Below are positions 1 through 64,000 of a stretch of 64,000 bases of DNA, piece by piece. Within the stretch, counting starts at the first letter, position 1. The number at the start of each line of letters is the position of its first letter. The stretch covers positions 117,044-181,043 of the forward strand of contig JAPDJW010000003.1 of NCBI GenBank assembly GCA_029258885.1, in the 5' to 3' direction. The translations under genes were made by a program, and so were the position numbers. The stretch is from Thermoproteota archaeon (GTDB taxonomy: Archaea > Thermoproteota > Thermoprotei > Thermofilales > B9-G17). The notes under the pieces were generated by a model. The model did no database searches. It saw only the letters and a program-made list of their open reading frames with translations, and was not told the origin of the DNA.

Positions 1-333
1 AGAAGGAATGGGGTTAAGCTAGCATTCCTATTCGGCGGGAGAGCATTGGGATATAAAATTAGGGGAGGTTATGATTTCGCAATATACTATGAAAGGAAAT
101 ATAGCTTTAGGGATGTAGGTAGAATAGCCGTAGAAATATCCGATAAAATGAATGTTCCACTTGAGAAAATCGATATACTTGTCCTTGATAACGCGGATCC
201 CGAGACGGCATTAAAGGCAGCCATGGGTATTCCAATATATTGGGATGACGAATACGAGCTATTCGAATACAGGTATAGATGCCTGAGAGAGGCGCTGGAT
301 CTAAGAGTAAGCAGGAGCTTAATTAACACCTAG
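1..333 (+). CDS. Minimal nucleotidyltransferase (MNT/MntA-type antitoxin), 5'-partial
   Basis: Frame is open from base 1 (RRNGVKLAFLFGGRALG...YDFAIY...IDILVL). It matches the LFGS-x-DxD-x-D pattern of MNT antitoxins, but the GS is GG and the first Asp of DxD is Tyr (YDF). Confidence 0.7.
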   Translation, partial: RRNGVKLAFLFGGRALGYKIRGGYDFAIYYERKYSFRDVGRIAVEISDKMNVPLEKIDILVLDNADPETALKAAMGIPIYWDDEYELFEYRYRCLREALDLRVSRSLINT

Positions 334-369
334 TTTCCTTCTATACTTACTTCAACGGTTTTCGCTAAC

Positions 370-840
370 CTACCGTATCGTTGACGATACTATTTCCATA
401 ACGAATTTCCTAGCTTTCTCCAAGTCTTCCTCGCTAGGTCTACCCTTACATATTCCACCCACTAGCTTGAGAGGCCCAGGATTCGAGAAGCCTCTACACC
501 CGAACACTCCAACTATTTTAGCATTCTTTTTCCTAAGCTTTCTCTTAAGAGCTTCATCACACCCGTTTAGAATGGGGATTTTTGGTGCTCCACTGGTATA
601 GAATATGAAGACGGGCTTACCCTTCAGCTCAATTTTATCTAGGAGACTGAATATGGACCTATGGTGTCTCCCATAGTAGATTCCGGAGCCAAAGCCGATT
701 ATATCGTATCTTCTAATCAGATCCTGATCGACGTCAAACGGTTTAAGTATCTCTGCGTCAACAGCCTCGGTCGTGCCTTCGGCAACTTTAAGGGTATTAC
801 CGTGGTGAATGGATATACAGACTAGAAGCACCTTAGCCAT
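370..840 (-). CDS. Flavodoxin family protein
   Basis: Motifs SIHHGNT, IGFGSGIYYG, FIFYTSG and FGCRG. The likely start is the ATG at 840 (MAKVLLVC), not 873. Confidence 0.8.
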   Translation of the reverse strand: MAKVLLVCISIHHGNTLKVAEGTTEAVDAEILKPFDVDQDLIRRYDIIGFGSGIYYGRHHRSIFSLLDKIELKGKPVFIFYTSGAPKIPILNGCDEALKRKLRKKNAKIVGVFGCRGFSNPGPLKLVGGICKGRPSEEDLEKARKFVMEIVSSTIR

Positions 841-875
841 GATTAAGAGTTCACATACTACGGATAAAAGCATTG

Positions 876-1103
876 CTACTTTTCAACTACAATAGACCTC
901 TGCTTTATGTTTATAAATGCCCCCTTCTCGAGGCCGACAATAGCACCACACTTAGGACACTTAACGTCATCGCCCGTCCTCACGGTGTAATCCTCTATTA
1001 TCCTCTTCCTCCAGCAGTGCCACAGCCTCCCTTCCCCGACCTTAAGATAAACGAAAAGAAGTGTTCCACACCTAGCACACCTAATCTTCAATATTTTCGG
1101 CAT
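876..1103 (-). CDS. Small Zn-ribbon protein
   Basis: CARC ... CPKC pairs in 75 aa; co-oriented with the flavodoxin gene. Confidence 0.6.
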   Translation of the reverse strand: MPKILKIRCARCGTLLFVYLKVGEGRLWHCWRKRIIEDYTVRTGDDVKCPKCGAIVGLEKGAFINIKQRSIVVEK

Positions 1104-1318
1104 CTCTTATTCTCCCTACTGAATTTTAGATTCATGCTATTTAAACCTAACAGGCAATTCGCACCTAACTACTCCATTCGATTTCTCCAAAGGAACATAC
1201 AATAGAGATTTAAGCTAGTCCTCTGAAGATAAGGAGAGGTTACTAAGCTGAGTGGGTCAGCCACTTATATTAATGGCTTAATATTAATTATTTCCTAGCG
1301 GGGGAGTAGTGGGAAAAT

Positions 1319-2152
1319 ATGGAAGAAAAAGTCGCCTACCTTATGAAGGTAAGGAAGTATTATGCTGAAGAGGGGATGAGGGAGTGGAGACGATTAGTAA
1401 AAGATCCCTATCATAGGCTAGAGTACGATACTACAATGCATTTTCTGGAAAGGTATCTTCCAAGTAAGGGACTTATTCTAGATGCTGGCGGTGGGCCAGG
1501 CAGATATACGATAGAACTAGCGAGGAGGGGCTATAGGATAGTGCTTCTTGACTTAACTCCTGAGCTACTTAAAATAGCTAAGAGACGTATTAGACGAGCA
1601 GGAATACAGGCGATGGTAGAGGGGATAGTAGAGGGCACCATAACCAATCTTTCAATCTTTAATGATGAATGTTTTGATGCCGTATTATGTCTTGGCGGAG
1701 TGCTATCTCACCTAGTGAGAAAGAGTGATAGGGTGAAGGCTATAGCTGAGCTATCCAGGGTCGTAAAGAGAGGCGCTCCCCTATTTATATCGGTAATAGG
1801 CAGGCTAGCGGTCCTGATGCGCGGACTAGCAGATTTCCCCGACTTAATATGTGAGGATGTGTTTATCAAAATAAGGGACAGCGGCGACTACTACGGAAAG
1901 AGAGGTTTTGCTCCCTGCCACTTCTATCTGCCGGAGGAACTCATAAAGGAGCTTAAGGATCAAGGGTTAGAATTACTTAAAATAGTTGGTCTCGAAGGCA
2001 TAGCCTCTACGCGTCGAAGGGAGATAAACAGGCTTTATAGAAAAATACCTAAAGCCTATAAAATCTGGTGGAAAACCCACCTTAAAACATGTACTCATCC
2101 AGGGGCTATTGCAATAAGCGAACATATACTCGCTGTTTGTACTAAACCCTAA
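1319..2152 (+). CDS. Class I SAM-dependent methyltransferase
   Basis: ILDAGGGPGRY motif I, LLDL, FDAVLCLG. Confidence 0.85.
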   Translation: MEEKVAYLMKVRKYYAEEGMREWRRLVKDPYHRLEYDTTMHFLERYLPSKGLILDAGGGPGRYTIELARRGYRIVLLDLTPELLKIAKRRIRRAGIQAMVEGIVEGTITNLSIFNDECFDAVLCLGGVLSHLVRKSDRVKAIAELSRVVKRGAPLFISVIGRLAVLMRGLADFPDLICEDVFIKIRDSGDYYGKRGFAPCHFYLPEELIKELKDQGLELLKIVGLEGIASTRRREINRLYRKIPKAYKIWWKTHLKTCTHPGAIAISEHILAVCTKP

Positions 2153-2388
2153 AGATATGTTAAATCCTAAAGCTATAGCTGATTCTATTCGATAAAGTGA
2201 AGATATTAAGGATACATCTGTCCTAGCATTAGAATAAGTGCATGAACTTGTAGGGAGTCTATATTAAAGCTACACATAAGTAATGTCTAGATATACAGAG
2301 GAAAATCAATGATGTGAATAATTCCAATGTCTAACAAAAATGTTAGATTATGGAAACATTTTTTAGTTCCATAGAAGATTAATTCTCT

Positions 2389-3216
2389 ATGGAGAGGCTT
2401 ATTAAGGAGGCATTAAGCTTAGGCATTGATCCTGAAACTTACCTCAGGGAGGTAATTCAAAAGCTAATCCTGTACAGTTACGTAATTAATAATTTAGGTA
2501 GCTACTACGTCTTCCAGGGAGGAACAGCCTTAAGGCTATTCTACAATTCTCCTCGATTCTCATTAGATATGGATTTTAGCCTCATTAATCGTAGCCTAAC
2601 AAAAGCCATGGAGGATTCTACGAAAGTTCTAAATACTCTCTCCCACATCCTCGCCCCATACAAGGTAGAAGTTTCTAAATCTAGGGAAAAAGCCTTATTC
2701 GAGGAAAATTTCTATAGATTTTTCTACACGTTTAACACGCTTGGAATTATTAGGAGAAAAATAAGAATTAAGCTCGAAATCGCTGAAAGGAACTACATGA
2801 ACGTTTCATTTAGTAGAAAAATTCTAACATTAGAGTTCCCTATTCATACCTCCATAGGATTAATTGTTAAAAGTCCAGCACAGCTCTTATGCGATAAAGT
2901 TACTTCCCTCGCTGGCGGCTTCCATAGGGGATACATTAGATGGAGGGATATCTTCGACATATATTGGCTTAAAACCAAGATCAATGCTAGGATAGATTCC
3001 AACTATTTAAAGCAGGAATTCGGATCATATATTGAAACGAAGGAAGACTTAGAAAAACTAGTATCTAAGCTTAAGGCTCTTTCCGGCAAGGAATTAGGCG
3101 AGGCAAGTAGAGATCTAGGTAGAGTACTGCCCTCTTCTCTTCTCGACGAAAAACTACTAGCGGAGTATATAGGCGATGCCATTAAAGTTCTAGAGGAGGC
3201 GATTAGGGAGCTATGA
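2389..3216 (+). CDS. abiEii: AbiEii-family nucleotidyltransferase toxin (type IV TA)
   Basis: FQGGTALRLFY..PRFSLDMDFS, KIKLE, DK and RDIFD motifs. Confidence 0.85.
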   Translation: MERLIKEALSLGIDPETYLREVIQKLILYSYVINNLGSYYVFQGGTALRLFYNSPRFSLDMDFSLINRSLTKAMEDSTKVLNTLSHILAPYKVEVSKSREKALFEENFYRFFYTFNTLGIIRRKIRIKLEIAERNYMNVSFSRKILTLEFPIHTSIGLIVKSPAQLLCDKVTSLAGGFHRGYIRWRDIFDIYWLKTKINARIDSNYLKQEFGSYIETKEDLEKLVSKLKALSGKELGEASRDLGRVLPSSLLDEKLLAEYIGDAIKVLEEAIREL

Positions 3217-3767
3217 GCATCCTAAGTTGGATAAAAATCTTCAACGATCTAAGAAGGAAGGGTATAAAAATTGTTCACGTAAGCTTCTTAAAAGCGGTAA
3301 GCGGCTTATCACCGAAAAGTCTATCAGTTGCCCTATGGAGGCTAGAGAGGAGGGGGCTAGTAGAGCGGGTTGGAAGGGGATGGTACTGCATAGATTGCTG
3401 TGAAACATGGGAAATAATTAGAGTAGTTTTCCCATCAGCCTACCTTACCCTAGAATGGGCTCTACACTACCACGATATACTCGACCAGAGAGTTACCATT
3501 ATAACTCTAGCATGGCTTGGAAAAACTAAAACCGTTAAAGTAGGCGAAAGAACCTACGAGCTACATAGGATTAGCAGGAAACTATACTTTGGATTTAACG
3601 ATAAAATGATAGCAGAACCCGAGAAAGCTTTACTCGACACACTCTACTACAGGGGGAAACTCCCGCCAGAGCTAAACCTAGATCTACTGGACAAAAATAG
3701 GCTAGCCAAATACTCCGAAAAATACCCTCCGAGAGTCAGAAGAAAACTTAAAACCCTAATACCGTAA
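3213..3767 (+). CDS. abiEi: AbiEi-family antitoxin / transcriptional regulator
   Basis: N-terminal wHTH (LWRLERRGLVERVGRGWY), SAYLTLEWALHYH and IAEPEKALLD; ATGA overlap with the toxin gene. Confidence 0.8.
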   Translation: MSILSWIKIFNDLRRKGIKIVHVSFLKAVSGLSPKSLSVALWRLERRGLVERVGRGWYCIDCCETWEIIRVVFPSAYLTLEWALHYHDILDQRVTIITLAWLGKTKTVKVGERTYELHRISRKLYFGFNDKMIAEPEKALLDTLYYRGKLPPELNLDLLDKNRLAKYSEKYPPRVRRKLKTLIP

Positions 3768-3789
3768 CTCTTCTACTCTCACCGTAAGA

Positions 3790-4107
3790 TTAGCTGCTGC
3801 TTTCATCCGATGATGCTCTCAAATCCTCCTCTAACTCCCTATAACCGTACTGAAGCTCAACCCCTCTCTTCCTCAGCTCTTCAATAATCTCCCAGAGGCT
3901 TAAACCCGCTAACTCGGCTGTCTTCCAGAGCGTAGCCCTACCTTCCCTATAGAGCTTTAATGCCGCTTCAATTCTCATCTCTCTAATCCCCTTAATCAGA
4001 ATCTCCCTTACAATCTCGGCTTTATTTCTATTCTCAAGCTTAGCCAGTTCCTCAAGCTCCTTCTTAACCTCCCTTGGAATTCTAACTGAGAGAACCTCCA
4101 ACCCCAT
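3790..4107 (-). CDS. RHH + UPF0175 family antitoxin-like protein
   Basis: N-terminal SVRIP ribbon-helix-helix, then ALKLYREGRATLWKTAELAGLSLWE. Confidence 0.8.
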   Translation of the reverse strand: MGLEVLSVRIPREVKKELEELAKLENRNKAEIVREILIKGIREMRIEAALKLYREGRATLWKTAELAGLSLWEIIEELRKRGVELQYGYRELEEDLRASSDESSS

Positions 4108-4467
4108 TCACTTGATATATATCCGTATACAAGGATATAAACCTTTTACATAATCAGTTATTCTTACATCCAAATCTGCCAGAAAACAAGGGAAAACATA
4201 GTTACCATAAATTTATACCTAATTTATTAATAGAGTAAGTATCAGTCTTCGACATATTTTGCATCCTTGTAAGGTCATGTTGATTTTGTTTTCTTATATT
4301 AAAGCTATCCCTCAATACGCACATATCCTTGCTGAAGGGTAAACGTTTCCCATTATCCAACAAAATGTTACTATCCTCCATGTGAAATGAAATCAAGAAG
4401 GGGATATAGGAACTTTAAATACTTATGTAAGGTGTAGTATTAAAAATTGTAATCCTAATTTTAAGAT

Positions 4468-5298
4468 ATGAAGGGGGTAAATATGGATGTAGAGAGTCTC
4501 TCACGGGTTATGGATCGCCTCACGAGCAATAGGAGGTTCTACGTACTTCTCTACGTGCTAGGCTTCCTAATCCTACAGCCCTACGCCTCGAAGGGCTATT
4601 CCTGGCAGGAGATGTGGAGCGTAATCAAGGAGGTGGTGGTATACAATGCAATCATATACAGGCTAGTAGACCTAGCTTGGCCCTCCGCCCTACTGCATGT
4701 GTTCGCACTAGCCCTAATAACTGCTGTCGTAATCTGGGGGGATAAGGCGGCCAAAATCTTCAACATCTACACGTTCGTAGTCTACCTCATGATAGCTGTG
4801 GGTCAGGGAGTCGGCATCTCAGAGCGCTACGGCCTAATAATACTCACGGGCAACGTAATTCTGACACTTCTAGTCGCCTTCTCATGGGGCTGGGAGTGCC
4901 TAGTCGGCAGAAACAAGTTCAGGAGAAAGTTCTTCACCCCTAAGCATCTATGGCTAGTTCCTCTAGCAGCATGGGCGTATTGGTCGCCGCCGGAACCCTT
5001 CAAGCTGGATCCATCATACCTCTTAATTGGATACTTTGGAGTCTCCTACTGCTTCACCACACCAGTGATACTGACCCTAATGATCCTCTACTACCCGGAC
5101 GTGAACAAGCCCGTAATGAGGCTAACAGCTTTCCTAGGCCTAATCTTCAGCCTATACAACGTGGTGCCACCACTCATATACCTCGCACTCGGCACATACG
5201 TCATGGAAGCCATCTGGAGAGGTACAATCCTCCACCTTCCACTTCTCACCACAAGTGCCTACGCTCTTGTTATCACAATCAAATCATTTAAGGATTAG
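4468..5298 (+). CDS. Multi-pass membrane protein of unknown function
   Basis: About 8 hydrophobic segments in 276 aa; the start may be the ATG at 4483. Confidence 0.7.
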   Translation: MKGVNMDVESLSRVMDRLTSNRRFYVLLYVLGFLILQPYASKGYSWQEMWSVIKEVVVYNAIIYRLVDLAWPSALLHVFALALITAVVIWGDKAAKIFNIYTFVVYLMIAVGQGVGISERYGLIILTGNVILTLLVAFSWGWECLVGRNKFRRKFFTPKHLWLVPLAAWAYWSPPEPFKLDPSYLLIGYFGVSYCFTTPVILTLMILYYPDVNKPVMRLTAFLGLIFSLYNVVPPLIYLALGTYVMEAIWRGTILHLPLLTTSAYALVITIKSFKD

Positions 5299-5603
5299 AA
5301 AACATAATTGGATTTTAAGCTTTAAGTGGAGTTCTCTGCCTAAAATATTCGATTCAGCCGTATCATCGCTTTGGACCTCAATATTTTTCACTTCATAACC
5401 CGAGATGGACGTAAATAAGCCGAACAAATTAGCTAGCATACATGCTTAGTAGGGATAGTTGCTATAATTTCAATTGTAGCGGCTAGGAGAAGATTAAAAG
5501 GATCATATTGCGAATACAAGAAAATTTCGTATAGCTAAAATCTGAAATAGCGTCAAAATTTTAAATCCATAAAATGATTAAAAACTAGCTTAAAAGAGGA
5601 GAG

Positions 5604-8564
5604 GTGAGTAGCGTGAATAGGAAGATCTTACTTACTGTAACAATTTTGGCAATTATAGGGGTTAGTGTTCTCAGCTGGAAATCCGTTCTCATCAATCTGC
5701 TTCCCTCCTTCACCGCAAAGAATAGGCTAAGCAGTGGAAACACTTTACGAGCTGCTCCGCCGAAGCTATCCGAGATTAAAGTTGCTATTCTCTACGAGCC
5801 TATAACCTGCTACAAGCCCTTTAATAGGACGTTAGAAGACATAATAAAAGTCTTAAACGAAACTGGAGCAGATTTTGTATTTAGGTGCTTCTGGAGGTGG
5901 AGCCCTTGTCCGGAAACACCAGAACAACTACCCCCTGGCAAGCTCAGGGAAAGGTGCGAGTACGCAGGCTATTATTATCAGCATTTAAAGCAGGTCATAT
6001 CGGTAATAAAAGCTTCCGCACCTAATATCATTCTCTGCGGCGCCATACCAGCCCAGAAGATAGATAGTCGTATCGTCTGGAACCCTATTACGGGCGAGGT
6101 CATAAGTTATCCCGAAACCTGGGAGATGGCTCTAGATCCGGGTAAGTGGGGGATTCCTGTCGAAAAGGAGAAGTTCCAGTGCTGGTTCGCTAAGACGCAT
6201 CTCTGGGTTCCTAAAGACCTTAACTGGTGCGACTACGATCCAGCCGAAGCCCCAGCATATTTCCCCGACATAACCAATCCTAAATTTCAGGAGCTACTGT
6301 TAAGCTGGGCTTATAAACAGATAGACTGTGGCGTAGACGCGATATGGATAGATATGCTTTTCTCCCAGGCAAGGTTCCTAGCTAAGATAGCTGGAGATGT
6401 ACATCACAAGGCTGTTAGAGAATCTCTTGAAGCCGCCTGCTGGATAGTCGACATGATACATAATTATGGTCTTTCAAAGGGTCGATACATATACGTGGGC
6501 AGCTGGCCCGGAGCTATTAATTTCCCGTATACACCTCCCAAGTTGGATTTCGTCACGATATCCCCTTCCTCGAGAGAAATATTTTACATGGAACTTAACG
6601 AAACGAAGTATGACGAAATGCTTACGTCAATAAGAAATACGTGGAGAGATATACCCGTATTTGCGTTTTTAGACTGGGCGGCTACTACAAAAACTCCTCT
6701 CGGAGTATTCAGCCAGAATTTAACTAGAGAGCAGCAAAGGGCTTTTCTCAAAATAGCGGATAAGTTCTTCCAGACTAAAGGCATAAACTTCATCTATCCG
6801 GTACACGGAGGTTCTCTGGGCGTTGATGCTACGATTAAGGCTTTCGGAAAATTCGGAGTATACGACAGCCAAGCCCCCGAATTTGACACCTACGAGATTA
6901 TCGTAGAGCTGGCTCGAAGCAAGGCATCGTTAAAAAGTGGGGAGGTAGATGTAATAGATCTTAGAGGGGAAGATCTAAAGACTAGATTGCTCGTACTCAG
7001 CTTGCAGGGAATAGTGAATAGGGAGAAGCCACAACTCTACGTATTGTGGGAGAGTAAGCGTGTAGAACCTACAGCATCTGAAAGATGGCTAGAATACTAT
7101 AGAGGGAAAGGGTGGATTAAAGGATATAAAATCATCAGTATTGAAGAGGCTCTTGAAAAATATAGGGAGTATTTGAAAGGTGTGGTAGTTTACGACCCAG
7201 AGCTTCCTGCAACTATTAACCTGGCTATATCCCTAGCCGGAGTATATGATTTAGTAGTGGCTCATCCAGATTTTATGCCAATGCTTGCTAAACATGGTCT
7301 GGAAGTTAAGTATGATTTAAGAGGCAGGTTTAAAGATAGAATAGAAGCTCACAAATGGCAGTTAGAGAATGTTTTTCCATACTGTAATAGGAGCTTGATA
7401 AATCTCTTCCCAACAATAGAGGGGGTAATGATATATAGGGTTTCTATAATCGACTACGTAATAGCGAACAGAGCTTGTTCGATAGGGTTAAATGTAAAGG
7501 AAGATGAAGCACTGATCGGCGAGTACTACGAGAAGATGAATAAATTCGCTATAGCGCTAGGATATCCTGAGGATGGAGCACTAGAAAGGCCGTGGGTCGA
7601 GCTGACGTCGAAGTACGGTCTTCTCAATGTGCTGGCTACAGTCTTCTCTCCCAATTTTTCATTCCATTCGAAAATGCCGGCGAAGAGAAAATATGAGCAA
7701 GACCATAGGTTCGAGGTAACGCTAGACCCAGATAAAATCTACGTAGCATTCGCGGTCTCAGATTTAGGATTAAACAACATGCAGGATTTCTACTATGAGA
7801 TGTGGCTTAGCGAAGCTAGAGGAGACGTGCCTATAAGCTGGTGGCTTGACCCAATAGTCGTCGAGTTCTGCCCGGGAATAGTACAGTACTACTATGAAAC
7901 TAAAACCCCAAACGACTACTTCTACTCAGCCCACGTCGGCGGGAGAATAAGAGCTTCCGACTTCCCTTACCTGGATGATTACTTGAGGAGAGGGCAGAAA
8001 TATCTAAACATGTGTTCGCTTAAAATAGTAGCTTTCAGCAACCACCATAAGAAAGACGATAGAGTGTTTAAGCTTTACTCGGAGACTCTAGATGTAGAAG
8101 GCTTCGTTTTCGGATTTGGACCAGAGTTCAAGGAAGATTACTGGCTGGTCGACGACAAAGTGTGGATAGTGCCTAGATATATGGGAAGCCCTGAAGCCGC
8201 ATTTAATGCAGTAAAAAACTACATAGATTCTAAACAGGAGAGACCTCTCTTCATAGTGATTGGAATAGGATTATGGTACTACCCTGAAGTCGAAGATATA
8301 TTAGAGATCAGGGATATGTTGAAGGAAGAATATGGTGATCAAATACTGTTCTGTAGACTCGACGAGCTTATCGCTGCTGCCAAACAATACAGCCTAACAT
8401 ATAAGCCGGTTGAGAGCAAACTTAAACTACTGATAATTATTCTAGCACTAGTGATCATAGTTTTAGTAGCATCTCTAATACTTCTTCATCTCAAATATAG
8501 GAAACCTACCCTCAACTCTCGGACCCAAGCTAATCCAAGATCCCACGTTAAATGCACCACCTAG
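5604..8564 (+). CDS. Secreted, C-terminally anchored protein: putative glycoside-hydrolase-like N-terminal domain + GxGYxYP-family domain
   Basis: N-terminal signal/TM. From about aa 445: LLVLSLQGIVNREKPQLY, GVVVYDP, ALGYPE, VAFAVSDLG, PISWWLDP, TPNDYF. C-terminal TM followed by basic residues. Confidence 0.7.
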   Translation: MSSVNRKILLTVTILAIIGVSVLSWKSVLINLLPSFTAKNRLSSGNTLRAAPPKLSEIKVAILYEPITCYKPFNRTLEDIIKVLNETGADFVFRCFWRWSPCPETPEQLPPGKLRERCEYAGYYYQHLKQVISVIKASAPNIILCGAIPAQKIDSRIVWNPITGEVISYPETWEMALDPGKWGIPVEKEKFQCWFAKTHLWVPKDLNWCDYDPAEAPAYFPDITNPKFQELLLSWAYKQIDCGVDAIWIDMLFSQARFLAKIAGDVHHKAVRESLEAACWIVDMIHNYGLSKGRYIYVGSWPGAINFPYTPPKLDFVTISPSSREIFYMELNETKYDEMLTSIRNTWRDIPVFAFLDWAATTKTPLGVFSQNLTREQQRAFLKIADKFFQTKGINFIYPVHGGSLGVDATIKAFGKFGVYDSQAPEFDTYEIIVELARSKASLKSGEVDVIDLRGEDLKTRLLVLSLQGIVNREKPQLYVLWESKRVEPTASERWLEYYRGKGWIKGYKIISIEEALEKYREYLKGVVVYDPELPATINLAISLAGVYDLVVAHPDFMPMLAKHGLEVKYDLRGRFKDRIEAHKWQLENVFPYCNRSLINLFPTIEGVMIYRVSIIDYVIANRACSIGLNVKEDEALIGEYYEKMNKFAIALGYPEDGALERPWVELTSKYGLLNVLATVFSPNFSFHSKMPAKRKYEQDHRFEVTLDPDKIYVAFAVSDLGLNNMQDFYYEMWLSEARGDVPISWWLDPIVVEFCPGIVQYYYETKTPNDYFYSAHVGGRIRASDFPYLDDYLRRGQKYLNMCSLKIVAFSNHHKKDDRVFKLYSETLDVEGFVFGFGPEFKEDYWLVDDKVWIVPRYMGSPEAAFNAVKNYIDSKQERPLFIVIGIGLWYYPEVEDILEIRDMLKEEYGDQILFCRLDELIAAAKQYSLTYKPVESKLKLLIIILALVIIVLVASLILLHLKYRKPTLNSRTQANPRSHVKCTT

Positions 8565-8860
8565 AAGCATTAACGTATCTTCCAATTCCCGGAATGTATT
8601 TATTCGATGTGATAAGATATTCCACGATAATGGGCTAAATAATGCTCATGATTAAACTCTTCTGTTAATTTTTATTATGTTAGCTGTTTTTCTAAAACAT
8701 TTTGTCTCTATATATGCTAGGCTATTGATTTTCTTAAGTATTTCTAACGCTTTCTTGATGTAATGCTTCTTAAAGGGATAAGAGGACAAAAATTATCGTT
8801 ACGGTAATTATAGCTAAAATAGATAGAAGGTAGTGTTTCCTCTCGCAATCCCCTGTTAGC

Positions 8861-9646
8861 TTACACTTCCTCCACGTAGAATTCACAATAGGGATCACCT
8901 TTTGCAATGCACTTGGATTCTATAACTCTTACGTCTGCCTTTAGCAAGCCTGAAAGTAGTCCGCTTAGATGACCCCTGATGAACTGGCTTACGGGTTTAT
9001 CGGAGCCCTTGAAGATCTTACACTCGATCGAGTCGTAAAGTCTTAAGACAATATTCGTAGCTTGAGGATCGTACTCTACAAGCTCTACTCTCCCCAAGCC
9101 GCCAGCCTGGTAAGTCTTTAAAACTTCAACCAATAGCTCCCTACCCTTCAAGCCAAACTTCTCCGAGAGATATTCTGCTAGAAACCTACCGCCTGAATAG
9201 GCTAAATGATAGAGGAAAACAGCAGCTACTTCACCCAGTTTTCCGTATAGACCTTTAATCATCTCTTGGAAGTCATGCTCAATGAGTATGAGAGAGCGAA
9301 CTCCCGGGAAAACGTATAGTGGGAATGCGAATTCATCCATCATAAATCCTCTCACTGGAGGTTTCTTGACGTATACTTTTTCGCCTGTTGCGAGCTCAAG
9401 CTCCCTCCTAACGAGCTCGACATCAATATCTAAATCTGTGAAATCAGCGAAAATGAAGACAGGAGCCCTATCCCAACTTGGTAAGGAGTAAGCACTAACG
9501 TTTAATATGTTAACACTGTGTCTGGCAAACACCTCGAGTGCTTTCATAAGCCTACCGGGCTTATTAACCACGGTAAAATAAAACTCGACTATATCTCTAT
9601 CCTCGGCGTACACCATCCAAGGAACATACCTCTCAAACACAACCAT
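8861..9646 (-). CDS. ACT-domain + V4R-domain ligand-binding protein
   Basis: NKPGRLMKALEVFARHSVNIL (ACT). V4R features: GGLG, ECK, FIRGHLSG and ESKCIAKGDPYCEF. Likely start is the ATG at 9646 behind a GTGGTG RBS; the track start at 9772 runs through a poly-T tract. Confidence 0.8.
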   Translation of the reverse strand: MVVFERYVPWMVYAEDRDIVEFYFTVVNKPGRLMKALEVFARHSVNILNVSAYSLPSWDRAPVFIFADFTDLDIDVELVRRELELATGEKVYVKKPPVRGFMMDEFAFPLYVFPGVRSLILIEHDFQEMIKGLYGKLGEVAAVFLYHLAYSGGRFLAEYLSEKFGLKGRELLVEVLKTYQAGGLGRVELVEYDPQATNIVLRLYDSIECKIFKGSDKPVSQFIRGHLSGLLSGLLKADVRVIESKCIAKGDPYCEFYVEEV

Positions 9647-9674
9647 AACACCACATGCGGCATTGAGCCGCATG

Positions 9675-9688
9675 AAAAAAAAAAAAAA
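9675..9688. repeat. A14 homopolymer (T14 on minus strand) upstream of the ACT-V4R gene
   Basis: catg-AAAAAAAAAAAAAA-ga read directly from the sequence. Confidence 0.9.
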
Positions 9689-9784
9689 GAATTTAAATGT
9701 AACGTTTAAAGTGTTGAAAATAATTAAAAGTATGAATAAGTTTCTCGGAATTTTATTCAGAAATAGCTTCACGGAGGCCTGCCC

Positions 9785-9831
9785 TCAGTGCTGTGCGTGT
9801 TCGGGAACGCTCGGAGGACCGGAGTCGTCCA
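9785..9831 (-). ncRNA. Possible degenerate second C/D-box sRNA
   Basis: TGGACGA-ctccggtcct-CCGA-gcg-TTCCCGA-acacgcacagca-CTGA. Spacing matches the neighbouring sRNA, but the C and C' boxes are poor. Confidence 0.3.
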
Positions 9832-9914
9832 AGGCTATACGACTAGCTTTTTAATTCTCGAGGATTATGGGCTCACATATCATCGTCCTTCCGTCAATGG
9901 GATATATTTTGTGG

Positions 9915-9962
9915 TCAGCACTCAAGATCTTCTTCATTTCTCTGCAGGGCCAGAGTCATCAT
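9915..9962 (-). ncRNA. Box C/D guide sRNA, predicted guide for Cm34 of tRNA-Leu(CAA)
   Basis: Minus strand: C ATGATGA - 11-nt guide - D' CAGA - gaa - C' ATGAAGA - guide AGATCTTGAGTG - D CTGA. The D guide is complementary to ACUCAAGAUC. Confidence 0.75.
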
Positions 9963-10081
9963 CTAATTTAATCTAGGAATTAGTAGTATTAATTTTTAAC
10001 CTAGCATTATTCTATGATATGTTTTTCGCGGATTAGGCGATGGCCTGTAGTTTTATAATGGTTTACCACCTTAAACTAGTG

Positions 10082-12047
10082 ATGTCTATAGCTTCGGTAT
10101 GCCCTAGGGATTGCTACGATACCTGTTTTCTAAAGGTTGTTGTTAGAGGCGGTAGGGTAGTATCCGTTGTAGGCGATGATGCGAATCCTATTACGGGAGG
10201 TTTTACGTGTCCGCGAGGTGCTCGTGACAACGTTAGAGTATACGTCAATAGAGTCCTCTATCCATACGTTAGGGCTTCGCCTAAGCCAGGCAGGGGATTT
10301 AAGCGTGTTAAGTGGAGCGAGGCATTGGACTACGTGGTTGATAGGCTTAAACATGTTCTAAAAAACTATGGTCCTAAAGCCGTGCTTCACCTCGAGTATG
10401 CCGGTAACATGGGTCTATTAACGTGGTATTTTCCTCAGAGGCTTTGGAATGCATTAGGGGCCGTGGGTACCGACTACAGCATCTGTAGCAAGTCTGGTCA
10501 TGAAGCCATATCCCTACACTATGGCCTAAGCTATGGTGTTCAGCCAGATGAACTCCCTAACATGAGGCTGATAGTATATTGGGGATTTAACGCCGTAGTT
10601 AGCTCACCTCACTTATGGAGGCTATCTCTAGAGGCTAGGAAAAACGGAGCTGTTATATCTGCTGTAGACCCTAGGAGTAGTAAGACCGCTAAGCTTGCTG
10701 ATATATGGGTTAATCCTAGGCCTGGAACCGACGTTGCCATAGCATATGGTATCTCCCGATATATCATAGAGCACGGCTATATTGATGAAGATTTCATTGA
10801 GAGATGGACGTATGGATATGAACAGTTTAGGGAGGAAGCTATGAGGTGGACGCCCGATAGAGTTGAAGCCGTAACTGGCGTTAGATGGAGGCTTATTGAG
10901 GAGCTCGCTGACGTATATTGTAGGCTGAGGCCCAGCGTGACGATGATTGGAATAGGACTACAGAAGAGCCTCTACGGCGCTGAATCCGTTAGGGCGATAT
11001 CCCTAATACCAGCTCTACTAGGCATTCATAGAGGATTCTTCTACAGCAACAGTAGGGGCTGGTATATCGATATACCCTACATATCTGGAGAAAAGTTCCT
11101 TAAGAATAAGCCTCCTAAAGTTAGTCAGGTCGCTTTAAGCAGATATATTGAGGAGGGACGCTTTAAGTTCATATTTATCTACAACATGAATCCCCTCGTA
11201 ACCCTACCCGATCAGGGAGCATTGAGGAGGGGATTAGTGAGGAATGACGTATTTGTTGTTCTTCACGATACCCACTGGGGCGAGACAGCGGACTACGCCG
11301 ACGTAGTTCTTCCAGCCCCAACCTACCTTGAGAAGGATGATCTAGTGATATCCTACAGCCACAGGTACGTTAGGATATCGAGGAGGGCTATAAAGCCTCT
11401 CGGAGATAGCAGGGATGAAATCTGGCTCATGAGGGAGATAGCTAGGAGGCTGAATCTAAACGTAAGCTGGATATTTGAGGACCCATGGGGGGGCTCTTGA
11501 AAAGGCTTTAGATAATGCATTTGAAGATGGATGTTTCAGAGACCTAGTTGAGGGGAAGATACTCAAGCTTAAGTACAGGCCGAGAAATGAGTATCAGACG
11601 CCGACGGGCAGGATAGAGTTCTATTCAATTAAGGCGGAGAGGGAGGGGCTTAATCCGCTACCCCAATACCATGAATTCAGTATAGGTGAGGATGAATTCA
11701 TTCTGTTAAATAGTTCAACTGCAAGATACACGCATACTCAGTTTAGGGAGGTATATGGTCCAATACCGCCTATTGTCCTAATAAATCCTAAGGATGCCGA
11801 GAGACTTGGAATAGAAGAGGGAGACGAAATAGAAATCTACAACGAGCTGGGCTCAATTAGAGTAGTAGCACACACATCGTTAGATGTATCAGTCAAAGTA
11901 TTATGGTCGCCGAGACAACTAATAGATCTAAGCGGTAAACCACAGAATGTAATCACTCTATCTAGGAGACAGAAAATAGGGGGAGGACCAATATTTAACT
12001 CAATAATCGTTAAGATAAGAATATCCGTCGATAAATTAGTAGGCTGA
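10082..12047 (+). pseudogene. Molybdopterin-dependent oxidoreductase catalytic subunit, split by a frameshift in a G7 tract (11487-11493)
   Basis: CPRDCYDTC...CPRG Fe-S motif, DPRSSKTA, PRPGTD and ETADYADVVLPA. The C-terminal molybdopterin-dinucleotide-binding domain (TPTGRIEFYS, LINPKDA) continues in the next frame. Confidence 0.85.
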
Positions 12048-12139
12048 TTCGAATATGAGTATAAGCTTTATGGATTCCTAACTTAATGGAATTTCTTAAA
12101 TAACAACCATTAAAATATGTTCCATGGTGATGCAGTACG

Positions 12140-12397
12140 TATCGATATAAAGTTAAGGTTCTCTCAGGCTATAGAGTGACTATACCTAAGGAGGTTAGGG
12201 ATAAGTTGGGGCTGACCGTAGGTGATGAGATGGAGGCAGTAGTTGAAGATAATTGCCTTATTTTACGTCCTCTTAAATTACCTAAAGATCCTGTTCTAGC
12301 CATGTTAGGGATAGTGAGCAGCAATGAATTCAAATTAAAGGATTACGAGGAGGCTGTAGCTAAAGAGTTAAAGGAGAAGCTTGAGAGAAGTCAATAG
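12140..12397 (+). CDS. AbrB/MazE/SpoVT-family antitoxin, 5' end apparently disrupted
   Basis: YRYKVKVLSGYRVTIPKEVRDKLGLTVGDEM. The only upstream ATGs (12124/12130) are out of frame. Confidence 0.6.
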   Translation, partial: YRYKVKVLSGYRVTIPKEVRDKLGLTVGDEMEAVVEDNCLILRPLKLPKDPVLAMLGIVSSNEFKLKDYEEAVAKELKEKLERSQ

Positions 12398-12643
12398 CGA
12401 ATATCTATGTAGTTTCTTGGCGCGCTGAGATAAAGCGTACCTTTAAGGTTGATTAAAATTTCAGCTTTACTAATCCTACATCAATCCTATAGTGCCTAGC
12501 TCCTCTATGGAGTTCCCTTAATTAAAGGCTACTTGATAGCATCGGTTGATAAAAGCATATCTAAGTAGTTTTACTGAAGCATCCCTATGTTCTATTTACA
12601 AGAATGTTAAGACTTATAAGGCTTGAAGGCGGTTAAATTCTCC

Positions 12644-14041
12644 ATGGAAAACCAGGAGTTCATAGATATTCTGCATCGTCTAGTTGATAGGGGGTTAGAG
12701 CTTGGAGCGGAGTACGTTGACGTAAGGTATGAGGATACGGTAAATAATAGGATTTTCATGCGTAAGGGGGTTATGGAGGCCGTAACCCATAATAGACGTA
12801 GAGGCCTAGCCATTAGATGCATCGTCAATGGAGCCTGGGGATTATCCTCGACTGAGGTGTTTGAATGGGATTCGCTGCTCACAGCCCTAAAGTCCGCTAT
12901 ACACATGGCCAAGGCATCGGCGCCAGCTAGAACTAGGAGGGTTAAGCTGGCCGACGCTGAGGTTCATAGGGATAATGTATCCTCATTGGTGAAGATTAAG
13001 CCTACGGAGATTGATCCCGGGGAGAAAATTAAGCTTGTCCTTGAGGCTAACGATAGGATAAAGGAGTACGGCGACGTTATAAAGGATAGCCAGATAACCT
13101 ACGGCGACGTATGCTATAGGAAGATGTTTATAAGCAGTGAGGGGGCGGAGATAGGGATAGAGGGCTTCAGGACGATATTCTATGTTTCAATAACAGCTGG
13201 CGAAGCGGTAGTACTATCCCCAGCATACGAGGTCATCGGCGGAACGATGGGCTTCGAGCTATTTAAGGGAGATAGACATCTAGAAGTTGCTAAAACGGCG
13301 TCTGAGAGGGCTATAAGGTTGCTTAAGGCTTCTCTACCCAAGGGAGGACTAGCCACAGTTGTACTCGATAACCGCCTGCTGGGCCTTATAGTCCACGAGG
13401 CCTTCGGACATACAGCTGAGGCCGACCTAGTTATATCCGGCGATGTATTAACCGGTAAAATAGGTAAAAAGATAGCCTCGGATCTAGTTACGATAGTGGA
13501 CGATCCCGGACCTGAATATGCCTACGGCTGGATACCCTACGACGATGAGGGAGTTAAGGCAAGGAGGGTAGTTATAGTTGAAAACGGTGTTCTCAAGGAG
13601 TATATGCAAAGCAGGGAGACGGCTGGCGTACTCGGTATGAACGTTACTGGAAACGCTAGGGCACAAGACTACAGGTATGCACCTATAGTCCGTATGAGAA
13701 ACACGTACATGATGCCCAGCGACTGGAAGCCCGAGGAAATCATAGCCGAGACGAAGGAGGGATACTATCTCAAGGGCTCGATGGGTGGACAGGCCGATAT
13801 GAACGGTGAATTCATGTTCGTCGTTCAGGAGGCGTGGAGGATAGAGAACGGCGAGCTGAAGGAGCCGTATAGGGGCGTTACCGTCTCGGGAAACGCATTG
13901 GATGTTCTGATGAGCGTGGATGCCGTTGGAAACGATCTTAAGATAGATTCGCCGGGCACGTGTGGTAAATTCCAGCTGGCACCCGTCGATGGAGGAGGAC
14001 CGCACATTAGATGTAAAATAATTGTGGGTGGTAGGAGATGA
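12644..14041 (+). CDS. tldD: TldD metalloprotease subunit
   Basis: HEAFGH zinc motif, YDDEG, RMRNTY and C-terminal GTCGK..Q. Confidence 0.92.
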   Translation: MENQEFIDILHRLVDRGLELGAEYVDVRYEDTVNNRIFMRKGVMEAVTHNRRRGLAIRCIVNGAWGLSSTEVFEWDSLLTALKSAIHMAKASAPARTRRVKLADAEVHRDNVSSLVKIKPTEIDPGEKIKLVLEANDRIKEYGDVIKDSQITYGDVCYRKMFISSEGAEIGIEGFRTIFYVSITAGEAVVLSPAYEVIGGTMGFELFKGDRHLEVAKTASERAIRLLKASLPKGGLATVVLDNRLLGLIVHEAFGHTAEADLVISGDVLTGKIGKKIASDLVTIVDDPGPEYAYGWIPYDDEGVKARRVVIVENGVLKEYMQSRETAGVLGMNVTGNARAQDYRYAPIVRMRNTYMMPSDWKPEEIIAETKEGYYLKGSMGGQADMNGEFMFVVQEAWRIENGELKEPYRGVTVSGNALDVLMSVDAVGNDLKIDSPGTCGKFQLAPVDGGGPHIRCKIIVGGRR

Positions 14042-15345
14042 ATCTGGTGGAACGTGCAATAAAATATGGGTTAAAGATAGGTGCCGATGAAGTCCATGTA
14101 CGCTATAGCCGTTCAAGGGAATTCAGCGTAGACCTTGAGATGAACTCTATATCAAGGGTAAACTACCGCGTAGGGTCGGGATTATCGATACTGCTCTTCG
14201 TCGATAAGAGGATAGCGGCCGCCGCAATAAGTAATCCCTCGGAGAAGAGCGTTGAGGAAGCCGTTGAAAAAGCCTATAAAATGGCTAGAGCATCAAAGCC
14301 GAACGTAAACTGGATGGGACTGCCGAATCCCAAGCCTCTTCCAAAAGTTGAGGGACTATACGACGTCAGGTTAAGTGAGCTGGAGCCTGGTGAAGTAGTT
14401 GAAATAATGAAGAAGGGGCTAAGCATAGTTAGGGAGAAGGGCAACGTCAATGTAATGCAGGGCTCGCTCTCAATCACCGTATCTAAGGTACACATAGGAA
14501 ACAGCAGGGGAATAGATTGTAGCGAAAAATATACTGGCTTAAACGCTAGCCTCGTAGCTGTAGCCCAGGAGGCGGGAAAGGTGGGTAGCTTCGCATACGA
14601 GACGTATAGTTCACGTAAATTCGATTTAAACATAGAGGAGCTGGCGGAGAGCGTTGCTGAGAAGGCGTTAAGTTCACTACACCTTAAGCCGATCGAAAGC
14701 TTTAAGGGTTCAATAGTAATGGACTACGACTTCTCAGCGCTCTTCTTCCTAATGCTGACGATGGCGTACAACGGATTCCATGTATGGAGTGGAAGTAGTC
14801 CCTGGAGGAATAGGCTGGGCGAAAAGGTTGCTGCTGAGCGTCTAACAATTATAGACGACGGCACACTTCCAGGAGGAGTAAAATCGAGTTCATTCGACGG
14901 CGAAGGGCTACCTACGATGAGGAAAACAATAGTTAGAAATGGTATCCTGGAGAAGTACATTAACAACACCTACACCGCTAGGCTACTCAACATGAAGACC
15001 ACAGGAAATGCTGCATCCCCGCTGGACGTTTCCCCCTCAAACACTATAGTAGAGCCGGGAGACTGGAAGCCTGAGGAGATAATAGGCAGCGTTAAGAAGG
15101 GGCTTTTCATAAGCAGATACTCAGGGATGATAAACGTAGTAAACGGAGTGGTATCCGGAACCGTTAAGCAGGCATTCTACATAGAAAACGGCGTTAAGAA
15201 GTACCCCGTTAAGGAGTGCATGATCTCCAGCAACCTCTACGAAATGCTGAGCAACATAACGGCGATAGGATGCGAAACAAAGGATAAGGGTGGAATAATA
15301 GTTCCAATAATAAAGATAGATAACGTAAACATAATTAGCCGATAA
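14038..15345 (+). CDS. pmbA: TldE/PmbA partner subunit
   Basis: FDGEG, LTIIDDG and TTGNA; lacks HExxH; 4-bp overlap with tldD. Confidence 0.88.
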   Translation: MNLVERAIKYGLKIGADEVHVRYSRSREFSVDLEMNSISRVNYRVGSGLSILLFVDKRIAAAAISNPSEKSVEEAVEKAYKMARASKPNVNWMGLPNPKPLPKVEGLYDVRLSELEPGEVVEIMKKGLSIVREKGNVNVMQGSLSITVSKVHIGNSRGIDCSEKYTGLNASLVAVAQEAGKVGSFAYETYSSRKFDLNIEELAESVAEKALSSLHLKPIESFKGSIVMDYDFSALFFLMLTMAYNGFHVWSGSSPWRNRLGEKVAAERLTIIDDGTLPGGVKSSSFDGEGLPTMRKTIVRNGILEKYINNTYTARLLNMKTTGNAASPLDVSPSNTIVEPGDWKPEEIIGSVKKGLFISRYSGMINVVNGVVSGTVKQAFYIENGVKKYPVKECMISSNLYEMLSNITAIGCETKDKGGIIVPIIKIDNVNIISR

Positions 15346-15445
15346 ATCACAAAATCTTTTAAATTATGTTTTACGTTAATTTCATGCTTATGCGGTCGTT
15401 TAGTTTAACGTTAAACTTATATCGTACCCAAAAACTATCTAATAT

Positions 15446-15697
15446 ATGGCTGTAGAGAGGTATAAAGTTAAGGTACATAGGAAGGGCTTAGTGGTGATTC
15501 CAGCGGATATAAGAAGGAAATTCGGTATATATGAAAATTCGTATGTATACTTCATTGTGGATGAAGACGGTATACGTCTAGTTGTTCCAAGGGATTTAAG
15601 AAGCGCTTTTGGAGTGGACGGCGAGAAGGCTTTAGAAGTGGTCAAGTTAATCCATGAGTCGAGGAGGATGGAGGTTGAAGGAGAAATACATTCTTGA
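15446..15697 (+). CDS. AbrB-family antitoxin
   Basis: KVHRKGLVVIPADIRRKFGI. Confidence 0.85.
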   Translation: MAVERYKVKVHRKGLVVIPADIRRKFGIYENSYVYFIVDEDGIRLVVPRDLRSAFGVDGEKALEVVKLIHESRRMEVEGEIHS

Positions 15698-16097
15698 TGC
15701 AGGAGTCCTAGCGTTGTATTTCGCTGGAGATAGAAATGCTAAGAAGTATGTGGATAAAGCCTATTCCGGTAAAGCTAGAATATTTATCTCCGAATTAAAT
15801 ATGGCTGAATTCATATATAACTACGCTAGAGTCTTTGGATGGAGTACGGCATTAGCCAGAAATGATTTATTGCGGAATAGTCCTATGGAAATTGTGGGAG
15901 TATATGAGGATCTAACTTTAAAAGCTTCAAAATTGAAACTAAAATATTACGACACATTATCTCTAGCGGATTGTTATCTCATAGCTACTGCTAAAACGTT
16001 TAAGGCAACTATCGTGACAACGGATAGCAGAATAAGGTATGTAAATGAAGCTCCAACGGTATTGATAAAGCTCAAACAGCCATATACCATGAATTAA
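15675..16097 (+). CDS. vapC: PIN-domain VapC toxin
   Basis: YILDAG...E...SLADCYLIATA...VTTD. TTG start at 15675 behind a GGAGG RBS. Confidence 0.88.
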   Translation: MKEKYILDAGVLALYFAGDRNAKKYVDKAYSGKARIFISELNMAEFIYNYARVFGWSTALARNDLLRNSPMEIVGVYEDLTLKASKLKLKYYDTLSLADCYLIATAKTFKATIVTTDSRIRYVNEAPTVLIKLKQPYTMN

Positions 16098-16215
16098 AAA
16101 TAGAAAAATACATCTAATGTTTATCCGTGGTGTTATAGAATTAAAATCTTAGATTAAGGCTTTAGTGCCATAACTCCCTGGGAGGGATTGAGGAAAAATT
16201 AGGTGGAGTTAAATA

Positions 16216-17379
16216 TTAATCTAGTGCAGTAAGTAGACGTAGGTTTTCTTTAAATGCCCTCACAATTCCCTCCACTCTTTTCTCAGCACTTTCGATATCT
16301 AGGTCAGCGCTGTCTTGGAGGTACGATGCAACTTTCCCTAGCCATAGTATATAGAGTGCTTCAGTGCTCTTCTCCATTTCTCTCCTGAACTCCACAGCTA
16401 GTTTAAAGAAAAGCTTAGCCCATAAGTCGTCGGGGAAAGCCTCGGGCAACCCCTTCTTTAATCTATCTACAACCATATCTATTTCATCGGTATAGCCTCT
16501 GAGAAGCTCCCTCAGTAGCCTCCGCTTCTCCCTATACTCCATAATAAACCTGTTAATATTCGCCCTGATATCGACTTCAACATGCTGAGGACAACGCCAG
16601 CTATATCTCCACTTCAATAAATCCGTAGATACTCCTCTACGGCTTTTCGCTTTACGCCAATACTTCAATATAGCCCTAATGACTGTTCTCGAGACGTCGA
16701 AAAACATCCCCCTTAAGTGTTTTCCGGGATCCTTGGGGGAATGAATCTTCGACCCGAGGTCCGCTCGAGCTATACGCATATCCTCGGCAACGGCGGTGCT
16801 TGTAATGAAAAAGTCTATTCCAAACCTATAGACGTCGGGAGCAAACTCCTCCTTCCTCTCGAGCAGAACCTTAGCTAAGGTGCTGCTTATACCGAAATCC
16901 CCGCCTATCGGTTGCCTAACATCAGCCCCAAAAACCGATTTAATAGTGGGGTAAGCTAGGGTCTTAGTGATCGTTCCATCGTGTTTATCCCTGACATAGA
17001 GGGGGGTTACGAGGCCATAACTACCAGCTGCCTCTCCCAGGAGCCTTATCCACCACGGCTCAACACTCCTAAGGTCGCTGTCAAGCATTATTACGGCATC
17101 ATAGCCTCCATTAACCGCCATCTCCAGTCCATAGAGTATAGCGCTGCCCTTCCCAGGAATTCCCTTATACCTCTCGACACGTACCTCCACATCCTTTATC
17201 TTCAGGGATCTAACGACCTCAACTGTCCCATTCGTGCTTCCGCCGTCAGATACTAGAATTAAGTTATCCTGGTCGGGAAAGTACTCCTTCAGCCCCTTAG
17301 CAGCCGTAGAGACAACGTACGCTATAGTTGGAGCAACGTTATAGGATGGTATCAAAACCATAATCCCCATAGACCTCAC
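16216..17379 (-). CDS. GT-A glycosyltransferase, glucosylglycerate/mannosylglycerate-synthase-like
   Basis: SDGGS, GKG, DSD, and HDGTIT..LAYP....FGADVRQPIGGDF, FGID and HSPK motifs typical of single-step glycosylglycerate synthases. Confidence 0.7.
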   Translation of the reverse strand: MRSMGIMVLIPSYNVAPTIAYVVSTAAKGLKEYFPDQDNLILVSDGGSTNGTVEVVRSLKIKDVEVRVERYKGIPGKGSAILYGLEMAVNGGYDAVIMLDSDLRSVEPWWIRLLGEAAGSYGLVTPLYVRDKHDGTITKTLAYPTIKSVFGADVRQPIGGDFGISSTLAKVLLERKEEFAPDVYRFGIDFFITSTAVAEDMRIARADLGSKIHSPKDPGKHLRGMFFDVSRTVIRAILKYWRKAKSRRGVSTDLLKWRYSWRCPQHVEVDIRANINRFIMEYREKRRLLRELLRGYTDEIDMVVDRLKKGLPEAFPDDLWAKLFFKLAVEFRREMEKSTEALYILWLGKVASYLQDSADLDIESAEKRVEGIVRAFKENLRLLTALD

Positions 17380-19535
17380 CTCAGGTCGATCACTAAGAAC
17401 ACGTATTCGTCGAGCCTAGGTATCTCCACTATAGCTCTGCCATTCTCCTCTCTAAACTCGCAGATTCTGTCTCTGAGGGGCTCATATACCCGTGCAACAT
17501 CGAAGCCTCTAACGACTACCCTAACGTCTACAAGCGGTGTAATCCTCGTCGGCGGATGAACGCATTCGGGAGTTGAAGTCCACATAGTATTTGTAGCCGT
17601 ATTACCCCTCACTAAAATCCTGTCAGGATACGTGTGGTTGAGCAGGTGAATTAACAGCTGTCCATTCCTTCTATAGGCTTCAAGCTCAACGAAGCCGTGC
17701 GACTTAACCGCTACAGGCGGCTCTCCTGCAATATACTTCATCGAATTAAGCATAAGCCTACCTATATCGGGTGATCCATTCCTCCAGTATATTCTGCCGG
17801 GCTGACCGCTGAAGTACACCCACCTTTCGCCTACAACTATAGCCGGTATATCGGTATCTACGGTGGGAGGCGGAGGACTACGACCATTCTCGTATTCATT
17901 CCCAAACTCCCGCTTAGTTAAGGTTAGGTACGCAACCTCCTCCCCTCCCTCGTGTTCAGCATAGACGTGCCAGCCCAGTTCAGGAGGTGTACGCCTGTAG
18001 GTAAACTCCCTATCAAAGTCTCCCCAAAGTATATGTCTCCTCCTAATCCCTTCCGTAATCACGTGCTGATCGCTCAGCCTAATATAGCTCCACTTGCTAC
18101 TAATAATAGAATTAAAGCTTATGTCAAGTAATTGCTTAAGTCTAGTCTCCTCAAGCCTACACCCATTTTTATCCAGTAGCCCAGTCTTGTAGGTCGCAAT
18201 GATACCTCCGCCGGATTTAATGTAATCTTTCAAGTTTCCTAGGCCTTCCTTTGAAAGCGACCACACGTTGGCAAGCACTATACACCTATACTCCTTAAAC
18301 CTGCCCTCATCGAGGCATGTATCGGACACGTAGTTCACAGGGAGACCGTTGAGGAGGGCAACATAGTAGAAGCCTCTAAAGGAGTCAGCTATATGGGGCG
18401 ACATCTTCACTCCAGACCAATCTCGGCTCCTATTGGAAAAGACAACCCCAACGTATGGCAGTGGTTCAGCATCCAGCATATACTCCTCAAGCCTCTCTAC
18501 TTCCTCGAAAACCTGTCTAACGGGATCGGGATTAACGTTGTTCATGAAGGTTGAGGCGAAAACCAGGTAAACGGGCCATCCGCCGCCTGCAAAAGCCTCC
18601 CTCAATCCCTGTCTAATAGCTACATCAGTAGTATTGCTGGAGGTTAATGCCATGTGGAAGCTATTTCTAGTCGCCCAGACGGGTTTACCGGTTAACGCTC
18701 TAGTCAATTTAACCATCTCTGCAATGAACCCAGGAGGCTGATAATCAACCTCACTGCACTCCGCGAAAAATATATCAACGAAATTCCTCGAGAGCTCGGC
18801 TATCGTATTAGCCCTACCCCTCCAAGCTAGGGGATGATTATTATATATTAAAACATGATTATCTCCTATTCTCTGTGAGACAATTTTCAGAGATTTAACG
18901 TTAACGTTAATTCTCCACAAAAAGCTCCTCCTATATAGTTCGCTCTCAAGTTCCTCCTTAGCTGGCAGATCCTTGCCGCTTTCATTTCTAAACTTATTTC
19001 TACACCACTCGCAGAAGCAGGCTCTATCGACGTCGGGCATATACCTGAAGCTATCTAGGAATATTCCATCAACACCATACTTCAGAACCTCATCCGCCTC
19101 CATTAAAACATGGTTTAGGAATGGAGAGTTTAAGCACATGAGAGGCCAAGTAGCTTTTTCCCTAGATACGAAAGAGGGATCTGTATCCATAGTAATCACT
19201 CTACCATTCATATCCCTCTGAGCCCAGTCAGGATGCTTAGAGTAGAGCTCAGGGTTTGTAGTATGTCCTATCATTGGTATGACAGCTATACCATGTTTTG
19301 AGGCCTCCTCTACGACTTCTCTAAGGAAATCCCTATCTCCAAGCTTAGCTATCTTTCTGGCAATGTTACTGTTATAGAAGGCTCTACCCCAAGCATCTCT
19401 AGCGAAGAACGTAATAGTATTTGCGCCTATCTTCAGCGCAAACTTAACTATATCACTGCCTCTAATCCTATCTACTGCGTAGCCCTGTTCATCCTCAAAG
19501 TTGAATTGGAGAACCCTAGTATATTTGAACTTCAC
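17376..19535 (-). CDS. Putative glycoside hydrolase (GHL6/GH10-like TIM barrel + beta-galactosidase trimerisation-like domain)
   Basis: FFARDAWG, HPDWAQRD, CLNSP, DGIFLDS and CFCEWCR; C-terminal glutamine-amidotransferase-like domain. Confidence 0.7.
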   Translation of the reverse strand: MKFKYTRVLQFNFEDEQGYAVDRIRGSDIVKFALKIGANTITFFARDAWGRAFYNSNIARKIAKLGDRDFLREVVEEASKHGIAVIPMIGHTTNPELYSKHPDWAQRDMNGRVITMDTDPSFVSREKATWPLMCLNSPFLNHVLMEADEVLKYGVDGIFLDSFRYMPDVDRACFCEWCRNKFRNESGKDLPAKEELESELYRRSFLWRINVNVKSLKIVSQRIGDNHVLIYNNHPLAWRGRANTIAELSRNFVDIFFAECSEVDYQPPGFIAEMVKLTRALTGKPVWATRNSFHMALTSSNTTDVAIRQGLREAFAGGGWPVYLVFASTFMNNVNPDPVRQVFEEVERLEEYMLDAEPLPYVGVVFSNRSRDWSGVKMSPHIADSFRGFYYVALLNGLPVNYVSDTCLDEGRFKEYRCIVLANVWSLSKEGLGNLKDYIKSGGGIIATYKTGLLDKNGCRLEETRLKQLLDISFNSIISSKWSYIRLSDQHVITEGIRRRHILWGDFDREFTYRRTPPELGWHVYAEHEGGEEVAYLTLTKREFGNEYENGRSPPPPTVDTDIPAIVVGERWVYFSGQPGRIYWRNGSPDIGRLMLNSMKYIAGEPPVAVKSHGFVELEAYRRNGQLLIHLLNHTYPDRILVRGNTATNTMWTSTPECVHPPTRITPLVDVRVVVRGFDVARVYEPLRDRICEFREENGRAIVEIPRLDEYVFLVIDLR

Positions 19536-19537
19536 AT

Positions 19538-20563
19538 CTACACCTCTTTAATCAACATTTCACTTGTAGCGAAATCCTCAACTATCGCATCAGGCCCGCC
19601 AGCCGTATAAATATTGCCATCATCGGACCTAACATGTATCTGTGCAATACCCGTCTCAGGGTCGAAGAACGCCTTAATTATCTCGCCCTCAAGGTTACCG
19701 TCCTCGCCCGGTTTCCTAAGCCATCTACCCCTAAATATTCCCCACAACCTACATCCCCTCTCAATAAGCTTACGCACCTCAATTAATCCCAGCTTAAACA
19801 TCGTATATTTAACCGGAAGCTTTATATCCTCGTCAATAATAGTCCTACTCCTAAGCCACCTGTAGAAGAAGTCCTGAAGAAGATAGTCTATCAACATAGG
19901 TTCCTCAACGGCGATACCGTAGCTGGGCAGAGTTTCGATCTCATTCCTCCTCTGAGCAAGAATGCCTATCTGAGAATCCGCCACAACCAGAAGATCACCG
20001 GATACCGCACGCTTAACCTTATGGAAGCCTTCAAGAACTTTCTCCCTAAACTTAACGCCAGGAATATCGTAGACTATAACATATACCGTAACCCCGCGTC
20101 TCTGAGCAGCGATGACATATTTCCTCAGCTTAGAGATAAAAACTATGTCGCCGCTTATAGCTAGATCCACTTTAGCTCTACTAACAGCCTTAACGTATCT
20201 TCCGATAAGTCCTCTCCTACTCTTAAATATCCATACACCATACTCCTCTCCCTCTTTCTTACGTGGAATAGTATTAATGAAGCTCTTAGATTTATCCAGC
20301 ATATCATCAAACTCCTCACTAATAATCTCGAACAGTGTCTCGGGCTCAACGGCCCTATACATTGCTGGCTTACCCTCATGGACCTCAACAAGACCTCTAA
20401 GGATCAGCCTCCTAAGCGATGCGTGAACCTGAGGGCGATGTACTCCAAGTATTTCAGCAAGTCTACTGGGCGATAAAGGTCCGTGGCTAAGCAGAGCTAC
20501 ATACACCTTAGCTTCAAATGCCGTTAGGTCAAGCGTCCTAAAGAGTTTCTGTAGGTTCTCCAA
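19538..20563 (-). CDS. trmB: TrmB-family sugar-responsive transcriptional regulator
   Basis: LTAFEAKVYVALL wHTH, YRAVEPE, and a C-terminal sugar-binding region. Confidence 0.85.
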   Translation of the reverse strand: MENLQKLFRTLDLTAFEAKVYVALLSHGPLSPSRLAEILGVHRPQVHASLRRLILRGLVEVHEGKPAMYRAVEPETLFEIISEEFDDMLDKSKSFINTIPRKKEGEEYGVWIFKSRRGLIGRYVKAVSRAKVDLAISGDIVFISKLRKYVIAAQRRGVTVYVIVYDIPGVKFREKVLEGFHKVKRAVSGDLLVVADSQIGILAQRRNEIETLPSYGIAVEEPMLIDYLLQDFFYRWLRSRTIIDEDIKLPVKYTMFKLGLIEVRKLIERGCRLWGIFRGRWLRKPGEDGNLEGEIIKAFFDPETGIAQIHVRSDDGNIYTAGGPDAIVEDFATSEMLIKEV

Positions 20564-20614
20564 GCTCCCCCTCCTATTGAAAAATGTAGTAACATTTATT
20601 AATACTTTTTTCCT

Positions 20615-20630
20615 AATATTACATGTGATA
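20615..20630. promoter_or_regulatory. Palindrome ATATTACATGTGATAT, candidate TrmB operator
   Basis: 14/16 dyad symmetry in the 69-bp divergent trmB/ABC intergenic region, ending 2 bp before the ATG. Confidence 0.4.
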
Positions 20631-20632
20631 TC

Positions 20633-21946
20633 ATGAACCGGAGGGGTATTGGCCGAAAAATAATAATTATTGCTATTGCCCTAATAATTATCGTTGCCGC
20701 CGGCTATTTCCTCTATAATTACTTCTTTGCCGGTCCCAAGGAGATAGTATGGGCTTCAACCCAGCTTTGTCCAAGCGCAGAGAGGGCATTTGTCGAAAAT
20801 ACTTTGATAAAAGAGTTTAAGGATGAGACGGGAATTAACGTGGAGTTTGTTCCAATAAGCTACGCAGACTTAGCCTCAAGGCTTGAGGCTGAAATTAAGG
20901 CAGGTAAAGTAACTATAAGTGTGGTAGGTGAGCTACATGGAGGACTGGACATGTTCGCAAGCGAGGGATGGCTCGAAGACCTAAGTAAGTTCGGAACCTT
21001 ATCTGGAAGAACATTTCCAGCCGCATTGGAACAGTACAGTAATATACATGGCATAAAGGCGTACATACCGTGGATGACCGCTACGTACGTATTTGTAGTA
21101 AACAAGAAGGCCTTCGACTACCTACCTGAGGGATTAACTGAGGACGACGTAAAGATGGGCACCAGCAAGTGGACATACGATGCACTACTACAGTGGGCAA
21201 AGAAGATCTATGAGGAAACAGGTGAAAAGAAGCTAGGCTTCCCGGTAAGCCCCAAGGGTCTATGGCACAGATTCCTACATGGATACCTGTATCCAAGCTT
21301 CACTGGAGCTCAGGTGAAGTACTTTAATAGTTCCGATGCAGTAGCAATGTGGGAATACCTCAAGGAGCTATGGCAATACGTCAATCCAGCAAGCACAACA
21401 TACGATGCACTAGCTGAGCCTCTACTAAAGGAGGAGGTATGGCTTGCATGGGATCACACAGCCAGAATAAAGGACGCCATAGTACAGAACCCAGACCAGT
21501 TCGTCGTAGTACCGGTCCCGGCCGGACCTAAGGGCAGAGGATTCATACTAGTAGTAGCAGGACTAGCCATACCAAAGAATGCTCCAAACCAGGAGGAGGC
21601 GTGGAAGCTAATCGAGTACCTAACTAGACCAGAGACGCAGGTTAAGATTCTAGAGAACGTAGGATTCTTCCCAAGCGTAAACGAGGCTGTAGGTCAGATA
21701 CCATCAGGCCCACTAAAGATCATGGCTGAGGGAGTAAACAGGCAGGTAGGCGCTTCCGATGCATTGCTTGCAATGATTCCAAGCCTAGGAGCTAGGGGAG
21801 GAGAGTTCACTGGAGCATATAGGGAGGCCTTCGAGAGAATAGTACTTCAGGGCGAGGATATACAGACAGTTCTAAACGAGCTGGCTCAACAGCTATTCAA
21901 ACTATTCGAAGAAACTGGCGCCCCGCTGCCGCCACCTGACGCTTAA
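20633..21946 (+). CDS. Sugar ABC transporter substrate-binding protein
   Basis: N-terminal membrane anchor; FKDETGINVEF, YIPWMTAT and PVPAGPKG. Confidence 0.88.
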   Translation: MNRRGIGRKIIIIAIALIIIVAAGYFLYNYFFAGPKEIVWASTQLCPSAERAFVENTLIKEFKDETGINVEFVPISYADLASRLEAEIKAGKVTISVVGELHGGLDMFASEGWLEDLSKFGTLSGRTFPAALEQYSNIHGIKAYIPWMTATYVFVVNKKAFDYLPEGLTEDDVKMGTSKWTYDALLQWAKKIYEETGEKKLGFPVSPKGLWHRFLHGYLYPSFTGAQVKYFNSSDAVAMWEYLKELWQYVNPASTTYDALAEPLLKEEVWLAWDHTARIKDAIVQNPDQFVVVPVPAGPKGRGFILVVAGLAIPKNAPNQEEAWKLIEYLTRPETQVKILENVGFFPSVNEAVGQIPSGPLKIMAEGVNRQVGASDALLAMIPSLGARGGEFTGAYREAFERIVLQGEDIQTVLNELAQQLFKLFEETGAPLPPPDA

Positions 21947-21982
21947 ATATGTTAACGTCTTAAATTAATACGGTGTCGGCCC

Positions 21983-22852
21983 TTGAGGGGGAAAAATAAA
22001 ATTTTTTATCACAATTTTTTACCTTATCTCCTTCTCCTCCCAACCGGAATCTATATGGGAGTTTTCATCGGCTATCCAATCTTAGAAACAATTAGGCTTG
22101 CGTTCACCCACCCGTATACTGGTGAAATAAGCCTCTATAACTTCCAGAGGTTATCCAGGGATTTCCACTTCTGGAACGCGCTTAAATACACTTTTCTCCT
22201 AGCTGGAATAGTAATACCTATTCAAGTTACGCTAGCCTTAGGCGTAAGCCTCCTCCTTCTCAGAAGATTTAAAGGAAGCAACATGGTGCTATATATATTT
22301 CTTATACCATTAACAATAAGCGATGTCGCTGCAGCACTTATCTGGTACAATATACTTACGGGAAACGGATACCTCAACAGGATATTGATTAATCTAGGTC
22401 TCCTAAAGAGCCCGCTCCACTTCTTCGGCTACCAATATAGGAGTATGGAGATTCTAGCCATAGTTATAACTGAGGTATGGCGTGCAACCGCAATAGTTTT
22501 CGTAATAATATTTGCAGGGTTGCAGATGATAGGTAAGGAATATCTTGAAGCAGCCGATGTATTCGGAGCATCAACCTACCAGAAATTCAGGTATATAATA
22601 CTACCGATGATAAAGCCGAGCCTACAAACAGCCCTAATAATAAGAACTTTATTTGCAATGCAGATCTTCGGTGTCGTATGGATCTTAGCTGGAAGAGATA
22701 TACCAATATTGGCTGGTGAAACCTACTACTGGCAGATTGAGCTTAAGAATCCAAACGTAGCAGCGGCATACTCCCTGATAATAGCGTGTATATCCATATT
22801 TCTAGGATTCCTATACATTAAGCTTCTTAAGCCTGAGTATCTCGAGAGGTGA
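21983..22852 (+). CDS. Carbohydrate ABC permease (MalF-like)
   Basis: EAA loop (EAADVFGAS) and 6 TM segments. Confidence 0.88.
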   Translation: MRGKNKIFYHNFLPYLLLLPTGIYMGVFIGYPILETIRLAFTHPYTGEISLYNFQRLSRDFHFWNALKYTFLLAGIVIPIQVTLALGVSLLLLRRFKGSNMVLYIFLIPLTISDVAAALIWYNILTGNGYLNRILINLGLLKSPLHFFGYQYRSMEILAIVITEVWRATAIVFVIIFAGLQMIGKEYLEAADVFGASTYQKFRYIILPMIKPSLQTALIIRTLFAMQIFGVVWILAGRDIPILAGETYYWQIELKNPNVAAAYSLIIACISIFLGFLYIKLLKPEYLER

Positions 22853-23676
22853 TGTATGTGAAGATGTATAAGGGGGAAGCCCTTAAAATGATTCTAACCT
22901 ATGCACTTGCGTCGATCATCGTAGCTTGGATACTCGTGCCATTAGGATTAATTTTCATATCAGCCTTCGCTGTTCCGAAGGAGTACTATAATATACGTAA
23001 GCTGATACCTCTCGCCTTTACTACCGAGAACGTCTACACCCTCCTCTTCGTACTTAAGGCGTGGAAATCAACTCTAAATAGCTTAATAGTGGCTGGATTA
23101 ACCATAGCTATAAGCTTCGCCCTTGGACTGCCAACTGGATACAGCCTAGCAAGGTTCATGTTCAAGGGGAAGGATACGTTTAAGCTCCTAATTATAGGGC
23201 TCAGAATGTTCCCCGTAATAGTATTAGCCATACCTTTCACAGTAATATACCTAAAGATAGGTCTAGCCGATACACTTATAGGGGTAGCACTAGCGCACAC
23301 CGCCATGTCACTGCCATTCGTAGTACTGATAACTTCAAGCCTATTCTCGGGAATACCCGTGGACTATGAGGAGGCTGGAATGGTCTTTGGTCTCTCAAGA
23401 TTCGAGGCATTTTTCAGAATCACTCTACCCCTAGCATTGCCCGGTCTAGCAGCGGCAGCAATATTCGTGTTCATAATGAGCTGGAACGAGGTTTTCATAG
23501 CCAGCGTGTTGGTGCTCGTTAACAGAACATTACCAGCTGATATCCTAGTATCGGCATTAAATGCTCCAGACCCGCTCAAGTTTGCAGCTGGATTTATAAT
23601 GGTTCTACCTGCTATGATTTTCGTGTTTTTCGCACGTAAATACCTGATTCAGGTATGGGGTATAACCATAAGGTGA
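22849..23676 (+). CDS. Carbohydrate ABC permease (MalG-like)
   Basis: EEAGMVFG EAA loop, LPLALPG and SWNE. Confidence 0.88.
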   Translation: MMYVKMYKGEALKMILTYALASIIVAWILVPLGLIFISAFAVPKEYYNIRKLIPLAFTTENVYTLLFVLKAWKSTLNSLIVAGLTIAISFALGLPTGYSLARFMFKGKDTFKLLIIGLRMFPVIVLAIPFTVIYLKIGLADTLIGVALAHTAMSLPFVVLITSSLFSGIPVDYEEAGMVFGLSRFEAFFRITLPLALPGLAAAAIFVFIMSWNEVFIASVLVLVNRTLPADILVSALNAPDPLKFAAGFIMVLPAMIFVFFARKYLIQVWGITIR

Positions 23677-23682
23677 GAGGAT

Positions 23683-24768
23683 ATGGTTAGCGTAAGACTT
23701 GAAAATCTAGTTAAAAGGTTTGGGAAGGTAACTGCAGTCGACCATATAAGCCTCGCGATAAAAAATGGCGAGTTTGTGGTGCTTTTAGGTCCGAGTGGAT
23801 GCGGTAAAACTACAACACTCAGGCTTATATCTGGCCTGGAGCTACCGGATGAGGGTAGAATATATTTCGATGATAGTGATGTAACATACCTACCACCCAA
23901 GGAGAGGAATATAAGCATGGTGTTCCAGAGCTACGCCGTCTGGCCCCACATGACGGTATATGATAACATAGCCTTTCCCATGAGGATCAAGAAGGTTCCC
24001 GAGGATGAAATTAAGAGGAAGGTTAAGTGGGCGGCTGAACTGCTTAGGATAGGCGAGCTCCTAGACAGGTATCCTCATCAGCTTAGCGGAGGACAGAAGC
24101 AGAGGGTAGCCGTGGCGAGGGCCATAGTAGTGGAGCCGGCTGTCCTACTAATGGACGAACCGCTAAGCAACCTAGATGCGCTATTAAGGATGTTAATGAG
24201 AAGCGAGATAAAGAAGCTTCAGAGGAGATTAAAGGTGACAACAATATACGTTACACACGACCAGGTGGAGGCGATGGTAATGGCTGACCGCGTAGCAGTG
24301 ATGAATAAGGGAAGGATAATGCAGATAGGCACAACCGAGGAAATATATAATAAGCCCGCAAACCTCTTTGTAGCGGGTTTCATAGGCAGCCCTAGAATGA
24401 ACTTCTTCGAAGCCAGCGTCTCAGACACGATCCTTGATACCGGATACTTTAAGATGAAGCTGCCAGAGGAGATGAAGCAGGTACTCGAGGGATACGAGAC
24501 TGTAATCGTTGGAATAAGGCCCGAAGACATACACCCTGTGGAGAGAGGAATACCTCCAGGAGTTAAGCCGATAGAGCTTGAGGGAAGAGTAGATTTCATA
24601 GAGCCTCTGGGAAGCGATACGATAATACACCTTAAGATAGGCGAGATACTCCTGCTAGTTAAGGTTCCCGGAAGCTATATAGTTGAAATGGGTAGGAAGC
24701 TAAAGGTCGCACTCGACTTCAATAAGCTACATATATTCGATAAAAAGACTGAAAAAGCAATACTCTAA
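23683..24768 (+). CDS. malK: Sugar ABC ATP-binding protein (MalK-like)
   Basis: GPSGCGKT, LSGGQ, LMDEP and YVTHDQ; C-terminal TOBE domain. Confidence 0.93.
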   Translation: MVSVRLENLVKRFGKVTAVDHISLAIKNGEFVVLLGPSGCGKTTTLRLISGLELPDEGRIYFDDSDVTYLPPKERNISMVFQSYAVWPHMTVYDNIAFPMRIKKVPEDEIKRKVKWAAELLRIGELLDRYPHQLSGGQKQRVAVARAIVVEPAVLLMDEPLSNLDALLRMLMRSEIKKLQRRLKVTTIYVTHDQVEAMVMADRVAVMNKGRIMQIGTTEEIYNKPANLFVAGFIGSPRMNFFEASVSDTILDTGYFKMKLPEEMKQVLEGYETVIVGIRPEDIHPVERGIPPGVKPIELEGRVDFIEPLGSDTIIHLKIGEILLLVKVPGSYIVEMGRKLKVALDFNKLHIFDKKTEKAIL

Positions 24769-24775
24769 TTCCTCT

Positions 24776-25945
24776 TCAGCTTTTTCTAATTACACTTAAA
24801 TAGAGCAGCGTAGCGCCCAGAGCAGATAGTATCGTACTGTAGGTGAAGGCTATAGTTCTTCCCACGTAATCCCAGAGCATGCCCACTATAGACATACCGA
24901 GCAGGAAGGATACGCCGATCACCAGATAGTATGCGCCATAGGCCGATCCCCTAAGCTCTTCCGGAACATAGCGAGGTACAACGGCTCTAGACACAGTGTC
25001 ATACATTCCTTGAAACACTCCGAATATAAGCGCTAATAATATTCCGTAGATCCATGCCCCACTCAAATAAGCTAACATAAGGGACGTAAATGCAAACATG
25101 AGCATCGCCAGTACCAGTGTCTTCTCCCTACCAATCCTATCTGCAAGTATTCCTGAAGGAATTCCAACAGCTGTATGTGTTAGATTCATTAACATATAGA
25201 CAATAGGTGCAGCAAGAACGGCAACTCCTAATTCGCTGGCCCTTACTAGTATAAAGGAGAAATTATATGCGCCCAGGTTAAAGATGGATAGTGATAGGAG
25301 AAGCCATAAGAACTTACCGCTTAACACCCTGGATACCTCTGGGAGAAGCCTACTACTCTTAGGTGGAGTCGCCACTTCGGCAACGGCAATAAGAAGGATG
25401 ATTAAAGCTATCAACGCGGGAATAAACGACGCCAGAAAGACTGTCCTCACGCCGACCATAGGTATCAATATAAAGGCTAGCAAGGGGCCTAAGACTGCTC
25501 CGAGTTGATCGAGGGTTCTGTGGATACCGAAGGCCTTACCTGCATCCCTCTCCCTTATAGACTGACTTATCAAAGCATCCCTAGGGGCCGTTCTAACGCC
25601 CTTGCCCATTCTATCCACAATTCTCACGATTAATGCATCAAGCCACGTGGTAGCATAGGCGAAGAGGGGCTTAGCGATACCCGACAGAAAGTAGCCGGCG
25701 AAGACGAAAGGCTTTCTCCTTCCAACTCTATCCGAAATAAAGCCTGAAACCATCCTGAATATATAGTTGGTGAGCTCAGCTAATCCCTCTATTAGACCTA
25801 AAATTACCTTAGTGGCTCCAAGCTCCTCAACGAGGTAGACGGGGAGGATGCCTAATATCATTTCAGTGGACATATCCGTGAAGAAGCTCACGAAGCCCAA
25901 GGCGACAACATTCCTATATCCAGGTCTCTTCTCATCAGAACTCAA
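24776..25945 (-). CDS. MFS transporter
   Basis: SDRVGRRK motif A, RTAPRDALI and 12 TM segments. Confidence 0.88.
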   Translation of the reverse strand: MSSDEKRPGYRNVVALGFVSFFTDMSTEMILGILPVYLVEELGATKVILGLIEGLAELTNYIFRMVSGFISDRVGRRKPFVFAGYFLSGIAKPLFAYATTWLDALIVRIVDRMGKGVRTAPRDALISQSIRERDAGKAFGIHRTLDQLGAVLGPLLAFILIPMVGVRTVFLASFIPALIALIILLIAVAEVATPPKSSRLLPEVSRVLSGKFLWLLLSLSIFNLGAYNFSFILVRASELGVAVLAAPIVYMLMNLTHTAVGIPSGILADRIGREKTLVLAMLMFAFTSLMLAYLSGAWIYGILLALIFGVFQGMYDTVSRAVVPRYVPEELRGSAYGAYYLVIGVSFLLGMSIVGMLWDYVGRTIAFTYSTILSALGATLLYLSVIRKS

Positions 25946-26156
25946 TTAACCACCCATAAGATATGATGGCAGCTAATAGTTAAAGATTATGAACAAAATA
26001 TCCATAATTTCCTAAAAATCTTTTTGATAGATGCTAGTCCTCCTATACAAAGATTGCATGGAAGCTATGTAAGCTTACTGGCTACGGCATGTGTCCATGA
26101 TAAGCTTACGAAGGATCTGTAAATTACTTAGCTAAAGGATAAATAGTTGAAGGATC

Positions 26157-28274
26157 ATGTATGGGGCGATGTATAAAATGGTTGTGAACACGCTATTAAT
26201 CCTACTCCTTCTTCTTTCCTCAGTTCCATACACGTTTAATTCCAAGCCTAATGGAGGGCTAGAAATCAACGAGGAGGCTATCTTCATATTCCAATACATT
26301 ATAGTTGGCGGCAACGTAACGGTTAGAAGCGGGGGTAGACTTATCCTAATAAATTCAACACTTCAGTTCAACTGCCAGGATAAATGCTACCTAATAGTTG
26401 ACCCCGGTGGAGCATTAATACTAAATAATTCTAAGATTACGGGGCCTGAGGATAAGTATACGATATTCATCAATGATGGCGCAGAGCTCATAATGGTAAA
26501 CTCCGTGATAGAGAATGCCGGATGGAAGGATCATGAGAACGACGGCAAATACATATGGATAGGCCCAGCCTACACCAACGACTGGAGCACGTACGGCCAC
26601 GGCCTAGAAATAAATACGACAGTTAAGGTCTTTAGGGGAAACGTCTTCCGAAATATAGCGAGCATAAGGTTCTACTCATCCAACAACATCATCGAGGATA
26701 ATATTGTAGTTAATATGAGGCACGAGGGGATGGCATTCATAGGTTCAAATAACAATATAATTAGAAACAATATCTTCATAAACGGGACGCTAAACCGTGA
26801 AACCTACGGGTTAAGATTCTATCCAGGCACTAGAGACCAGCTGATATACAACAACACCTTCGAAAACCTCTGCATAGGTATGCTCATTAGTCTAATTCCT
26901 CCATGGACGCCGTGCATAAACTTCACGATACACGACAACAGGATGCATCGGGTAGTACAGGGGTTAATGTGTAGACTCTACGATAGCCAGATATACAATG
27001 AAAGCTACGAATATCTGTGGAGCCTAGGCATAATGTTAGCGGCATCAAAAAACGTGGTAGTAGAGAAATGTAGAATAGGAAACCTAACCTTCATAGATGA
27101 GTCAATAGCAAGCGAGGAATACTTTCAGGAATGCAGGGAATACATACATCCGCAGTACCCGAGGGCATACTATAACTTCCTAATACTATTGAGGGGAGGA
27201 ATACTCTTAAGCTGGTCCGGAAACAATATAATTATTAAATATAATGATATATACCACATTCCACCATACGGCTACGGAATAGGATTCGACGTAAAGTACA
27301 TAGCATACAACGTAAAGATAATCAACAATACCTTCAGGCATATATGCGACTTTCAGCCTCCCTGGAACGTTTCAGGCCCAGGGCTTGGAAGCGTACGTCT
27401 CGATAAAATTTATTTTCAGCCGCCAGGAGGAGCGATAGAAATTGAAAGCACTGAAAACCTGCTAATCGAAAACAATACCTTTATATCGTGTCTAAATGGG
27501 ATACTAACGTCGTTTCCTGATGCCATAGGCAACTACGGCAACCTAACGATAAGAAACAACTTAATCGTAGGAACATACTATACGTCATGGATCGAGAAAG
27601 ATAAAACCAAGTACTGGTATGGTATTGGAATAGGCGTTGGAACCAGGGCCTATAGACCAAACGAAAACGGCGAAAGGTGGAGAGTGTACAACTCGAAATC
27701 AACAATAGTAATCGCTGGAAACGAGGTTGTAAACTATACCTATGCATTAATTGTAGACTTATATAACGAGACGTTAAAGAAGGCAATAGTTGAAAACAAT
27801 ACCTTCAACGGATACTATGAGATAATAACATCCCAGACAGTAGATTTAAGCAGAAATATTCTGAAACCAAACCTGCCGGATCTAAAAATCGCAAACCTAA
27901 CAGTAGAAACTATAGACAATACAATGATGCTTAAGGTAAAGGTAGCAATTGAAACGGCAATCCCTTTCTTTAAAATCATATACATTGAGATTAAGGTGGA
28001 CGACGAGGTCGTTAAAAAGTGGATAAAGCTAAACGCCTCGAGAGAATACATTATTAAGCACAAGGTAAACGTGTCGAAAGGTAGACACAGCGTAGAAGTA
28101 TTTATCGACACAACAAACGTTATTAAAGAAGTCGATGAAGACAACAATTACATCCGTAAAATAGTTGAAGTACCGAAGGAGAATTATATGGATCTAATCA
28201 TGAAAATCGCACCACTTTTGCTGATTGCATTGACAGTAATTATATTGTACTTAGTACTGCAAAAAGATAGATAA
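26157..28274 (+). CDS. Secreted right-handed beta-helix (NosD/CASH-like) protein with CARDB-like domain and C-terminal TM
   Basis: Repeated NNIIxNN/IxNNTF motifs; LPDLKI...VDTTNVIKEVDEDNN; C-terminal hydrophobic anchor. Confidence 0.75.
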   Translation: MYGAMYKMVVNTLLILLLLLSSVPYTFNSKPNGGLEINEEAIFIFQYIIVGGNVTVRSGGRLILINSTLQFNCQDKCYLIVDPGGALILNNSKITGPEDKYTIFINDGAELIMVNSVIENAGWKDHENDGKYIWIGPAYTNDWSTYGHGLEINTTVKVFRGNVFRNIASIRFYSSNNIIEDNIVVNMRHEGMAFIGSNNNIIRNNIFINGTLNRETYGLRFYPGTRDQLIYNNTFENLCIGMLISLIPPWTPCINFTIHDNRMHRVVQGLMCRLYDSQIYNESYEYLWSLGIMLAASKNVVVEKCRIGNLTFIDESIASEEYFQECREYIHPQYPRAYYNFLILLRGGILLSWSGNNIIIKYNDIYHIPPYGYGIGFDVKYIAYNVKIINNTFRHICDFQPPWNVSGPGLGSVRLDKIYFQPPGGAIEIESTENLLIENNTFISCLNGILTSFPDAIGNYGNLTIRNNLIVGTYYTSWIEKDKTKYWYGIGIGVGTRAYRPNENGERWRVYNSKSTIVIAGNEVVNYTYALIVDLYNETLKKAIVENNTFNGYYEIITSQTVDLSRNILKPNLPDLKIANLTVETIDNTMMLKVKVAIETAIPFFKIIYIEIKVDDEVVKKWIKLNASREYIIKHKVNVSKGRHSVEVFIDTTNVIKEVDEDNNYIRKIVEVPKENYMDLIMKIAPLLLIALTVIILYLVLQKDR

Positions 28275-28300
28275 GGATGTTTACCCCCTAAGTGTAGAGT

Positions 28301-29137
28301 ATGGAAGTACTGCCGATAGCATTAGCTCTATCATCCTCAGCGACCAGCGGGATATCCTCCATCCTCCTAAAGTACTCTACCAGAAACGTAAAGCCTTTAC
28401 TTGTAAATAGTCTAAAGGCTCTCTCAGGAACAATAGGTTTAGCCCTAATAATACTTCTCTCTAACAGGCAGTTTACAGTAAATACGTCTTCGCTTAAGCT
28501 AATACTCTTCATATCGGTCACGGGGCCTGTGTTAAGCTGGCTCTTCTACATAATGGCGCTGGAGAAGGGCGGTGTTTCAATAGTACATCCCATAGTAAAC
28601 TCCTATCCACTCACAGCCATGATTGCCGGACTACTTCTGGGGTATCCCATATCAATACTAGATCTGACAGGCGCAATCACAGCAATAGTAGGCTTTAAGC
28701 TGCTATTCTCCGATAATGGGAAAATCTCAGCTAAACCAGTTATCCTTGCAGCTACAACCTCAATACTATGGGGAATAAACACCTCACTTTTCAAGCTACT
28801 TTTAGAAACAGAGGATCCAGTAACGGTAGCATTTTGGAGAGCACTTCTCGCATCAATAATACTCCTACCAGTAGCTGCAATGAAGACGAGATTCCCTAGA
28901 AAGCCCAGATACTTAATACATCCCCTCCTTGCTGGACAGCTATCAGATGTACTGACAGTAGTTCTATGGCTTTCAGCACTACAAACAAGTGAACTTGCAT
29001 CAACAGCAATACTGGGTTCTCTGGGACCCCTTTTCTCGAGCATATTATCTAAGACCATGCTTAAGGAACATGTTCCATTGAAGCGTTGTATAGGCATAAT
29101 AGTTGTAATTATAGGTGTTTCCCTACCACTAGCCTAG
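28301..29137 (+). CDS. DMT/EamA family transporter
   Basis: Two 5-TM repeats; ALEKGGVSIVHP and MLKEHV. Confidence 0.85.
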   Translation: MEVLPIALALSSSATSGISSILLKYSTRNVKPLLVNSLKALSGTIGLALIILLSNRQFTVNTSSLKLILFISVTGPVLSWLFYIMALEKGGVSIVHPIVNSYPLTAMIAGLLLGYPISILDLTGAITAIVGFKLLFSDNGKISAKPVILAATTSILWGINTSLFKLLLETEDPVTVAFWRALLASIILLPVAAMKTRFPRKPRYLIHPLLAGQLSDVLTVVLWLSALQTSELASTAILGSLGPLFSSILSKTMLKEHVPLKRCIGIIVVIIGVSLPLA

Positions 29138-29336
29138 CTATTGAGCATCGTAGCCTATTTATATAGGGTTAATGTAGACTAGTGTTATAAAAGCAATGTA
29201 TATTTCATAGAGTCATGTTTTCCTCTATTTTGAATGTTTAATATTTTCTGTAACCATAAGACTTGAATTATCTACTGTGAAAAATATATGGAAATATTTA
29301 TATATTCATACCTTATTAAAGCACTCGGTTATTTAA

Positions 29337-31337
29337 ATGAGGCTCGGAAGCATTTTTCTGGCTAGTATTACGGTATTGCTACTGACCTTACCTTTAACAA
29401 GTGAGGCTTTTCCCAATGTTGAGTGGCAGGAAACGTATGCCTCGCCTATTGGTTTTGTTTCGGAACTATATTCAATTGCTGTTACGAGCAAGCATATATA
29501 TGCTACCGGATACATGTATCATGTAGATTCAAGGCAACGGGATTTACTCCTTCTAGTTGCTAATTTCGATGGTAGCTTAGTTGAAAAGAGGAGAGTAGGG
29601 GTGGTAAATACTAGAGGGCGTAGTATTAAAGTAGAGGAGGTAAACGGAGATGAATATGCCTATGTGATTGGATATAGGATTACTTCACCCCATGTATATT
29701 CTTTCTTTCTAGTTGCTTTTAAGAATGCAGAGAAGATTTGGGTGAAAGAGTGGAAGAAGATAGGAAAATATGAGTATGGATCCGATTTAGCTATTTATGG
29801 GGATAGAATATATGTTGTTGGATCAAGGTATTACTCTAGTGAAAAAATTCATAAAGCTGTATTGGCCTGCCTTAGAAAGAGCGATGGAGAGCTTTTATGG
29901 GAGAGGGAGTGGGCGGATTATGACGTATTTTTCTATAACGCTAAAATAATGATATATAAGGATGCTATATATTTGGTTGGAGGTATATTTAAGAATGATG
30001 AACTAGATATAATAGTCTTAAAATATAGCCTTGATGGAATCCTTTTATCATCATATGAGTATAGTGCTGGTAACAACATTTATCTAATCCCGCATGGAGC
30101 CGCCATACATGGCAGTTACGTATATGTATCAGGGGAGATATGGGAGAGTAAGATAGGTCGTAGTCGTGCTATGTTATACTGTTTTGAACTTGGCTCAAGC
30201 CTAAAAAAGATATGGGAGAAAACTTATGGTGAAGATGTGTATTACTCATATAACTGGTTCGGCGACCTGAAGATCTATAGAGATCATATATATGTCGTGG
30301 GAGGGATCTCTAAATTATTACAATATGCAAAGGGGATAATTGCAAAATATGATCTAAGTGGAAACAGAAAGTGGCTTAAAACGTATAATGAAAGCGTGCT
30401 AAGAACATCTGGACTACAGATACACGATGATAAAATCTATATATGCGGGAGTAAGGGTACATCATACTATAATCCTCCAGACTATGATGCAATGCTCATG
30501 CAGGTAGTTGAGTACTTCAGCCTCAAAGTAACGACGCCTGGAGCGGATTATTGGGTTGACGTGGAAGGAGACAAGAAGTCTGGTCCATCAGCAGAATACC
30601 TCCTACCCATGGGTATGCATGAAGTACAGGTAGAAGATGAGGTAGAGGATAATGGCGTTAAACACTACTTTAAGCAGTGGAGTGATGGTGTAACCGATAA
30701 CCCGAGAACTGTGGAACTATATGAAGATACAGAACTGGAAGCTCAATACGGTATACAGTACTACGTAACCGTAGATACAGCATATTCTACTGCTAGCGGT
30801 GAGGGATGGTATGATGAGGGCGAAACTGCAACCATAAGTATAGCCGAAACTCAGATAGATCAGGGAAATGATACAAGGAGAATCTTTGGGGGATGGAACC
30901 TGGGTGGAACTGTTGTTTCGACTGATCAATCTTATAGCTTTACTGTTAATGAGCCTCAGGCGTATACTGCTGAATGGAAGACGCAGTACTACGTTAGAGT
31001 CTATACGGACTACTCTACTGCTAGTGGCGAGGGCTGGTACGATAAGGGCAGTGTAGCTACTGTATCTGTTGCTGAGACGCTTATTCAGGGCATACCTTTC
31101 AATAAGGTGTTTAAGGGATGGCGTGACCAGACTGGAGCTATCGTAGCATCCCAGCAGACCTACAGCTTCACAGTCGATACAGCTAAAACCCTAACAGCTG
31201 TATGGGAGGATGAGCTAAATCTCATAGCAGTAGCTGGAATAGGAGCCGCCGTAGCAGTAGTTGTTGCAATACTGCTTATGAAGAGGAGGAAGCCAGCTGC
31301 ACCAGCCTATCCGCCACCGCCACCACCTCCGCCTTAA
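29337..31337 (+). CDS. Surface protein: beta-propeller-like N-terminus, InlB-B-like repeats, C-terminal TM and Pro8 tail
   Basis: Signal peptide; DxIYVVG/WxKxY repeats; two YYVxVxTxYSTASGEGWYD repeats; TM then KRRK and PPPPPPPP. Confidence 0.75.
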   Translation: MRLGSIFLASITVLLLTLPLTSEAFPNVEWQETYASPIGFVSELYSIAVTSKHIYATGYMYHVDSRQRDLLLLVANFDGSLVEKRRVGVVNTRGRSIKVEEVNGDEYAYVIGYRITSPHVYSFFLVAFKNAEKIWVKEWKKIGKYEYGSDLAIYGDRIYVVGSRYYSSEKIHKAVLACLRKSDGELLWEREWADYDVFFYNAKIMIYKDAIYLVGGIFKNDELDIIVLKYSLDGILLSSYEYSAGNNIYLIPHGAAIHGSYVYVSGEIWESKIGRSRAMLYCFELGSSLKKIWEKTYGEDVYYSYNWFGDLKIYRDHIYVVGGISKLLQYAKGIIAKYDLSGNRKWLKTYNESVLRTSGLQIHDDKIYICGSKGTSYYNPPDYDAMLMQVVEYFSLKVTTPGADYWVDVEGDKKSGPSAEYLLPMGMHEVQVEDEVEDNGVKHYFKQWSDGVTDNPRTVELYEDTELEAQYGIQYYVTVDTAYSTASGEGWYDEGETATISIAETQIDQGNDTRRIFGGWNLGGTVVSTDQSYSFTVNEPQAYTAEWKTQYYVRVYTDYSTASGEGWYDKGSVATVSVAETLIQGIPFNKVFKGWRDQTGAIVASQQTYSFTVDTAKTLTAVWEDELNLIAVAGIGAAVAVVVAILLMKRRKPAAPAYPPPPPPPP

Positions 31338-31540
31338 CGTCAAAATTATCTTACATTTTTATAATTATAAACGTAGTTGATAATTCAGGAAAAATCTATA
31401 CTTCTTTATAGTTCTGAAGTAAGGCATGAATACTATTTAATACTTTGGAAAATAAGGGGGTGGACTTGAACTATAAGTTAGTCTATCTTTTTCTTCTAAT
31501 ATTTTCTGTGGAGCTTATCAGCGTCTCCTCCCAGCTTAGG

Positions 31541-31580
31541 CATGCTGTTTTAAACATGCTTTAAAACATGCCGTTTTAAA
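31541..31580. repeat. Three imperfect tandem repeats CATGC(N0-2)TTT(T)AAA(A)
   Basis: catgctgttttaaa / catgctttaaaa / catgccgttttaaa. Confidence 0.6.
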
Positions 31581-31771
31581 GTAAATACAGGCCTAAATTA
31601 CTTACAGATTAAAGTATTAATTCACTGAATTCATAGTTTTATCTATATTGTTTTATGAAAAGTTTTTACTATATCTAATGGAAAAAATGTTGAAATATAA
31701 TGATATTAAGAAAATTTATTTAGGAAGCAAAATAGATATATATAGCTCTAGAAGTATTTTAGGCCGGGAAT

Positions 31772-33904
31772 ATGGGTGGAGTTAGATTAAAGTTTATGGT
31801 AGCGCTATACGCATGCATCATCCTAGCATCCGTGCTGTTTATTAACCATCCACCGAAGGTGAGGGCTGTATACGAAGTAACCATCTATGCATCAAAGGAT
31901 ACGTTCATATCTGAGCAGCTTCCCACCAGTAACTTTGGAAGTAAACAATATCTCTTGCTGGGAACGTATACTAGTAAAAGAAGGCATGTCCTCATACACT
32001 TCTCTCTAAATTCTATACCTAATGATGCGGTAATAATATCCGCAAAGCTTGTGCTTAAGAAGTATAGTCAAGCAGCCTTCTCAGCAAGCTTTAAATCCTT
32101 CTACGTGAAGATGGTATCTAAGTATTGGAGCGAATATCGCGCTACGTGGAAGAAGAGAACCAGCTTATATTCGTGGTCAAATGAAGGGGGCGACTACTAC
32201 ACATCACCCTACTCATACTTTACAGTCTATAAGAATGACCCCACGGAAAAGACGTATGAGATAGATGTAACTAGTATTGTGGAGGAGTGGCACTCCGGCT
32301 CCAAAACTAACTATGGCTTCATAATATATCCATATGGTACAGCTGATGGATACGTATACTTCTACTCAAGGGAGTATACGGGTGATACTAAGGATAGACC
32401 TAAGCTTATAGTCAGATATGAAATGCCTAGTATCGACGTTTCAGCGTCACCATCCATAAGAACGGTTACTCAGGGAGAAACTACAACCTTCCAGGTATCT
32501 GTGACTGGACAGTACTATAGTGGAACAGTACAGCTAAGCTTAACTGGATTGCCGAGTGGAACAACCTACTCCTTTAATCCGACGCAGGATACTCCGCCAT
32601 TCAACTCGATATTAACCATCGTGACCTCCTCTTCAACGCCTGTAGGAACACATACTTTAACGATAAAGGGAGTTGGAAGCGGAGTATCAGATCAGACGAC
32701 AATTAAGCTTAAAGTTATACAGGAGGCATCATTCACTCTCTCACTATCCGACCCTTCACTAACGATAGAGCAGGGAGACAGCGGAACAACCACTATAACC
32801 GTAAACCCGATATCAGGCTACAATAAGAAGGTAACCCTAAGCCTAGTAAGCGCACCTACCGGAGTAACAGCCTCATTCGCAAGCAATCCCATTACAGCAG
32901 GCTCATCGACGACCGTAACAATACAGGTATCCGAATCAACTACACCCGGAGCCCACACACTAGTATTTAAAGGCGTGGGAGAAGACGGAAAGGAGGCTAC
33001 AACCTCCCTATCACTGACAGTTCAGGAAAAACCGTTCGACTTCACAATATCGGTGAGCCCCAAGAGCATAGAGGTAAATCAGGGCGAAACAGCACAGGTT
33101 GTAGTAACGGTAAGCTTAACCTCAGGATCAGGGAAGGAGGTAACCTTAACCGCAATTGGAGTACCATCTGGGGCAACCTACTCATTCAACCCAAGCAAGG
33201 TTACGCCGCCAGGCTCATCAGTACTAACGATAAACACTGGCTCAGCAAAGGGAACATACACAATAATAGTTAAAGGAACAGGTGATGGAAAGGAGAGAAC
33301 GGATACCTTTACCATAAAGATTAAGGAGAAAATGTGTTTCATAGCGACGGCAACCTACGGCTCGGAGGTAAGTAATGAAGTAAACATTTTGAGGAGCTTT
33401 AGGGATAACATAGTACTATCAACCTACGCTGGCCAGAGGTTTTACGTGGCGTTCGACGCATTCTACTATTCGTGGAGCCCAGGAGTAGCGCAGACAATAC
33501 TGGAGCATCAGGAGCTAATAATCCCATTAAGGATAATACTCTACCCGCTTATAGGGACACTACTGTTGGCAACATCGATAGCTACGCCAGTAGTCTACAT
33601 GAACAGTGAATTGGCAGTATATATTGCGATGACCATAGCATCATCGCTACTGGGAATAATATACCTAACACCGATAAGCCTGATAATAGCTAGAATAATT
33701 AAGAGGAGGATATTCACGAAGAGAGTTGCTAGAATAATGATATACCTAACACTTGGACTACTTGCAACCTCAGTAATAGCCCAGACGCTAACGCTAGACA
33801 TGATGTTAACCATAGCAATATCGCTCTACGCACTAGCACTAACATTAACATCCGCATATACAACCACAACATACATACTATATAAAAGGAGGATAAACCC
33901 CTAG
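31772..33904 (+). CDS. DNRLRE-domain + 3 Ig-like repeats + CFI-box-CTERM surface protein
   Basis: KDTFISE..PTSNFG...RPKLIV (DNRLRE); three Ig-like Thr/Ser-rich repeats; MCFIATATYGSE followed by TM helices. Confidence 0.85.
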   Translation: MGGVRLKFMVALYACIILASVLFINHPPKVRAVYEVTIYASKDTFISEQLPTSNFGSKQYLLLGTYTSKRRHVLIHFSLNSIPNDAVIISAKLVLKKYSQAAFSASFKSFYVKMVSKYWSEYRATWKKRTSLYSWSNEGGDYYTSPYSYFTVYKNDPTEKTYEIDVTSIVEEWHSGSKTNYGFIIYPYGTADGYVYFYSREYTGDTKDRPKLIVRYEMPSIDVSASPSIRTVTQGETTTFQVSVTGQYYSGTVQLSLTGLPSGTTYSFNPTQDTPPFNSILTIVTSSSTPVGTHTLTIKGVGSGVSDQTTIKLKVIQEASFTLSLSDPSLTIEQGDSGTTTITVNPISGYNKKVTLSLVSAPTGVTASFASNPITAGSSTTVTIQVSESTTPGAHTLVFKGVGEDGKEATTSLSLTVQEKPFDFTISVSPKSIEVNQGETAQVVVTVSLTSGSGKEVTLTAIGVPSGATYSFNPSKVTPPGSSVLTINTGSAKGTYTIIVKGTGDGKERTDTFTIKIKEKMCFIATATYGSEVSNEVNILRSFRDNIVLSTYAGQRFYVAFDAFYYSWSPGVAQTILEHQELIIPLRIILYPLIGTLLLATSIATPVVYMNSELAVYIAMTIASSLLGIIYLTPISLIIARIIKRRIFTKRVARIMIYLTLGLLATSVIAQTLTLDMMLTIAISLYALALTLTSAYTTTTYILYKRRINP

Positions 33905-33981
33905 CAAATAATCTATTAAATCCCCTTTCTTCTTTACTAATAACATAATTCTTCAAATCACTTCCTTAACGAAGTACTTCT

Positions 33982-34380
33982 CTAATGGCAGAAGCTGGAG
34001 CTCCTTACAACCTTAACATACCTCCTCGAAACTTCCTCAAGCTTCTCATCATCCGTTACAAGAATATATCCTCCCCGCATAGCCTCTAAAAGGTAAGCTG
34101 CATCATAAACCGTAATTTCCTCCTCCACTGCAAGCTTATAAACCTCACCTCCGAGGCTACCAAAGGAAACTACATGTAAAACCTTAAAGGTATCAGTAAT
34201 AAGGCCAACGTATTCAAGCGCAGTATCCGCATCCAGCTTACCCAGAAGGACGTGTTCCCTCCATATAGCATTCAAACACTCATAGAAAGTCAAATCTAAA
34301 GTTACGCCATTAAGGAAAGGCTTTATACAGGCACGCTTAATTAAATTCAGAATAGAGCAGGCATCGAAAACGTACATCAT
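33982..34380 (-). CDS. vapC: PIN-domain VapC toxin
   Basis: YVFDACS, YECLNA, ITVYDAAY and LVTDD. Confidence 0.88.
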   Translation of the reverse strand: MMYVFDACSILNLIKRACIKPFLNGVTLDLTFYECLNAIWREHVLLGKLDADTALEYVGLITDTFKVLHVVSFGSLGGEVYKLAVEEEITVYDAAYLLEAMRGGYILVTDDEKLEEVSRRYVKVVRSSSFCH

Positions 34381-34455
34381 CTAGCCTCCCTATCCCTCCT
34401 AATAAGCTCCACAATCTCCTCATCAGAAATACTCGCAAGCCTTCCACTAAGCCTA
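34377..34455 (-). pseudogene. vapB: 3' remnant of a VapB antitoxin
   Basis: ...RRLSGRLASISDEEIVELIRRDREAR* overlaps the vapC ATG (ATGA). No start codon; upstream sequence belongs to the divergent paralog. Confidence 0.6.
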
Positions 34456-36446
34456 CGAGCCCATACTCCTACTTCAAAGTCTACAACACAGATCCAAGTT
34501 TAAAGTCGTATATAATAGATGTAACGAACATTGTTAAGCAGTGGCACAGCGGAACAAGGAAAAACTATGGCATCATAATACGGCCATCAGGCACGGCAAA
34601 TGGAATCGTATGGTTCTACACCAGCGATCACTCATACACCCAGAATCATCCAAAACTCATAATCGAATACTATCTACCAAGCATAGACGTTTCAGCCTCA
34701 CCCTCAATCAGAACAGTTGCACAGGGAGATACAACGACATTCCAAGTAGCAGTTTCAGCCCTATACTACAGTGGAACAGTACAGCTAAGCGTAACGGGGC
34801 TACCCAGCGGAGTAACCTATTCATTCAACCCAACACAGGACACACCGCCCTTCAACTCCGTCCTGACGATAACAACATCATCAACAACACCTACGGGAAC
34901 CTACACCCTAACGATAAAGGGAATAGGCACAGGAGTATCAGATCAAACAACAGTTAAACTAAAGGTAGTACAGCCAGCAGCATTCACACTATCACTGGCG
35001 GATCTATCACTAACGATAGAACAGGGAGACAGTAGGACAACGACAATAACCGTTAATCCGGTGGCAGGATACAGTAAAAAGGTAACCTTAAGCTTAGCAA
35101 GCGCACCCTCAGGAGTAACAGCAACATTCGCAACAAACCCCGTAACACCAGGAGGATCAACAACAGTAACAGTCAAGGTATCAGCGTCAGCAATGCCAGG
35201 AACATATACAATAGTATTTAAGGGAGTAGGCGAAGACGGTAAAGAAGCAACAACCTCACTATCGCTAACGGTAGAGGAGAAGCTCTTCGACTTCGCAGTA
35301 ACAGTATCACCCAACACGCTCGTAGTCAATGAGGGACAGGACGCAGTAATAACAGTAGACGTAAACCTAGTATCAGGAAGCGGAAAACCAGTAACACTAT
35401 CGTTAACAGGACTACCATCCGGCACAACATACAGCTTCAGCACAACAACAGTAACGCCAACAGGATCATCAACATTAACGATAAAGACGTCAGACCTAAC
35501 CGGAACCTACACCGTAACAGTAAAAGGAACATACGGAGCAGCCGAAAAAACCGACAGCTTCACGCTTGAGGTTAAGGAGTTCGACTTCACAGTATCAATA
35601 AGCCCAAATAACGTAGAGATAAACCAAGGCGAAACGGCATCAATAATAGTAACAGTAAGCCTAGCATCGGGGGCAGCAAAAGAGGTAACGCTAACAGCAG
35701 TAGGAATACCAGCTGGGGCAACCTACTCATTCAATCCAAGCAAGGTTACGCCGCCAGGCTCATCAGTACTAACGATAAACACTGGCTCAGCAAAAGGCTC
35801 ATATACAATAGTAATTAAGGGAACAGGAGATGGAAAAGAGAGGACAGACACACTATTGATAAACATCAAGGAGAAGGCATGCTTCGTAGCAACAGCAACC
35901 TACGGCTCCGAAGTAAGTAACGAAGTAAACATACTCAGAGAATTCAGAGACGACATAGTATTATCAACCTACGCAGGACAGAGATTCTACGTAGCATTCG
36001 ACGCATTCTACTACTCTTGGAGTCCACAGATAGCACAAGCAATACTAGCACACCAGGGTCTAATAGCACCACTAAGAATAACACTTTATCCGCTAATAGG
36101 AACACTACTGTTGGCAACATCGATAGCCACGCCAATAGCCCAAGTAAGCGGCGAACTAGCGGTATACCTAGCAATGACGATAATATCGTCACTACTAGGA
36201 ATAATATACCTGACACCATCAAACCTAATATTAAGCAAAATAACCAAAAAGAAAATATTCGCAAAGAAAACAGCTAAGAAACTAATCTACCTAACACTAG
36301 GACTACTAACAACATCAATAGCAGCACAAGCATTAACACTAGACATAATACTAACAGCAACAACATTCATCTACGCCTTCACACTAGCAATAACATCAGC
36401 ATACCTAACCACAACCTACATACTAGACATACGTAAAAGAAAGTAA
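34455..36446 (+). pseudogene. 5'-truncated paralog of the DNRLRE/Ig/CFI-box protein (4 Ig repeats)
   Basis: Frame is open from TSPYSYFKVYNTDP (aligns to TSPYSYFTVYKNDP of 31772..33904) to the stop at 36446. Signal peptide and most of DNRLRE are absent; no in-frame ATG. The track starts it at GTG 35061. Confidence 0.8.
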
Positions 36447-36632
36447 AACCTTCAAGCTGTTTCTAAAACAGAAAACGGCACAAATCAAAACCTTTTTTAT
36501 CCTAAAACCCCTACCTTCTAAAACTCAAATCTCCAGCAAAGCAGGCAGAAGATACTGTACGTCTTCAATAAATAGTCTTTAATACAAGGTTTTTGCGTAA
36601 TACTTTTATTACTGTAATATGATAATTATCGC

Positions 36633-36878
36633 ATGGCAATTATAAGTGTTAGGGTAAGTGATGAAATCAAGAAACGCATGGATAGGCTTAAACACATCAA
36701 CTGGAGCGAAGTCATTAGAAGAGCAATAATTAAGACACTAGAGGAAGAGGAGGGGAGAAACCTAGCAAGAGCGGTACTACTAAACGAGAAAATCAGGAAA
36801 AAAGCACCTGAGGGATGGGATAGCACAGAGATAATTAGGTACTGGAGGCAACGTAGATATGGAGCGAATAGTAAGTGA
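36633..36878 (+). CDS. vapB: VapB-type antitoxin (RHH)
   Basis: ISVRVSDEIKKRMDRLKHINWSEVIR. Confidence 0.8.
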   Translation: MAIISVRVSDEIKKRMDRLKHINWSEVIRRAIIKTLEEEEGRNLARAVLLNEKIRKKAPEGWDSTEIIRYWRQRRYGANSK

Positions 36879-37281
36879 CGCAAGCGTAGTAGTCAAATGG
36901 TTCATACAAGAAAAACACTCAGATAAAGCTCTAAAACTAAGAGACATGCATGTAAACGGAGAAATCCTCATAGCCGCCCCAGAACTACTACCATTCGAAG
37001 TCTTAAATGCCCTAAAATACAGCCAGCTCTTCACCCTAGAAGAATTAAAAATGGCAGCTATATCCCTCTCAAGCTACGGCATAGAACTATATCCACTAAA
37101 AGGAAAACTCGCCGAAAAAACAGTAGAAATATCAGCTAAAAAAGACATAACAATCTACGACGCATCATACATAGCCCTAGCACAAGAACTAAAAACAATC
37201 CTATACACAGCCGACGATAAACTCATAAGAAAAATAGGAAAAGAATATGCCAAAAACATACTGCATGTATCCAAGATCTAA
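36859..37281 (+). CDS. vapC: PIN-domain VapC toxin
   Basis: VSDASVVVKW, FEVLNAL, TIYDASY and YTAD. Confidence 0.9.
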   Translation: MERIVSDASVVVKWFIQEKHSDKALKLRDMHVNGEILIAAPELLPFEVLNALKYSQLFTLEELKMAAISLSSYGIELYPLKGKLAEKTVEISAKKDITIYDASYIALAQELKTILYTADDKLIRKIGKEYAKNILHVSKI

Positions 37282-37379
37282 ACCGTAACGTTAAAGACAT
37301 TCATAATCAGTACTCCAGCAACCTTATCTAAATGTATCACAAGCTCTCTATCAGAGGCCATTTACAACCCGTAGAACCT

Positions 37380-37778
37380 TTAATCTCCAATATACACGAC
37401 ATCCCTTAAACCCTTAAACAGCCTATCCCCAGTAACTAGTTTAGTTCCCAAGATTCTCGCTATAGCCAATACGACAGCATCCACCAGACTAGGCGTCCTA
37501 AGCTTCTCCCAACGCGCTCTCTCTAACAACTCAAAATAGACTTCAGCCGCCTTAAGAGCAACACTAGAATCCACACTAACGACTATGCTCTTAAACTCCA
37601 TAAACCTAAGCCTCTTAACAACCTCCTCCCGACTAAACCCCTCCCTTAAATACTTCCTAGCAATTTCAGCTAACACTACATCAGGAGTATAAGCCCCTTT
37701 CTCCAGTAAGTCCTTAACCACCCTACCCTTAGGAGATCCCAGAAAATACTCCACCCATGCATAGGTATCAAGAATCAT
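37380..37778 (-). CDS. vapC: PIN-domain VapC toxin
   Basis: ILDTYAWVE, LAEI, SLVDA and VTGD. Confidence 0.9.
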   Translation of the reverse strand: MILDTYAWVEYFLGSPKGRVVKDLLEKGAYTPDVVLAEIARKYLREGFSREEVVKRLRFMEFKSIVVSVDSSVALKAAEVYFELLERARWEKLRTPSLVDAVVLAIARILGTKLVTGDRLFKGLRDVVYIGD

Positions 37779-37978
37779 AACCTATCCTCCATCCGATCCC
37801 TTGCAGAAAACGGCTTTAACCTACCCTTATCAACGCCAAACATATCCATAGGCAACCCTGCCTTTTCAAAAACCAGCCTCTCAATAACCTCATCAAAACT
37901 CTTAACTCCATACTCCCTCTTAAGAAGCTCAAGAAGCATACGAGTCCTTCTACTAACCTGAATAGTAGTAGACACCAT
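37775..37978 (-). CDS. vapB: VapB-type antitoxin
   Basis: STTIQVSRRTRMLL...SFDEVI...DMFG; 4-bp overlap with vapC. Confidence 0.8.
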   Translation of the reverse strand: MVSTTIQVSRRTRMLLELLKREYGVKSFDEVIERLVFEKAGLPMDMFGVDKGRLKPFSARDRMEDRL

Positions 37979-38074
37979 ATATTATAAACTATAAACTACA
38001 ATTTATAAACTTATCTAAAAGCCGAAAGCTTTTCATCTAAACCCTCGATTTTAAATCAAACAAAGCAGACTAAA

Positions 38075-41000
38075 TTACCTTTTAACACACACAGTATAGA
38101 CGCCAGATCCCGAGCTATTCTCCAGATCATATGCAAGCCTCTTCAACGTATAATTTGAAGCTAAAATGAAAACCTGGGGCATACGTGAAAGATCCAAAAC
38201 AATATCCTTAAGCCTATAGATGTCACTCCTCTTAACTATAACAGTCTCAGGCTCAATAAGAGGCATACCCAACATACCGTAGAGCTCCCTAAAGCTTTCA
38301 ACAAAAGAACTCCTATAACCATAAGGCAAAACAACAGCTATGCTATTCGGGGGATACTCCTTCTCAAGAAAATGAATAAGAGTTAAATAAGCCATAAACT
38401 CAGCTAACATCTTCTTATCCCTATAACGAACCCATAAATTTAGCCTTCCTTTCTTAATCAGGGTATTATACATCCTAAATACTTCAGTATCGACATAAGC
38501 TAGCTTCATCTTCTTTTCACTAATAAATTCCCTATATAAATCCTTGATAGATCTTGAAAGATACTCCTTAATCAACATCCTAGCAACCTTATCCCTCTCA
38601 TCAGCAGGCTTGCTCACAACAGTTTCAGCATAATTATTCATGTAGAATAATGCAACCATCTCGTAGAATTGCTCTCTCCTAACCAGATCATAGGCATCTC
38701 TCCTATTTATCTGAGGAACAAGGTAGTTTATGAGCACTGCCTCTTTGGCTCCAGTTATCCTCAAACCCAATTCTTCCCCGTTACCTCCGGCTGGTTTAAT
38801 TAATAATCGTAGATTTCCTGGAAGCCCTTCAGGAATAAATTTAACAAGGGCATCGTATCCACCATACAGCCCAACCACATAAGCATCGTAAAGACTACCA
38901 TCATGCTTCACATCTTTCAGCGTAGCTAAATAGAGATCTTTATTACCGATTTTGGCTATGCGAACTCCAGCGGAAACCTCATCATCAGTAACCACAAATC
39001 TATCATAAATTATATCATAGTCCAATATACCTAAGCGAGCCATAAGATTAAGGGATTTCCTAACACATGTATCCACGCGTTCAGGCAACGTCCTCCCATA
39101 TGCAACGTATTTCCACGTATTGCCATACATGAAGTTATGCACCAGAAGACAGAGAATAACCAACGGTATACGAGCATCCGTTCCAGCATATCTAGCGAGG
39201 AATTCGTGTATCACAAAGACAACCCTAGGATCTATAAAACCTCTCTTAAGCAGGGTATAACGCCTCCTAAAATCATAGCCTGGCGAGAAAAGCATTACAG
39301 CCCTACAGAGTTCACCATCCCTGCCTCCTCTACCAATCTCCTGATAATAGTCCTCCACCGTCTCGGGCATAATATAGTGGACAATCCACCTAATATTTGG
39401 TATATCCACGCCCATACCGAAAGCCTTAGTAGCCACAATAATCCTAGGATATCTAATTACACCTCTACTAACCATATAAAGAGAATCCAATATACGCTTC
39501 TTCTCCCTCCTATCAAGCTGTCCATGGAAATACCCTACCTTCTCGTTCAACACCTGAGATAGATACTCAGCTATAGTCTCAACGTTCTCATACTCTCTAG
39601 TCGATCTAACAAAGCCCGTATAAACTATACCTATCCAAGGCCTACCGCCCGAAACCTCCTCGCTCCAATCAATCAGATCCCTCACAACCTTAGCCAAATA
39701 CCTAAGCTTACTCTCTCCAGCCGGAGCAGCCATAACGTTTATCGTAATATTATCCCTGAGAACAGGCCCCTTAATCACCTTCACCTGAAACCTCATCTCG
39801 GCAACACTACGATCATAATCCGTGCTAAAATCTATCTCATCAATATCAAAACCCTCCGCACCAGACAGAAATTTTAATACCGCCTCAAGCTCGCTTGAAG
39901 GAAGAGTTGCCGTAAACCCAGCTATAGGGATCCAGAAACCCTCGCTTCTCCTCTTCCTGAGGTATTCGGCAAGATACATGTAGCTAGGCCTAAAGCTCCT
40001 CCCCCATTTACTTAAAGTATGTATCTCGTCAAGAATAACGTAGTTTATATCAGCCTTCTCAAAGCTTCTCCTAACAATCTCCTTCTGAAACTGCTCCGGC
40101 GTAATATACACAAGATCGTACTCGCCCCTAGCCAAACCCCTAATCAACCTACTCCTCGTAGAAGAATCAACTAAACCAGTTATCCTACATACACGTATAC
40201 CCCTCCTCCTAAGGCTATACACCTGATCCTCAATCAACGCCAGAAGCGGAGAAACAACAACAGTAGTACCTCCAATCCTCCTCCTAAGCACCCTAGCAAC
40301 AGACTGAAAAATCAGCGACTTACCAGATCCAGTAGGCAACAGAACTATCGTCAAAGGCATATTAACCCTAGACCCCTCCCTACAATAGGGCAAAAGAAGC
40401 CGAGCAACGCACCTTCTCTGATAAGGCCTAAGCCTAAAGCCCCACTTCTCAGCCACAACCTCCTCAACACGCCTCAAAGCATCATCTAAAGAATCAAAAA
40501 CCACATAAGAAAGCTCCACGTCAACGTCATCCCTCGGCATAACAGTAATGTGATCAACATAGTCGTGTAGTCCAACACTAGAGAGAATACCGTACTTGGC
40601 ATTTAGAACGGTAAGTCCTATACCGCCATAATATGATGCTTCGATAAGCATTTTTAAGAACTCCTCCAGCCTCCTAGTACTAGCCAACCTAGCCCTAAGA
40701 GTCCTCAACGAGTAGAGAACAACCGAATACCTCCATCCAGCAAACCTACGCATATACCTGAGAACCTTAAGAGCCTTCGAACCGCCGACATTTAAAACAA
40801 TAGCCTTACCCTTAACCTTAAAAGCCGCATCCCTAGCAATAAACTCCTCCGCCCTATTAGCGACAACAACCAGAGAACAACCTTCAGATACAATAGACGC
40901 TAGAATCCTGCCAAGATATCTAAAATGCCTAGAACTCTTATCCAACCCCTCCTCAACAACACGCAACACCCTCGGAGGCTTCTCAGGTGCCTCAATCAAT

Positions 41001-42340
41001 ACGTCGTAGAGATCGAAGTCCTGTGGAAACACCGTATGGAACACGACTTCATTGAAATTATCTTTAGCCCAGCTGAGAACCTCCCCCAGCCTACCTCCAC
41101 AATACACCTTCAACAGATAAGCGCCAACAAACCTAATCCTACCAGCCTTTCCGCCACCAATCCTCCAGCGGGAAATAAGATCATAAAGATGCCTATACTC
41201 AACCGAAAAGCCGCTCCGCAGATCAGGGAGAGGATTCTCAACACAAACCCTATCCAAGATATCCCTGAGAGAATCCGCAATACTTCTATAGGGGATATAG
41301 AGCTCCCTCAACTCATCTACACTTCTACCGCCACCCCTCAGATAGGACTCAACAATAATCAAAGCCAACCTATCCGACATAGAATAGAGGGATGAACCTA
41401 AAGCCGCCAGCTTCTCACGGCTAACAACCAGCGGATACCAAGCATCAACACAATCATAAGCATCAAAAACCACAGCAACCTCAAAACTACTGCTACATTT
41501 AAACCTACTACGCCTAAAAACAAACTCCCTGGAAGGAACGTTAATAACCTTTAACCCGACCAAAGGATAGTAATCAACACTCACGATGGCGTCCAGCAAG
41601 CCCTTACTCTTAGCAATCCCCACCAGATACGGCAGAATCATAGCAGAGGCATAAGCATCCTCATCAGCCACGTGAGGAGTATAATCAACACCAAAAACAT
41701 CGCTTAAATATTCCAGCGAGTGAAAACGAGCCTCGGGAACCACAAGCAGAGACAACAGATAAGTATCAATCAAGGGAACACATAAATCCACACCCCAACC
41801 ACGCAAAACCTCCAAGTCATGAAGAAAAACATTATGCCCAACAACAACCCTAAACCTACCCAAAAACTTCCTAAGAAAATTACGGGGCTCAACACCATAT
41901 TTATCAACGAGAGCCTTAAAATCAGAAACCCTAAGCCTAAAAGCAACACTCCAATCACGGCTCCTAATAGCCACAAAACCAATCTCCCTAGGCCTCCTCT
42001 CAAACACAACCTCAGTCTCAACATCCAAAGCAACAACATCAACGTCCAAATCCAAAATCCTAGCCCTAGGATCATCAACACCAACAACACGAGTTAACTC
42101 AACAAACTTCTCAAACTCACCCCTAAAAAACAGAAAATTAAAAACCTCACCCAAAACAGCGGCCCCAACCCTACGAGCCAAACCAGGCCTACCACGAACC
42201 AAACCATAAACTAAATCAACATCCCTTCTAACAAGAGCCTCCAGCAACAACCTCCTAAACCTAACCAAAGACCAATACCTATAAACAAAATACAATAAAA
42301 GAAGAACAACCGCCAACAGCGGGATAACTTCAATCATCAT
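38075..42340 (-). CDS. recQ: Fusion: N-terminal hydrophobic helix + DEDDh 3'-5' exonuclease + RecQ-family helicase (1421 aa)
   Basis: Exonuclease motifs LDVETE, GHNVFLHD and HVADED. RecQ motifs PTGSGKS, DEIHTLSKWGRSFRPSY, TAT, ATKAFGMGVD and YYQEIGRGGRDG. Confidence 0.85.
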   Translation of the reverse strand: MMIEVIPLLAVVLLLLYFVYRYWSLVRFRRLLLEALVRRDVDLVYGLVRGRPGLARRVGAAVLGEVFNFLFFRGEFEKFVELTRVVGVDDPRARILDLDVDVVALDVETEVVFERRPREIGFVAIRSRDWSVAFRLRVSDFKALVDKYGVEPRNFLRKFLGRFRVVVGHNVFLHDLEVLRGWGVDLCVPLIDTYLLSLLVVPEARFHSLEYLSDVFGVDYTPHVADEDAYASAMILPYLVGIAKSKGLLDAIVSVDYYPLVGLKVINVPSREFVFRRSRFKCSSSFEVAVVFDAYDCVDAWYPLVVSREKLAALGSSLYSMSDRLALIIVESYLRGGGRSVDELRELYIPYRSIADSLRDILDRVCVENPLPDLRSGFSVEYRHLYDLISRWRIGGGKAGRIRFVGAYLLKVYCGGRLGEVLSWAKDNFNEVVFHTVFPQDFDLYDVLIEAPEKPPRVLRVVEEGLDKSSRHFRYLGRILASIVSEGCSLVVVANRAEEFIARDAAFKVKGKAIVLNVGGSKALKVLRYMRRFAGWRYSVVLYSLRTLRARLASTRRLEEFLKMLIEASYYGGIGLTVLNAKYGILSSVGLHDYVDHITVMPRDDVDVELSYVVFDSLDDALRRVEEVVAEKWGFRLRPYQRRCVARLLLPYCREGSRVNMPLTIVLLPTGSGKSLIFQSVARVLRRRIGGTTVVVSPLLALIEDQVYSLRRRGIRVCRITGLVDSSTRSRLIRGLARGEYDLVYITPEQFQKEIVRRSFEKADINYVILDEIHTLSKWGRSFRPSYMYLAEYLRKRRSEGFWIPIAGFTATLPSSELEAVLKFLSGAEGFDIDEIDFSTDYDRSVAEMRFQVKVIKGPVLRDNITINVMAAPAGESKLRYLAKVVRDLIDWSEEVSGGRPWIGIVYTGFVRSTREYENVETIAEYLSQVLNEKVGYFHGQLDRREKKRILDSLYMVSRGVIRYPRIIVATKAFGMGVDIPNIRWIVHYIMPETVEDYYQEIGRGGRDGELCRAVMLFSPGYDFRRRYTLLKRGFIDPRVVFVIHEFLARYAGTDARIPLVILCLLVHNFMYGNTWKYVAYGRTLPERVDTCVRKSLNLMARLGILDYDIIYDRFVVTDDEVSAGVRIAKIGNKDLYLATLKDVKHDGSLYDAYVVGLYGGYDALVKFIPEGLPGNLRLLIKPAGGNGEELGLRITGAKEAVLINYLVPQINRRDAYDLVRREQFYEMVALFYMNNYAETVVSKPADERDKVARMLIKEYLSRSIKDLYREFISEKKMKLAYVDTEVFRMYNTLIKKGRLNLWVRYRDKKMLAEFMAYLTLIHFLEKEYPPNSIAVVLPYGYRSSFVESFRELYGMLGMPLIEPETVIVKRSDIYRLKDIVLDLSRMPQVFILASNYTLKRLAYDLENSSGSGVYTVCVKR

Positions 42341-42352
42341 TTAATATTATAA

Positions 42353-43305
42353 CGCTCTTGTTTTTAGGTTAAATGATTTATTGTTGTAATGCATTTATAG
42401 CATATGGATCAGGTTAAGCTTAAGCTAACCCTCACAGACGAGCAGGTAGTAGAGATGCTCCGAAAACACCGCTGGCCAAACGGCATAAAATGCCCATACT
42501 GCAAATCAAGCAAAATAGTCAAAAACGGCAAAGCACCAAACAAGCCATACCTCCAACGCTACCTATGCAGAGCCTGCGGCAGACAGTTCAGCGATACAAC
42601 AGGCACACCCTTCGCCTGGACGGAGCTACCGCCAAGCGAAGTACTCACGATAGCATACCTATACTTCAAGCTGGGGATGAGCCAGCTAGCCATAGCTAGG
42701 GAGACCGGTAGGAGCAGAACAGCGGTCCGCCGAGTCGTCAAGCTATTCGGTAAAGCTATAGAGGCTTGGTTTCGAAAAATTGAGGCTGAGCGGGGAGGTT
42801 GAGGTCGATGAGGCCTACGTGCCTCTAGGCTGTAAGGGTAGGAGGCGGGCTACGCCTAGGCGTCGTGGCGGCGGTAGGCGTAGGGGTCGAGCAACCAACC
42901 GTAAGAAGCCCTTCTTTACTCTTGTTGAGCGCGGCTCCCGTAGGGCTCTCTTTCTAGCTGAGAAAGGCGTGTCGAGTAAGGTTGTTGCAGGCGTTTTGCT
43001 TAGGCATGTTGAGCGTGGTAGTGTGGTTTATACTGATGAGTTCCGCGGCTATGGGCGTGTGTCTGCTCTCGGCTATGAGCATTTCTCGGTGAGGCATTCC
43101 AGCGGCGTTTACGCTGTTGGGCCTATGCATGTGAATGGTGCTGAGAGTGTGAATTGGCATTTAAGGGCTTTCCTCTTCTTTAAGCGTGGTGTATCGCTTT
43201 GGCAGGTGAATTTCTACGCTTATGCTACCTCCGCTTTCGTTAGGCTCTACGCAGATACGACGTTACATGCATGCCACTGGCTACTGGAGGTGATAGGTCA
43301 GAGCG
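42353..43305 (+). mobile_element. IS1595-family element (ISH4-group-like ends), transposase split into two frames
   Basis: Left end CGCTCTT; right end CAGAGCG; flanks TATTATAA / TATTATTG (6/8 direct repeat). ORF1 42404-42802 has a Zn ribbon + HTH. ORF2 42780-43373 has VEVDEAY, YTDE, H.SVRH and HVNGAES. Confidence 0.8.
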
Positions 43306-43326
43306 TATTATTGTTTAAAAGCGTTA

Positions 43327-43369
43327 TAGATGCTAGGGATTATGCATATATGTGTTTCGGATGCCTTAT
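43327..43369. repeat. 43-bp inverted copy of 44492-44536
   Basis: tagatgctagggattatgcatatatgtgtttcggatgccttat is the reverse complement of 44492-44536 except for one missing GT dinucleotide. Confidence 0.9.
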
Positions 43370-43470
43370 TTAAGAAGAAGTTTGTCCGTTAAATAGTGAT
43401 CTTTTCAACTATTCCCCTTTAAATCATAAGCTCTTCTTTTTAAATCCTTTACAGCCGCCCTCACAGCTCA

Positions 43471-43811
43471 TCATTGTTCATAAGCTTTTCTCTTAATATA
43501 TTTAACAAACCAACGATATGGAATTTCCTCAAATGAAGGTATAATCAAATCTATTATTTCACTCCAATCATCCGGTATATCATCAAATTCCTCAGCAATA
43601 ATCTCAAGAGCAGGAATAAGCAAAGCCGCTATTTTATCCTCCCTCCGTAACCGATCAAAAGAATTTCCTTATCAAAATCTTCAGGATAGCCATGCTACTC
43701 AAAGAACTTATAAATAAGATACCAGTCTCTAGGATTCAGCGAATTCTTCTCCATAATATCCAAACTTGAAAAATCAGCAAGAATATTTGACACATAAGTT
43801 AAATTAAAGTA
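43471..43811 (-). pseudogene. Decayed ORF of unknown function
   Basis: Protein-like frames (..NPRDWYLIYKFFE*HGYPEDFD.. / ..LIPALEIIAEEFDDIPDDWSEIIDL..) with one internal stop and one frameshift. Confidence 0.35.
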
Positions 43812-43853
43812 CTATACTTGAATTGCTTATGCTTCGATTACCGTTTATTAATC

Positions 43854-45731
43854 TTAGAGTACCGTTATGCTGATACTTTTTGAAAATATCCTATTCTTGC
43901 ATTTAACTGTTATGTTTCCGCCTGCCATACCTCTTGATCTTGCTTTACACTTAATTTTTATTTCTCTGATTTTGCCTTCGCTTAAATTCAATATTTCTAT
44001 CTTATTCTTTTCAAGCTCCAAGTTTCTTGAGAGATTAGTTAAATCTATTATGACCTTACTTAACATAGTATTAGCTTGCAGATATAACTTTAGGTTAAAG
44101 TTTTCATTGATGCTAACATTGTCTGGAACCTCTATTGTTAAAACGCCGAAATTACAGGCCGATAATTCTATCTCAGCTAAATACTTTACCAGCCTCGAAA
44201 TTACATACTCCATATCTCTAGCCTTAAGATCATTGATGCATCCTATTATGACTTCGATTGAATCATAGCATGCTCTATTCATACATAGAGCTATCTCTGA
44301 TTTTACATGACTTTTAATTTTTAGCTCAGGGATATTATTAGCGACAAATAGAGCCCTGTTAAAAATTTCATATGCATCCACACAGTCTTTCTCCATATAA
44401 TATCCTATATTAGCTAATGTAGAAGCTAGGTATATAGGATTTCTGATACTATATGATAGATTAAGAGATAAATTATACATTTTTATACTCGATAAGGCAT
44501 CCGAAACACACATATATGCATAATCCCTAGCATCTAAATTGCCGATTTCTCCAGCTAGTGTAATGCCGTTTGATGCCATATTCTTTAGGCATAGAGAAAA
44601 AGCCATAAGTATTCTATATGGGTCACCCCTATTAACATGCCTTGAATACTTTATATAATCTATTAAGTCTATAATTTCATCCCTAAATTTTGTGTTAATT
44701 AACCTATTAGCTATATATCCTAGCGGCAATAACGTATATGCTATTCTTTCAGAGTTCTTCGCTAATGATACCGCTTCACGAACGTAACCTATATCGAAAA
44801 GAGGAATAGAGAATAAAGGCCTATCAGTGTAATTCTTGAATAAGTGCTTGATATAAAAACTTAAGAATAAAGTTTCACTAACAGTTTTTAGCAAAGTAAT
44901 GTTTGAAATCCTTGAAACTACATTTGCTGACGAATACTTGTCTAATCTGCTTATTATATTAAGTAGATTAGAGGATAAATTAGAAATAGTTTGCTCATCA
45001 TCGCAATTCCTTATAATGCAAATAAGCGCAAGAGCCCGTATTTCATCACTACTGATGTTATTTAAAATCACCATACTATCCTCTATAAGATTAGCATGTA
45101 ACATGTTTATTAGCACACATAAGAAGAAGAGATCTCTACAATATTGATTAGATATATTTCTACATAAACTAATAGCTTCTCTAAATAATGAAACTTTTAA
45201 ATCATCCGGCAACATTAGAGCTGCATCCGATAATGCTAAAGCTTTCAAACGTTGTGGGCTTAAGTCCTTAATAACCATGTAAATATTATTGATATCATTA
45301 ATACTAGCAAAATATTTCGCTAAACCCAAAAGTACTATATTCCTCCATCTCCCATCTTTGATATTTTCCGCTAAACTTAATATCTGATCCACATTAATAT
45401 CTCTAGATCCTGTGGATAAAATATCATAAATTGCCAAAGAAAGATCTTCTTCATCTTTTATCATCGATAAATAGAATAATGCATCTTCAGGATTTCTTTC
45501 TAATAAGGCTAAAACAATAGTTCTTAAAGCTCTACTATACCATATACTTCCTTTAAGCTCTTCACTTATTTTTAACGCCTCGTTAATTAATCCCTTTCCA
45601 GCTAATATACGGGCTATGTTTTTAAGCGAAATCATCCTAGCTTTTACATCCTTTAACCCCTTAGCTACAATAATTGACCTTTGAGGTTCAAGGGGAGGTA
45701 ACGTGGATAATTCTAACTTATATATACCCAT
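43854..45731 (-). CDS. Helical-repeat (TPR/HEAT-like) protein with C-terminal Ig-like beta domain
   Basis: Recurring AL..A..I.....R..AL units, then the beta-rich tail LTIEVPDNVSINENFNLKLYL. Confidence 0.6.
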   Translation of the reverse strand: MGIYKLELSTLPPLEPQRSIIVAKGLKDVKARMISLKNIARILAGKGLINEALKISEELKGSIWYSRALRTIVLALLERNPEDALFYLSMIKDEEDLSLAIYDILSTGSRDINVDQILSLAENIKDGRWRNIVLLGLAKYFASINDINNIYMVIKDLSPQRLKALALSDAALMLPDDLKVSLFREAISLCRNISNQYCRDLFFLCVLINMLHANLIEDSMVILNNISSDEIRALALICIIRNCDDEQTISNLSSNLLNIISRLDKYSSANVVSRISNITLLKTVSETLFLSFYIKHLFKNYTDRPLFSIPLFDIGYVREAVSLAKNSERIAYTLLPLGYIANRLINTKFRDEIIDLIDYIKYSRHVNRGDPYRILMAFSLCLKNMASNGITLAGEIGNLDARDYAYMCVSDALSSIKMYNLSLNLSYSIRNPIYLASTLANIGYYMEKDCVDAYEIFNRALFVANNIPELKIKSHVKSEIALCMNRACYDSIEVIIGCINDLKARDMEYVISRLVKYLAEIELSACNFGVLTIEVPDNVSINENFNLKLYLQANTMLSKVIIDLTNLSRNLELEKNKIEILNLSEGKIREIKIKCKARSRGMAGGNITVKCKNRIFSKSISITVL

Positions 45732-46078
45732 GTCATTAATGATATGTAGTCAAAATATTAAATTTTTCTAATGATCCATAAATACCGACAGCCGTATACA
45801 CTATTTTCACATACTCATCAATACAACCTAGAATTACATCCTATTATTTTAACAGTAATTTTTAAAATATAAAATTCTAGTATAATTATAGCGATCTACA
45901 TTGTACATAATTGAGGATAATATTACATTAGCTTATGTGCGGGCATTATATAGGGCTGTTAAAAGAGGCTGCATAATTGCATTTTGATAGAAATTACCGA
46001 GTCATTAACAGATAGGAAGTAGTGCATTAGCACAAAGATATCCATTACTCTCCGACCAGTGAAATCTCTTTTATTTAA

Positions 46079-46438
46079 CTAATAAAAATGCTCAGCTATT
46101 TTACTGATTTTTCTTAGCGTTTTCTCTCTTTCCTCGGTCACTTCGTTTAAAGCTTTCTCAAGTTTATTAAACGCTTCTTCTCACGATAACTCGCCTTTTA
46201 CCCATTTGACAAAATAGATATTTAAAATGCCCTAAGCTTCCATGAGCATCTGCCATGTTATCTCCATTTTTTCGAAAAATTGTTTAAATGTTCTCCAATA
46301 GGTTTTCATAAACCATGTGCCCTGCTTAAGAGCTACTAATGCCAGTTTCCGACTTCGAACTTTATACCTCCTGTAAATATCCTTATATCAAGCGGGCTCA
46401 TTTATTCTTGGCAACTTAACCTTCCTCACTTCTTTCAC
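46079..46438 (-). pseudogene. Decayed small ORF
   Basis: GTG start; protein-like text interrupted by one stop and two frameshifts. Confidence 0.3.
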
Positions 46439-46483
46439 CTTGCGTTAATTTCTATCTTAACATTGGTATTTCACCAATTGTAA

Positions 46484-47116
46484 TTATTTTCCGAATCTTA
46501 TTATTGCTCTTATCTTGTTTAATGGTATTCCTATTTCTAGCATTGCATATACTACTAATGTGTATTTTGAGCCCAGGTATTTTGGCGGTGGATAATTTAC
46601 ATCTTCCTGCAGCCCGATCCATTTTAAGGTTGCCAAAAACTTTTTTATTTCCATTCTTGCCTCCTCTTCCTCATTTTTAAAGTATTTACCTATTATGTAT
46701 CTTATGCTCTTTCTATCTCTGAGAAGTTTTATTACCGCATTTATTAGGTGATCCTCTATATTCTCTGAGTATTGTTTTAACTTCAAATAGTATTTTCCTA
46801 AGTCGTCATGTGTCGGTATCTTTAAGTCTATTAATTCGTTTTCTCTAAATATTGCACGCCAGACGAAGAAGTCGCATTCAGACTTTTCTCCCGGTACTTG
46901 TATAAATACCATATAATCACGAAGTTTCTCTACAAGAATTACTCTAAAGTTCCTGTTACTACATATACTAAATTTTTCCTCCAAAAACTCCTGCGTTTCC
47001 TCCGGCGGAGGCAGCGGTCCAGAAACATTTCTTGTCCCATCAATATAACTTCTGGTTATTATCACATTTTTTACACGGCTAAGGTACTGTTGACCCTTAA
47101 TTTTTCTAGGGGTCAT
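46484..47116 (-). CDS. Hypothetical protein downstream of a DNA methyltransferase; candidate restriction endonuclease
   Basis: 210 aa; IPTHDD and LQEDVNYPPPKYLGSKY; 29 bp from the MTase stop. Confidence 0.55.
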   Translation of the reverse strand: MTPRKIKGQQYLSRVKNVIITRSYIDGTRNVSGPLPPPEETQEFLEEKFSICSNRNFRVILVEKLRDYMVFIQVPGEKSECDFFVWRAIFRENELIDLKIPTHDDLGKYYLKLKQYSENIEDHLINAVIKLLRDRKSIRYIIGKYFKNEEEEARMEIKKFLATLKWIGLQEDVNYPPPKYLGSKYTLVVYAMLEIGIPLNKIRAIIRFGK

Positions 47117-47145
47117 ACAGCTACTATATTAGCGTTTTTGTTTAA

Positions 47146-48042
47146 TTAAATTTTGTTCATACTGTATCTTAGCCTGGTGGTATCCTCATTTTTTCCCGGC
47201 TTTCTGAATATAAGTAGTTTTTCATGATATATAAGCAGGAAGTCTTTTTTATGCACTTTTCTCCAATATTTAGTCGTAGTTTTCATTTTATGCTGGATTT
47301 TTATGATCTCCTCCTTTAAAATAAATCCTATCTCTAGAAATATTCTAAGCACGTAATGCGAGATCGGGACATAATGTTTATGAATTCTTGTATCGCCTAT
47401 TAATATTGCACAATATTTCCCGCTTTTTAAGACCCTAAACATTTCTTTAGCTACGTCCCTAAGCATACTTAGATATTCCTTTAAATTTTTGGCGTTTGAA
47501 AGGTCGCCTTCCATCATGGTACTATATTTTATTATATTGAAGTATGGTGGGTGTGTTGCTATTAGGTCTATGCTTTCATCCTCTATCTTATCCAAATTAC
47601 GTGCATCACCATGATATGCCTTAAACCAAACAAGGGGATTTAGGTATTTTTTAAGATAATATATTCTATGTAATGTTAGTATCACCGATTCGAAACATAT
47701 ATCAAGGAATATACAGTGCCTATTAAGAAGTAGGGCTTCAATTGCCGTTGTTCCGCTTCCGACCATAGGATCTAAAACTACATCGTATGGTTTAGTGTAC
47801 ATGCTAATTAAAGTCCTAGGAATCTGCGGGGGCCAGTTGCCACGGTAGTCACCCTTATGCGTTGCCCAACCACCTCTTTCAGGGAAGCTCCAGACAGTTG
47901 TGCTAGTGTCTCTCAATTCATTAGATGTGGGCTTTAGTCTCGGTATTTTAATTGGTGAAAGCTGTATCATCTGCCCGCCGATTTTAACGTAATTTTTCTT
48001 AGATACGTATTCGAGATAATCTTTGATGGTTAACTCTCTCAT
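47146..48042 (-). CDS. Amino (N4-C/N6-A) DNA methyltransferase B
   Basis: TTVWSFPERG.WATH..YRGNW.PQ, DPMVGSGTT and ATHPPY. Likely start is the ATG at 48042. Confidence 0.85.
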   Translation of the reverse strand: MRELTIKDYLEYVSKKNYVKIGGQMIQLSPIKIPRLKPTSNELRDTSTTVWSFPERGGWATHKGDYRGNWPPQIPRTLISMYTKPYDVVLDPMVGSGTTAIEALLLNRHCIFLDICFESVILTLHRIYYLKKYLNPLVWFKAYHGDARNLDKIEDESIDLIATHPPYFNIIKYSTMMEGDLSNAKNLKEYLSMLRDVAKEMFRVLKSGKYCAILIGDTRIHKHYVPISHYVLRIFLEIGFILKEEIIKIQHKMKTTTKYWRKVHKKDFLLIYHEKLLIFRKPGKNEDTTRLRYSMNKI

Positions 48043-48134
48043 TTGAAGCAAATTTTCACCAATAACTATATACAAAGAAATATAAAGTTGAATCTAATAC
48101 ATTATACCAAACGATCCATGATGCGGTGCATGTC

Positions 48135-48314
48135 ATGAGAGGAGACTATAAAAGGAAAATTCTAGAGCTTATCAGGGAGAAGGGGGCGATTACGCCTAAA
48201 GAAATTTCAGAGACCACCGGCATTAACTATAACACGGTTAGAGGAGTCCTTTACCGTTTACTAAAGGCTGGTTTAATTAGGAGAAGAAAGCGTGGACTAT
48301 ATGAGCCCGTTTAA
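48135..48314 (+). CDS. Small winged-HTH regulator
   Basis: TPKEISETTGINYNTVRGVLYRL.KAGLI; divergent from MTase B. Confidence 0.75.
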   Translation: MRGDYKRKILELIREKGAITPKEISETTGINYNTVRGVLYRLLKAGLIRRRKRGLYEPV

Positions 48315-48316
48315 AT

Positions 48317-49315
48317 TTACCACCATTTCATGCTCTCCTTAAACTTGCTTATCTTTTCATCTTTTTCAGGCTTCCTAAATACGAACAGGTGTTCATGGGC
48401 TATTAGATGGAAATCCCTTTCCTTCATCTTCCACGGGATCGTTCCCATCATGTGATGTTGCAGCTTAATTATGTCTTCTCTTAATATGAAGCCTACGTCT
48501 AGGAAAGCCTGCATTACCCTAAATGCTATGGGTACATAATGTTTATGTCTTCTAGTATCTCCTACTAGTATGGCTAGATATCTTCCGGGTTTAAGTACCC
48601 TATAGAATTCCTCTGCAACTTTCCTCATCTCATTCACGTACTCATTTATCGATGATACTTTAGACAAGTCTCCCGGAGTCTTCAGCTTAGCCTTCTTAGT
48701 ATACGATATTATATTAGCATAAGGCGGGTGCGTTGCTATCAGATCTATGCTTTCGTCCTCTATCTTATCCAAATTACGTGCATCACCATGATAAAGCTTG
48801 ATGATCGGCTTAATATAATCACTACTTGACTTTGCCTCCTCTCCACCCAGCCATGCGTCAAGATGTTGGTGTACGGCTAATTTGGGCTCATATTCAAAGT
48901 TTAGCCTATCCCACGTTAGCATTAAGGCCTCATAGTTTATATCTACCCCTATCCCATGCCTACCAAGCAGCTTACATTCAATTAAGGTAGTTCCACTGCC
49001 AACAAAGGCGTCTAAAACCGTCTCGCCCGGTGACGAGTATTTCAATATAATGTTCCGCGCAACCTGCGGCGCCCAATTTCCCCTATATTTAACGTTAAGG
49101 TAATGCGTCGCCCATCTACCTCGCTCAGGAAAACTCCAAACAGTCGTTTTCTCCAATTTAAAGTTCGCAGGCTGATAAGTCTCTATCCTCCACTTTTTCC
49201 CTATCTCTAATATAGAGTCCTCTATAGCTACACTACTATGATTTTTAATATATTCAAGATACTCCTCAAAAGGCACCTCACGCATACTTATGTACTTAAT
49301 CTCCCCCTCGCTCAT
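48317..49315 (-). CDS. Amino (N4-C/N6-A) DNA methyltransferase A
   Basis: DAFVGSGTT and ATHPPY; paralogous to 47146..48042. Confidence 0.85.
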   Translation of the reverse strand: MSEGEIKYISMREVPFEEYLEYIKNHSSVAIEDSILEIGKKWRIETYQPANFKLEKTTVWSFPERGRWATHYLNVKYRGNWAPQVARNIILKYSSPGETVLDAFVGSGTTLIECKLLGRHGIGVDINYEALMLTWDRLNFEYEPKLAVHQHLDAWLGGEEAKSSSDYIKPIIKLYHGDARNLDKIEDESIDLIATHPPYANIISYTKKAKLKTPGDLSKVSSINEYVNEMRKVAEEFYRVLKPGRYLAILVGDTRRHKHYVPIAFRVMQAFLDVGFILREDIIKLQHHMMGTIPWKMKERDFHLIAHEHLFVFRKPEKDEKISKFKESMKWW

Positions 49316-49478
49316 CGTTTAAGCCCAAGTTAAGCTTTCACAACATATATTATTTGAGTTAAATATGTATATTTCCTTGAGTTTCAAAGAATAGTCCTCC
49401 CCCACGGCAATGAAGCAGAGATAAATGTAAATTATCCTTAAATATATTATTAAATTATAGTTAGATAGTTGGACTGGT

Positions 49479-50384
49479 GTGGGAATGGTCCTCTACAGTG
49501 TGCTGGGCTTTAAATCCTTTGAAGACTACGTCACCCACTTCTTTAAGACACTGCTACCTACAAACCAGACCTACGAGTATTTCGTAGACTGGAAGAAGGT
49601 TAGAGAAAACGTTAGAAAACACATTGCTGAAATAAACCTCCTTAATGCACTATCGAAAGTTAGCCGAGACGAAAGAGAGGAATTACTAAGAGATATTTTA
49701 GCAAAATACCCTAGAACATTATCAGTAATACCATTAATAATAGCTGTAAGGGAGTCAGAGATACATATAATCGAGATCAGTAGCATGATCCTTAAGACAT
49801 ATAACTTCCAGCCAAGAAGCTTAAGCTCCAAGGAGATCGAAGAGATAGCCGAATTCTGTAGAAACATCGGCATAATCGAGCTATTCGACACTATAAACGA
49901 CCTATACGCGTATCTTCTGGGCGTAGAGGTAGGGCTTGACTCAAATGCAAGAAAAAACCGCTCCGGAGATATATACGAGAAGATAATTGGCCACATTCTC
50001 TCAAGAGCTATAAACGATATCTCGGAAAAACAAGGTCTAAAAGCCACCATTAGACACAACAGAACCCTACCAAATATAGGCAAAGAAATAGACTACATAA
50101 TATACATCAACAATAAGCCAAAAATAGCCGTTGAATGCAACTTCTACAACGTGACCGGAAGCAAACCCATCGAAACAGCAAGATCATACATCGAGCTAAA
50201 CAACATCCTAAAAAGGCTAAACACAACCTTCATCTGGATAACCGACGGCCCAGCATGGAGAAAAATGAAAAACAACCTACTAGAATCCATGCATAAAATA
50301 AACTATATTCTAAATACCTTCATGGCGAAAGAGCTTATAAAAAACATACTTACATACGAACTACAAGACAAAATCCCAGCTTAA
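49479..50384 (+). CDS. DpnII/MboI-family type II restriction endonuclease (GATC expected)
   Basis: DSNARKNRSG, ECNFY..GSK..ETARSY and FIWITDG. Confidence 0.85.
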   Translation: MGMVLYSVLGFKSFEDYVTHFFKTLLPTNQTYEYFVDWKKVRENVRKHIAEINLLNALSKVSRDEREELLRDILAKYPRTLSVIPLIIAVRESEIHIIEISSMILKTYNFQPRSLSSKEIEEIAEFCRNIGIIELFDTINDLYAYLLGVEVGLDSNARKNRSGDIYEKIIGHILSRAINDISEKQGLKATIRHNRTLPNIGKEIDYIIYINNKPKIAVECNFYNVTGSKPIETARSYIELNNILKRLNTTFIWITDGPAWRKMKNNLLESMHKINYILNTFMAKELIKNILTYELQDKIPA

Positions 50385-50709
50385 ACCAGCTAATAAAATC
50401 CCTAGCCTTATCTTCGGGAATTTTAATATCCTCTTTAGAAATAACATCTAATAAATCTATTATTGAAAATAATAAATAATGATGTAAATCAATTGTTCTA
50501 AGAGCGATTCTATATGATATCTCGAGTTCTACTTTTTCTTTCTTATCCGAAGTATCCCATAAACTCCTTTTGATAAATGTAAAGAAATCTGCTATAAAGG
50601 ATCGCGGGTAGTAATCATATGCTGCAGTACCCATAATATCTTTTATCTTTTCAAATAAAGGAATTAAATCGCTTGCGATAATGCTAAAATTAACTTCACT
50701 TTGAGACAT
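50350..50709 (-). CDS. Hypothetical protein
   Basis: 119-aa helical ORF; its tail overlaps the REase by 35 bp. Confidence 0.45.
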   Translation of the reverse strand: MSQSEVNFSIIASDLIPLFEKIKDIMGTAAYDYYPRSFIADFFTFIKRSLWDTSDKKEKVELEISYRIALRTIDLHHYLLFSIIDLLDVISKEDIKIPEDKARDFISWFKLGFCLVVRM

Positions 50710-50948
50710 AAATATTATACTATCATAATTAATATTTAAATATTCCTAAAACTGTGCTTATGAAGTCAATTTAAACAACATGTGCTGCAAAAGTTGTTTG
50801 TGTAAGAAGTGCTATACATGAATCTCTTAGTGATATCATTAGTGAATAGAACCCACTCATTATTCAATTGCTTAAAATGAGCTCTAAAGAGGAAGTAGGA
50901 TTATTAAAGTTTATAACGAATTATATCGTTAATTTTAGCTTAACTTTT

Positions 50949-51621
50949 CTAATAAAATATTTTTTGGAAGACTATTAGTTTATCCTTTGTTAATGTTTCT
51001 TTTATTCTATTTAATGCGGTATTATAAGCAGGTATTTCATCTATTCTCCATAAACGTTTATAGATTCCTAATCCCGACCCCCATTTTTGAGCTGGCATCA
51101 ATTTAACCTTATTCTCAACCAAATCACGTATCGCTCTTACCGTACTGGCACTCAGAGCTTCATCTACATGATATATGTATCCAGTAACACCACCTATAAC
51201 CCTATAAGATTCGAGATAAATTCGATAACCCTTTTCTATTAATACATGCAAGACATCATCTTTATTCTTAAGGAAACGTAAAAGACGTCTAATATTAGTA
51301 TAATTAAGAGCGTAAACGCCAAATACAGCGTAATCTCCAAGTAGAAATGCACAGTAATTAATGGGATAATTAAGCCCCATCCATTGCGAAGTTACTTTTA
51401 TATCATCTAAGCTGAAGCCTAAATCTAAAAGTGCCCTTCTGGTAGATATATAGAGCATACCTCGTGAAGCAACGCCTTCAGAGCCCCTCCAGTGTACAGC
51501 CCCAAGCCGATTCCAGAAGAAAACACCGCTAATTATGAAACACGCTCAGGAATAGAAGAAAATAGGTATAGAAGAAAATAGCTAATGATAAGAGGATAGT
51601 TTGCTTAAACTTTAATTTCAT
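50949..51621 (-). pseudogene. Membrane/secreted protein with a 1-bp frameshift near 51538-51540
   Basis: ATG at 51621 gives MKLKFKQTILLSLAIFFYTYFLLFLSV. The next frame continues FIISGVFFWNRLG... into the 169-aa track ORF. Confidence 0.5.
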
Positions 51622-51704
51622 ATATGAATTGCGGGGATGCTCGTAGTTTCAGATTAGACGAGTTCATGAATAATTTTATAATTTCATAATTCTATTCCCT
51701 AATT

Positions 51705-52887
51705 ATGATTGATATTATTTACCCTAGATGGTATGAGAAGTTAGCCTATATTTTGCGTGAAGCGCGAGAACATGTTTTTATTGCGGTTCCCTTTATTAAG
51801 GAAGATATAGCTAGGTTAATTATTAGAAATTTAAAGAGCGATGTTCGGTTAAAGGCTATTCTAAGGTTATATCGTAGAGAAGTTGAGGCTGGCGTCGTGG
51901 ATCCCGAAGCTGTGTTATTATTGATGGAGCGTGGTGAGGTTAGGTTTGCTAGGAATCTTCATGCTAAGGTTATTGTATCGATGGAAAGGCTGTTCTCATT
52001 ACAACCTCTAACTTTACTGAAAGCGGATTACTGAATAATATAGAGTTTGGAGTATATATTAGAGACGAAGAGTATGCAAGAATATTTTAAGAAAGCTGGA
52101 GGAATATTTTAGGCATGCTGAAGAGGTTTCTAAGGAAGAGGTTGAGAAGTTTATTAGGTATAAAAGAGGAGAGAAAATAAAGCTAGATAGATTTGATATT
52201 TCCATGCTACAAGAACTTCCCCGCTACGCCTTAGGTAGTAATATACTTATTAGAATAGTTTCAAAGAATGTTATAAACTACTATAAGGAGCTTTTGAAGG
52301 GTATTTCTAAAAAGAAGAAGCTTCGTTTATTAGCTAAAGAGCTAGTAAATACACAGCTAGATTTTAATGAACTAATTGATATAGTGCGAGAAATTGATAG
52401 GAAACTTATAGAAAAAGGGCCAGATAATTTTGCATTGAATTTAATTGAAAATGCCTTTAAATACTCTCGCAAAATGGGGGCATTCTACGAGGAGGATCCA
52501 ATATACTGTAGTGGAATAATTCTAAATAAGGTGGACCAGTACGACCATAATGTAGCACAAAGGATTAAGCAAAAATTATCCTTGAATTTACATAGAACGA
52601 TATTGAATATGATATTAGGTATTCATAGCAGAGAGATAAGGAATCTATTCGATTATGCATCTGTAATTATCGATTTTAATAGATACTGGGGAATAGAACA
52701 TAATGTTTTACTATCCATACCAGAGAAAATATATTATCTGCTTAAGAATGAGCATGTAAGCAAGAAATGCAGGGAAAGATTAGCTAAAGAAGAGTACAGG
52801 GAAAGAATACACAGAATACTTAAGTATTTTATAAAAGATAAAGATGTAGATGAAGTGCTTAAAGTATATGACCAATTGACAGTATAA
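51705..52887 (+). pseudogene. PLD-family (HKD) nuclease-like gene with two frameshifts
   Basis: HAKVIV | IDGKAVLITTSNFTESGLLNNIEFG | NILRKLEEYF... joins ORF 52204. Shifts fall near 51978 and 52080. Confidence 0.75.
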
Positions 52888-53031
52888 GGTTACGTCAATG
52901 GATGTAGTTGAGGATTTTGGATGATTGTCGTCTAATAGATTTGCTAAATGATATGCATATTCTCTTCGAGTATTAAGAGTAAGCTATAAAATTACGTTCA
53001 TAATATCCAAAAATTATAATTAAGGTCAATA

Positions 53032-53973
53032 TTAGATTTTTATATTCTTTATTCTTGGAGTAAATGTTTCCTTGAACTTTTTGATAATATTTATTGTCCA
53101 GTTTATCAGTTCCTTTTTCTTGTTTTCATCTTCCATTACTTCCTCTATTCTTACTGGTTCAGGATAGTATAGTTCTATTCTAGAGCATCTTGAGTTTTTA
53201 AGTCTATTCCAGTTTAATTGAAAGCCTATGCTTTTTTCTATTTCTTCCTTCGTTTCTTTTAGTTTATCGAATATTTCCTTGTTTTTGTCATAGTCTCCTA
53301 CATCTATAACTAATTCTATTCGATATTTGATATCTCGCGTGAATACAGCAGAATACCAGAAGCCTGATTTACCCGCTCCTATGCTTAGCCAGTTTTGCGG
53401 AAGACCTTTTCTAGTTTTGGCTATTCCTTTTGAGTACAATTTTTCTGCTAGTTCTTGGAAGAATTGCTGATAGAGTAACGCTCTTCCTGTGAGCAACGTT
53501 CTTGTTCTTTCTCTTCTCCAGTTGTCCGGTTTTGATACTATGTTAAAGTAGACTGCTGGTTTTGATCCGTTTATTTTGAGGACTTGGAGCTCTATTCCGA
53601 AGAACGAGACTTCATTACTTATATTGTTAAGCCAATCAAGTGCACTTATGTGCTCCTCCCTGAATTCTGGACTTATCCATACTATCGTTGAGGCATTTTT
53701 CCCAGCAGAATACGTTATTATTTTACCCAGATGTTCGTGATCTGTTTTTCCTAGCTGAGATTCTATTATTACTAGTTTATCTTCACCGCTTAAGTCTCTA
53801 GCCACGATATCCGCACGAAAACTTCCAACCTCTGATTCTATTTCCAGGATTTCAAGCTCTATACCCAGAATTTCAGCCAACTGATCAATGTTCTCCGCAA
53901 GCCATCCATTGAACTCATTTTCGTTGTTCCACACATTCTTAGGATTAAGTTTTGTTAGCTTCCCCAGCTCCAT
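53032..53973 (-). CDS. NucS/EndoMS-like PD-(D/E)xK domain + DUF4268 protein
   Basis: EFNGWL, ESEVGSFRADIVA, IIESQLGKTDHEHLGKIITY, and a C-terminal QQFF..L / PQNWL region. Confidence 0.8.
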   Translation of the reverse strand: MELGKLTKLNPKNVWNNENEFNGWLAENIDQLAEILGIELEILEIESEVGSFRADIVARDLSGEDKLVIIESQLGKTDHEHLGKIITYSAGKNASTIVWISPEFREEHISALDWLNNISNEVSFFGIELQVLKINGSKPAVYFNIVSKPDNWRRERTRTLLTGRALLYQQFFQELAEKLYSKGIAKTRKGLPQNWLSIGAGKSGFWYSAVFTRDIKYRIELVIDVGDYDKNKEIFDKLKETKEEIEKSIGFQLNWNRLKNSRCSRIELYYPEPVRIEEVMEDENKKKELINWTINIIKKFKETFTPRIKNIKI

Positions 53974-54240
53974 ATATTTCCCTCATTCTTCATATATCTT
54001 AGATAATAATACACATCTTGTTTTAATGCTAACCAACATTAAATCTTAAAAGGTTTCTTATTAATAAATGTAAAGTTTTTAAGAAACATATCTTTAAGAA
54101 GTAACAAAGGAAAAAAGCATTCTTGCCGTTTCTGAAAACGGCTTAGTATCGCAGATTATGTAACAATCCGAAGACTTTTGCTCGAGGAGAATCATTATCC
54201 GGAATAAACATCAAAAGCTACATGAGCTTATACTCGAAAA

Positions 54241-55596
54241 TTATAAGTAGTAGAATATTCTTCGAGTTTTATTATATCGTATATCATGTTGACAGTAAGC
54301 AAATAGTGAGATTTTAATGGGGTTATGTTCATTACATAATTCTACGTAGCCAGCTCTTGATAGTGATCCGAGAACCTTTCTACTAGGTAATTTAGAGAAT
54401 CTTTTCATACTGCAAGAAACTATGCTAAAGGAGGGCGATATAAGTTTTAGAATCTCGCGCTTAAATCCCCTAGAACTGCCATGGTGTGGAACCTGAAAAA
54501 TAAATGGTAAAGTTTTATTTTTCAGTAGATTTTCATATCTTTGTCTGAATGAAGACCATATATCTTCCTTATCTAACCTTACGTCGCCTGTTAACAGAAT
54601 AAGGGAGCTGTATGGATGAAGCAGTCCAGTATAAATCACCCTATTTAGGATAGGGGGATGCATCGATAGCATGAATGCACTATTATAAGATTCCAAAGCC
54701 ATAAGTAGCGATAAACTAGTAAAGTTTATATCTTTCACTCCACACGTATCTTTAGCTAATTCCCTATAACATTGCCTAAGCTTCTTCTGGCTTTTGTATT
54801 CTGAAAGAATTCGTAGAATATCCCCTATACTTATCGTATTTAATCCAAATTTTTCCTCTATACATTTACGGAATTTCTCTAATGCATTATCGTTTACTGG
54901 GTATACATGGAATACAAGAAACATTTGAAATATGCAGGGATATTTTCCGAATAGTATGTAGGCATATTCTCCTACGTTATGAAAGTAGATTCTTGTATCT
55001 AAATTTTCTAAGATAAAATTCATTACATTCCTATCGAAAATATTACATATTTTCTTATCATTCATATCTAACTCCATCATCTTTGACCATTCAACTTTCG
55101 GCCTAATGGGCTTATCCCGTGGACCTTCAAATGGCATCCCATATGGAAATTCTGGCGATTTTTCCTTTCCTGTCCCTCTAAGAAATCTTATCTCCCTAAC
55201 CCCTAAATTCGCCAGAAATGATGCTGGCGATGAAAGAAATGAAAAATACCAGAGAGGCATATCTCTAAGAAATCCTTGACTTGCCGCAATAAATAATCGT
55301 TCATTTGGAAATATATAAGGAAGAACCACGGTATCAACTTTTACTTCGCTTAAAAGCTTAACTAAACCACTAACGTGGTCGTAGTGTAAATGAGAAATGA
55401 CTAGAAGATCTATTTTCTTAACCTTTTCAGCTAAGAAATCATTAAGCGATTTTTCTAATGCTTCCCTGCAAATTATATGGCTTCCACAATCGAAAACAAT
55501 ATTAAAGTTGTAATCGCTTGAATGCAAAGCCATAAATGTGAAAAGTCCATGACCTACTGGATAAAATTTTATATTTATACATAAATCCGGAAGCAT
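54241..55596 (-). CDS. MBL-fold metallo-hydrolase (ComEC/Rec2-like)
   Basis: VGHG, FDCGS, SHLHYDHVSG (HxHxDH), LTGD and QVPHHGS. Confidence 0.85.
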   Translation of the reverse strand: MLPDLCINIKFYPVGHGLFTFMALHSSDYNFNIVFDCGSHIICREALEKSLNDFLAEKVKKIDLLVISHLHYDHVSGLVKLLSEVKVDTVVLPYIFPNERLFIAASQGFLRDMPLWYFSFLSSPASFLANLGVREIRFLRGTGKEKSPEFPYGMPFEGPRDKPIRPKVEWSKMMELDMNDKKICNIFDRNVMNFILENLDTRIYFHNVGEYAYILFGKYPCIFQMFLVFHVYPVNDNALEKFRKCIEEKFGLNTISIGDILRILSEYKSQKKLRQCYRELAKDTCGVKDINFTSLSLLMALESYNSAFMLSMHPPILNRVIYTGLLHPYSSLILLTGDVRLDKEDIWSSFRQRYENLLKNKTLPFIFQVPHHGSSRGFKREILKLISPSFSIVSCSMKRFSKLPSRKVLGSLSRAGYVELCNEHNPIKISLFAYCQHDIRYNKTRRIFYYL

Positions 55597-55717
55597 AGTA
55601 TCATCTCGAAAATACTATATACATCAATATGCATAATTTGCCTATATATTTTTTATTTTTAGTGAATATTTCAGATCATTTCAGATTTCAGATTAATAAT
55701 TATTTACTTTATGATAG

Positions 55718-57115
55718 TTAAAAGTAATAGCGTATATCTCTAATTAAAAAATCGCCGATACCTAGCTTAACTATACTAGCAACACGTTTAGCATATTTTA
55801 TGGTTACGGGTTCCCTTAGCATAACCCTCGTTGTATTCCAGTCCATTTTAGTTAAAGAAAAAACTTGCATAGCTAATTCCTCAATACTTCTCTCACCATA
55901 ACATCTATACAACTCTAAAGGCTTAGGTGTTCCTATGCCCGGATATGTTCCCTCCGCCTCTGAGTACCCAGTAGTATATAATAGCCCTTCCCTATCGCTT
56001 TTTCTAAGAAAAGTCCCCCTCATAGTTACTATATTTTCATCTAGCAACCTAAGATTTGGATCTTCCATAATGTAAAGCATATTTACGTCTTGGGTACCAG
56101 ATAACGCCGATAATGCTCCTTTTATTTCTTCCCCAGTAAAATTAAGTGTCCTATGTATTGTAACAGAATATGGTTTTTCATCATCCCCTATACTCTTTTT
56201 ATATGCTTCTATAGCTTTAGAAATGAGTTTTTTCATACCTTTCTCGGTTAGATACGGATTCTTATTCCATAGGTTAGGCATTAATTGGTCTTCTGGCTTG
56301 AAGTCAACTGCTGCCATATCCACAAATTCACCGTAAGTATTAAAGATCTCAGCTAGGCCTATAGCGATTACTTGTCCTTTTTCATCTTTCCTTATCCCAT
56401 GTCTAATACCTATGAAAACTGATGAAGCTGGAATTTCTCTAATTATCCAAGGTCTTCCGCCTGCTTTAACATAGGTGGCTAACGATAAATTCCATAATGT
56501 GTCTGCTAAATCATCTGGTTCAAGAGCCTTTTCCGTTATTATTTGTGTCTTTACTCTTGCTTTTACTCCCATAGCTTTAATTAAGGTACGTAAGTCTATT
56601 CCTCTTATATCTAATGTTCCTTTAAGTGATACAAATTTATTTTGTAAACTTTCTGGTATGTAAACATATACTACCGTATTGGAATCATAACCCATATCTA
56701 CGATATCTTGAAGCTTTTGATTATAGATCTCATTAAATTTTTTTATAAATGAATCCATTGTTCTAGTACTAAGCAAGCTGTTTAAGTAGCTGGGATCAAT
56801 AAATATATAATCGTTATCTGTCGGTTCAGCTAATTTTATCTTATATGTTTGTTCAAAGCCAGGATAAGGATATTTGATGGTTCTCCACGTAGATTTAATC
56901 GGATGCTGGGTTTTTAATCTCTTGATAAGTTTTGAAATTTTATTCTTAACGTGCTCAGTGCAAACAACCTTAACATATATGTTGTCAAATGTTCTAATCG
57001 AAAAGTTATAGTCATAGGGACCATTACGTGATAATCCTTCTTTAGGATCGATTATTCTATCGATTTGACCTCTAGAGAAGAGAAGGGAAGGTTCGCTCCA
57101 ATGAATGATCTTCAA
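55718..57115 (-). CDS. ago: Prokaryotic Argonaute, MID-PIWI only, catalytically inactive
   Basis: EPSLLF, P.EGL...GPYD, RTLIKA..KTQII, NLSLATYVKAGGRPW, GLLYTTG, YPGIGTPKPL and LTKMDWN..PVTIKYA. Tetrad positions read R (FIGIR), T (HRT) and K. Confidence 0.92.
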   Translation of the reverse strand: MKIIHWSEPSLLFSRGQIDRIIDPKEGLSRNGPYDYNFSIRTFDNIYVKVVCTEHVKNKISKLIKRLKTQHPIKSTWRTIKYPYPGFEQTYKIKLAEPTDNDYIFIDPSYLNSLLSTRTMDSFIKKFNEIYNQKLQDIVDMGYDSNTVVYVYIPESLQNKFVSLKGTLDIRGIDLRTLIKAMGVKARVKTQIITEKALEPDDLADTLWNLSLATYVKAGGRPWIIREIPASSVFIGIRHGIRKDEKGQVIAIGLAEIFNTYGEFVDMAAVDFKPEDQLMPNLWNKNPYLTEKGMKKLISKAIEAYKKSIGDDEKPYSVTIHRTLNFTGEEIKGALSALSGTQDVNMLYIMEDPNLRLLDENIVTMRGTFLRKSDREGLLYTTGYSEAEGTYPGIGTPKPLELYRCYGERSIEELAMQVFSLTKMDWNTTRVMLREPVTIKYAKRVASIVKLGIGDFLIRDIRYYF

Positions 57116-57121
57116 ATGAAT

Positions 57122-58162
57122 TCACCCCTCTAATGCATATTTCTTCCAAACATCATCCCTTTCAATTAAAGGAAGAGATAGTATTTTAGCGCTAATGCTT
57201 ATTGCTTCATTATCGTCGCCGACGCGAATATTAATGCAGTTACCACCGTTACTAAGGTAATATAAGAGAGCATTTAAAGCGTTTAGTCTCTGTTGAGTAT
57301 TTTTCAGCGCTAATTTACGGAATGCCCTATAAACATCAATTCCAAGTCTTCTAATAGTAGAGGGACGGGCCTCAAGAAAAATCACATGCCTTGGAATCTC
57401 GTAAGTACGTCCTTTAACATCAATAATTTGTAAAACTTTTCTATCTTCAACATACTCAGGACAATAAAGGTAGTCTCTACTCAGATACTTTATTTTCTCA
57501 ACTCTAATTTTCTTGCCTAGAAAACGGCATAATTTCATTGTTATCCAAGGACAAGCACGTCTGCACACAAAGACTATATCATTGTTAATGATGTCACTGT
57601 AATCCTTAGTCTTTACCAATGGAGTTACTCTCGGAAAAATAGTCAACATAAGTTTTCCTTCTACGAGATCAAGTTTATACCTGAATCCTTCATGAATCAA
57701 TAAAATAGAAGAATCCCTACTGAAAAACGTATTAATCAATTTTATATCAAACGCATTAGATATTTCCTTTTTAAGCTTAGGGTTAGGTTTGGAAACAAAC
57801 GCAACGTTTTTCCTTCTATAATCCCAAGTGAAGCCCCTGCTAATTAAATAAGACCTAAAAGACTTATAGAAAATAACTCTGAATATATTGAATTTTCTGT
57901 TGATTATATCAACTGCAGGTATATCCTCTAATTCCTCAAATATTACATCACCTTTGTTTAAGAGATCGATAACATTATTCTTATAACCAATAAAATAAAG
58001 TATCTTTTCATGAAAGAAGTAATAAGTATACGGGGTAGTGGATATTAGGTTATTTAATTCATTATAAGACATATCCGAGAGAATTTTTATCGCGTGTATT
58101 TTCTCAGGAAACTTGGTTACTTCTAACATATTAATATATATAAATTTTTTATTTTCGCTCAT
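57122..58162 (-). CDS. Argonaute-associated protein: N-L1-(PAZ-like)-L2 half of a split pAgo (Aga1/AfAgo-N-like)
   Basis: L1-like HEGFRYKLDLVEGKLMLTIFPRV; Cys cluster; L2-like QQRLNAL. The ATG at 58162 overlaps the upstream stop (ATGA); 6 bp to ago. Confidence 0.65.
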   Translation of the reverse strand: MSENKKFIYINMLEVTKFPEKIHAIKILSDMSYNELNNLISTTPYTYYFFHEKILYFIGYKNNVIDLLNKGDVIFEELEDIPAVDIINRKFNIFRVIFYKSFRSYLISRGFTWDYRRKNVAFVSKPNPKLKKEISNAFDIKLINTFFSRDSSILLIHEGFRYKLDLVEGKLMLTIFPRVTPLVKTKDYSDIINNDIVFVCRRACPWITMKLCRFLGKKIRVEKIKYLSRDYLYCPEYVEDRKVLQIIDVKGRTYEIPRHVIFLEARPSTIRRLGIDVYRAFRKLALKNTQQRLNALNALLYYLSNGGNCINIRVGDDNEAISISAKILSLPLIERDDVWKKYALEG

Positions 58163-59577
58163 TCCATCACCTTTAAGTTTTTTAAAATCCAACTTAATAT
58201 TGGTATTTGTCTAAGAACAATATAGCGGTCTATCATACCTTTTCTGAAAATTATATTTATGCACCTTATATGTGCTATAAGTAAAATTAATGGAATAAAA
58301 ATAACAAGAATATCAAATATAACATTAAATATACTTGTTGTTGTAAGACTAGAAGATAATATTGACATTAATTTGCTATAATTGTTCCCATTTTCTAAAA
58401 TAAAAATGATGAGGCTACTAAATTTATTTATATCAAAATTAAAGTAAAAGGGAAGCAATAAGAAATAATATTGAATAATAAGTAATATTGAGAATAAAAT
58501 AGATGATATCCTAGTATAATGTGCTGCCTTTTTCTCAATGTGAACAACTTTATCCTCAAGCGATTTTACAGCTAATTGAATTTTATCCCAGTCTTTTTTA
58601 TTCACAATATAACATTTGTCTCTTTTCATTAAGTATAGGAGCCATAAAGCGAAAGAATAGGACTCAAGATCTTCAACAGGCACATGTGGATACCATGCTG
58701 AACTACTAAGAATAATTTTTCCATTACTTATTTCAATAGCTTTTGATACTGCAGAGTGATCATCCCTTATTATCCTATTTGCTTCATCATCATTAAATCC
58801 TGCACTAATTAAGGAGGCTGCTTCTCTCAATTTCCTCTCTAAATCATAGATAACATCATTACATATATCACTAGAAATAAGGCTCTCTAATTTCTCTACA
58901 ATACGATAAAGGAGGGAATCATCGATATTTAACCCCGTCTTTCTTAAGTTTAATAAACCTATACCGAGCTTAGATAATTTTCCAATATTAAGTAAGTTCT
59001 CATCAAATGAGCCTATGAATTTAGTTATAGCTTCAGCTACTATATTCATATCCTCTTTCCTAGGCATAAAGGATATTCCGAATATAACTGATGGAAAGGC
59101 AGAGTTAGGCCTGTTAATTTTCTCTAAAAGAAAATCGTATGCATCCTTAATTATATTGCTGAATCCATTGATATCATGGAGCAGAAATATAACATATGAA
59201 GCTAAATCAATGGATTTCAACCATTTTTTACTCCTTATAGCTTCGAGAACAACTTTTATCATACGTTTGTGCTCAGAATTTAAGGTTTTGTACATGTAAA
59301 GAAGTTTGTATATTAATAGTGCTTCAATGACGAACCTTATATTTGAAATTAACCTATCATCATGATTACATAAAATAGATTTTATACTACCAAGCTTTTC
59401 CTTAAGATAATCAACATCTAATAGGTACTTATCATCTAGTTTTGCCAAGATATAGGCTCCGATTAAGTATGGAAAAAGATCATTATTCTTTCTGGCATGT
59501 ATCATTCCTAAGATAATATATTCTCTGAGCCTCCTCACAATACAATTTTCAGTAATTGAATACTTTAACTCCAACAA
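58159..59577 (-). CDS. Putative membrane effector of the Argonaute operon (large helical domain + 2 C-terminal TM)
   Basis: Hydrophobic segments ISSILFSILLIIQYYFLLLPFYF and IFNVIFDILVIFIPLILLIAHI; coupled to the downstream gene. Confidence 0.65.
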   Translation of the reverse strand: MLELKYSITENCIVRRLREYIILGMIHARKNNDLFPYLIGAYILAKLDDKYLLDVDYLKEKLGSIKSILCNHDDRLISNIRFVIEALLIYKLLYMYKTLNSEHKRMIKVVLEAIRSKKWLKSIDLASYVIFLLHDINGFSNIIKDAYDFLLEKINRPNSAFPSVIFGISFMPRKEDMNIVAEAITKFIGSFDENLLNIGKLSKLGIGLLNLRKTGLNIDDSLLYRIVEKLESLISSDICNDVIYDLERKLREAASLISAGFNDDEANRIIRDDHSAVSKAIEISNGKIILSSSAWYPHVPVEDLESYSFALWLLYLMKRDKCYIVNKKDWDKIQLAVKSLEDKVVHIEKKAAHYTRISSILFSILLIIQYYFLLLPFYFNFDINKFSSLIIFILENGNNYSKLMSILSSSLTTTSIFNVIFDILVIFIPLILLIAHIRCINIIFRKGMIDRYIVLRQIPILSWILKNLKVME

Positions 59578-59869
59578 TTCACCTTAATATAAATAGTTAC
59601 TACTGCTATTAAGCATTTCTATCTTCTAGTTCTTCGAATAAATGTAAAAACCGTTAATTATCACTGTTATAGTATCTAGTCTTCCCCAGTAATTTTTATG
59701 CTTAAAAATACTAATAGCAATCCTTTGATTAGTTTATCTCAAAATTACTGCCTTTAGAATTAGTCTATACTGTTTTCTCTATTATATATGTTAAGAAAAA
59801 CCAATATTAGATACTAAAATTTGGTAATAGTATTTGTGACTCTTTTTATATAAGTTATTCTTTAATTTA

Positions 59870-62779
59870 ATGGGGGGTATTTTGGTAAAAACACTTATTG
59901 AAAGCGTTAGGTTTCCTATAGGTATTGTTAATAAGGCTTCTGCAAAGGAGAAAGGTGGTGGGGGAAGACCACCCTACTGGGAGATGATTTTCTGGTGGAC
60001 TAGAAAGCCGCTAGCTGGGGCAAGAGCGGTAATAGCTGGTTCTCTACTACCCGAGGACACCAATGTGGCGAACTTCATTAGCTGGCTTAGGTTAAACTCG
60101 GATAAAACTCCACATAGGCTTAATCCAAACCTACCCGAGGATATTAGAAACAAGTTTAAGAAGGTAAGGTTGCTTGATCCATTTGCTGGCTTTGGCTCAA
60201 TACCCTTGGAGGCAATTAGATTAGGCGTAGGTGAGGTTGTAGCGGTAGAGTTCCTTCCGACAGCCTACATATTCCTTAAGGCAATACTCGAGTACCCGAA
60301 GAAATACGGGATAAAGCTGAAGATGGATGTTGAAAAATGGGGCAAATGGATAACTGAAAAGCTTAGAGAAGACCCTGACATAAGAGAGCTGTACGACCAG
60401 GACGTAGCAGTCTACATCGGGACATGGGAGGTCAAATGCCCTGTCTGCAACAGATACACACCACTAGTCGGAAACTGGTGGCTAGCCCGAGTCAAAGGCA
60501 AAAAATACGCCTACATGAAGCCCAAGCCAGAAAAAGACAGAGTAAACATAGAAATAATAGAGGGAGAAAGAGAGGGCACACCATCACCGAACGTCAGAGG
60601 AAGACCAGAACTGGCGGAATGCCTACTCTGTGGGAGCAGAATAACATACATAGACCCACAAACAGGCAGAACCTACAGATCCAGAAGCGAAGCATCAAGT
60701 AAAACAGTAAAAGGAAGATTAGAGTTCTACCCAAAATACTCCATAAGGGAATGGAACCAGAAGCTAGAGGAATACCTAGAGGGAAGAATAAGCCTAGAAG
60801 AGCTGAAAAACGTCAAGGCAAGACCAAGACTACTAGTCAAAGTGAAGATAGCTGGAAAAGACCTAAAATTCGAACCAGCAACTGAAGAGGACAATAAGAA
60901 GCTATGGAAAGCACTAGAAAAACTAAAGCAAATATGGAGAGACCCAGACATACCAACAGAACCTATACCTCCCTATGGAAATATAGGAGGAGGACTAAGA
61001 TTTCCTGTATATACTATAAATAAATGGTATCAGTTCTTTAACTCTCGTCAGCTCCTAACCCTAGTCAAGCTTGTTAAGCTAATTCGTGAAGCTGGCAAGA
61101 AGGTTGAGGAGGAGAAGCTTAGGGAGGGATTGAGCAAAGAGGAAGCATTCAAGTACGCAGAAGCAATAACAACATACCTAACAATAGCACTAGTAAGATT
61201 AGTGAATTTCAATTCATTAGTCACGACGTGGTATTCGGGTTCACTATTAACAAATAAGGTTCAGTCGTCTTTATCATTTAGAGGTCTAGCAATGACTTGG
61301 AATTGGTGCGATACAAATGCTCTATATGAAGAAGATAACCAGTACTCCATTAAAGGTAATATTAATTCTGTTATTAGAGCATTAACCTACCTTGTTTCTG
61401 GTGTTTCTGGTAGTTCTAGTAGGGTTAAGGTTTTGCTTGATGATGCTACTGTGCTTAGTAAGCTTGGTGATGAGAAGTTCGATATTATTGTTACTGACCC
61501 GCCTTATCGTGATGATGTAGCTTATGCGGAGCTTAGCGACTTTTATTATGTGTGGCTTAAGAGAGCTTTGAGCGACAATGGTTTGATGTCTAAGTTTTAT
61601 GCTGATGCTCTGGTTTATAGTGCTCAGTGGGAGTCTTTTGCTTTGAACGAGGTTAGCTGTAATGAAGGTAGGTTGAGGTACTTCGGTGTCAGGGAGACGG
61701 AGGATTACTATGTGAGGCTTATGGGCTTGGCTTTTAGCAGGATGTCGGAGTTGCTGAAGGATGATGGTTTGGTTGTGACTTATTTTGCTCATTCTAGTCC
61801 TGGGGCTTGGGTTGAGCTTATTGAGGCTGGTTGGAGGAGGGCTAGGTTAAGAGTTACTAGAGCTTGGAGTTTCGCCACCGAGTTGGCTCAGAGGGTTACT
61901 TCTAGGGGTAAGACTGCTTTGGAGTCTAGTATTGTTGTTGTTTGGCGTAAGAGAATTGAGGGGAAGGCTAGTGATTTTAGGGATGTTTATGTAGAGGCTT
62001 TGGAGGGTGCTAGGAGGGCTAGGGAGGTTGCGTTTAACTCAGGTCTTTCTGGTAGTGACTTGTTTTTGGCTACGATGATCGGTGCATTGTCGGCTTTTAC
62101 GTCCTATGATAGGGTGTTGAAGTTTGGTAGGGAGCTCTCCTCGAGGGATGTTGTTAAGGAATCTTATGCTATTGCTACTAGGGTTATTGCGGATGCTACT
62201 GAGACTATTAGGTCTCCTGAGGCGCTGTTTTATCTGGCTACTAAAGCTGTCTATAGGGTTTATAGTAGGCCTGAGGGTCAGCTTACCTTAGAGGGTGTTT
62301 CTGTGGAGCCTGTTGTTCTCTCTAGTCAGGATGTGATAATTCTCTCCTATGGTTTCTTAAAGGAGAGCGATGAAGATGTGAAGAGGGAGGGTGTTAGGAT
62401 GTTCTTGAATGCTAATGTTATAGGCGAATTTAAGGAGTCTGGTGGTGCTAAGGTGGCTAAGCAGAAGATGTTTGTGCTGTTGGAGCCTCTGGATCCTTCT
62501 TTGAAGGGTGTTAAGGATGTTCTTGGTAGGAGGAATGTTAATCCGATAAAGCTGGAGGCTGTTAGGAGGCCTTTGAATTCCGTTGATGTCCTTCATCTTC
62601 TTGAGTATTATGCTAAGCAGGGGAGAAGCGAGTTTGATGCGGCCTATAGGGCGCTCTACGATAGGTGTCCTGGGCTCGTTAGGGAGGCTGTTGAGATGGC
62701 TAGGGTGATAAGTAGGTTTACGAATGATCCGGAGGGGGAGTTGGCTAGGCTTTGTGTAGAGTATGTTGAGGGTAGGTGA
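59870..62779 (+). CDS. DUF1156 adenine-specific DNA methylase with Zn ribbon
   Basis: FWWTRKPL, DPFAGFGSIP, CPVC/CLLC, TDPPY and YFAH. Confidence 0.9.
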   Translation: MGGILVKTLIESVRFPIGIVNKASAKEKGGGGRPPYWEMIFWWTRKPLAGARAVIAGSLLPEDTNVANFISWLRLNSDKTPHRLNPNLPEDIRNKFKKVRLLDPFAGFGSIPLEAIRLGVGEVVAVEFLPTAYIFLKAILEYPKKYGIKLKMDVEKWGKWITEKLREDPDIRELYDQDVAVYIGTWEVKCPVCNRYTPLVGNWWLARVKGKKYAYMKPKPEKDRVNIEIIEGEREGTPSPNVRGRPELAECLLCGSRITYIDPQTGRTYRSRSEASSKTVKGRLEFYPKYSIREWNQKLEEYLEGRISLEELKNVKARPRLLVKVKIAGKDLKFEPATEEDNKKLWKALEKLKQIWRDPDIPTEPIPPYGNIGGGLRFPVYTINKWYQFFNSRQLLTLVKLVKLIREAGKKVEEEKLREGLSKEEAFKYAEAITTYLTIALVRLVNFNSLVTTWYSGSLLTNKVQSSLSFRGLAMTWNWCDTNALYEEDNQYSIKGNINSVIRALTYLVSGVSGSSSRVKVLLDDATVLSKLGDEKFDIIVTDPPYRDDVAYAELSDFYYVWLKRALSDNGLMSKFYADALVYSAQWESFALNEVSCNEGRLRYFGVRETEDYYVRLMGLAFSRMSELLKDDGLVVTYFAHSSPGAWVELIEAGWRRARLRVTRAWSFATELAQRVTSRGKTALESSIVVVWRKRIEGKASDFRDVYVEALEGARRAREVAFNSGLSGSDLFLATMIGALSAFTSYDRVLKFGRELSSRDVVKESYAIATRVIADATETIRSPEALFYLATKAVYRVYSRPEGQLTLEGVSVEPVVLSSQDVIILSYGFLKESDEDVKREGVRMFLNANVIGEFKESGGAKVAKQKMFVLLEPLDPSLKGVKDVLGRRNVNPIKLEAVRRPLNSVDVLHLLEYYAKQGRSEFDAAYRALYDRCPGLVREAVEMARVISRFTNDPEGELARLCVEYVEGR

Positions 62780-62784
62780 TTTTG

Positions 62785-64000
62785 ATGGATGTACGTAGTC
62801 TGCGTATTAGGGAGGAGGTTAAGGATTTAAGGTATGAGCCTGCCGTAGACTTGGGGGATGTAGTTAAAGGTTTGGCTCCACCGTTTATACAGGATCCTGT
62901 GGCGTTTTTTGAGAGGACTCATCTTACTGAGAGTATGAGGGCATTGATTGTAAAGACTTTCATGAACTTGATGGGGGTTAGGAGTGCTGTTGTCGGCGGC
63001 AGGAGGTATGAGGTTAGCAGTAACTTGATTCTTCTGCCTTCGGATCTCGGCGGCGGTAAGACTCATACGCTGATTCTCCTTTACCATATATTTAAGTTGA
63101 TTAGGGAGTCTGAGGATCTCGGGGATGTTGTTAGAAAGCTTAGGATATTGGATGCCGATATAGCTGGCTTTGTGGCGGAGAATTGGGAGAGTATTAAGAG
63201 GTCTTTCCGAAGGGTTATTGTCGTTGACTGTAAGTATGTTATGTTTGCTCCCAGCCCTGTTAAGCCCATTGAGATAGGTGGTAGGAGTATAAAGACTCTG
63301 TGGGGCTATCTGGGACACATGCTGGGTAGATATGATGTTGTGAAGGCTGCCGATGAGAGGGAGATGGCTCCTTATCATGACGACGTGTTTAGAATGCTTA
63401 ATGAAAGTGGGGCTTTGATTCTTATAGATGAGATAGGTAGGTATTATGATCAGAGTGGCTTAGAGCCTACTAGGATCTCTACCTTTCTGATGAATTTGGC
63501 TGAAGCCATGAGTAAGTATATGGTTAGGGAGGTTGCTGTAGTTGTTTCGGTGCCCTACGAGATTAGGGAGGGGAGGGTGGAGGCTAAGGCGGGCATGGTG
63601 TATGTGCATCCACCGGAGTTGATTAAGGCTATTAACGAGGTTTTAAGTAGGCCTAAGGTGGAGATAATAAAGCCTGTTGGGAGGCAGGATTTATCCGATA
63701 TTCTTAGGAAGAGGATTTTCGCTCACGGCAAGGAGGAGTTTGAGAGGTTTCTAGGAGAGTATATGGATCGTGAACTTAGTAGGGAGTATCCGACTCAGGT
63801 TAGGAGGGTTCTCGACGATAGAGGGTTCTGGAGGGAGGTTAGGGAGACTTATCCGTTTCATCCGATGTTTCTTGAGGTTTTGGAGAGATTGGCGTATAAG
63901 TTGCCTTATCTTCAGAGGACGAGGGATGCGATTAAGATAGCTGTTCAGACGGTGTTGGCGTTAAAGGAGGGGTTGTTCGACTGGCTTGAGGACGAGATTG
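62785..64000 (+). CDS. DUF499 AAA+ ATPase, 3'-partial (missing from the ORF track)
   Basis: Open to the window end; Walker A DLGGGKTH, Walker B LILIDE, LRKRIF and YPFHP. Confidence 0.88.
   Translation, partial: MDVRSLRIREEVKDLRYEPAVDLGDVVKGLAPPFIQDPVAFFERTHLTESMRALIVKTFMNLMGVRSAVVGGRRYEVSSNLILLPSDLGGGKTHTLILLYHIFKLIRESEDLGDVVRKLRILDADIAGFVAENWESIKRSFRRVIVVDCKYVMFAPSPVKPIEIGGRSIKTLWGYLGHMLGRYDVVKAADEREMAPYHDDVFRMLNESGALILIDEIGRYYDQSGLEPTRISTFLMNLAEAMSKYMVREVAVVVSVPYEIREGRVEAKAGMVYVHPPELIKAINEVLSRPKVEIIKPVGRQDLSDILRKRIFAHGKEEFERFLGEYMDRELSREYPTQVRRVLDDRGFWREVRETYPFHPMFLEVLERLAYKLPYLQRTRDAIKIAVQTVLALKEGLFDWLEDEI

Follow-up and report, generated by a model that had tools for sequence, protein, structure and literature searches.

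A candidate Argonaute-associated membrane effector with a predicted (alpha/alpha)6 toroid, encoded ahead of a stand-alone APAZ protein and a short pAgo in a Thermoproteota archaeon

The canonical short pAgo systems, SPARSA, SPARTA and SPARDA, belong to the clades S1A, S1B, S2A and S2B (review PMC11370952), and in the short pAgo clades the effector is described as fused to APAZ (reviews PMC11370952; PMC11788926). A membrane effector is found in the SiAgo-SiAga1-SiAga2 system of Sulfolobus islandicus M.16.4 (Zeng et al. 2022, 10.1101/2021.12.09.471704; Dai et al. 2025, PMC11788926; PDB 8ZNJ/9LGW), and is treated in reviews as a peculiar outlier (PMC11370952, PMC11788926). SiAga2, which has two TM segments and is encoded upstream of Aga1, depolarises the membrane, binds only the SiAgo-Aga1 complex loaded with gRNA/tDNA, and binds anionic lipids via an N-terminal basic pocket (10.1101/2021.12.09.471704; PMC11788926). 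SiAga1 has no sequence-level homology to APAZ (PMC11788926). For long-B pAgos, the helical N-domain of EcbAgaN docks the target-bound pAgo (PMC13535254), and Af1317 (337 aa), a partner encoded downstream of split or single-chain long-B pAgos, carries a conserved helical domain and a TM part (Manakova et al. 2024, PMC10954474). BPAM systems carry bAgaM (Song et al. 2023, PMC10620215), and EabAgaM of BPAM is not toxic alone (PMC10620215). In Ryazansky et al. 2018, 18 archaeal proteins with APAZ alone make up a 'group III', with membrane partners unmentioned (PMC6299218).

The locus described here lies in a 64,000-nucleotide stretch of DNA from a Thermoproteota archaeon, the whole of which was analysed and is referred to as the window. 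The SSU rRNA of the organism scored 1544 bits with the archaeal model and 1141 bits with the bacterial one, in agreement with an archaeon. The module belongs to a known type of system, a dead pAgo with a separate candidate membrane effector; the combination is new, and the effector family is uncatalogued. As in the SiAgo system, three archaeal genes are arranged in the order membrane protein, N-L1-L2/APAZ-like protein and dead MID-PIWI pAgo. The membrane protein, P0001, resembles SiAga2 as known from its published description in that it is encoded separately and joins a soluble N-domain to two C-terminal TM helices, and the first helix carries basic residues in both (R15/R16/R18 in P0001, R7/R8/K12/K13 in SiAga2). 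Unlike in the SiAgo system, the APAZ partner in the window has sequence-level APAZ homology and the pAgo is closer to that of SPARSA. Compared by published descriptions, P0001 also resembles Af1317 and bAgaM as a protein with an alpha-helical N-domain and a TM part beside a dead pAgo; the genes of these two are downstream of long-B-derived pAgos, whereas that of P0001 is the first in its operon and accompanies a short-clade pAgo with a true APAZ partner. The module shares with SPARSA, SPARTA and SPARDA a dead pAgo of MID-PIWI only and an APAZ partner, the nearest solved pAgo being that of SPARSA and the PADLOC class I models giving matches, but those systems carry SIR2, TIR or a nuclease as an effector in one protein with APAZ, whereas in the window APAZ stands alone and the membrane protein is separate. 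Here a pAgo from the short clade and its true APAZ partner would rely on a separate membrane protein, in contrast to the fused effector that reviews give for all short clades (PMC11370952, PMC11788926). No sequence similarity was found between P0001 and named effectors (Pfam, PADLOC, PDB, and the names of phmmer matches at E up to 1e-3), and a literature search joining Argonaute with toroid gave nothing relevant.

The three-gene module and its pAgo

The module was read on the minus strand as follows.

59578..59610 (-), putative promoter and ribosome-binding region 5' of the P0001 TTG: a TATA-like TATTTATATT box and an AAGGTGA Shine-Dalgarno-like motif, read from the letters with function inferred
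58159..59577 (-), P0001, gene of a 472-aa toroid + 2TM protein, first in the operon (ORF and translation, homologs, AF2 model)
57122..58162 (-), P0002, APAZ-only protein with no effector domain; likely ATG at 58162, giving 346 aa, with the frame open from a TTG at 58192
55718..57115 (-), P0003, short pAgo (MID-PIWI, 465 aa), predicted to be catalytically inactive by motif alignment (Pfam Piwi 2.5e-10; PADLOC PDLC02436 1.3e-100 and pAgo_I 2e-74; PDB GsAgo 8in8_C 7.5e-35)

The frame of P0001 was open for 472 codons from a TTG start, and the recorded database copy has 471 aa. The ATG of P0002 (58162) overlaps the stop codon of P0001 by 4 nt as ATGA, with a GGTGA motif ahead of it, and the TTG start of P0003 is located 6 nt past the P0002 stop, behind a GAGGGGTGA Shine-Dalgarno-like motif. 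From this arrangement the three genes in the window are predicted to form a translationally coupled operon.

All seven members of the P0002 family matched the APAZ part of the PADLOC model Aga_SIR2-PNTD1-PNTD2 (best E 9.7e-7; P0002 itself 9e-4), and three members matched TIR-APAZ. The profile matches of P0002 set in at APAZ (position 160 of 430 in one profile and 310 of 558 in the other), and nothing precedes APAZ in the protein; no Pfam domain was detected in the protein, and neither SIR2, TIR nor a nuclease was fused to its APAZ. Residues 8-451 of P0003 matched residues 16-458 of the SPARSA pAgo 8in8_C (473 aa) at E 7.5e-35, comprising MID and PIWI only, without N or PAZ. The control, another Piwi protein encoded in this genome, has GLDTV, HRDG and YAH where P0003 has IGIRHG, HRTLN and YAK, so that R, T and K occupy the catalytic positions at which the control carries D, D and H. 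Owing to R/T/K at the Asp/Asp/His-Asp positions, P0003 was predicted to be unable to cut. Both Asp residues were also missing in all five aligned pAgos of the clade (the window, L008, L011, L013 and L015). As P0003 lacks the catalytic Asp residues, it would need an effector, and as P0002 is an APAZ protein without an effector domain, this effector would have to be a separate protein.

The placement of the pAgo was examined by a maximum-likelihood tree of 17 MID-PIWI proteins, a set without any SPARSA or SiAgo sequence. The six pAgos with toroid-TM partners formed one clade (support 100/99), which was sister to the clade of the sampled TIR-APAZ and Schlafen-APAZ short pAgos (100/99) and apart from the split, long-B-like pAgos (94/96). 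The match of P0003 to SiAgo (8ZNJ_A) was at E 7.3e-5 and 25 bits, compared with 124 bits to the SPARSA pAgo. By these sequence comparisons P0003 is assigned outside the SiAgo-like clade, grouping with the APAZ-type short pAgos. SiAga1 gave no match to P0002, and scans with the pAgo of 401 genomes from the phylum and of 120 from the class found no SiAgo-like locus.

The order toroid-TM protein, APAZ-only protein and short pAgo was conserved in 9/9 other readable loci, which were eight metagenome loci and one genome (G039), each read as far as its contig reaches; P0009, P0012, P0014 and P0016 (four of the ten full-length representatives) were left out of this count. The identities across these loci were 24-36% for P0001, 25-43% for P0002 and 34-64% for P0003, and their ranks ran parallel across the three genes, indicating that the genes travel together. 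Homologs of P0001 at such identities show that its frame is a real gene. The association with a pAgo, which the preliminary description had presumed, was strongly supported by the order kept in every readable locus and by the ATGA overlap, and no homolog away from a pAgo was seen among the loci with readable neighbours.

The module has a G+C content of 29-35% against 41-46% in its surroundings, and sits in a defence island among restriction-modification and other defence genes. The MBL-fold gene (54241-55596) was considered as a second effector and rejected, being 121 bp off, having an AT-rich promoter-like stretch of its own and being absent from 9/9 other loci. The downstream DUF4268/PDC-S11 gene was likewise rejected as a module part by its absence from the same nine loci. 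Because of this absence, the MBL and DUF4268 genes are regarded as defence-island neighbours, not as parts of the module. A weak PIWI-like match on contig C7 of the same genome (L036) was rejected as well, having no Pfam match. Type I restriction-modification genes adjoin the module in L007 and L013.

Predicted fold, topology and conservation of P0001

The preliminary description, made from the letters of the DNA alone, had depicted P0001 as an all-helical domain of about 370 aa, possibly alpha/alpha-toroid-like, followed by a charged linker, two hydrophobic helices and a short basic tail. The following parts were delineated in the present analysis.

58606..59556 (-), residues ~8-324, predicted cytoplasmic (alpha/alpha)6 toroid; W119, E231, P300 and R319 invariant in the family; without terpene-cyclase or thioester motifs
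58441..58524 (-), residues ~352-379, TM helix 1, after a K/R-rich linker (KD 2.23; AF2 helix 349-379; 15/15 family members)
58267..58335 (-), residues ~415-437, TM helix 2 (KD 2.89; AF2 helix 416-446)
58162..58266 (-), residues 438-472, basic juxtamembrane tail, predicted cytoplasmic (alignments; net charge +5; positive-inside in 15/15)

The AF2 model of P0001, built from a 10-sequence alignment with one model made per family, was nearly all helical with a mean pLDDT of 79.9 and a pTM of 0.64. Residues 12-258 formed 12 helices; further helices and a pair of small hairpins followed as far as residue 339, and beyond them came two long helices, 349-379 and 416-446, and a tail that is also helical. 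When the model was compared with 48,161 chains by VIA-align, the best 50 matches listed were all (alpha/alpha)6 toroids spanning residues 8-324. The N-terminal domain, residues ~8-324, is accordingly modelled as an (alpha/alpha)6 toroid, which bears out the toroid-like character suggested earlier; the helical nature of the domain held, while its length did not, the soluble part being about 350 aa. The remaining parts were recovered as described: K, E and D were abundant in the linker 326-351, the Kyte-Doolittle peaks were located at 357-375 (2.23) and 416-434 (2.89) within the two long AF2 helices, and the 38-aa tail contained seven K/R with a net charge of +5. The loop between the TM helices has 40 aa with a short helical hairpin at 383-413 in the AF2 model, and is shorter in the relatives.

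The fold comparison led to several enzyme families. Foldseek against the PDB gave E values of 0.04 or worse, the top matches being complement C3d thioester domains with a probability of ~1.0. The best fold matches were class II terpene cyclases, glycoside hydrolases, epimerases and thioester domains at identities of 7-14%, and the leads from the Atlas were squalene-cyclase and prenyltransferase families. At the sequence level, P0001 gave no match to Pfam, even at E 0.1, to PADLOC or to the sequences of the PDB; neither the housekeeping family that would speak against an effector nor a TIR, SIR2 or nuclease family, of which no signature had been noticed at the outset, was thus matched. Conserved DxDD, DDxxD, QW and CGEQ motifs were absent from all 15 family members, apart from one non-conserved DRDD. 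A class II terpene or squalene-hopene cyclase was rejected as the identity of the toroid since DxDD and the QW repeats were absent in 15/15 and Pfam gave no match, and a complement-type thioester domain (TED) was rejected since CGEQ was absent in all members. Unlike P0001, the (alpha/alpha)6 toroid proteins compared (class II terpene cyclases, C3d/C4d, GH105/GH88) have neither a C-terminal TM hairpin nor a pAgo context.

The family proved to be small. Among 1.84 billion representatives, searched exhaustively by phmmer, 13 relatives of P0001 reached E 1e-3 or better, most of them 430-464 aa long; those looked up were all unnamed metagenome proteins, one of them in a Bathyarchaeia MAG and none from Sulfolobus. 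Judged by name, SiAga2 (ACR42213.1) was not one of these matches. A word-indexed search of 5.8 billion proteins returned P0001 itself as the sole match, a scan of viral contigs found no relatives, and the family was not found in 398 other searched genomes of the phylum. Metagenomes were scanned for homologs with a 6-sequence alignment as the query. P0001 thus represents a rare, uncatalogued family of candidate effectors.

The build is the same in all 15 full-length members: a K/R-rich stretch leads into TM1, the two TM segments are accompanied by a neutral loop of 19-40 aa, and the tail is basic. From this positive-inside pattern in 15/15 members, both termini of P0001 were predicted to be cytoplasmic. 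W119, D124, E231, P300, R319 and R438 were invariant across the family, and N11, S127, G167, E252, G447 and P459 nearly so. Ten basic positions were conserved in the toroid, R15 among them, and the tail motif R438...G447...P459 was conserved. No conserved polar or charged pore-lining residues were seen in the TM helices of the family alignments, a point that counts against the membrane-effector reading given below.

Probable role of the membrane protein

Taken together with the described systems, P0001 probably acts in abortive infection as a membrane effector, and docking of the target-bound pAgo-APAZ complex on the toroid would be its trigger. This reading rests on a sensor without any other effector, on an obligate partnership of the genes, and on two published systems that work in such a manner. 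P0001 would be held in the membrane by its two-helix hairpin with both termini in the cytoplasm, placing the toroid and the basic tail at the inner membrane face. The dead pAgo and the stand-alone APAZ protein would together act as the sensor, which, upon pairing of its small guide with invader nucleic acid, would change shape and bind the toroid. Binding might then cause the TM hairpins to rearrange or oligomerise, with loss of the membrane potential, and the infected cell would die or become dormant. Formation of the heterodimer, docking on the toroid, oligomerisation and toxicity are all steps that we infer for the P0001 module. Specifically, by analogy with SiAga2 (10.1101/2021.12.09.471704; PMC11788926) and the helical N-domain of EcbAgaN (PMC13535254), we propose that P0001 would form pores or disrupt the membrane and that the activated complex would dock on its toroid. 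The toroid would in that case be a concrete candidate for a docking platform, and possibly a lipid-binding site, of effectors of this class, and the module offers a small three-gene system from a thermophile for structural work.

The fold matches listed above also bring up an alternative in which the toroid is an enzyme or lipid-handling module that is activated by pAgo-APAZ and acts on a substrate in the inner leaflet, with isoprenoid lipids, polyprenyl-phosphate carriers and lipid-linked glycans as examples and the TM hairpin as a mere anchor. Archaeal membranes are isoprenoid, which agrees with this alternative, as do the squalene-cyclase and prenyltransferase leads and the carboxylates D124, E231 and E252, which are invariant or nearly invariant together with W119 and R319. 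Nevertheless, the identity to these enzymes is no higher than 7-14%, the motifs DxDD, DDxxD, QW and CGEQ are unconserved in the 15 members, Pfam gave no match at E 0.1, and the TM hairpin and tail are more conserved than a plain anchor needs; we consider an enzymatic role unlikely.

The strict synteny and the coupling of the genes demonstrate partnership, not toxicity, and EabAgaM of BPAM is non-toxic alone (PMC10620215). P0001 might on these grounds be a non-toxic membrane tether or regulator, which keeps pAgo-APAZ inactive or stations it at the membrane, where it could for instance encounter incoming DNA, while interference proceeds by another route. Such a role appears quite unlikely, however, as the pAgo is predicted to be catalytically dead, the APAZ protein has no effector domain, no other conserved gene of the module could serve as the effector (the MBL and DUF4268 genes being absent from 9/9 other loci), and toxicity in the analogous system resides in SiAga2. 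That P0001 is an unrelated membrane protein merely adjoining the pAgo genes is highly improbable in view of the same gene order in 9/9 further loci across 24-36% identity, the 4-nt gene overlap, and the failure to find the family in the 398 other searched genomes of the phylum.

Family A4 and other membrane proteins beside pAgos

A similar architecture was predicted for A4, a Thermoproteota family encoded downstream of a split long-B-like pAgo, which has the toroid+2TM fold as in P0001. The comparison of the P0001 family with A4 by hhalign gave a weak co-linear match over the first ~150-165 columns with a probability of 45-78%. The E value was 2.2e-4 with the 10-sequence alignment and 1.9e-5, at 78% probability, with the 15-sequence alignment; the controls (reversed, unrelated and 30 column-shuffled alignments) gave 0.05 or worse. 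A profile search with A4 returned its own family alone. The same toroid+2TM build together with the weak profile match suggests a common origin of the two, an old one shared by membrane effectors across pAgo clades. The membrane partner of the pAgo is thereby given a defined predicted fold, the (alpha/alpha)6 toroid, which recurs in the partner of an unrelated pAgo clade.

A broader conjecture, which we regard as doubtful, is that the P0001 family, A4 and perhaps SiAga2 and Af1317 descended from one ancient Argonaute-associated membrane effector, whose terpene-cyclase-like toroid bound or acted on an isoprenoid or anionic lipid. If this were true, pAgo immunity would be wired directly to membrane lipid chemistry, and a separate membrane effector, not a fusion to APAZ, would be the older design for dead pAgos.

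PADLOC holds no model for any pAgo-adjacent TM protein. Such proteins, 400-455 aa long with two C-terminal TM helices and encoded beside truncated pAgos, were also observed at four loci (L051-L054) of other Thermoproteota genomes; neither HMM nor hhalign comparison detected similarity to P0001 for those of L051, L053 and L054.

Defence-type genes surrounding the operon

The operon encoding the toroid-TM protein P0001, the APAZ-only protein P0002 and the inactive short pAgo is surrounded in the window by other genes of defence type.

47146-50384: DpnII-type restriction endonuclease (2.6e-76) and two N6/N4 DNA methylases
53032-53973 (-): DUF4268 protein, matching the PADLOC candidate system PDC-S11 (1.3e-96)
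54241-55596 (-): metallo-beta-lactamase-fold protein, LmuA-like in PADLOC (4.9e-19)
59870-63999 (+): DUF1156 methyltransferase-like gene and DUF499 gene (DUF499 at 2.3e-87)

The metallo-beta-lactamase-fold gene, whose product was likewise matched by the PADLOC models RTasMBL and Avs1a, is located 121 bp downstream of the pAgo gene and has an AT-rich spacer of its own. The gene was missing at all nine related loci, and is therefore probably a separate defence gene. The DpnII-type endonuclease gene adjoining the two methylase genes is a type II restriction-modification unit in the island of the pAgo operon. On the other side, the DUF1156 methyltransferase-like gene encodes a protein of 969 aa and overlaps the DUF499 gene at the latter's start; the pair is divergently oriented from the pAgo operon, exceeds it in G+C content (44-46%) and continues past the window end. 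This pair probably represents another defence or modification system.

Flanks and integrity of the module in relatives

The neighbors of the module were also inspected at related loci carrying P0001 homologs.

L009:226-675, L012:808-1254, L012:1885-2310 and L015:7531-7974: small EVE or DUF365 (PUA-like) proteins
L007:10242-15507 and L013:11299-16091: HsdS, HsdM and HsdR genes (type I restriction-modification)
L007:6716-8875: pAgo/APAZ region of genome G039

EVE/DUF365 genes were found directly 5' of the toroid-TM gene in three related loci (L009, L012 and L015), and none precedes this gene in the window; their products might read modified bases as optional accessories. The type I genes adjoin the module in two distant relatives (L007 and L013). 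In G039, the pAgo sequence reads as two ORFs of 257 and 213 aa, and a short APAZ gene of 268 aa has its match broken into two pieces, which could reflect either decay of the module or genome assembly errors.

Other Argonaute loci

L039:1462-2664 (-), about 560875-562077 of contig C1 in the window's own genome (G000): second Argonaute, MID-PIWI, 400 aa
L051:1433-2644, L053:2770-4131 and L054:2465-3832: 2TM proteins near pAgo in other Thermoproteota

At its catalytic positions the second Argonaute retains Asp, Asp and His; its nearest match was the long-A CbAgo (6qzk, 1.4e-21). The 6 kb around its gene showed no TM partner. The 2TM proteins of the other three loci consist of 400-455 aa with two TM helices at the C-terminus, and a truncated pAgo gene lies upstream of or convergent to each of their genes. 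Sequence similarity of these proteins was found neither to P0001 nor to family A4, the toroid-2TM partners downstream of split long-B-like pAgos.

Invariant cysteines of the APAZ-only protein

57461-57565 (-): segment of P0002 with invariant Cys, residues 210-244

The residues C210, C214, C222 and C244 were kept in all seven family members. The four-Cys segment is probably a zinc-binding insert situated at the place of PAZ in long Argonautes.
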